DNA of 34,105 bases, from assembly GCA_017466305.1 (NCBI GenBank), contig JAFTUJ010000520.1, positions 1 to 34,105 on the forward strand. The letters are read 5' to 3'. Below the pieces are notes generated by a model. That model made no database searches, was not told the DNA's origin, and saw only the letters and a program-made list of their open reading frames with translations. A program made the translations under genes and the position numbers. Each line of letters begins with the position of its first letter. The stretch's first letter is position 1. The stretch is from Thermoguttaceae bacterium (lineage in GTDB: Bacteria > Planctomycetota > Planctomycetia > Pirellulales > Thermoguttaceae). Shown here piece after piece: positions 1 to 34,105 of this stretch.

Positions 1-625
1 AATCGACCGCGACGCCCGCGTCGATAAGCTCCGCGACGCGCCGGAACGTCGCCGCTTTCGTCGACGCGAACCGGAACCAACCGGAGTCGGTCGAAATCGC
101 GTCGAAAATCGGAAGCGCGATCTCCGGCGTCAGCGCGACGCCGAGCGTCTTAACCGCTTCAAAGACAAGACTTCCGGTCGATTCGGAGCTCGTGTCGACG
201 AAACGGCGGTCGCCGATGGGGTCGCTCTTCGCGTGATGGTCGATCACGACCTTGACGCTTCCGGGCGCCTTGAAGAGTTCGCCGGAGTCGCCGAGCTGCG
301 CCCAAGCGCTCGTGTCGAGCGAAACGCGGAGGTCGGCGGACGCGATAAACGCCCGTTCTTCGTCGGTTAGCTCCGAGAATTTGCGGATTTCGTTCGCCGG
401 GTCGAGGAACGCGAGATTCGGCGGAACCACGTGTCCGTTGACGAGCAAAACCGTTTTGCCGAGCGACTTTAGGGCGCGCCCAAACGCGACGACGCTTCCG
501 ATCGCGTCGCCGTCCGGGCGAATGTGCCCGGTCAAGACAACCGTTCGCGCGGCGTCGAACGTTTCCTTAAAAAGAGCCCAATCGATCGGCGACGCGGCGC
601 CCGCGTTCGTCTTGTCAGCGTTCAT
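1..625 (-). CDS. nrnA: DHH-family phosphoesterase (NrnA-like oligoribonuclease/pAp phosphatase); the C-terminal part runs off the window edge
   Basis: It is absent from the ORF track because it leaves the window. My own minus-strand translation from the ATG at 623-625 gives MNADKTNAGAASPIDWALFKETFDAARTVVLTGHIRPDGDAIGSVVAFG..., which carries the DHH-family signature GHxxPDGDxxGS. The + ORFs 252-659 and 524-862 are antisense shadows. Confidence 0.8.
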   Translation of the reverse strand, partial: MNADKTNAGAASPIDWALFKETFDAARTVVLTGHIRPDGDAIGSVVAFGRALKSLGKTVLLVNGHVVPPNLAFLDPANEIRKFSELTDEERAFIASADLRVSLDTSAWAQLGDSGELFKAPGSVKVVIDHHAKSDPIGDRRFVDTSSESTGSLVFEAVKTLGVALTPEIALPIFDAISTDSGWFRFASTKAATFRRVAELIDAGVAVD

Positions 626-731
626 CTCGCCCATTCTCCCCAACACTCGCAACTATTGACATTAAAGATGTTACAACGCCGTCTTACAAACGTCGGCGCC
701 CGTTTGCCGCGACGCGCCGCCTCCGTCGCTC

Positions 732-758
732 GCCGTTCTTGCCGTTCTTGCCGTTCTT
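732..758. repeat. Three tandem copies of the 9-mer GCCGTTCTT, in the intergenic region upstream of nrnA
   Basis: Read directly from the sequence: gccgttctt gccgttctt gccgttctt, followed by gccgtc. Confidence 0.9.
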
Positions 759-882
759 GCCGTCGAGCGCGTCGACGACGCGTCTATTTTCTATATTACC
801 CCGTCGACGTTAAAAGTCAACCGGGGCCGTTGAGTTTTCCCGCGTTCGCGCTTTTACATTAATGCGTTTTCCGCCGCTTCCC

Positions 883-2022
883 TCATTTTTTTCCACCTTG
901 CCGACGCCGCCAACACCATTGATTACAATCGTTAAGGCCGTTTTTATCGCATCGGCACGGGAAAATTTTCAAGAACTTCGACAATTTTTCTTCCGGTAAA
1001 AACGTCAACGCGACGCGAAAACCAATGCGCACGTCGCGACTCCACGGAGGCGCGGAGCCGCGCGACGCCGATCGGCAAACTCGCGCCGAACTGTTCCACG
1101 AACCGCCGCGCATCACGCGCTCCATTCCGCTAGCCGGACCGTTCGGATTCTTTTCCGCGCCAAACCAGACTTTTTTCTTGTACGGCGCGTACCAGTCGGC
1201 GCACCACTCCCAAACGTTGCCGTGCATGTCGTACAGTCGATAAACGTTCGGATAAAAAGACTTCGTCGGCGCCAGTTCGTTGTAACCGTCCCTTTTTCCG
1301 CCTTCGTCGAAATTCCCGAACTCCTGCAAATCGTTTGGGTTGCCGCCAAACGAATACGCTTTCGAACTTCCGGCGCGGCACGCCAATTCCCACTCGGCTT
1401 CGGTCGGCAGACGGAAACAGAGCCGCCTGCGCTTTTGGCGTCCCCAAGGCTCCAACTTATCGCAAAACTCTTCGTTTAGCCAACTGCAAAACGCGTTCGC
1501 GCCGGCCCAATCGACGCACGTCGCGGGATAATTTGCGCCCAAAAGAAAGTCGTGAAAGCCCGGGTTTTTGTACGTATATTTCTCGTCAAACTTAAATCGT
1601 CGAGTTTGCTCGTCGTACCCGCACGCCCCTTTCGGAACGACGTATCCCGTCGCCTGCGAAAACGCTTCGAACGCTTCGACCGTCGTCTGCGTTTCCATCA
1701 GCCAAAACCCGTCGGTAATTTCAACGATCCGACTTATTCCCTTGTCGGTCTTCGTCTTAAATCTCCCCGGCTCGATCCAAACAAAGACCAGATCGACGCC
1801 GCGAGCGTAAAAATGCCAACGCGTTCCCTTCTTTCCGACAAGTCGAATTTCGCTTTTCTCGGCGGCGTAGTCGGGCAGTTTTTTCCCCGTCTGCTTTACC
1901 GTCGGGACGCGCCCTATTCCGTCGTCGTAAATATCCGCCGGCGTGTAACTTAAATACTTCAGGACGCGTTTGTCGTTCTCGCGACCGGCGTTCTCGCGAC
2001 CGTTTTTTCCGCCGTCGTTCAT
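883..2022 (-). CDS. FGE-sulfatase (SUMF1-like) domain protein, paralog 1
   Basis: The 379-aa ORF carries the blocks FRLPTEAEWELACRAGS, MHGNVWEWCADWYAPY and RGGSWNSSARVCRSASR that typify the formylglycine-generating-enzyme fold. An AAAGAGGAA RBS precedes the ATG. I see no signal peptide. Confidence 0.85.
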   Translation of the reverse strand: MNDGGKNGRENAGRENDKRVLKYLSYTPADIYDDGIGRVPTVKQTGKKLPDYAAEKSEIRLVGKKGTRWHFYARGVDLVFVWIEPGRFKTKTDKGISRIVEITDGFWLMETQTTVEAFEAFSQATGYVVPKGACGYDEQTRRFKFDEKYTYKNPGFHDFLLGANYPATCVDWAGANAFCSWLNEEFCDKLEPWGRQKRRRLCFRLPTEAEWELACRAGSSKAYSFGGNPNDLQEFGNFDEGGKRDGYNELAPTKSFYPNVYRLYDMHGNVWEWCADWYAPYKKKVWFGAEKNPNGPASGMERVMRGGSWNSSARVCRSASRGSAPPWSRDVRIGFRVALTFLPEEKLSKFLKIFPCRCDKNGLNDCNQWCWRRRQGGKK

Positions 2023-2142
2023 CGTCGTTCCTCTTTCAATTCCGGGCGCTATCGTTTGACTTAACGCTCGTTCGCGACGTTCCCACCGCGTCGCTTCTCA
2101 ACTCATTTTTCCTTACTCTCGCCGTCGCTTCATGCCGTCGCT

Positions 2143-3231
2143 TCATAATAACGGCTCGACGTCCATCGCGACGCGAAATCCCAAGTCGGCGGCGCGCGTC
2201 CAAGGATGAACGGCGGCGCGCGAAGCGGAACGGCAAAAACTCGGCGCGACGTTCCAAGCGCCGCCGCGAGCCGCCCGCATATAACCGCGACACGGGCCGT
2301 TCGGGTCCCGCTCGGCGCTCCAACCGCTCGTTTCGTACGGCGCGAACCAGTCGGCGCACCACTCCCACACGTTGCCGTGCATATGGTAAAGTTGCCAACG
2401 ATTCGGTTGCAAATTCCAAACTTGCGCCAAAAATTCAAAACCGTCGACGCCGGCGCTCGCGCCAAGGTTTCCGTCGTCGTAATTGCCGTATCCGGGCAAA
2501 TCTTTTTCGCGATTCCCAAAGTGATAAGCCGCCTTCGAACCGGCGCGACACGCGTATTCCCACTCGGCTTCGGTCGGCAGTCGGAAATTCAACTTATATT
2601 GTAAATCGCTCGTGCGCCAATCTTTAAACTCCTCGTTCAACCAATCGCAAAACGCGACCGCGCTCGCCCAGTCGACGCAAGTCGCGGGCATCGTAACGTT
2701 GGAGCGTTGCTCGTTAATGTCGGGAAAACCGGGGTTCAAAAAGCTATAATCGGCGCCGTATTCAAGTTTTTTTGTCGATTTATTGTATCCGATCGCGCCG
2801 ACGGGGACGTTTCGTTTCGTTGCTTTCAGAAAAACGTCGAACATTTCGATCGTTACTTGCGTTTGCATCATCCAAAAATCGCGCGTGATTTTCACTCGCT
2901 TCGCGTTGGCTTGCGAGTCCTGCGCCAACGTCATCCACGGATACGCCGCGCCCATTTGCAGATTATTGCGATTCTGTCGCCAACGGGAAATCCCCATTTT
3001 GAAAGAACCCGCCGGAATGCGCGTAAAGAAAAGTTCGACGCCGCGCGCTTTCAGCAGCCAATTCGGGCTCGACGCGTTTTCCCCCTTGGCGACGCAACTT
3101 GTCGCCCCGCCGTTCGAACGCTTGCCGCCGTCGCGACGCCACCAAATTTCACTCTTGTTATCGTTTCCCAACGAATCGCCGTACTTCGCCATTTTCTTCC
3201 TTACGCTTTTAACGACTTGGTGTTCGGACAA
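2143..3231 (-). CDS. FGE-sulfatase (SUMF1-like) domain protein, paralog 2
   Basis: The 362-aa ORF carries FRLPTEAEWEYACRAGS, MHGNVWEWCADWFAPY and RGGAWNVAPSFCRSASR. The track start at 3231 is a TTG codon, and an ATG at 3192 (MAKYGD...) is an alternative start. I see no signal peptide. Confidence 0.85.
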   Translation of the reverse strand: MSEHQVVKSVRKKMAKYGDSLGNDNKSEIWWRRDGGKRSNGGATSCVAKGENASSPNWLLKARGVELFFTRIPAGSFKMGISRWRQNRNNLQMGAAYPWMTLAQDSQANAKRVKITRDFWMMQTQVTIEMFDVFLKATKRNVPVGAIGYNKSTKKLEYGADYSFLNPGFPDINEQRSNVTMPATCVDWASAVAFCDWLNEEFKDWRTSDLQYKLNFRLPTEAEWEYACRAGSKAAYHFGNREKDLPGYGNYDDGNLGASAGVDGFEFLAQVWNLQPNRWQLYHMHGNVWEWCADWFAPYETSGWSAERDPNGPCRGYMRAARGGAWNVAPSFCRSASRAAVHPWTRAADLGFRVAMDVEPLL

Positions 3232-3381
3232 GCGTTAACTTAATAACGCGTCGTTTCTCGCGAATCGATAACTGAACGCGAGCCTTAACTATTTTAGAGA
3301 GGGCGAAAAACGAAAAAATAATGAAAAAATTTTCGTTTTTTTATATTTTTAAAACGCGCCGAGGTCGGAAATTTCGACGCT

Positions 3382-3420
3382 AAAGACGTCGGCGGCTCTT
3401 AGAGAAACCGCCGACGTTTT
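3382..3420 (-). terminator. Hairpin downstream of the GH127 gene (putative intrinsic terminator)
   Basis: A 10-bp perfect stem ACGTCGGCGG (3386-3395) pairs with CCGCCGACGT (3408-3417) around a 12-nt loop. The T-run is only short on the minus strand and is better on the plus strand. Confidence 0.45.
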
Positions 3421-3455
3421 ATCGTTAGAGAGCTAACTCGTTAGCGCGTCGCGAC

Positions 3456-5975
3456 TTATTTGAACTCCATTTTCAGGACGCCGCCGGAGAGGCCGTCTTG
3501 AAGTTGAACTTCGACGCGGACGCGAAGCGCTTCGACTTCGGCGAAGTCGATAACGATTTCCTTGTCGCGCTCGACCGAGTAAGCGTCGGTCGTTTCGACT
3601 TCTTTCCAGTCGGCGCCGTCGGCGGTTTGGTACGTCAGCTTCCAAGATTTCGGCGTCGCGCAACCGCCGCGTTCTTTGGTGTCGTCGAACCAGTAAATCG
3701 TCGCGCTCTTGATTTTACGCGCTTTCGGGTATTCGATTTGGAACCATTCCTTCGAGCCCTTGCGCGGCCACCACGTCGCGCGCGGAACGCCTTGGTCGCC
3801 CGAGTGTTTCGGGTTTCCGGCGTTCGTTCCGTCGAAGAGGGAGCGTTCGTCGGTGAAGAAGGAACCGGTAAGTTCCGGCGAATTCGCGACTTGCGGAACT
3901 TCGTCCGTCAGGAGCGACGCGTCGAGCGGTTTGTACAGAATCGGCAGACCTTCGGCGTCGATCCAGTTCGCTTCTTTGCCGAGTTCGGAATCGGCGGCCG
4001 GCGCGTCGGTCAGACCGACTTGGCGAACCCAAACGGCCATTTTACCGGCGGCGCGGTTGTCCCAAACGCAGTACGGAATCGCGACGAGCGTTCGGCCTTC
4101 GTAATCCTTCGCGAGGATAACGTCGACTTTGCGGGCGGCGCTGTTTTTCGTCGCGGCGTTGGCGTTGTTCCCGGTAATAACGCGTTGTTCGATCTTGAAT
4201 TGCGGGTCTTTCGCGAGGATAATGCGGTCGACGCGGACGCCCGGGTTGTCGACTTGTTCGAAGCAGTAAACGACCGGGCCGCGTTTCAAAGCGACGCGAC
4301 CGAGGTCGTCCTTCACTTTCGGGTTCGCGATCGTGCGGACGACCGGCGTTTCGAAAACGAGCGCTTCGACGGCGCCGTCGAACGAGGCGGCGTCGCGAAC
4401 GAACGAGCGGTAACCGTCCGCTTCGGCTTCGGCTTGCGCCCAACCGGGGACGCGAACTTTCAGCGTAAACGGCGTTTTTTCGGCGTTTTCGTCCTTCATG
4501 CGAGCGGTCGTTTTGATGAAAACTTTACCGTCGTACGGGTAACGGGTCGTTTGCGCGATTTCAACGATTTTGTCGGCGAGTTCGACGGTCGCTTTGCCTT
4601 CGACGAACATGTTGACGACGACGGTATCGTCGACGCCGTTGTCTTTCGAGGAAGCGGTCGCGTAGACGTAACCCGGAACCGACGGGAGCGCGCGGATGAC
4701 GTTCGACGGGCAGCAGGCGCAACCGAAGAACGGTTGACGGTGATGACCGCCGTCCGACGCGAGCGGGTTGACGTAAAAATAGGAGTCGCCGTTGAGGCCG
4801 TAACCGGACATAAAGCCGTTGTACATCGCGAGTTCCATCACGTCGGCGTATTTCGCTTCGCCGGTCGCGAGGTTCATGCGGTGCGCCCAAAACATCATCC
4901 CGATGGCGGCGCAGGTTTCGCAGTACGCGCTCTTGTTCGGGAGCTTGAAGTTTTCTTCGAAACCTTCGTTCGAGGCCGAGGAGCCGATCCCGCCGGTAAC
5001 GTACATCTTGTGGCGCGTTACGTTGTTGAAGATGCGCTTCATCGCGGCCATCAGTTCCGGGTCGCGGTAATAACCGGCGACGTCGGTCGCGCCGCAATAG
5101 AGATACATCGCGCGGACGGCGTGCCCGACGATTTCCGATTGTTCGCGAACCGGCGCGTGGTCTTGGCAATATTCGCCGAAGAGACCGTTGCGGCTGTTCT
5201 TTTCAATTTGGCGACCTTCCGCAACGCCGCGAATATCGACGAAGAATTTCGCTTGGTCGAGGTACTTGCGATCGCCGGTCAGTTGGTACATCTTGACGAG
5301 CGCGAGTTCGATTTCTTCGTGTCCCGGGACGTTTTTCAGTTGACCCTCGTTCGGGCCGTAACGCTTGCAGATCAGGTCGAGAACGCGACGGTTGATTTGC
5401 AGGAACTTGTCGTCGCCGGTCGCGCGGTAGTAGGCGACCGCCGCTTCGGCCATGTGCCCGGCGCAGTAAAGTTCGTGCATATGCGCGAGGTTCGTCCACT
5501 TTTCGTTCGGCTTCATCAGCGTGAAGTACGCCATCAGGTAGCCGTCTTCTTCTTGAGCGGAACCGATCGCGTCGATCCATTCGTCGGCCTTCTTTTGAAG
5601 TTCGGCGTCCGGATGCGCGGAAAGGGAGTACGCGAACCCTTCGAGAATCTTGTAAACGTCGGAATCGTCGAAGTAAATGCCGCCGAAGTCGCCGTGTTCC
5701 TTGCCTTGCAACTTGGCGCCGGCGTTGCGGAAGTTGGCGATGCGCGGCGTCTCGGTTTCGCACCACTTAATATTGTGCGGAACGGAGACGACGCGGTTCG
5801 CTTCGATGCGCGGCGCCCAGAAATCGTCCGTCAACTTGACTTCCGTAAACGGCACCGCCGTCAACGCTTGCTTCGGACGGTCGGCTTGCGCGCCGTCTTG
5901 CGCGAAAGCGTTCGCCGTCGAAACGACGCAGGCGCCGAGGAGCGCGACCGTCGTCAGGATAGAAAATCGTTTCAT
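3456..5975 (-). CDS. Glycoside hydrolase family 127 (beta-L-arabinofuranosidase/DUF1680 family) with a C-terminal discoidin-like domain; secreted
   Basis: The 839-aa ORF has the signal peptide MKRFSILTTVALLGACVVSTANAFAQ, a GH127-like N-terminus (FTEVKLTDDFWAPRIE) and the Cys-rich Zn/catalytic block FFGCACCPSNVIRALPSVPGYVY. An AGGAG RBS is present. The antisense 826-aa + ORF is low-complexity (R/V/F/D-rich). Confidence 0.85.
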   Translation of the reverse strand: MKRFSILTTVALLGACVVSTANAFAQDGAQADRPKQALTAVPFTEVKLTDDFWAPRIEANRVVSVPHNIKWCETETPRIANFRNAGAKLQGKEHGDFGGIYFDDSDVYKILEGFAYSLSAHPDAELQKKADEWIDAIGSAQEEDGYLMAYFTLMKPNEKWTNLAHMHELYCAGHMAEAAVAYYRATGDDKFLQINRRVLDLICKRYGPNEGQLKNVPGHEEIELALVKMYQLTGDRKYLDQAKFFVDIRGVAEGRQIEKNSRNGLFGEYCQDHAPVREQSEIVGHAVRAMYLYCGATDVAGYYRDPELMAAMKRIFNNVTRHKMYVTGGIGSSASNEGFEENFKLPNKSAYCETCAAIGMMFWAHRMNLATGEAKYADVMELAMYNGFMSGYGLNGDSYFYVNPLASDGGHHRQPFFGCACCPSNVIRALPSVPGYVYATASSKDNGVDDTVVVNMFVEGKATVELADKIVEIAQTTRYPYDGKVFIKTTARMKDENAEKTPFTLKVRVPGWAQAEAEADGYRSFVRDAASFDGAVEALVFETPVVRTIANPKVKDDLGRVALKRGPVVYCFEQVDNPGVRVDRIILAKDPQFKIEQRVITGNNANAATKNSAARKVDVILAKDYEGRTLVAIPYCVWDNRAAGKMAVWVRQVGLTDAPAADSELGKEANWIDAEGLPILYKPLDASLLTDEVPQVANSPELTGSFFTDERSLFDGTNAGNPKHSGDQGVPRATWWPRKGSKEWFQIEYPKARKIKSATIYWFDDTKERGGCATPKSWKLTYQTADGADWKEVETTDAYSVERDKEIVIDFAEVEALRVRVEVQLQDGLSGGVLKMEFK

Positions 5976-6034
5976 TAATATCTCCTAAATCGAGGTGAAA
6001 ATTTTATCGATTTCGTCGTTTATTAATATAATAA

Positions 6035-6078
6035 GGGGAAAAGCGCAGGGGAAAAGCGCCTTATAAGGGGAAAAGCGC
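6035..6078. repeat. Three direct copies of GGGGAAAAGCGC upstream of the GH127 start codon
   Basis: The copies sit at 6035-6046, 6048-6059 and 6067-6078. This places them 60-103 bp upstream of the minus-strand ATG at 5975. Confidence 0.85.
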
Positions 6079-6135
6079 GCCGAACCAACCGCGACGCGTT
6101 CGCCGTCGAGCGCCGTTCCCTCTTCTTTTCGCCGC

Positions 6136-7104
6136 TTACTTGCCGCTCGGGAAACCGAGGTCTTTGCCGTCGCGGGTAACGACGCCGATTTGCTCGACGC
6201 TCCCGTTGCGCCCGTTGTACCAAAGGAGCCAGCGGTCGGATTTTTCGTCGTAAATAACGAACGGCTTGTACCATTCGGACGCGTCCCAAGTTCCGGCGTC
6301 GGGCCCGATAATCGGGTTGGCCGGGAGGCGTTCCCAACCGGTAACGCCGTCCTTCGACCGGGCGATTCCAACGCGCGCCAAATGCTCGTTCTCGAACCCG
6401 ATGTAAAACATCAGATAGCCGCCCTCCCAAGGCAAGACTTGGCAAGCGGTTACCTTATGTTGTTCCCAAACGGAGTTTTTGTCCGCCGCGAAAATCGGGT
6501 TGCCGTCGCGCTTCTTCCACTTGATTCCGTCGACGCTTTCGGCGTACCCGATCGCGTTCGGCTCGTATTGGTCGCCGGCGGAGTACCACATTTGGAAGAC
6601 GTTTTTCTCGTCGTTCCAAAGGACGTGCGGGCACATCGCGGAGCCCTTTTCCCAAGCCTCTTCCGAAACCAAGACCGGTTCGCTTTGGACGCGCTTCCAC
6701 TCGATTCCGTCGTCGCTTACGGCAAGCCCGATTCGCGAACGGTCGCGCGTTTGACCGGTGTACCACATGTAATACTTGCCGTCTTTTTTTAGGACGGACG
6801 CCCGATTGACGCGAACCTCCCAACCGCAATCCGGGTCGGGCGCCAAGACGACGCGCGGCTCCGACCACTTCACGCCGTCGCGACTCTCCGTATAGCCGAT
6901 CGATTCTTTTGTCCGCCAAGAGAACCACATCTTGTACGTATCGCCTTCTTTGAGAAGCGTTACGTCGAAGCAGACGCCCAAGTCGCCGCCGAGAACCGGG
7001 TTCGCCGGATGCTTGACCCAGCCGCCCGCCGTTTCGGCGTAAAGTCGCGACGTTCCGAAACAAACGCAAGCGAGGAACGCTAACGCCAACGCGAGTTTTT
7101 TCAT
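6136..7104 (-). CDS. Secreted five-bladed beta-propeller glycoside hydrolase (GH130/GH43/GH117-like fold; the family cannot be resolved by eye)
   Basis: The 322-aa ORF has the signal peptide MKKLALALAFLACVCFGTSRLYA. It contains five repeats of the pattern xxYxMWYxG....IGxAxSxDGxxWxx. A GGGAGG RBS is present. Confidence 0.65.
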   Translation of the reverse strand: MKKLALALAFLACVCFGTSRLYAETAGGWVKHPANPVLGGDLGVCFDVTLLKEGDTYKMWFSWRTKESIGYTESRDGVKWSEPRVVLAPDPDCGWEVRVNRASVLKKDGKYYMWYTGQTRDRSRIGLAVSDDGIEWKRVQSEPVLVSEEAWEKGSAMCPHVLWNDEKNVFQMWYSAGDQYEPNAIGYAESVDGIKWKKRDGNPIFAADKNSVWEQHKVTACQVLPWEGGYLMFYIGFENEHLARVGIARSKDGVTGWERLPANPIIGPDAGTWDASEWYKPFVIYDEKSDRWLLWYNGRNGSVEQIGVVTRDGKDLGFPSGK

Positions 7105-7135
7105 CGTTTAACCTCCCGAAGCGAAGAAAGAATTT

Positions 7136-7178
7136 CGAAAACGACGCTCCGAACGCCGCCGAAGCGCCGTCGTTTTCG
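7136..7178 (-). terminator. Hairpin between the MBL-fold gene and the beta-propeller gene
   Basis: An 11-bp stem CGAAAACGACG (7136-7146) pairs with CGTCGTTTTCG (7168-7178) around a GC-rich 21-nt loop. On the minus strand a T-rich tract follows. Confidence 0.45.
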
Positions 7179-7206
7179 TTGATTCGGTCGTTTTTTCCGC
7201 TTTCGC

Positions 7207-8526
7207 TCAAACGCCGCCGCGCGAGTCGAACGGGCCGTAAACCGCCGTAACGGTCATACTTTCGTCTTCGGCGGTCAGGTAGTACACCTTGTACTTTTTG
7301 CCGCCGTCGTAAACCTTCACGACGACGGAGCCGGTGCGCTCGACGAGGCTTTCGCGCCAAGGTTTCCCTTCCATCATCTCGGCGTTACCCGGGTGAATCG
7401 TCGTCGGGCAAATGAGGCGGTCGCCCGGATACGCCGCTTCGTCGGTCATCGCCGACGCGGTGTTGTTTTGCAGGTGCCAACGGTCCCAAACGCAAGTAAC
7501 GTAAACGCGCGGTTTGGTCGCTTTAACGAAACCCGGCGACATTGCGTCGCGGTACGAGTGGTGGTTCGACTTGCAAACGTCGACCGGCCCGGCGGCGCGC
7601 CCGACGGCGCCTTCGTAATCGACCAACTCGCCCTTTTCGTCGAGAAGCGGGCAGCTGACGTCGCCGCCGCTGAAGAAACGGAACGGGCCGAACGACGTAA
7701 CGGTCGCCATACTGCAGGTGTTTTCGTTGATCGAACCGGCCGCGTTTTTCGGGTTTTTCGCGTAATAGTCGACCGTCTCGTCCCCTTGCCCGGTCCAAAC
7801 GACGCCGTTGCGGCAAATGTTGCGGACGTGATAATCGTATTTTTCCGGTTCGTTGACCAACTTAATTTGGTCGAGCGCGCCGACGACGAACGCCTCGCGT
7901 TTGAGGCCTTCGTTCTTTTCCTTGTAATCCAAGAACTTGCGCCAGTTGTCGCGGTCGCGCGGCGCTCGGTCGTTCGGCTGATTGTAGTCCGGGTAGCCGC
8001 GGTCGAACGCCGCGCCGATCGCGTAATATTCGGCGACTTGCGTAATCCCGCTGATTTGGTAATCGCCGCGCCCCTCCGCGACGCCGACGCCGTGTCGCCA
8101 ACTGCCGATATGGTCGTCGTGGTAGTGCGACGCGACGACGTAATCGATCTTCTTAATTCCCGGCTTGGCGCGACCGATGTAACGAGCGATCCACTCGCCC
8201 GGACGGCGCGATTCGTTCGGCAAAATCGCGACCTTTTCTTTGTACGACGCCGCGTCGCGGTCGCCCGCGTCGGTCAGAATCGTCGTGCCGTCCGGGCAGA
8301 TTTGGAAGCAGCTTTCGCCGACGCCGGTGTGAATAAAGTTGAGGTCGAGTTCGCCTTCCTTCCAACCGCGATACGGCTTCCCGACTTCGCCGTCCGGGTC
8401 GGAACCGGCGACCTCGAGCAGGTTCGCCAATTGCGCGGCGTCGGCGTTTTGCGCGTTCGCGCCCAAAAGTCCCGCGACGCTAAAAAAAGCCGCCGCCCCG
8501 ATAAATTCTCTGCGATTCGTTTTCAT
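7207..8526 (-). CDS. MBL-fold metallo-hydrolase with a twin-arginine (Tat) signal
   Basis: The 439-aa ORF begins MKTNRREFIGAAAFFSVAGLLGANAQ (Tat-like RRxFxG). It carries the metallo-beta-lactamase motif ASHYHDDHIG (HxHxDH). A GGGAGAG RBS is present. Confidence 0.75.
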   Translation of the reverse strand: MKTNRREFIGAAAFFSVAGLLGANAQNADAAQLANLLEVAGSDPDGEVGKPYRGWKEGELDLNFIHTGVGESCFQICPDGTTILTDAGDRDAASYKEKVAILPNESRRPGEWIARYIGRAKPGIKKIDYVVASHYHDDHIGSWRHGVGVAEGRGDYQISGITQVAEYYAIGAAFDRGYPDYNQPNDRAPRDRDNWRKFLDYKEKNEGLKREAFVVGALDQIKLVNEPEKYDYHVRNICRNGVVWTGQGDETVDYYAKNPKNAAGSINENTCSMATVTSFGPFRFFSGGDVSCPLLDEKGELVDYEGAVGRAAGPVDVCKSNHHSYRDAMSPGFVKATKPRVYVTCVWDRWHLQNNTASAMTDEAAYPGDRLICPTTIHPGNAEMMEGKPWRESLVERTGSVVVKVYDGGKKYKVYYLTAEDESMTVTAVYGPFDSRGGV

Positions 8527-8713
8527 TTCGACGCTCTCCCTAATTTGACAAAGCCGATAAAACCGTCGCGCCGCCCGACGTTCGAAACCGACGCGGCGCG
8601 CTTTCCCGACATTGTACCAAATCGACGCCGCAAACGCAAGAAACCGCGTTCGAAATTTTCGAAAAAACCGCCGTTTTTCGCCGTTTAACGCCGCTTCGCT
8701 CCGCCGACGCCCA

Positions 8714-8754
8714 ATAAAAAACGCGTCCGACGTTTCGCCGTCGGGCGCGTTTTC
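8714..8754 (-). terminator. Rho-independent terminator after the lipoprotein gene
   Basis: The minus-strand RNA reads CGAAAACGCGCCCGACGGCGAAACGUCGGACGCGUUUUUUAUU. It forms a stem of about 14 bp with one G-U/mismatch, followed by a U6 run. Confidence 0.75.
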
Positions 8755-8780
8755 GTTTACGTTCGCTTAAACGCCGAGAA

Positions 8781-9209
8781 TCATTCTTCGGTCGTCAACA
8801 CGAAGTCGACCGGGTCTTTTTGCCCTTCGACGATATCCGCTTCAAGGATCGAGGCGCGATTATATTTCGCCGGGATAATGTCGACGATATCTTCGGTGAT
8901 TCCGCGTTCGACTTCCTCCGGCGTCGGGTTTTCTTTCGGAATCGCTTTTTGAGCGTAAATCGTAACCGCCATTTTGCCCGGAGAAACGCGCGCTTCGTAC
9001 TTGCCGTTCACGATCGGGCCGCCGGTCGCCGTGCCGGGAGCGCCGCCCTTCGGCGCGAAGTTAACCGTTCCCTTTTCGATCGGTTCGCCGTCGAGAGTAA
9101 CCGTTCCCTTGATCGGAACCAACCCGTCGCTCGGTTTGCAACCGACGAACGCGACGCAACAAACCGCCAACGCCAACGCGAAACCCGTTTTCCAACTCGC
9201 TTTCAACAT
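8781..9209 (-). CDS. Small lipoprotein with a carboxypeptidase-regulatory-like beta-sandwich; the usual downstream partner of DUF1559 genes
   Basis: The 142-aa ORF has the lipobox AFVGC and then PIKGTVTLDGEPIEKGTVNFAPKGG. An AGGAG RBS is present. It lies directly downstream of the DUF1559 gene. Confidence 0.7.
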   Translation of the reverse strand: MLKASWKTGFALALAVCCVAFVGCKPSDGLVPIKGTVTLDGEPIEKGTVNFAPKGGAPGTATGGPIVNGKYEARVSPGKMAVTIYAQKAIPKENPTPEEVERGITEDIVDIIPAKYNRASILEADIVEGQKDPVDFVLTTEE

Positions 9210-9322
9210 CGTTATTCTCTCCTTTCTTCGTCGAGATTCTGCAACGCGCCCCGTCGCCGCCGACGCGAAAAGTCGCCGTCAAAACGGAAACGGAGCGCGA
9301 TTTCGTTCAAACGTCGCTAAAA

Positions 9323-10336
9323 TCAGTCGATATCGGTTTCGCCGCCGTCGGACGTCGAGAGCGCGCGCCAAGTTTGCAGGTTGATCGTGTCGCTGAAGTA
9401 ACGAACGGAACCGTCGCACATCGAGGCGTTGACGCCGCCGGAGTGGTGGGATTTCGCCGGATAGGTCGCGCTCTTCCAACGACCGTAACCGTGGCAGTAG
9501 AACGGCGGGTTGAAGTCTTCCGGCGTCCAAGCGGCGCGCCCGTAGTCGGTCGACGCGGTCGTGTTCGGGCCGTTCCAAGTGGTGAAACCGCAACCGGCGG
9601 AGAAGATAACGCAACCGTAGTTCCCTTTGTAACCGCTGGTGTTCGGGTTGATCACCGCTTCGTAGAGGCAAAGGGTGTTCGAGGTGCCGTCGGTCATCGC
9701 GGCCATTTTGACGGCTTTGTTGTGGGTGAACGGCGCTTTGTGCGCTTTGTACGATTCGCGACCGTCCCAGTTGACGACTTCTTCGTTCCCGAAGTTCGAG
9801 TTGCCGAAGTTCGCGACGTAGCAGGAACGACGGTGGCACCAACCTTCGGCGTTCGATTCGCCGATCGCTTCCGGTTCGCTCGGGCATTGGTGCGCCGGAA
9901 TCAACGCGGTGCGGTATTCGTAGTGGCCCGGGTTGTCGTTTTTCGACTGACCGTTCAGTTTGGTCGTGTCGGTGTTGTTATTGTAGCCTTTGCCGGTGCC
10001 GGTGAAGGCGAGACCGCTGTAAAGCGCGGTTTGTTCGATGAACGGAAGCGTGCGCCCGTGCCAAGAGACGCGGTCGGGGTCGCCGTCGTTGCTACCCGGG
10101 TTGCCAAGGAGCATCCCCATCGGGAACGCGTCTTGGTTTTGATCGGCGTAGGTTTGGCAAGCCAACGCCAATTGTTTCAGGTTGTTCGTGCATTGCATAC
10201 GACGGGCCGCTTCGCGCGCCGCTTGAACGGCCGGCAGAAGCAAGCCGATCAAAATCCCGATAATCGCGATGACGACCAACAATTCGACGAGCGTAAAACC
10301 GTTTTTACGTCCCGTTCCCATAATGTTCGCGCTCAT
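9323..10336 (-). CDS. DUF1559 protein with a prepilin-type N-terminal cleavage/methylation domain and the H-X9-DG motif
   Basis: The N-terminus reads GFTLVELLVVIAIIGILIGLLLPAVQAAREAARRMQCTNNLKQLALA. The C-terminus carries HSGGVNASMCDG (H-X9-DG). This is a classic PVC-superphylum family. Confidence 0.9.
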   Translation of the reverse strand: MSANIMGTGRKNGFTLVELLVVIAIIGILIGLLLPAVQAAREAARRMQCTNNLKQLALACQTYADQNQDAFPMGMLLGNPGSNDGDPDRVSWHGRTLPFIEQTALYSGLAFTGTGKGYNNNTDTTKLNGQSKNDNPGHYEYRTALIPAHQCPSEPEAIGESNAEGWCHRRSCYVANFGNSNFGNEEVVNWDGRESYKAHKAPFTHNKAVKMAAMTDGTSNTLCLYEAVINPNTSGYKGNYGCVIFSAGCGFTTWNGPNTTASTDYGRAAWTPEDFNPPFYCHGYGRWKSATYPAKSHHSGGVNASMCDGSVRYFSDTINLQTWRALSTSDGGETDID

Positions 10337-10685
10337 TTCTGAACCTCAACCTCAAATAGGTAATAAAATAAGAAAATTGTCCATATCGTTTGCGCGTCGG
10401 CGACGCGCTTTTTTGCGACGGCAAGAAAAGAGGAAAACGAAAACCGACCCTAACGCCGATTTCCATTTCCAACTTTGTCAACCGTTAATATATCGTCAAA
10501 TTCAAAATAACGCAAGAGCCCCCGCCGCTTAATTTTGAGCGCAACGGAAAAAAACGTCGAAAAAAGCGCCCGCGCGACCGGCGCTCTCCTTCGACGTTTC
10601 CTCAACTCCCTATTTTAACGCGACTTAAAAGCAACCAGATCGGTCGACAATAAATCGCGTTTCGTCGTTTTCGCCGTCTTAAACG

Positions 10686-12053
10686 TCAAAGCGTCCAACC
10701 GTTTTGGTAGTTGGCGGCGATCATCGCGTTCGCTTCCGGGTTGTTCGGAATCGTGTTCGTCGCGGCGTCGTATTCGACCGGCTTGCGGCTGCGAATCGCG
10801 AGCGTTCCGAGCAAAACGAACTCGAGAACCGGGGCCGCGTCGACAAAGTTCGAGCCGGCTTTTTCGCCCCCTTTGCAAGCGGTCAACCATTCGGCGAAAA
10901 CGTCGCCGCGTCTCGGGAGCCGCTTCGGAACGTCCGCGAACTTCTTCGCTCGCTCCAGATTCAAGATTTGGTCGTCGAACATGACGCCTTCGTCGCCGAC
11001 GTAAAGGACGCCTTCGGTCGGGAGCGAGTCGCCGTTCCAATCGCGCGGCATGGGGGGGCGGATTCCGCCGTCGCTCCAAACGAGCCGAACCGGCGGTCGA
11101 CCGTCGCGTTCCGGGAAGTCGTAAGTAACGACGCTCGCCAACGGGAACGAAACGTCGTAAAATTTCGACGTCGACGCGACGACGCGACTCGGCGTCCCGA
11201 GTTTGAGCGCCCGGTAAGGAATGTTCGCCCAATGGCAGCCCATATCGCCGAGCGCGCCGGTTCCGAACGCCGTCCAACCGCGGAAGTTGAACGGATGGAA
11301 AACCGCTTGACCGCCCCAATTTTCCGGACTCATTTTCGGGATCGGCGACGACTCCGGCCAACGGTCGGCGAACGGGATTTTCGGCGCCGGGCCGAGCCAA
11401 GCGTCCCAATCGAAACCGTCCGGAATCGGGCTCGTAAAGTCCGGATAAGACGGCGCGCCCTGCGGCCAAACCGGGCGAAGGCTCCAGCAGTAAACTTCCC
11501 TAACTTGCCCGATCGCCCCCGCTTCCAACAACTCGACGACGCGACAGCCGGTTTCGCCGGTCGCCGGACTCGTCGTGATTTGCGTCGCGACGCCCGCTTT
11601 TTTCGCCGCTTCGACGACGACGCGCCCCTCTTCGAGCGTTCGCGTCAACGGTTTGACGCAGCAAAGGTGCTTCCCGGCTCGGAGCGCGGCGAGCGAAACG
11701 ATCGCGTGCGTGTGGTCGGGCGTCCCGCAGTAAACCGCGTCGATTTTGTCCCCCTCGGCGTCGAGCGCTTCGCGGAAGTCTTTGTATTTTCGGGCTTGCG
11801 GAAAGACTTTAAACGTCTTCTCGGCGTGCGCCCAGTCGATATCGCAAAGCGCTTCGACTTGGAAGCCGACCCGCGCCGCGTCTTGAGTTTGCGGACAGCC
11901 GATTCCGCCGACGCCGATTCCGAGAAGCGTCGGTTTATCGCTCGGGGCCGTTTCGCCGCGTCCGAGAACGGAGCGCGGAACGATCGTCGGCGCGAGCGCG
12001 ACCGCCCCAAACGTCGCGGCGGCGCCTAAAAAATTTCGTCGCGAAAGTTTCAT
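10686..12053 (-). CDS. Gfo/Idh/MocA-family oxidoreductase with a Tat signal
   Basis: The 455-aa ORF begins MKLSRRNFLGAAATFGAVALAP. It has the Rossmann motif GIGVGGIG and the block DAVYCGTPDHTHA...HLCCVKPL typical of the family. Confidence 0.85.
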   Translation of the reverse strand: MKLSRRNFLGAAATFGAVALAPTIVPRSVLGRGETAPSDKPTLLGIGVGGIGCPQTQDAARVGFQVEALCDIDWAHAEKTFKVFPQARKYKDFREALDAEGDKIDAVYCGTPDHTHAIVSLAALRAGKHLCCVKPLTRTLEEGRVVVEAAKKAGVATQITTSPATGETGCRVVELLEAGAIGQVREVYCWSLRPVWPQGAPSYPDFTSPIPDGFDWDAWLGPAPKIPFADRWPESSPIPKMSPENWGGQAVFHPFNFRGWTAFGTGALGDMGCHWANIPYRALKLGTPSRVVASTSKFYDVSFPLASVVTYDFPERDGRPPVRLVWSDGGIRPPMPRDWNGDSLPTEGVLYVGDEGVMFDDQILNLERAKKFADVPKRLPRRGDVFAEWLTACKGGEKAGSNFVDAAPVLEFVLLGTLAIRSRKPVEYDAATNTIPNNPEANAMIAANYQNGWTL

Positions 12054-12170
12054 TTTCTTCCCCTTATATTAATATTGACAAAAACGGAAAAAATAACGAA
12101 GAAAAAACTTCAAAGAACCAAACGCCGAACCGCCGCCCGACCGGACGCGTCGACGACCGATTAAACAAAA

Positions 12171-14888
12171 CTAACTTTCCAATTTTTCGCGCCGCCCGCC
12201 GACTTTTCGAACGACGAGCGCGCCCCAACCGAGAAGAACGCAAACGAGCGCGAGCGTTTCCGCGAGGTCGCGTCCGCCGAGAAGCGTTCCCTTCCCGAGC
12301 CGTTCGCAGTCGACCGGCAAAACTTCCGCCGCGACGACTTCCGTTCCGCCCCGAGCGCCGCGACTCCGAACCCGCCCCGCTTGGTCGATATGCGCCGAAA
12401 AACCGCCGTGCGTCGCGGCGACGACCGGCTTGCGATTCTCGACGGCGCGGAAAACTTGCGTCGCGAGGTGCCCGTCCGTCTGCGAACCGTTGCGAAACCA
12501 ACCGTCGTTCGAGAGGCAAACCAAAACGTCCGGCTCCGCGCCCGCCGCCGTCAGTTCGCGGACTTGCTCTTTGACGTAATGAGGAATCGAGCTTTCAAAG
12601 CAAATGTGCGGCGCGAAAAGGAGCGGCTCCGCTTGCGCGACTTGCCCAGTTTCGCTAATTTCGCCGCTTTGCGTCTCTCGGACGCGTCGAACGACCGGAA
12701 AAACGACCGGTCCGGCGCCGCGTTCGAGCGAAAAATCGGCGCAAACCGCCTTCAACGGGAACCAATCGGGGAGCAAGTCGGCGCCGGGAATGTATTCGCC
12801 GCAAATAACGAGCCGCCGCTTCCCGTAAAGCCGGAACGCCGCAAGGTTCGGGTCGTTCGGCGCGGTCGAGGCGGGCGTTTCCCAATCGACGTATTTTCCC
12901 CAACTCGCCCCACTTTCCCATTTTGCCGTTTTCGCCGATTCTCCTAATCCGCCCAATCCCCCCGTTTTTCCCGTTTTTCCCGCTTCGTTCGCCGGAACCG
13001 CCGCGTCAAAGTCGACGTATTTCCCCCCAAGCGCCGCGACGGTCGCCGAATCGAGACGCGGCGCGAAGACGGCGGCGTTAAAAACGGTCGTCTCGTCCCC
13101 GGCGTCGACGTCGACAAGAAGCGCGGTCGTCCCCAAAATCGCCGACGCGCCGAGCCGTTCCGTCAACCGGGCCGCGTCGCGCCGCGACCGGGAAAGCGCC
13201 CGCGACTTTTCGGCCCGCGCGATTCGCTCGACTTCCGCCGTCGCCGCGACCGCCGAATTTGCCGCGTTCCCCGCGTTTTCCCCGTTTGCCGAAACCGCCG
13301 AAACCGCTAAACTTGCCGCGTTTACCCCGTTTGCGCCGTTCTCCCCAATCGCCGCGTTTGCCCCGTTCGCCGGTTCCGCCGAATTTGCCGCGTTCCCCGC
13401 GTTTTCCCCGTTCGCCGGTTCCGCCGTCGTTTTCTCGTCCCAAAAGACGTCGAAGCAACTTTCCGGCCAAACGACGACGTCGAAACCGACCGAATCGCGC
13501 CCCGCCTCCGCCGCCAGCGACAGATAAGTTTCCGCAACTTGCGTATTTTGCCAATCCGGAACCGGGAAGCGATACGTCGTTCCGTCCTGCAAGAGCGCGA
13601 CCCGGCAAGGAACCGCGCCCGACTCGACCGCCGAACGCTCCGCCGCGTCGAAAAATTCGATTCGCCGAACGCCGAAACCAACGACGACGGCGAACATCGC
13701 GACCGCGCCAAACGCCGAAAACGCGACGCGCTTCCATTTCGCGCCGTCCAACTTTCGCCGGTTTACGCTGTTTGCCGAATCGCCGCCTTCCGCCGAAACC
13801 GCCCCGTTTGCTTCGTCCGCTTTATTTGCCTTGCTTGCGCAACTTCGCGAAACCGCCGCCGCGAACGCCGTCCCGAGGAGCGTTCCGACCGCGACGATCG
13901 CCGCGCCGACGCCGTATTCGCCGAACGGTTCGGCAATTTGGATAAATTGGGGAAAGTCGTAAACGGAATGCGAGAGCCCCGCGAACGAAAAACCGCCGAG
14001 CCCGCGGTTGCGCAACCATTCGACCGCCGTCCAAGCGATCGGCGCCGCCAACCAAAGCGGAAGCCCGAACCGTTTCGCCCCTCGCGCGCCTCTCCTTTTT
14101 TGCGTTTCTTGCGCAATTTCGCCAACTTTCGCTCTTTGCGTCGTTTGCGCGTCTCCCGCCGTTTTCGCGTTTTGCGTTGTTTGCGCGTTTCCCGCCGTTT
14201 TCGCGTTTTGCGTCGTTTGTCGCACTTTTAGCGTCAAAAGGGGCGCCGCTTTCCCGACGGTCGCGTTTTCGTCGTTTCGTTCCGCCGAAACCGCTTGCGC
14301 CGTTTGCGTTATCCGCGCCGACTCGCCGACTTTCCCAACTTCGCCGTTTCCCCCGTCTTCGCTTTTTTTCCTATTTCCCGCCGTCGAGTCGTTCCGCGTT
14401 CCCCTTTCCCCGGTCAACGCCCGGGTTATCGCGACAAAAAGCGGAAAATAAATCGCCAAATACGCCGACGCGGCCAACCAACCGAGCGTCGTCGCCGGAT
14501 GCGGGTAAGAAATCCAAACGACCGTCGCCGCCCAAAAGCAAAACGCCGCCGTCCAATATTGCCGGTATTCGCCGCCGAAAAAGACGCGTCCGAGAAAACG
14601 CGCAAAGCGCCGCGTTCGCCGAAACCGCCGTTTCTTCTCAGTCTCGCCATTTTTGCCGTTTTCGCTTTTTTCGCCATTTCCCGCAACTTTCGCAGCTCCC
14701 GCGTTTTTATCGCTCCGCTTAACGAAAGCGCAAAAATCGGGATTGAAAACGTTCGCGGCCCAAACGCTCGGAACAAGAAAAACCGCCAAACCAATCCAAG
14801 ACGGCGGAAAAGAAGCCCAATAAAGAAGAAACGACAAAGACGCGGCGGCGAACGGCGCTCGACGCCCAACGCAAAATTTCGACGACAT
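12171..14888 (-). CDS. lnt: Apolipoprotein N-acyltransferase (Lnt), greatly expanded by low-complexity insertions
   Basis: The CN-hydrolase motifs are intact: VVWPES (Glu), LYGKRRLV (Lys), HICFESS (Cys) and LSNDGWF. N-terminal TM segments are present (LSFLLYWASFPPSWIGLAVFLV). The ORF is one continuous 905 aa, against roughly 500-550 aa for typical Lnt. Confidence 0.75.
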   Translation of the reverse strand: MSSKFCVGRRAPFAAASLSFLLYWASFPPSWIGLAVFLVPSVWAANVFNPDFCAFVKRSDKNAGAAKVAGNGEKSENGKNGETEKKRRFRRTRRFARFLGRVFFGGEYRQYWTAAFCFWAATVVWISYPHPATTLGWLAASAYLAIYFPLFVAITRALTGERGTRNDSTAGNRKKSEDGGNGEVGKVGESARITQTAQAVSAERNDENATVGKAAPLLTLKVRQTTQNAKTAGNAQTTQNAKTAGDAQTTQRAKVGEIAQETQKRRGARGAKRFGLPLWLAAPIAWTAVEWLRNRGLGGFSFAGLSHSVYDFPQFIQIAEPFGEYGVGAAIVAVGTLLGTAFAAAVSRSCASKANKADEANGAVSAEGGDSANSVNRRKLDGAKWKRVAFSAFGAVAMFAVVVGFGVRRIEFFDAAERSAVESGAVPCRVALLQDGTTYRFPVPDWQNTQVAETYLSLAAEAGRDSVGFDVVVWPESCFDVFWDEKTTAEPANGENAGNAANSAEPANGANAAIGENGANGVNAASLAVSAVSANGENAGNAANSAVAATAEVERIARAEKSRALSRSRRDAARLTERLGASAILGTTALLVDVDAGDETTVFNAAVFAPRLDSATVAALGGKYVDFDAAVPANEAGKTGKTGGLGGLGESAKTAKWESGASWGKYVDWETPASTAPNDPNLAAFRLYGKRRLVICGEYIPGADLLPDWFPLKAVCADFSLERGAGPVVFPVVRRVRETQSGEISETGQVAQAEPLLFAPHICFESSIPHYVKEQVRELTAAGAEPDVLVCLSNDGWFRNGSQTDGHLATQVFRAVENRKPVVAATHGGFSAHIDQAGRVRSRGARGGTEVVAAEVLPVDCERLGKGTLLGGRDLAETLALVCVLLGWGALVVRKVGGRREKLES
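13250..13412. repeat. A 37-bp perfect direct repeat (13250-13286 and 13376-13412), spaced 126 bp apart inside lnt
   Basis: CCGCCGAATTTGCCGCGTTCCCCGCGTTTTCCCCGTT occurs twice. On the minus strand it encodes the repeated peptide NGENAGNAANSA within an N/G/A-rich insert. Confidence 0.9.
14134..14223. repeat. A 36-bp tandem repeat, about 2.5 copies, inside lnt
   Basis: The units are 14134-14169, 14170-14205 and a partial 14206-14223. They encode the 12-aa repeat QTTQNAKTAG(N/D)A. Confidence 0.9.
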
Positions 14889-15061
14889 TCAAATTTCCCC
14901 GAAAAGCAAGATTAACGGCGCCGGTTTCAAAAAATTCGACGCTTCGCTGCGCCGGGGCAACCGACCGCTTTCGCCGCCCCAACCCCGGCGCGCAACGCTT
15001 GGTAAAGCGGAGTCGGCGCAAAAACCGGCCCCGCTTCGCGTTAAAATCGGCAAAGTCAACG

Positions 15062-16873
15062 CTAATTCAACGCCGCGGCGACGTCGGCGACCGGGTCGTC
15101 GACAACGCGAACGCCAAATCGCTCGGCGAAAAGCGCGACCGTCTCCGGTTTCCAAGCGGCGGGCGCGGTCGGGCCGACGAAAACGCGTCGATACCCGAGC
15201 CCCAACGCCGCTAAAAACGCCGCCGTCGACGTTTCGTCGAAACAGCTAAAGAAGAACGCGACCGGCGAAACGTCGGGCTCGCGGTCGAGCTCGGCGCCCA
15301 ATTTTTCGGCGAATCGGAAAACGGCCGCCGCGTCGCAAACGCGTCCCAAGTCGAGCGTTTTCGGCGTTCCGAACGCGGTCGGCGGCGCCGGCTTGCGGTT
15401 GAAACGGCTCTTCGCGTCGCCGAACGAGACGACCGCCGATTCGGCCGGAATCGCGTCGAACAGGTTGGCGAAATAATCGCTCCCGCCGTCCGGCGCGTCC
15501 TCGCCGCCGACGACGAAAACGCGCTTCGTTCGGTCTTGTCGGAACGCTCGCGCCAACTTGTCGATCATTCCGTCGAGCCCGTCGCCGCCGAACCCGACCG
15601 CGATCTTTTCGGTCGCGCCCTTCCCTCGCGACTCGGCGAAACCGGGCGAGTCGACCGCCGCTCGAATCAGCTCCGCGAAATCGAGCTTGCCGGAAGCGTC
15701 GCGCTCCAACGCGGCGACGCCGTCCAACCGGGTCGCGCCGGCGGTAAAGATATAGTCGCGATACGATTCGTCCGGCGTTTCAAGGGGAGTCGACGCGGCG
15801 AGAATCGCGCCCGGAAACGCGCCGAATTCCCGACGTTGGTCGAGCCAAGAGCCGCCGTAATGCCCGGCTAAGCGCTTGAATTTTTTGAACGCCGGGAACG
15901 AGTGCGCCGCGATCGCCTCGCCGCGCGTCCAAACGTTCAAATCGCGAATTTCGGCCCGTTCGAGGAGTTCGAGTAAAACGTCGAAATCGTCGCCGCTAAA
16001 GAGGACGCACTTTCCGCCCGCCGCCGACGCGCGAACGACCGTCGGAACCGGCGTTCCGTATTCAAGGAACGTCCCGACTTCGACCAACTCCAACGCCGAC
16101 GCCGCCAAACGCCCGGTCTTCTCGACCGCTTCCGTCAACGCGTCGACGTCGGTCGGTTCCGGCGCCAACGCCGCGAGCGTCTCGACAACGCCGTCGACGA
16201 CCGCGCGCCGCGTCGTTCGCCAACGCTCGACTTCCGCTTCGATTCGCTCCGCTTCGGCGATCAACGCGGCCTTCGCTTCCTTTTCTTTAGCGTCGCGAGC
16301 TCGCGTTTCCTTCGCTCGAGCGCGAATCCCTTGCGCTTCAAATTCGCGTCTCGGAATCGTTCTTTCGCCCAAGTTCGTCGCCCGCGCGGTCAACGTCGCG
16401 ACGCCCTTCAAGCCGTCGGCGATCGTCTCTTGCAAGCCGAACGGAATCGCGCCGAGCCGTTCGAGACGCGCCGCCGCGTCGTATTCCTCGCCTTGCGTCG
16501 CCAATTCTTCGACCGTCGCGTCGTCGGGTTCGGGCGCGGCGCTTTCCTGTTCGCGAAATTGTTTTTCCAAATCTTCTTGATATTCAGGCTCTTTTTCATT
16601 CCCCAAATATCCGGCCAGTTGGAACACGAGGTCGGCTTTCAAAATCAGCCGCGTCAACTCGCGGGCGTCCGCGCTCGACGCTCGCGACGACGCCGCCAAC
16701 GCTTCGAGCAAAAACTCCTCGACCGGAACGCTGCGGTTCCCCCAAGCGAGCGCCTTCGCCGCCTCGGACGCGATATGTTTGCACCAAGCGAGCAACTGAT
16801 TCCGAAGACGGAGCGTTTTCGGGTCCTCGGCGCCGCGCGCTTCGGACGTTCGTTCGTTTCGATTTTCAAACAT
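15062..16873 (-). CDS. Hybrid-cluster-protein (Hcp/prismane)-fold protein lacking most Fe-S ligands
   Basis: The block FSGDDF..NVWTRGEAIAAHSFPAFKKFKRLAGHYGGSWLDQRREFGAFPGAILAASTP aligns by eye to the canonical ISGHDL..VYTHGEMLPA..YPxxKKYxHxxGNYGGxW..Q..EF..F.G.ILxTTNC. The track ORF starts at a TTG codon (17032). I prefer the ATG at 16873 (MFENRNERT...). Confidence 0.7.
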   Translation of the reverse strand: MFENRNERTSEARGAEDPKTLRLRNQLLAWCKHIASEAAKALAWGNRSVPVEEFLLEALAASSRASSADARELTRLILKADLVFQLAGYLGNEKEPEYQEDLEKQFREQESAAPEPDDATVEELATQGEEYDAAARLERLGAIPFGLQETIADGLKGVATLTARATNLGERTIPRREFEAQGIRARAKETRARDAKEKEAKAALIAEAERIEAEVERWRTTRRAVVDGVVETLAALAPEPTDVDALTEAVEKTGRLAASALELVEVGTFLEYGTPVPTVVRASAAGGKCVLFSGDDFDVLLELLERAEIRDLNVWTRGEAIAAHSFPAFKKFKRLAGHYGGSWLDQRREFGAFPGAILAASTPLETPDESYRDYIFTAGATRLDGVAALERDASGKLDFAELIRAAVDSPGFAESRGKGATEKIAVGFGGDGLDGMIDKLARAFRQDRTKRVFVVGGEDAPDGGSDYFANLFDAIPAESAVVSFGDAKSRFNRKPAPPTAFGTPKTLDLGRVCDAAAVFRFAEKLGAELDREPDVSPVAFFFSCFDETSTAAFLAALGLGYRRVFVGPTAPAAWKPETVALFAERFGVRVVDDPVADVAAALN

Positions 16874-17405
16874 TTCGTTCACCGTTCTTTCTACGTTCCT
16901 AAAATAAGGGGAAGCCGGGAAGCGGAACGACGCCGTTTCCTCGTTCGCGTCCGCAAAGCGGGCCGAGTAAAACGCAAAGACGGTCGAACGAACGCGCCGC
17001 CCGTCGCGACCGCTTCGCCCTACCGTCCTCAAAATCGTTCGACGCGCCGACGCTTGACGACGCGCTCCCCAAAAAGCTAATTCACATCTTGCCTAAATTG
17101 ACGTCTCGAATATCTCGTTTCCTTTATTATAAGGCCTCCGACGCCAAAAAGCAACACGTTTTAAAAATTTCTCAAAATTTTCTTCGCAAAAAATTTTTTT
17201 CTCCGCGAAACGCTCCTTCGATTCGCCGCCCGTCGCCGGAGCGTTCCCCCCTTCCTTTTTCCCTCTTCGCTCGAATCGCCCGCGTCGCGTCGCCCCTCAA
17301 AATAAAGGAAAAAAGACGCTTTTTTACGCGCTCCCCTCGCGCAACTTAGCCAAACCTAACTTTTTTAACTTTCAACGTTTACCGTTTTGCCGCCCGTTAA
17401 ACTAG

Positions 17406-17423
17406 GCGCTTTGCGCAAAGCGC
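17406..17423. promoter_or_regulatory. An 18-bp perfect palindrome GCGCTTTGCGCAAAGCGC (candidate operator)
   Basis: It is a perfect inverted repeat about 65-80 bp upstream of the predicted PFOR -35 element. It lies in the 640-bp divergent intergenic region. Confidence 0.4.
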
Positions 17424-17487
17424 GCGGCTTGCGTCGGTTCCGCGTTCGCTCAAACGACGGAAATAAAAAAGTAACGCCGCCCCCCGC

Positions 17488-17516
17488 TTGCCAAAAGCCG
17501 AAACTGGAGGTAGAAT
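17488..17516 (+). promoter_or_regulatory. Sigma-70-like promoter for PFOR (TTGCCA-17-TAGAAT)
   Basis: TTGCCA lies at 17488-17493 and TAGAAT at 17511-17516, separated by a 17-nt spacer. This implies a leader of about 150 nt before the AGGAG RBS and the ATG at 17674. Promoter rules in this lineage are poorly known. Confidence 0.4.
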
Positions 17517-17673
17517 GAGGGCAAAAAATATAGGACGGGTACGCCCGCCCCGCGCGGCGTCGAATCGCGACGTTTTTGGACGACTTTTGCCTCTCGGCGA
17601 AACGACGCGACGCGCTTCCTTGCGACGCCCTACATTGAGGCGCCCCGAACGAATATTTTACTAGGAGACTTAA

Positions 17674-21204
<3,531 letters not shown>

Positions 21205-21290
21205 TAACGGTTTAAACGTTTTAAATCGCTAGCCGACGCAGAGAGCGCGAGTTGAAACGCCGATTCGTGCTCTCCGCGTCGCAAGAAATG

Positions 21291-21331
21291 AAAAACGACG
21301 GAAGAGGCGAACGCTTTTTCCGTCGTTTTTT
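21291..21331 (+). terminator. Rho-independent terminator of nifJ
   Basis: AAAAACGACGGAA (21291-21303) pairs with TTCCGTCGTTTTT (21318-21330) around a 14-nt loop. The downstream arm runs directly into a T-run. Confidence 0.75.
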
Positions 21332-21399
21332 ATTGTCTAAAATATTTTATCGCTTGAAAGACGCGCCCGTCGTCGTTTTCCTTTTCGGCGAAGTCGTTC

Positions 21400-21616
21400 T
21401 AAACGCTCAAACGAAAACGCGTTGCAACAGCGCCATATACAAAAGCGTTCCGCCGCCGAAACGCGAACGCCGCCGGCTTAAACGCTCAAACGAAAACGCG
21501 TTGCAACAGCGCCATATACAAAAGCGTGCCGCCGCCGAAACGCGAACGCCGCCGGCTTAAACGCTCAAACGAAAACGCGTTGCAAGAGCGCCATATACAA
21601 AAGCGTGCCTCCGCCG
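21400..21616. repeat. A 79-bp tandem repeat, about 2.7 copies, that duplicates the 3' end of azlD
   Basis: The copies start at 21400, 21479 and 21558. Copy 3 is the real gene end (last 17 codons plus stop). The copies differ at only 3 positions. Confidence 0.9.
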
Positions 21617-21897
21617 ACGCTTAGGAGCATGTTCCCCTTCCAAGCGTGCAGAATCGCGACGGCGACTCCGGCGATCAGCTCCGGAAGCGCGAACGGATAC
21701 CGAAGCGGCGTCGCGTTTCTAAAGCAATAAACGACAAGCATTGCGATGATCGCCGGCGGCAGCGCGACGCCGAGATACGAAACGACTTCCGGCGTCTTCC
21801 GCTTCCCGCCGAAGACGAGAAACGGAAAAAAGCGGAGCCCCGCCGTTACCGCCGCGACGACCGCGACGATCGCGACCGAATGCGAAAAATCGATCAT
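21565..21897 (-). CDS. azlD: Branched-chain amino acid transport protein AzlD
   Basis: This is a 110-aa hydrophobic protein (MIDFSHSVAIVAVVAAVTAGLRFFPFLVFG...). Its start overlaps the azlC stop in an ATGA arrangement. Confidence 0.8.
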   Translation of the reverse strand: MIDFSHSVAIVAVVAAVTAGLRFFPFLVFGGKRKTPEVVSYLGVALPPAIIAMLVVYCFRNATPLRYPFALPELIAGVAVAILHAWKGNMLLSVGGGTLLYMALLQRVFV

Positions 21898-22691
21898 CGT
21901 TTCCCCTCCGTTTCCGCCGCGTCCGTCGAAGCGAGCGTTTTCTCCGTCGACGCAACCTCTTGCGCCGCCGACGTTTCCGTTTCATTCTTCGTTTCGAAAA
22001 AGCGTCGTCCGCCGATCAAAACCGCGCAAATCCCGAGCGTCGCCGGAATGAGGAAATTATCCGGCCCGAACGCGAGGAGCGCCAAAACCGAAACCGCGAC
22101 GCCGACTAACGCCGGTCGATGGCGCCGCGTTCCCTTCCATTGCTCGACGAAAACCGCGACAAAAAGCGCCGTCATCGCGAAATCGACGCCCCGCGAATCG
22201 AACTCGACGAGCGTTCCGACAAGCGCGCCGACGACGCAGCCGACGATCCAATACGAATGGTCGAAAAGCGTCAGCCAAAAAGCGAAGCGCGGGAAGTCGG
22301 TTCCGTCCGGCGACTTGCCGTCGCAGGTGAGCGAGTACGTTTCGTCGGTCATTCCGAAGACGATGTAAGGCTTGTATTTACCGGCGTTTCGGTATTTTTC
22401 GATCATCGTAACGCCGTAAAAAATATGCCGCGCGTTGACCATAAAGGTCGCGATCGCCGTCGCGGCGAGCGTCGCGTGATTCGCGAGCAAATCGACGGCG
22501 AGATACTGCATCGCGCCGGCGTAAATCGTTACGCTCATCGCCAGCGCCCAAATCGGCCCGTATCCGGCCTGCGCGAGCAAAACGCCGAATCCGAACCCGA
22601 GCGCGAGATACCCCGCCATCACCGGCAAAGATTTCACAAACGCCGCTCGAACCGTTTTTTTCATCGCTTTCGCCTTGCCTGTCTCTGCCAT
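21894..22691 (-). CDS. azlC: AzlC-family branched-chain amino acid permease
   Basis: The sequence LPVMAGYLALGFGFGVLLAQAGYGPIWALAMSVTIYAGAMQYLAVDLL is typical of AzlC. I prefer the ATG at 22691 (MAETGKA..) or 22664 (MKKTV..) over the track start at 22787. It has an acidic Ser/Thr-rich C-terminal tail. Confidence 0.8.
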   Translation of the reverse strand: MAETGKAKAMKKTVRAAFVKSLPVMAGYLALGFGFGVLLAQAGYGPIWALAMSVTIYAGAMQYLAVDLLANHATLAATAIATFMVNARHIFYGVTMIEKYRNAGKYKPYIVFGMTDETYSLTCDGKSPDGTDFPRFAFWLTLFDHSYWIVGCVVGALVGTLVEFDSRGVDFAMTALFVAVFVEQWKGTRRHRPALVGVAVSVLALLAFGPDNFLIPATLGICAVLIGGRRFFETKNETETSAAQEVASTEKTLASTDAAETEGKR

Positions 22692-22855
22692 TTTCGCCGT
22701 CTTAACGTTTGCCGCCTCGACGCGCCGCCGCGAACGCCCTAAAAATGGGAATCGCGACCGTCGAGGTTTACATTCATCATACCGCAATTTTCGATTTTTT
22801 GAAGCCCGAAAACCCGAAATTTCCCGAAACGCCGGCTCGCGAAACCGACGTAAAA

Positions 22856-22889
22856 AAGCGCGCCCCCGCCGACCGACGCGAACGCGCTT
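22856..22889 (-). terminator. Weak hairpin plus T-run downstream of the three-gene cassette
   Basis: A 7-bp stem AAGCGCG/CGCGCTT closes a 20-nt loop. On the minus strand it is followed by TTTTTTA. Confidence 0.35.
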
Positions 22890-22933
22890 CTTATTCCATC
22901 GCTTAACCGTTGTTATCTAATGCCTTACATCAA

Positions 22934-23224
22934 TCATTCAAGACCGTAAACAGCCTCCGCAGGCAAAGCGGCCAAGACCTCGCGAAACGTCATACCGACC
23001 TCGGTCATTGTGTCGTTAAGGAAATCCTCAAAGGAATTCCAACCGTACTCGTGTTCCGTGTCGGGATCACCCCATTCATATTTCTCCGTCATCCTCCAAA
23101 CATACCCGAAATGCGAACCGGAATATTGAAAGAGATAGCCTCCATATTTAACATTGGCCTCCGCCAACCATCCGCCGTTTGCTTCATATTTTGCTAAAAG
23201 AGCGTCCAAAGCCGTTTTTTTCAT
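22934..23224 (-). CDS. Small acidic Trp/Tyr-rich protein of 96 aa; candidate immunity/antitoxin component
   Basis: The ATG at 23222-23224 overlaps the stop of the upstream ORF (ATGA). The protein is MKKTALDALLAKYEANGGWLAEANVKYGGYLFQYSGSHFGYVWRMTEKYEWGDPDTEHEYGWNSFEDFLND.... I recognise no family. The gene is CpG-poor compared with its neighbours. Confidence 0.55.
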   Translation of the reverse strand: MKKTALDALLAKYEANGGWLAEANVKYGGYLFQYSGSHFGYVWRMTEKYEWGDPDTEHEYGWNSFEDFLNDTMTEVGMTFREVLAALPAEAVYGLE

Positions 23225-23604
23225 CGTCGTTTCTCCTGAATTTTCTCGATAACTTTCCCCCAACGCGCCCATTCCGCCGACGTAAGCGCCCGCGAAACGT
23301 TACTTCGCTCGCCGTTCTGGTACTCGTGAACGTGAAAATCGTCCTTCGACATGCCGTGATGATGAGAATGTCCAAAATCAATATCCAGCGCAGGAAAACG
23401 CCTCTCGAAAACGCGCAATTGCTTAGGTTGACCATTTTGATCGCATGCAACATACGCGGCGGCGGTGTTGGCGCGCTCCGGCAAATTATTACTTGCCGAA
23501 TTCTTTTTTCCTAAAACCTTCACGCCTTCGATTTTTCCGATCTCTTGATATTTAAGCGGTTCGCTAAACCCGCCTTGCGGTAAAAACGCGCCTCTACTCC
23601 CCAT
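23221..23604 (-). CDS. 127-aa protein with a His cluster (GHSHHHG...HVHEY); candidate metal-dependent nuclease-type toxin
   Basis: The ATG at 23602-23604 overlaps the DUF4417-like stop by 11 nt. The protein is MGSRGAFLPQGGFSEPLKYQEIGKIEGVKVLGKK...QLRVFERRFPALDIDFGHSHHHGMSKDDFHVHEYQNG.... The longer 185-aa track ORF is an upstream extension lying inside the DUF4417-like gene. Confidence 0.55.
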   Translation of the reverse strand: MGSRGAFLPQGGFSEPLKYQEIGKIEGVKVLGKKNSASNNLPERANTAAAYVACDQNGQPKQLRVFERRFPALDIDFGHSHHHGMSKDDFHVHEYQNGERSNVSRALTSAEWARWGKVIEKIQEKRR

Positions 23605-24202
23605 CGCGGCCCCCTTTCTTCGCTTTTTTTGCCTTGCGACGTTCGTCGGCCCAACGGTAATGAGTGTTCGCATACTGAACGACCCGCGCCGAGCCGAAGT
23701 CGCATTCCTTCGGTCGCGAACCGTAAAGAAGAACCGTCGACGGCGCCAAACGTTCCATCGCCGCGTCGAAACCTTCAAGAAAAACCTTGTGCGACAAAGA
23801 GTTGCGCATTACGCCGACCGTCGAAATCGAGACGACCGAACCGGTCGGCAAACCGTCGAAGCAGTAGTCGAACGACGCGCGCTCCGCCCATTGCAACGTC
23901 GGAACGACCGTCGCCCCCGCCGCTTGCAGAAGCGCTCCAATCTGTCGCGAACGCCAAACATTGTTTATCTTCGGCGGATACGGCATATCGAGATAGAGCG
24001 AAAAATCGGGCGTCAACACGCAGGCGAACCGCGCCAACCGCTCGACGTAACGCTCGAAACGGAGCCAGATTTTATCGTCGAAACGATAATCGTCGAGATA
24101 AAAATGAACGCCGCGTTCGTAAGTCTCGCTTTTAACGGCCTTTTCGAAGTCGGTCAACTCCGACGGCGGCGAAAAATCCTCGACCGGCGCCAACGCGGGC
24201 AT
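23594..24202 (-). CDS. DUF4417-like protein (function unknown)
   Basis: The 202-aa ORF contains HFYLDDYRFD..W..ERYVERLARFACVLTPDFSLYLDMPYPPKINNVWRSRQIGALLQAAGATVVPTLQW. From memory this matches the DUF4417 (PF14386) pattern of phage and mobile-element proteins. It has a Lys-rich C-terminal tail. Confidence 0.65.
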   Translation of the reverse strand: MPALAPVEDFSPPSELTDFEKAVKSETYERGVHFYLDDYRFDDKIWLRFERYVERLARFACVLTPDFSLYLDMPYPPKINNVWRSRQIGALLQAAGATVVPTLQWAERASFDYCFDGLPTGSVVSISTVGVMRNSLSHKVFLEGFDAAMERLAPSTVLLYGSRPKECDFGSARVVQYANTHYRWADERRKAKKAKKGGRDGE

Positions 24203-24316
24203 ACCGTATTTCCCGACCGCCGCGCCTCACGCAATGAATTTTAATTCGTTTTTCGCGCAGTTTTCCCGTTTTTCATGTCGCAAAACAGCCGCGCTTTTTC
24301 GTAAACCGTTTCTTTT

Positions 24317-24344
24317 ATTATACGCTTAACACTCGATATTTCAA
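24317..24344 (-). promoter_or_regulatory. Sigma-70-like promoter for the cassette (TTGAAA-16-TATAAT on the minus strand)
   Basis: The minus strand reads gctaTTGAAAtatcgagtgttaagcgTATAATaaaag. The -35 element is at 24339-24344 and the -10 at 24317-24322. They lie in an AT-rich tract about 115 nt upstream of the ATG at 24202. Confidence 0.45.
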
Positions 24345-24416
24345 TAGCTTGCGTCTAAATTTTTCCATAATTCTCCGCTTTCTCCTTTCTCGCGTCCCCA
24401 AAATTCCCGTTCGCTC

Positions 24417-24445
24417 TTGCGAAAATCGACGATTCGCGTTAAAAT
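24417..24445 (+). promoter_or_regulatory. Sigma-70-like promoter for the SbcD-like gene (TTGCGA-17-TAAAAT)
   Basis: TTGCGA lies at 24417-24422 and TAAAAT at 24440-24445. Both sit upstream of the AAGGAG RBS (24510-24515) and the GTG start at 24522. Confidence 0.45.
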
Positions 24446-24521
24446 AAGGGAGCGCGGGCCGAGCGTTCGGGCGTTCGACCGCCGCGTTTTTCCCGTCCGC
24501 TCAACCGCCAAGGAGTTTCCC

Positions 24522-25955
24522 GTGTCCCTTAAATTCATACACGCCGCCGACTTACACCTCGACTCGCCGATGCGCGGTCTCGGGACGACCGACCCGGAAA
24601 TCGCCGAAACGATTCGCGACGCGTCGCGCCGGGCGTTCGAGCGGTTAATCGACGTCGCGCTCGCGGAAAACGTCGCGTTCGTCGTCGTCGCGGGCGACCT
24701 TTTCGACGGCGATTGGGACGACCTCGCGACCGGCCTTTGGACGATTCGCCAACTTCGCCGCCTCGAAGCGCGCCGCGTCCCCGTTTTTATCTCGTTGGGA
24801 AATCACGACTTACAAAACAAGACGCTTCCTAAGCTGACTTGGCCGAAAAACGTCAAAATTTTCAGCGCGAAAAAACCGGAAACCTTCCTTTACCCGGACG
24901 ACTTGCCGACGCTCTTCGACGGCGCGAAGAAATCCAAACGCAAAACCGCGACGCCGTCCACCGCAAGTCTTAAAAATACGCTGTTTAGCGCATCGCCGGA
25001 ACCCGCTTGCTCTCTTTTCGACGCCGCGCCGGAACGCGTCGCGCTAACCGGCCAAAGTTTCCGCGCCCAATTTTGTCCGGAAAATTTGGCGGAAAACTTC
25101 CCGTCGGCAACGCCTAACGCGTTCAATATCGGCGTTTTACACACCGACGTAAGCGGAGACGGCGCCGCGTCGCATTACGCGCCGACGAGTCTTGAAACGT
25201 TAAACACGAAACAGTACGATTATTGGGCGCTCGGGCACGTTCACCGCCGTCAAACGCTCCAAACGGAACCGGCTTGGGTCGGGTATCCCGGCGTTTTGCA
25301 GGGGCGGCACATTCGCGAACCGGAGCCGAAGGGTTTTTACGTCGTCGAAATCGAAAACGGCGCGCTTTTGGGCGAACCGCGTTTTGTCGCCGCCGACTCG
25401 CTACGTTGGTTCGCGCTCGAACTCGATTTAACGCAAGTCGCGTCGGAAGAAGAGTTGCGCGAGCGGTTCCTTGACGCGGCGCGCTTGGTCGTCGCCGAAG
25501 CGGAGGAGCGTTTCGCGGCGGTTCGGTTAACGCTCGTCGGTCGAACGGAAATGCATCGCGAGTTGACGCAACGTCGCGCTCGTCAAACGCTTGCCGAACC
25601 GTTCCTCGCTTGGACGCTCGAACTCGGCGACGCGCTTTGGCTCGAAGAAATCGAGCTAAAAACGACGGCGCCCCGCCCCGCGACGCTCGGCGAAACCGGC
25701 GTTCTCGGCGATCTCGCCGCCGACTTCGAACGGAAAATCGCCGAACTTTCCGCTCGACTCGCCGCGTCGGAAACGCCGCAAATCGTCGAACCGCAAGCGT
25801 TAGAAGAACAGGAACAGCCGTTCGCCGACTTGGAAAAACGCGTCGGCGCTTATTGGCGCGAACTCGGAATCGACCTCGACGACCCGGCGACGCTCCGTCG
25901 TTGGCGCGAAGAGGCTCGCGAAATTTTGATCGACGCGTTCAACGACGCCGAGTAA
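24522..25955 (+). CDS. SbcD/YhaO-like calcineurin-type metallophosphoesterase (DNA repair exonuclease family)
   Basis: The sequence LKFIHAADLHLDSPMRG, VVVAGDLFDG, ISLGNHD and YWALGHVH are the phosphoesterase motifs. The GTG start at 24522 lies 6 nt after AAGGAG and is in frame with the longer track ORF that begins at 24417. The C-terminal half is helical and acidic. Confidence 0.8.
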   Translation: MSLKFIHAADLHLDSPMRGLGTTDPEIAETIRDASRRAFERLIDVALAENVAFVVVAGDLFDGDWDDLATGLWTIRQLRRLEARRVPVFISLGNHDLQNKTLPKLTWPKNVKIFSAKKPETFLYPDDLPTLFDGAKKSKRKTATPSTASLKNTLFSASPEPACSLFDAAPERVALTGQSFRAQFCPENLAENFPSATPNAFNIGVLHTDVSGDGAASHYAPTSLETLNTKQYDYWALGHVHRRQTLQTEPAWVGYPGVLQGRHIREPEPKGFYVVEIENGALLGEPRFVAADSLRWFALELDLTQVASEEELRERFLDAARLVVAEAEERFAAVRLTLVGRTEMHRELTQRRARQTLAEPFLAWTLELGDALWLEEIELKTTAPRPATLGETGVLGDLAADFERKIAELSARLAASETPQIVEPQALEEQEQPFADLEKRVGAYWRELGIDLDDPATLRRWREEAREILIDAFNDAE

Positions 25956-25984
25956 CGCCGCCCCCGTTTTTCGCCGACTTTGCC

Positions 25985-26022
25985 AATAAAAAAGCGCGCC
26001 CGAAGTTCCCCTCGGTCGCGCT
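25985..26022 (-). terminator. Terminator hairpin shared by the convergent SbcD-like and esterase genes (better on the minus strand)
   Basis: An 11-bp stem with one mismatch (AGCGCGCCCGA/TCGGTCGCGCT) closes an 8-nt loop. The minus strand continues with TTTTTATT. Confidence 0.6.
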
Positions 26023-26052
26023 TTCCCATTGTCGTTTACTCAACGCAACTCG

Positions 26053-28074
<2,022 letters not shown>

Positions 28075-28261
28075 TGTTAAAACGCAACTCCTTGCGCGGT
28101 CGACGGTTGCGAATCGCCGAAACGCGCCGTTAAAGGGTCGTTTCAATTGGAAAAAATCGCCGCCTGTATTAATAACGACGGCGCTTGAAAAGAAAACGCG
28201 GCGCCGCTCGGCGCGTTCCGCTTCGAAACGCGCCGAGAAGCGCCGTCGCTAAACCCCGTCG

Positions 28262-31027
28262 TTACTTGCTTTCCTTAAAGAAGAACGAACCGGACGGAAC
28301 TTCGAAAACGGCGAAACCGTCGACGTCGCCGACAAACTTCGCGCCACGCGACGCTTCGATCTTGCCGTTTTTCAACGTTTTAGGAACGTAAACCGTCGCC
28401 GACGTGTTCGGCGGAACGACGACCGACAGTTCGAAACCGGTCGGCTTCTTCTCCCAACTCGACTTGATTTCGCCGACGATAGAGCGGTAAGCGCCCTTGG
28501 CGAAGGTCAAATCGGTCGCGTCGGCTTTCGGCGGTCGAATCGTAAACTTCTTGAACGCAACGACTTCCGCGTCGCGTTGAATCCCGAGAACGTTCGAAAC
28601 GTACCAAGCGACCGGGTACAAGTACGAGCTGTGCAGGAGCGAGTGGCCCGGACGGTCGAGCTCCCAAGCTTCCCAATACGTCGTCGCGTCGTGCTTGCGC
28701 ATGAAGCCCCAACTCGGGTACTCCGTTTGCTTTAGCGTCGAGTAAATCAGGTCGTCGCGGTTGTTGTAACGGAGGTAGCGGTAAAGGAGCCCGCCGCCGG
28801 TGATGCCCGCGCCGATATGCCCCTTGGCGTCAACGTAAATCGCCTTTTCGAGCCGTTTAACGACGCGTTCGGCGTCGGCGTCGGTCGGCGCGATTTCCGT
28901 TAAGAGCGCGAGCCCCAAAATCGCTTGCGCGTCGTCGAAATACGAACCTTCTTCCGGCTTGAAGTACTTGGCGTTAATCGCTTTACGAGCGGCTTCCGCT
29001 TTCGCTTCCCACTCGGCGGCGCGGTCTTCGCGACCGATAACGCGAGCGATTTGCGCGGCGGTCTTCAGGTTGAAAACGCGATAGATGTTGTTTAAACACA
29101 ACGCTTGCGGCGTGTGCGAGTTCGGCCCGTCCGGCGCGCCCGGCCAGAGCCAGTCGCCGAGGAAGCGCCATTCGTCGCCGTAACGCTTCAACAAGTCGTT
29201 TTCGACGTGCAAGTCGAGGAACGCCAACCACTTCTCGATCGTTTCGAAGTTCTCTTCGAGGATGCGCGTATCGCCGTATTGCAGGTAATACGTCCAAGGA
29301 AGCGTGATAACGATACCGCCCCAAGACGGCCCGCCGCCGCCCCAATAAGTCGGCGCGGTGCACGGCAAGCAACCGTCGGCGTAGTCTTTTTGGCAGTCGC
29401 GCCAGTCTTCTAACCACTTATAATAGAAGGCTTCGAGCGCGTAATTGTACATGCCGGACTCCGACGTGGCGTGCGCGTCGCCGCCGTATCCCATCCGCTC
29501 GCGTTGCGGGCAGTCGACGACGTAACCGCCGACCGACAGGTTCTCGAACGTCCAGGTTCCGACGTTGTAAATCCAGTTTTGAAGGTCGTTAGACGTTTCA
29601 AAGTCGGCCGCGTCGGCGTAACCGGTGCGGACGTGCCAACCTCTAACGTCTTCCAATTTCGGCGCTTCGGTCAAACCGCGGACGGTAATCCAACGCCCGG
29701 AGCTATAATTGAAGCGGTTTTTGAAGACGCCTTCGCCGCTCGGTCCGATAACGTAAACGCTGTTAAGACCGAAGGTTCGCGCGTCTTGGTTGCGCTCCGA
29801 ATATTCGAAAACGATTTCCGTTCCGGGTTTTCCCTTGACTTTGAACTCGGTCCAACCGGCGAAGTTGACGCCCATATCGACGCGCCACACGTTGTCGCCT
29901 TTCGCCTCAATTTTAACCGGTTTGATTTCCGCGCCAAGGACGTTGCGTTCGGTCGCTTGAGCGCTAAGTTCAAGTTTCGGCGCGAATTCCGTCGCGTTCT
30001 TCCAAGCGGAATCGTCGAAATCGGCCTTGTTCCAATCGGCGTTTTCGAGGTTCGCGTCGTAACGTTCGCCGCCGAAGCGATGGAAGTTCCATTCGCCGAT
30101 CAGCGAGTTCGGGCTCTTGCTCCACTTCCAAGTTTTGTCCGTAACAAGGCGAGTCGACGTCCCGTCGCCAAAACGCAAGTCCGCTTGCGCGATAACGATA
30201 GGCGTTTTCGGTTTATCCGGCGTCGCATATTCGGAATAGACCGACCAAGAGTTGCCGAGCCAAAGCGCGACGACGTTTTTCCCCTTGCGCAACAACGGTT
30301 TAAGGTCGTAAGCCAAGTAACGGGCGCGATACTTGTGGTTCGAGACGTTCGGCGCCAAGACCGATTCTTTGTCGACTTGTTCGCCGTTGACGTAAACCTC
30401 GTGATAACCGACGCTTGCGACGAACATGACGGCGCGTTCCGGAACCGCGTCGAGTTCGAACGTCTTGCGCAGCCAAGGGTCGTTGCGCGTTCCGGTTTTC
30501 GGGTCGAGCGTCGTCGTTTCGAGAACGCCCTTTTTATCGGCCGGAATTTCGCCCGCGCCGATCCACTTCGCCGACCATTCGGACGCGTCGAGAAGCCCGG
30601 TCGTCCAAGTCGCGACCGCCGACGGTTCCGACGCAACCCCGTCTTGATCCTTAACTTGCACCGTCCAATAATACGTCGAATCGGATTTCAACGCGGCGCC
30701 GTTAAAGTCGATCGGCGTCGAACGGTCGGACTCGACCCAACCGCTGTCCCAAACCTTCCCGGCGCCGGCTTTCGCGTCCGCTTCCGTCGCGTCGACTTTC
30801 AAGCGGTAAGCCGTTTGCGCAAGGCCGATTAGGTCGGCGTCTTTCGTTTCGAGAATCCAACCGAAACGCGGTTTTTCGGCGTCGAGCCCGGTCGGATTCG
30901 TCAAATATTCGCAACGCAAATTCGTCGGAACGAGCGGCGAAACGTCTGCCGCGCGACTCGCCGACGTCCAAAACGTCGCGCCGACAAGCGCCGTTAAAAA
31001 CGCGGCGCTCCAAAGCGTCTTCTTCAT
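28262..31027 (-). CDS. Alpha-L-rhamnosidase, glycoside hydrolase family 78; secreted
   Basis: The 921-aa ORF has a signal peptide and the N-terminal block LRCEYLTNPTGLDAEKPRFGWIL. It also carries the (alpha/alpha)6-domain block DCPQRERMGYGGDAHATSE typical of GH78. Confidence 0.85.
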   Translation of the reverse strand: MKKTLWSAAFLTALVGATFWTSASRAADVSPLVPTNLRCEYLTNPTGLDAEKPRFGWILETKDADLIGLAQTAYRLKVDATEADAKAGAGKVWDSGWVESDRSTPIDFNGAALKSDSTYYWTVQVKDQDGVASEPSAVATWTTGLLDASEWSAKWIGAGEIPADKKGVLETTTLDPKTGTRNDPWLRKTFELDAVPERAVMFVASVGYHEVYVNGEQVDKESVLAPNVSNHKYRARYLAYDLKPLLRKGKNVVALWLGNSWSVYSEYATPDKPKTPIVIAQADLRFGDGTSTRLVTDKTWKWSKSPNSLIGEWNFHRFGGERYDANLENADWNKADFDDSAWKNATEFAPKLELSAQATERNVLGAEIKPVKIEAKGDNVWRVDMGVNFAGWTEFKVKGKPGTEIVFEYSERNQDARTFGLNSVYVIGPSGEGVFKNRFNYSSGRWITVRGLTEAPKLEDVRGWHVRTGYADAADFETSNDLQNWIYNVGTWTFENLSVGGYVVDCPQRERMGYGGDAHATSESGMYNYALEAFYYKWLEDWRDCQKDYADGCLPCTAPTYWGGGGPSWGGIVITLPWTYYLQYGDTRILEENFETIEKWLAFLDLHVENDLLKRYGDEWRFLGDWLWPGAPDGPNSHTPQALCLNNIYRVFNLKTAAQIARVIGREDRAAEWEAKAEAARKAINAKYFKPEEGSYFDDAQAILGLALLTEIAPTDADAERVVKRLEKAIYVDAKGHIGAGITGGGLLYRYLRYNNRDDLIYSTLKQTEYPSWGFMRKHDATTYWEAWELDRPGHSLLHSSYLYPVAWYVSNVLGIQRDAEVVAFKKFTIRPPKADATDLTFAKGAYRSIVGEIKSSWEKKPTGFELSVVVPPNTSATVYVPKTLKNGKIEASRGAKFVGDVDGFAVFEVPSGSFFFKESK

Positions 31028-31186
31028 CGCAATTCCTTTATTTTCCCAATGTTAAAGAAACGCGCCGTCTCGCCGTTGCGACAAGTCGACGCGAAAATAT
31101 CTTTTATTATTCGCCGTTTTGCGACGCGACGCCGTTCGTTTTTTACTCGCCCGACGCCGCGTCTTAACACGTTGCAACGTCGACCG

Positions 31187-34105
31187 TTAGCGCGCCGACG
31201 TCGAAACCGTTACCGGGCCGATCAAACCGGAGCGTTTCAACGGCGATTTCGCGTTGTAACTGTTGACCGGGCACCAAGTTTTGCGTTCCGCTTCCGGCAG
31301 GGCCGCGTCGCCGATCAGGCGGTTGACCCAGCAGTTGACGACTTCGATTTCGATGTCGTTCTTGCCTTCGCGCGCAAAACGAGTAACGTCAAGACGATAC
31401 GGAGCCGTCCAAACGCCGCCGACGTACTCGCCGTTGACTTTCACCTTCGCCATTTCCGAAACGGCGCCGAGCGACAAGAAGACGCGCTCGCCTTCCGCGA
31501 CCTTGGGAAGATCGCAAGTCGTTTTATAAACGGCGGTTCCGGAGTAATACTTAATCGCCGCGTCGGTCGATTGCGTCCAGTCGATCAGTTTGTCGAAAAC
31601 GACCGGATCTTTCGGACCGCGCGCGATTTCGCCGGAATCGAAGGCGACCGTCCAAGGCCCGGCGAGCGTCGCGATTTCCTTCGTTTCAGCGGCTTTCGCT
31701 TCGCCGGAAGTCGTTTCCTTAGCGTCGTTTGCGAAGACGACAAAAACGCTTTCTTGCGCCGCGAAGTCGAGCGTCGCGGTCGTTCGCCCGTTTTCCGAAC
31801 GCCAAGCGTCGACGCTAATCGTTTCGCCGGTCGCCGGGAGCCAAATTTCGGGCGTTTTGCCGTCGACGCGGAAGGTAATTTCGACGTTTTCAAGCGTCTT
31901 ATCCGATTGATTCGCAAGGAAATAGACGTCCGCGTCTTCCATTGTTCGACGGTTGTAAACGAGCGGCGTTCCGGTCGGAATTTCGCAGTCCGGCGCGCAC
32001 TTGAGTTCGGCGAACACTTCGTCGAGCGTCAAGCCCCAAGCGATCGTTCCTTTGCCGAACTTCCGCGATTTCACCGACTTACCGTCGACGTCGCCCCAAA
32101 GTTCGTCCGCCATTTTCTTAACGTCGGCGTCGGCTTGCGGTTGATTTTGCAAACTCGGCGAGCGCGACGGTTTCGGCCCGAGAACGTAAGCGCCGTCGGC
32201 GACGAGCTGTTTAATCTTCGCCAACAATTCCGGACGCATCGTTTCGAGTTTCGGCAACACGAGGACTTTGTAAGTCGTTCCGTGCGGCAAGGTTAGCTCG
32301 CCGTTTTCGTTGACGCTGGTCGTTTCGCGCAACACTTCGGCGTTGATGAAGTCGAACTGACGGCCCGCCGGGAGCGCCGGGTCGACCGCGCCCATCATCT
32401 TCGGCGCGTCTTCGCCGATAAAGTAAGCGACGTCCGCGACGTTCAAGCCTTGTTGCAACATGTAGTTGCAGCGTTTCAAGTAATCGACGTAAAGATCGAG
32501 CTGTTTGAACCAAGTGTTATGACGGTTGAACTCGTTGCCAAACCAAGCGTTAAAGCCGGGAACGCGTTCGTCAGGCTGCATGACGTAAAGGTGTAACAGC
32601 GTGTTGTTGATCCCCTGCGAAAAGAAGAGGTCGGTGCGCTTCTTCATATTGACCGGGCTGCGACCGTAAGGGTTGCCCGCGCACGTGTTAGACTCGGCCC
32701 AAATCTTCGTTTTGCCGTAAATGTGCCCGCACGACGCCGCGAGACGGTTCTCGACGTCGCCAAGCGTTCCTTCGCTCCAATATTCGCCGGCGATTTCGTT
32801 CGATTGACCGCCGTATTGCAGGAACTCGCCCGGGAATCCCCAGTGCCCGTAACATTCGAGCCAGGTTCGCTTTCCCTTCGCCATACTCGCGTCGCGCAAC
32901 CCGCCGACGTAAGAGTAAGCGACCTCGTCCGCGACAAAACGTCGCACGTCCCAAAGGAAACGGTCGGACGTCTCTTGATCTTTCACAACCGTCCCAAAAT
33001 AAACGGGTAAGAACGGCGTCGGGTCGTAACCGAACGACTTTTCAAACTTCGCGGCGAAATCGTCGGTGAAGTTTTGCCCGCCGACTTCGTAACTGTCGAG
33101 CACGATCGTCGAGAACGACTTGCCGTCTTCCGGCCCGAGCGTGTCGATCAACTTGCTCATGTACGCGTCGAAGTGTTCTAAGACGCGCTCTTTGCTCATT
33201 TTATCGACTTCGTACCCGGTCGCTTCCGGGACGGCCGGCGCGTTCGTCGTTCCCGTCGGCGTTACGCCGTATCGCTCGACGATCCATTCGCCTTCCGGAA
33301 CGTCCCAAGTCAATACGCCGTCGGCGCTTAGCTTGTCGGTTAAGTCGACGACTTTCGTCGGGTCGACGGCGAGCGACGCGTCGTCGATTTCCGGCGACGG
33401 CGCCCATTGGTACTCCGTCCACATCGGTTGCGGCGTTTCGTGCATCTTCGCGAGCGTTTTGTCGTAAACGGCGGCGACTTTCGGCGCGGCGCTCAATTCG
33501 ACCGACGCAATTCCGGCGCCGTTGCGGTCGCTCGTTACAACCAGTTGAAATTCCGTCGCTTGCGTCGCTTCGAAAGCGGCGGTAACGGGCGCGTACGGCA
33601 TAAAGCCGACGTTAATTTCCGGGTTGTAACGGCTGATTTTGAACTCGCAAACCTTCTGCGACGTCCCGCCGATTGTCGCGAAAAGCTCGGCCTTCCCGGC
33701 GATCGGGCTTTCTTTGAAGTCGAGACAAACGGCGCGCGCGGTAAACGGTTGCTCCGACTTGATTTCGATCGTCGTCGGTTTGTTCGCTTGCAGTTCGAAA
33801 AAGCCTTTTTCCGGTTTGCTAACGAGCGTCGCGGAGTAATCTTTCGGCGCCGGGTACGCGAGGACGCGAACGTCTTGATACTCGTCCTTCTTTTTGCTTC
33901 TAAACTCCGGTTTCGGAAGCGCTTGCGCAAACTTCGCGGGGCCCTTGACGACCGTTTTACTCGACGTCAGGTAACGCATCGCTTGGGTATGTTTAACCCA
34001 AGGCCCGCCCGATTGGCTCCAACCCGGCGAGTTGAAAATCCCCATCTCGACGTCGAGTTCGGACGCGGTCTTAAACGCCGCTCGCACCGTCGCGTACCAT
34101 TCCGG
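31187..34105 (-). CDS. GH106-like glycoside hydrolase (alpha-L-rhamnosidase family); the N-terminus lies outside the window
   Basis: The reading frame stays open to the window edge (..PEWYATVRAAFKTASELDVEMGIFNSPGWSQSGGPWVK). The C-terminal galactose-binding-like module reads VNGEYVGGVWTAPYRLDVT..GKNDIEIEVVNCWVNRLIGD, which from memory is characteristic of this family. Confidence 0.65.
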   Translation of the reverse strand, partial: PEWYATVRAAFKTASELDVEMGIFNSPGWSQSGGPWVKHTQAMRYLTSSKTVVKGPAKFAQALPKPEFRSKKKDEYQDVRVLAYPAPKDYSATLVSKPEKGFFELQANKPTTIEIKSEQPFTARAVCLDFKESPIAGKAELFATIGGTSQKVCEFKISRYNPEINVGFMPYAPVTAAFEATQATEFQLVVTSDRNGAGIASVELSAAPKVAAVYDKTLAKMHETPQPMWTEYQWAPSPEIDDASLAVDPTKVVDLTDKLSADGVLTWDVPEGEWIVERYGVTPTGTTNAPAVPEATGYEVDKMSKERVLEHFDAYMSKLIDTLGPEDGKSFSTIVLDSYEVGGQNFTDDFAAKFEKSFGYDPTPFLPVYFGTVVKDQETSDRFLWDVRRFVADEVAYSYVGGLRDASMAKGKRTWLECYGHWGFPGEFLQYGGQSNEIAGEYWSEGTLGDVENRLAASCGHIYGKTKIWAESNTCAGNPYGRSPVNMKKRTDLFFSQGINNTLLHLYVMQPDERVPGFNAWFGNEFNRHNTWFKQLDLYVDYLKRCNYMLQQGLNVADVAYFIGEDAPKMMGAVDPALPAGRQFDFINAEVLRETTSVNENGELTLPHGTTYKVLVLPKLETMRPELLAKIKQLVADGAYVLGPKPSRSPSLQNQPQADADVKKMADELWGDVDGKSVKSRKFGKGTIAWGLTLDEVFAELKCAPDCEIPTGTPLVYNRRTMEDADVYFLANQSDKTLENVEITFRVDGKTPEIWLPATGETISVDAWRSENGRTTATLDFAAQESVFVVFANDAKETTSGEAKAAETKEIATLAGPWTVAFDSGEIARGPKDPVVFDKLIDWTQSTDAAIKYYSGTAVYKTTCDLPKVAEGERVFLSLGAVSEMAKVKVNGEYVGGVWTAPYRLDVTRFAREGKNDIEIEVVNCWVNRLIGDAALPEAERKTWCPVNSYNAKSPLKRSGLIGPVTVSTSAR

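What the first reader, a model, noticed from the sequence alone, without database searches (positions are those of the whole stretch)
22934..24202. Isolated three-gene overlapping cassette: DUF4417-like protein, His-cluster putative toxin and small acidic immunity-like protein
Three minus-strand ORFs are stacked with overlapping stop and start codons. The DUF4417-like gene runs from 24202 down to 23594. A 127-aa ORF starts at the ATG at 23604, overlapping the upstream stop by 11 nt. A 96-aa ORF starts at 23224 in an ATGA overlap. A TTGAAA-16-TATAAT promoter lies upstream and a hairpin plus T-run lies downstream, so this looks like one self-contained transcription unit.

The middle protein carries a dense His cluster (DIDFGHSHHHGMSKDDFHVHEY). 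This is reminiscent of the xHH-type HNH/EndoVII-fold toxin nucleases, and, from memory, of small modules attached to phage MuF/head-morphogenesis proteins. The last protein is small, acidic and aromatic-rich, as many immunity proteins are.

DUF4417 has no established function. There is no integrase, tRNA or phage structural gene nearby, and the flanks are housekeeping (azlCD) and repair genes. This is my best candidate for an undescribed conflict system (toxin-immunity or defence) in the window.
Basis: partly seen in the sequence, partly recalled or inferred. Interest (0 to 1): 0.75.

Follow-up and report, generated by a model that had tools for sequence, protein, structure and literature searches.

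The report
DUF4417-linked toxin–immunity cassette
A real three-gene operon in a gut planctomycete most likely encodes a small RNase-like toxin, its acidic immunity protein and a DUF4417 partner, and it exposes an apparently undescribed rule: in phages and bacteria, DUF4417 genes are followed by swappable toxin genes that share an "MGGRG" N-terminal tag.

Summary
Three translationally coupled minus-strand genes sit between a near-consensus promoter and a strong terminator hairpin, in a low-GC islet among housekeeping genes of a Thermoguttaceae MAG.

- **Gene 1** is a bona fide DUF4417 protein.
- **Gene 2** is not an HNH/xHH nuclease. It is an all-β protein from a large unannotated family that borders on Pfam Ntox24, a predicted RNase toxin. 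Only Tyr51, His91 and His93 are conserved; the His cluster is lineage-specific.
- **Gene 3** is not SUKH, but it behaves like a cognate immunity protein. It is acidic, and it co-diverges with gene 2 while DUF4417 and the flanks stay conserved. Relatives carry paired alleles, tandem toxin–immunity pairs and an orphan copy.

Beyond the window, DUF4417 is fused to barnase, Ntox37-like or Ntox24-like domains in some genomes. Elsewhere the next gene starts with MG[GS]RG in 57 of 78 genome loci and 69 of 80 viral loci. In the reverse test, 97 of 100 tag-anchored viral loci have DUF4417 upstream. The tagged proteins include ADP-ribosyltransferase, Ntox50, PBECR and deamidase toxins.

Best reading: a split, immunised member of a DUF4417-anchored polymorphic toxin family. 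Toxicity and the role of DUF4417 remain untested.

The parts
24317..24344 (-). Sigma-70-like promoter, TTGAAA-16 nt-TATAAT, about 115 nt upstream of the gene 1 start
   Evidence: The promoter scan matches 11 of 12 positions; the sequence was read directly. Function is inferred, not shown.
23594..24202 (-). Gene 1: DUF4417 protein, 202 aa. It is the constant partner of the family and keeps every family-invariant residue (D38, D66, S68, Q93, G96, W105, F115, D116, G117, G144, P154).
   Evidence: Pfam PF14386 at E = 7e-52, 176 bits against a cut-off of 28.9. phrog_8680 and the C-terminal half of phrog_940. Invariant columns. It is 84-97% identical between orthologous Thermoguttaceae loci.
23221..23604 (-). 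Gene 2: basic 127-aa all-β protein of an unannotated Ntox24-like family, the putative toxin. Conserved residues are K29, P42, Y51, H91 and H93 family-wide, and D74 and D76 among close relatives.
   Evidence: 298 representative homologues and 1349 clusters. The family consensus hits Ntox24 at E = 7e-5, 23.5 bits against a cut-off of 24. 3 of 106 members hit Ntox24, best E = 9.6e-7. AF2 pLDDT 90.6. BFVD matches include the C-terminus of a minor capsid protein. pI 9.5.
23590..23604 (-). N-terminal tag MGSRG of gene 2. It is a variant of the MGGRGASSG tag carried by almost all proteins encoded next to DUF4417.
   Evidence: 57 of 78 genome loci and 69 of 80 viral loci have an MG[GSA]RG-initiated ORF at the DUF4417 stop, against 8 and 8 elsewhere in about 0.7 Mb each. 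In the reverse direction, 97 of 100 tag-anchored viral loci have DUF4417 upstream.
22934..23224 (-). Gene 3: acidic, aromatic-rich 96-aa α+β protein, the putative cognate immunity or antitoxin protein (allele type B)
   Evidence: ATGA overlap with gene 2. pI 4.5. Homologues follow gene 2 in all chromosomal triads. It co-diverges with gene 2. Relatives show tandem pairs and an orphan copy and gene 2–gene 3 fusions P0249 and P0062. AF2 pLDDT 94.6, with no significant PDB match.
22853..22892 (-). Intrinsic-terminator-like hairpin with a U-run, about 40 nt after the gene 3 stop
   Evidence: RNA fold of the 91-nt stretch 22845-22935 (-): dG -35.7 kcal/mol, z = -4.98, and 0 of 200 shuffles fold as well.

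Best explanation
The cassette is a chromosomal, immunised and split member of a large polymorphic-toxin-like family whose constant module is DUF4417.

**How it most likely works**
- One promoter drives a single mRNA, and the three ORFs are translationally coupled.
- Gene 2 makes a small basic all-β toxin of the Ntox24-like superfamily. By analogy with Ntox24 it is predicted to be a metal-independent endoRNase that uses the conserved Tyr51, His91 and His93.
- Gene 2 carries the N-terminal MG(G/S)RG tag that marks every effector encoded beside a DUF4417 gene.
- Gene 3 makes the acidic cognate immunity or antitoxin protein, which binds and neutralises its own gene 2 allele.
- DUF4417 is the invariant partner that handles the tagged effector by recognising, activating or loading it. 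In some genomes it is covalently fused to the toxin domain.

**Wider setting**
- In phages the same module is ParB_N–DUF4417 plus one to three tagged effectors. It has no immunity gene and sits just upstream of the terminase genes, so it is probably an infection-time effector system.
- The bacterial version adds gene 3, and in Clostridia also an XRE/ImmA regulator pair. It persists as a self-stabilising addiction or defence islet.

**Shown:** gene structure, family memberships, synteny, fusions, the tag–DUF4417 linkage, co-divergence of genes 2 and 3, and allele pairing.
**Inferred:** toxicity, RNase chemistry, neutralisation by gene 3, and any role for DUF4417.
For: **1. DUF4417 is a constant module with swappable toxins.**
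- In-frame fusions join DUF4417(1-205) and a GGGSASG linker to Ribonuclease/barnase PF00545 (E = 1e-9, above cut-off; L093, L094), a sub-threshold Ntox37 match (L092) or an Ntox24-like domain (L083).
- Each fusion gene is followed by small immunity-like ORFs.

**2. Separately encoded partners are also polymorphic.**
- 184 tagged ORFs next to DUF4417 fall into 47 unrelated sequence clusters.
- These include ADPrib_exo_Tox (2e-15), Ntox50 (8e-15), Gln_amidase (2e-11), PBECR3 (6e-9), PBECR2 and CdiA_C.

**3. The linkage runs both ways**. All 7 distinct gene 2-anchored contexts contain DUF4417.

**4. Gene 2 resembles Ntox24.**
- Profile hits are at the Pfam threshold.
- The fold is all-β and the conserved residues are Y, H, H, as published for Ntox24.
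- The model matches a phage minor-capsid C-terminus.

**5. Gene 3 behaves as immunity.**
- Its charge is opposite to that of gene 2.
- Genes 2 and 3 diverge fast and together (r = 0.92), while DUF4417 (84-97%) and the flanks (87-99%) do not.
- Type A and type B alleles of genes 2 and 3 are always matched.
- L184 reads DUF4417-2A-3A-2B-3B, and L007 carries an orphan 3A.
- Gene 3 is found only in chromosomal cassettes: 0 of 80 viral loci.
- DUF4417 is split into two ORFs in L013-L015 while genes 2 and 3 stay intact.

**6. Gene order can be permuted with the linkage kept** (L017).
Against: - No experiment shows toxicity, RNase activity or neutralisation.
- The window's own gene 2 gives no Pfam hit, and the family consensus scores just under the Ntox24 cut-off.
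- Ntox24 itself appears to be only a predicted RNase.
- Neither the gene 2 model nor the gene 3 model has a significant PDB neighbour, so neither is anchored to a characterised protein.
- Phage copies of gene 2 lack any detectable immunity gene. That also fits a non-toxic role.
- The fold and activity of DUF4417 are unknown.
- There is no secretion or delivery apparatus in the window, so the 'polymorphic toxin' label describes evolutionary behaviour, not a shown delivery route.
- The correlation rests on 5 loci (10 non-independent pairs).
- Many viral loci come from one metagenome (3300045988), which inflates the counts.
Confidence: 0.6

Rival explanations
1. Abortive-infection or defence system. 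The cassette is a domesticated copy of the phage module in which DUF4417 acts as sensor or decoy for incoming phages carrying ParB–DUF4417 and tagged effectors. Infection frees the gene 2 toxin from gene 3, or in Clostridia de-represses the operon through XRE/ImmA cleavage.
For: The XRE plus Peptidase_M78 (ImmA/IrrE) pair lies immediately upstream in all Clostridial triads. The cassettes are small, low-GC islets among housekeeping genes. Phages carry the homologous module. Neighbours include HipA-like and MazE-like genes and a UvrD/nSTAND-like gene.
Against: None of the three proteins hits PADLOC. The window copy has no XRE/ImmA pair and has a constitutive-looking promoter. Nothing shows phage sensing. 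This overlaps with the best explanation rather than excluding it.
Confidence: 0.15
2. Non-toxic phage-derived accessory module. DUF4417 and gene 2 cooperate in a DNA packaging or modification task, or another virion-associated task. Gene 2 is a structural or nucleic-acid-binding β-protein, gene 3 is an assembly partner, and the chromosomal copies are remnants.
For: In Streptococcus phages, including A25 and Javan174, the DUF4417 and gene 2-like pair sits directly before the terminase genes. In cluster A mycobacteriophages DUF4417 is gene 1, at the genome end. Phage copies lack an immunity gene. Gene 2 has no characterised structural neighbour.
Against: DUF4417 is fused to barnase and to Ntox37-like and Ntox24-like domains. 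Its tagged neighbours are classical toxins: ADP-ribosyltransferase, Ntox50, PBECR and deamidase. The chromosomal triads are conserved at one locus across divergent Thermoguttaceae and show allele-matched diversification and duplication of genes 2 and 3. That is not remnant-like decay.
Confidence: 0.12
3. Conventional three-component type II toxin–antitoxin system in which DUF4417 is the antitoxin, regulator or chaperone and gene 3 is an accessory.
For: Zhang et al. [quoted passage not shown] DUF4417 is the gene most constantly linked to gene 2.
Against: DUF4417 is fused N-terminally to unrelated toxin domains and pairs with 47 unrelated effector clusters. That is incompatible with a specific antitoxin. 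Gene 3, not DUF4417, co-varies with gene 2. DUF4417 is disrupted in L013-L015 while genes 2 and 3 persist. Gene 2 and gene 3 occur as fusions.
Confidence: 0.08
4. One reading: gene 2 is an xHH-type HNH/EndoVII DNase toxin that uses the His cluster to bind metal.
For: A dense His cluster, HSHHH...HVH, is present in the window protein.
Against: No HNH, AHH, SHH, GHH or HHH Pfam hit for the window protein or for 106 homologues. The predicted fold is seven β-strands plus one C-terminal helix, not ββα-Me. The HSHHH residues vary or are absent in homologues.
Confidence: 0.02

Closest known systems
Ntox24 (Pfam PF15529) toxin domains of polymorphic toxin systems and their standalone toxin–antitoxin-like versions (Zhang et al. 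2012, PMC3482391)
   Same: All-β domain with conserved Tyr/His/His. It occurs fused to trafficking domains including phage MuF, or alone beside a small neutralising gene. Profile similarity sits at the Pfam threshold.
   Different: The window protein itself does not reach any Pfam threshold. It carries an MG(G/S)RG N-terminal tag and a C-terminal helix. Its partner is not Imm50 or Imm53. It is obligatorily linked to DUF4417, a link I did not find in the main text of that paper or in the one supplementary file held.
MuF polymorphic toxins of temperate phages (Jamet et al. 2017, PMC5576092) and phage polyvalent proteins with PBECR domains (Iyer et al. 2017, PMC5512222)
   Same: A constant phage-associated module is combined with a swappable repertoire of toxin domains (ADP-ribosyltransferase, Ntox50, PBECR, nucleases), sometimes with immunity genes. 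The effector repertoire overlaps strongly.
   Different: The constant module is DUF4417, often with ParB_N, not MuF. It lies upstream of the terminase genes rather than after the portal gene. The effectors are mostly separate genes marked by a short N-terminal tag rather than C-terminal fusions. Of 100 tag-anchored viral loci, 97 have DUF4417 upstream. Packaging into virions is not shown.
Barnase–barstar and colicin/CDI nuclease–immunity pairs
   Same: A small basic nuclease-like toxin is followed by a co-transcribed, small, acidic, allele-specific inhibitor. DUF4417–barnase fusions exist in this family.
   Different: The folds of genes 2 and 3 are unrelated to barnase and barstar by search. 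There is no export or receptor-binding domain.
ParB-CTPase-fold fusion proteins of phages (bioRxiv 10.1101/2025.10.10.680097)
   Same: That survey lists ParB–DUF4417 as a frequent, prophage-enriched fusion of unknown function, possibly anti-defence. I confirmed ParB_N+DUF4417 in Streptococcus phage Javan174.
   Different: In the passages I read, the preprint does not connect DUF4417 to toxins or to a tag. The window protein lacks the ParB domain.

Membership tests
DUF4417 (Pfam PF14386) | Profile score at or above the gathering cut-off of 28.9 bits, over the whole domain | tested here: met
   176 bits, E = 6.9e-52, residues 1-177 against profile positions 9-182 of 183. All invariant columns of a 27-sequence alignment are retained.
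Ntox24 (Pfam PF15529) | Profile score at or above the gathering cut-off of 24 bits | tested here: inconclusive
   The window protein has no hit at E <= 1. The family consensus scores 23.5 bits, E = 7e-5, over profile positions 3-77 of 91. 3 of 106 members hit at E <= 0.01, best 9.6e-7. Sub-cluster consensus sequences give E = 0.0075 and 0.066.
Ntox24 (Pfam PF15529) | All-β fold with conserved Y, H, H (Zhang et al. 2012) | tested here: met
   The AF2 model has pLDDT 90.6, with seven β-strands plus one C-terminal helix. H91 is invariant and Y51 and H93 are conserved in at least 90% of 106 sequences.
Ntox24 (Pfam PF15529) | Toxic (predicted endoRNase) activity neutralised by an adjacent immunity protein | not testable with these tools
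   Only context is available: downstream gene 3, co-divergence and matched alleles.
HNH/EndoVII xHH toxins (Tox-HHH, AHH, SHH, GHH, LHH) | ββα-metal finger with a conserved His dyad; Pfam profile match | tested here: not met
   No such Pfam hit in the window protein or in 106 homologues. The fold is a β-meander. The His cluster is not conserved.
SUKH-1 / SMI1_KNR4 immunity proteins (PF09346) | Profile score at or above 25.4 bits; SUKH α+β fold | tested here: not met
   14.1 bits, E = 0.073, in the window protein only; 0 of 10 other gene 3 homologues hit. The pLDDT 94.6 model finds no SUKH structure and no PDB match with E below 0.1.
Polymorphic toxin systems (sensu Zhang et al. 2012) | Constant N-terminal module joined to variable C-terminal toxin domains | tested here: met
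   Met at family level: DUF4417 is fused to barnase, Ntox37-like, Ntox24-like and unknown domains, and 47 clusters of tagged separate effectors exist. In the window the two parts are separate genes.
Polymorphic toxin systems (sensu Zhang et al. 2012) | Cognate immunity gene immediately downstream; arrays of spare toxin–immunity cassettes or orphan immunity genes | tested here: met
   Gene 3 overlaps gene 2. L184 carries two toxin–immunity pairs. L007 carries an orphan gene 3. L093 has two tandem immunity-like ORFs after the barnase fusion.
Polymorphic toxin systems (sensu Zhang et al. 2012) | N-terminal module specifies a secretion or delivery route | not testable with these tools
   The function of DUF4417 is unknown, and there is no secretion system or phage structural gene in the window.
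MuF polymorphic toxins | Phage_Mu_F (MuF) head-protein domain N-terminal to, or adjacent to, the toxin | tested here: not met
   The cassette proteins have no MuF hit. 97 of 100 tag-anchored viral loci have DUF4417 upstream.
Known anti-phage defence systems (PADLOC-DB 2.0) | Match to any component model | tested here: not met
   No hit for any of the three proteins at E <= 1.
Type II toxin–antitoxin modules | Two small co-transcribed genes; a labile antitoxin with a DNA-binding domain that autoregulates the operon | tested here: inconclusive
   The small overlapping pair is present. Gene 3 lies downstream and no DNA-binding domain is detectable. Separate XRE/ImmA regulators appear only in the Clostridial versions.

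The most novel reading that the evidence does not exclude
DUF4417 is the recognition or processing module of a previously unrecognised phage effector system. It binds, or enzymatically acts on, the N-terminal GGRGASSG tag, which is exposed after removal of the initiator Met. It thereby activates, ligates or loads a swappable set of toxins. In the ParB_N-fused phage form, the effectors ride with the packaged DNA into the next host. The Thermoguttaceae cassette is then an immunised, host-retained derivative. This would give DUF4417 a function and define a second phage polymorphic-effector route besides MuF. DUF4417 is found in 493 phage records here, including mycobacteriophage D29 gp1 and Streptococcus phage A25.
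Probability: 0.3. Interest if true: 0.85.

Novelty: new variant of a known kind. Interest (0 to 1): 0.62.

Why it matters
A toxin–immunity pair on its own would be ordinary. This cassette matters because it led to three more general findings.

- It gives a testable functional context to DUF4417, a domain present in 493 phage records here, including the model phages D29 and A25, and in many gut bacteria.
- It reveals a short, near-invariant N-terminal tag (MGGRGASSG) that predicts effector or toxin genes regardless of their fold. The tag could be used to mine new toxins and immunity proteins.
- It suggests a second phage-linked polymorphic effector system parallel to MuF.

If DUF4417 proves to load or process tagged proteins, it could also serve as a tool for targeting cargo.

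Tried and rejected
- **Family searches on the three proteins.** PHROGs, PADLOC and NCBIfam gave nothing for genes 2 and 3. PDB sequence searches with single proteins and with profiles found nothing significant.
- **Gene 2 against phages.** tblastn of the window protein found no match, and a Firmicute homologue found a single unannotated record. Only HMMs detect the phage copies.
- **Locus searches from the gene 2 alignment.** The search for related loci failed on A2 because no stretch is conserved enough. I anchored on DUF4417 instead.
- **Structure of DUF4417.** The DUF4417 fold is therefore unresolved, and the last prediction job went to gene 3.
- **Gene 3 as SUKH immunity.** Rejected.
- **Gene 2 as an HNH/xHH nuclease.** Rejected.
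- **Structured RNA in the leader or spacers.** No Rfam match at E <= 1.
- **Programmed frameshift or transcriptional slippage joining genes 1 and 2.**
  - For: there is an A7 run at 23624-23630, the gene 2 frame is open upstream of its ATG, and the 11-nt overlap recurs in 40 loci.
  - Against: each junction has its own Shine-Dalgarno-like GGAGG 8-12 nt before the ATG, and the recurring overlap follows from the codons ATG GGN GGT AGA. Ordinary translational coupling is the simpler reading.
  - Not excluded.
- **Barstar identity of the ORFs after the barnase fusions.** No Pfam hit.
- **Supplement of Zhang et al. 2012.** It does not hold the gi number needed to see which 'antitoxin' family they meant.
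Full report
**1. The observation**

The three minus-strand ORFs are as described.
- Gene 1 runs 24202..23594 (202 aa).
- Gene 2 runs 23604..23221 (127 aa) and overlaps gene 1 by 11 nt.
- Gene 3 runs 23224..22934 (96 aa) and starts in an ATGA overlap.

A TTGAAA-16-TATAAT promoter lies at 24344..24317, matching 11 of 12 positions. The simple terminator scan missed the downstream hairpin. Folding shows a long GC stem ending in a U-run at 22892..22853; the folded stretch has dG -35.7 kcal/mol, z = -4.98. GC drops to about 0.50 across the cassette, against 0.57-0.61 in the flanks. There are no tRNA genes and no Rfam match.

The neighbours are AzlC/AzlD, a Metallophos phosphoesterase, a β-lactamase/esterase and a rhamnosidase. 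The closest public relatives are Thermoguttaceae (Planctomycetota) MAGs from ruminant gut, at 96% DUF4417 identity.

**2. The three proteins**

*Gene 1.* It is an unambiguous DUF4417 protein: E = 7e-52, plus phrog_8680 and the C-terminal half of phrog_940. DUF4417 has no known function. The only substantive mention I found is a 2025 preprint listing ParB–DUF4417 as a frequent prophage fusion.

*Gene 2.*
- It hits nothing directly.
- A profile search finds 298 representative relatives and 1349 clusters at 90% identity. Nearly all are unannotated standalone proteins of 120-145 aa.
- In a 106-sequence alignment only P42 and H91 are invariant. M1, G2, K29, Y51 and H93 are nearly so. D74 and D76 are conserved only among the close relatives. 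The eye-catching HSHHH run is lineage-specific.
- Three of the 106 members hit Pfam Ntox24 (best E = 9.6e-7). The family consensus hits it at E = 7e-5, 23.5 bits against a cut-off of 24, over most of the profile.
- Zhang et al. 2012 describe Ntox24 as all-β with conserved Y, H, H. They report it on T2SS, T5SS, T7SS and MuF toxins and also in novel toxin–antitoxin-like pairs, and predict a metal-independent endoRNase.
- The AF2 model (pLDDT 90.6) has seven β-strands plus one C-terminal helix.
- The model has no significant PDB neighbour. In BFVD it matches phage proteins, including the C-terminus of a 406-aa 'minor capsid protein'.
- An HNH/xHH assignment is therefore rejected. An Ntox24-like assignment is supported at superfamily level.

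*Gene 3.*
- It is acidic (pI 4.5), whereas gene 2 is basic (pI 9.5).
- Its weak SUKH-1 hit is not reproduced by any homologue.
- A very confident model (pLDDT 94.6) finds no PDB match.
- Homologues from other phyla share a C-terminal G-K-[ST]-F-x-E motif.

**3. Synteny**

Every gene 2-anchored context examined has DUF4417 adjacent and a gene 3 homologue overlapping the gene 2 stop.
- In Thermoguttaceae the triad sits at the same Metallophos/AzlC locus.
- In Clostridia-like contigs it sits in different places and is preceded by an XRE repressor and a Peptidase_M78 (ImmA/IrrE) gene.
- In one case the order is permuted: XRE-M78-gene 2-gene 3-DUF4417.

Between orthologous Thermoguttaceae loci the identities are as follows.

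| Gene | Identity between loci |
|---|---|
| Flanking genes | 87-99% |
| DUF4417 | 84-97% |
| Gene 2 | 65-89% |
| Gene 3 | 56-94% |

The gene 2 and gene 3 identities rise and fall together (r = 0.92). Two matched allele types exist, and the window carries type B. One MAG has DUF4417-2A-3A-2B-3B, and another has an orphan 3A. Two database proteins are gene 2–gene 3 fusions. These are the evolutionary signatures of a toxin–immunity pair.

**4. The wider pattern**

I anchored a search on DUF4417 alone and fetched 80 genome loci and 80 IMG/VR viral loci.

*(a) Fusions.* In seven genome loci DUF4417 is the N-terminal domain of a longer protein, joined through a GGGSASG linker to one of the following:
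- a barnase-type Ribonuclease domain (E = 1e-9, above cut-off);
- an Ntox37-like domain;
- an Ntox24-like domain;
- an unknown domain.

Small immunity-like ORFs follow each of these genes.

*(b) Tagged neighbours.*
- In 57 of 78 genome loci and 69 of 80 viral loci, the gene starting at or just after the DUF4417 stop begins MG[GSA]RG. The consensus is MGGRGASSG.
- Only 8 such ORFs occur elsewhere in each set of about 0.7 Mb.
- The 184 tagged proteins fall into 47 unrelated clusters. The largest cluster (68 proteins) is the gene 2 family.
- Other clusters match ADP-ribosyltransferase exotoxin, Ntox50, glutamine deamidase, PBECR2, PBECR3, CdiA_C and DUF6883. This is the same repertoire known from MuF toxins and polyvalent proteins.

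*(c) Reverse test.* A nucleotide pattern encoding MGGRGASSG retrieved 120 viral stretches. Of the 100 with enough upstream sequence, 97 have DUF4417 ending within 2.5 kb upstream on the same strand.

*(d) Phage context.*
- In phages the DUF4417 protein is usually fused to ParB_N.
- The module lies immediately before the terminase genes. Examples are Javan174 and A25, where the true start of A25_23 restores the tag.
- Viral loci have no gene 3 and no M78 gene.
- In cluster A mycobacteriophages DUF4417 is gene 1, but its neighbour lacks the tag.

**5. Interpretation**

- DUF4417 behaves as the constant module of a polymorphic effector family.
- The window cassette is a split version (DUF4417 | Ntox24-like toxin | immunity) retained in a bacterial chromosome.
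- Toxicity, RNase chemistry and neutralisation are inferred from family context, not shown.
- What DUF4417 does is unknown. The near-exclusive two-way linkage with a 9-residue N-terminal tag argues that it recognises or processes the tag.
- Disruption of DUF4417 in L013-L015, with genes 2 and 3 intact, suggests DUF4417 is not needed for immunity.

Rivals are a defence or abortive-infection role, a non-toxic phage accessory role, and DUF4417 as the antitoxin. They are weighed in the Rival explanations section. The last two fit the fusions and the co-variation poorly.

**6. Novelty**

Toxin–immunity pairs and Ntox24 are known. The DUF4417 anchor, the MGGRG tag and this gene 3 family do not appear in the searchable literature or in PADLOC. 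I therefore rate this a new variant of a known kind, with moderate-to-high interest that comes mainly from the general rule it exposes.

Noticed in passing
window 23624-23630 (-), within the 3' end of gene 1: An A7 run lies 20 nt upstream of the gene 2 ATG, and the gene 2 reading frame is open for 58 codons upstream of that ATG. Loss of one A by slippage would fuse DUF4417 to gene 2, mimicking the natural fusions seen in L079-L095. Each junction also has its own Shine-Dalgarno-like motif, so ordinary coupling is simpler.
   Followed up: partly
L013-L015 (e.g. L013:6376-6999): DUF4417 is split into two ORFs (51 aa and 109 aa) in three independent contigs, while gene 2, gene 3, XRE and M78 are intact. 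This looks like decay of the constant module with the toxin–immunity pair retained. TnpV and DUF6809 genes lie next door.
   Followed up: partly
L079:3930-4742 and L092:3328-4742: A HipA_C-like kinase gene and a MazE/AbrB-like gene sit directly upstream of the DUF4417–toxin fusion genes. These loci look like toxin–antitoxin or defence islands.
   Followed up: no
L093:5924-6789 and L094:5970-6374: ORFs of 134-136 aa follow the DUF4417–barnase fusions, duplicated in tandem in L093. They have no Pfam hit, including no Barstar hit. They are candidates for a new barnase-inhibitor family.
   Followed up: partly
L024:5552-6700, L037, L032, L034, L039: Several prophage loci carry two or three consecutive MGGRG-tagged genes of unrelated sequence after one ParB–DUF4417 gene, forming effector arrays.
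   Followed up: partly
L306:2385-2768 (Streptococcus phage A25 gene A25_23) and L100:5905-6174 (Javan174_0036): The public annotations start these gene 2-like genes too late. The upstream in-frame ATG restores the MGGRGASSG tag.
   Followed up: yes
L101:5551-6297 (Streptococcus phage IPP54 gp32) and the 11-member tagged cluster represented by L044: Some DUF4417-adjacent proteins carry an H-N-H-P-x-G...S-x-x-D motif that resembles JAB/RadC-type metallopeptidases. In IPP54 the GGGRG motif is internal, after about 60 residues.
   Followed up: no
window 17365-21198 (-) versus 17674-21204 (+), and many other loci in the window: Long mirror ORFs occur on the strand opposite real genes, as expected for GC-rich DNA. 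The minus-strand 1277-aa ORF has no Pfam hit. In relatives the real gene here is the plus-strand pyruvate:ferredoxin oxidoreductase.
   Followed up: partly
L102:392-2097 (mycobacteriophage D29 gp1 and gp2): D29 gp1 is a DUF4417 protein at the left genome end, but gp2 has no MGGRG tag. The actinophage branch of the family may work differently.
   Followed up: partly
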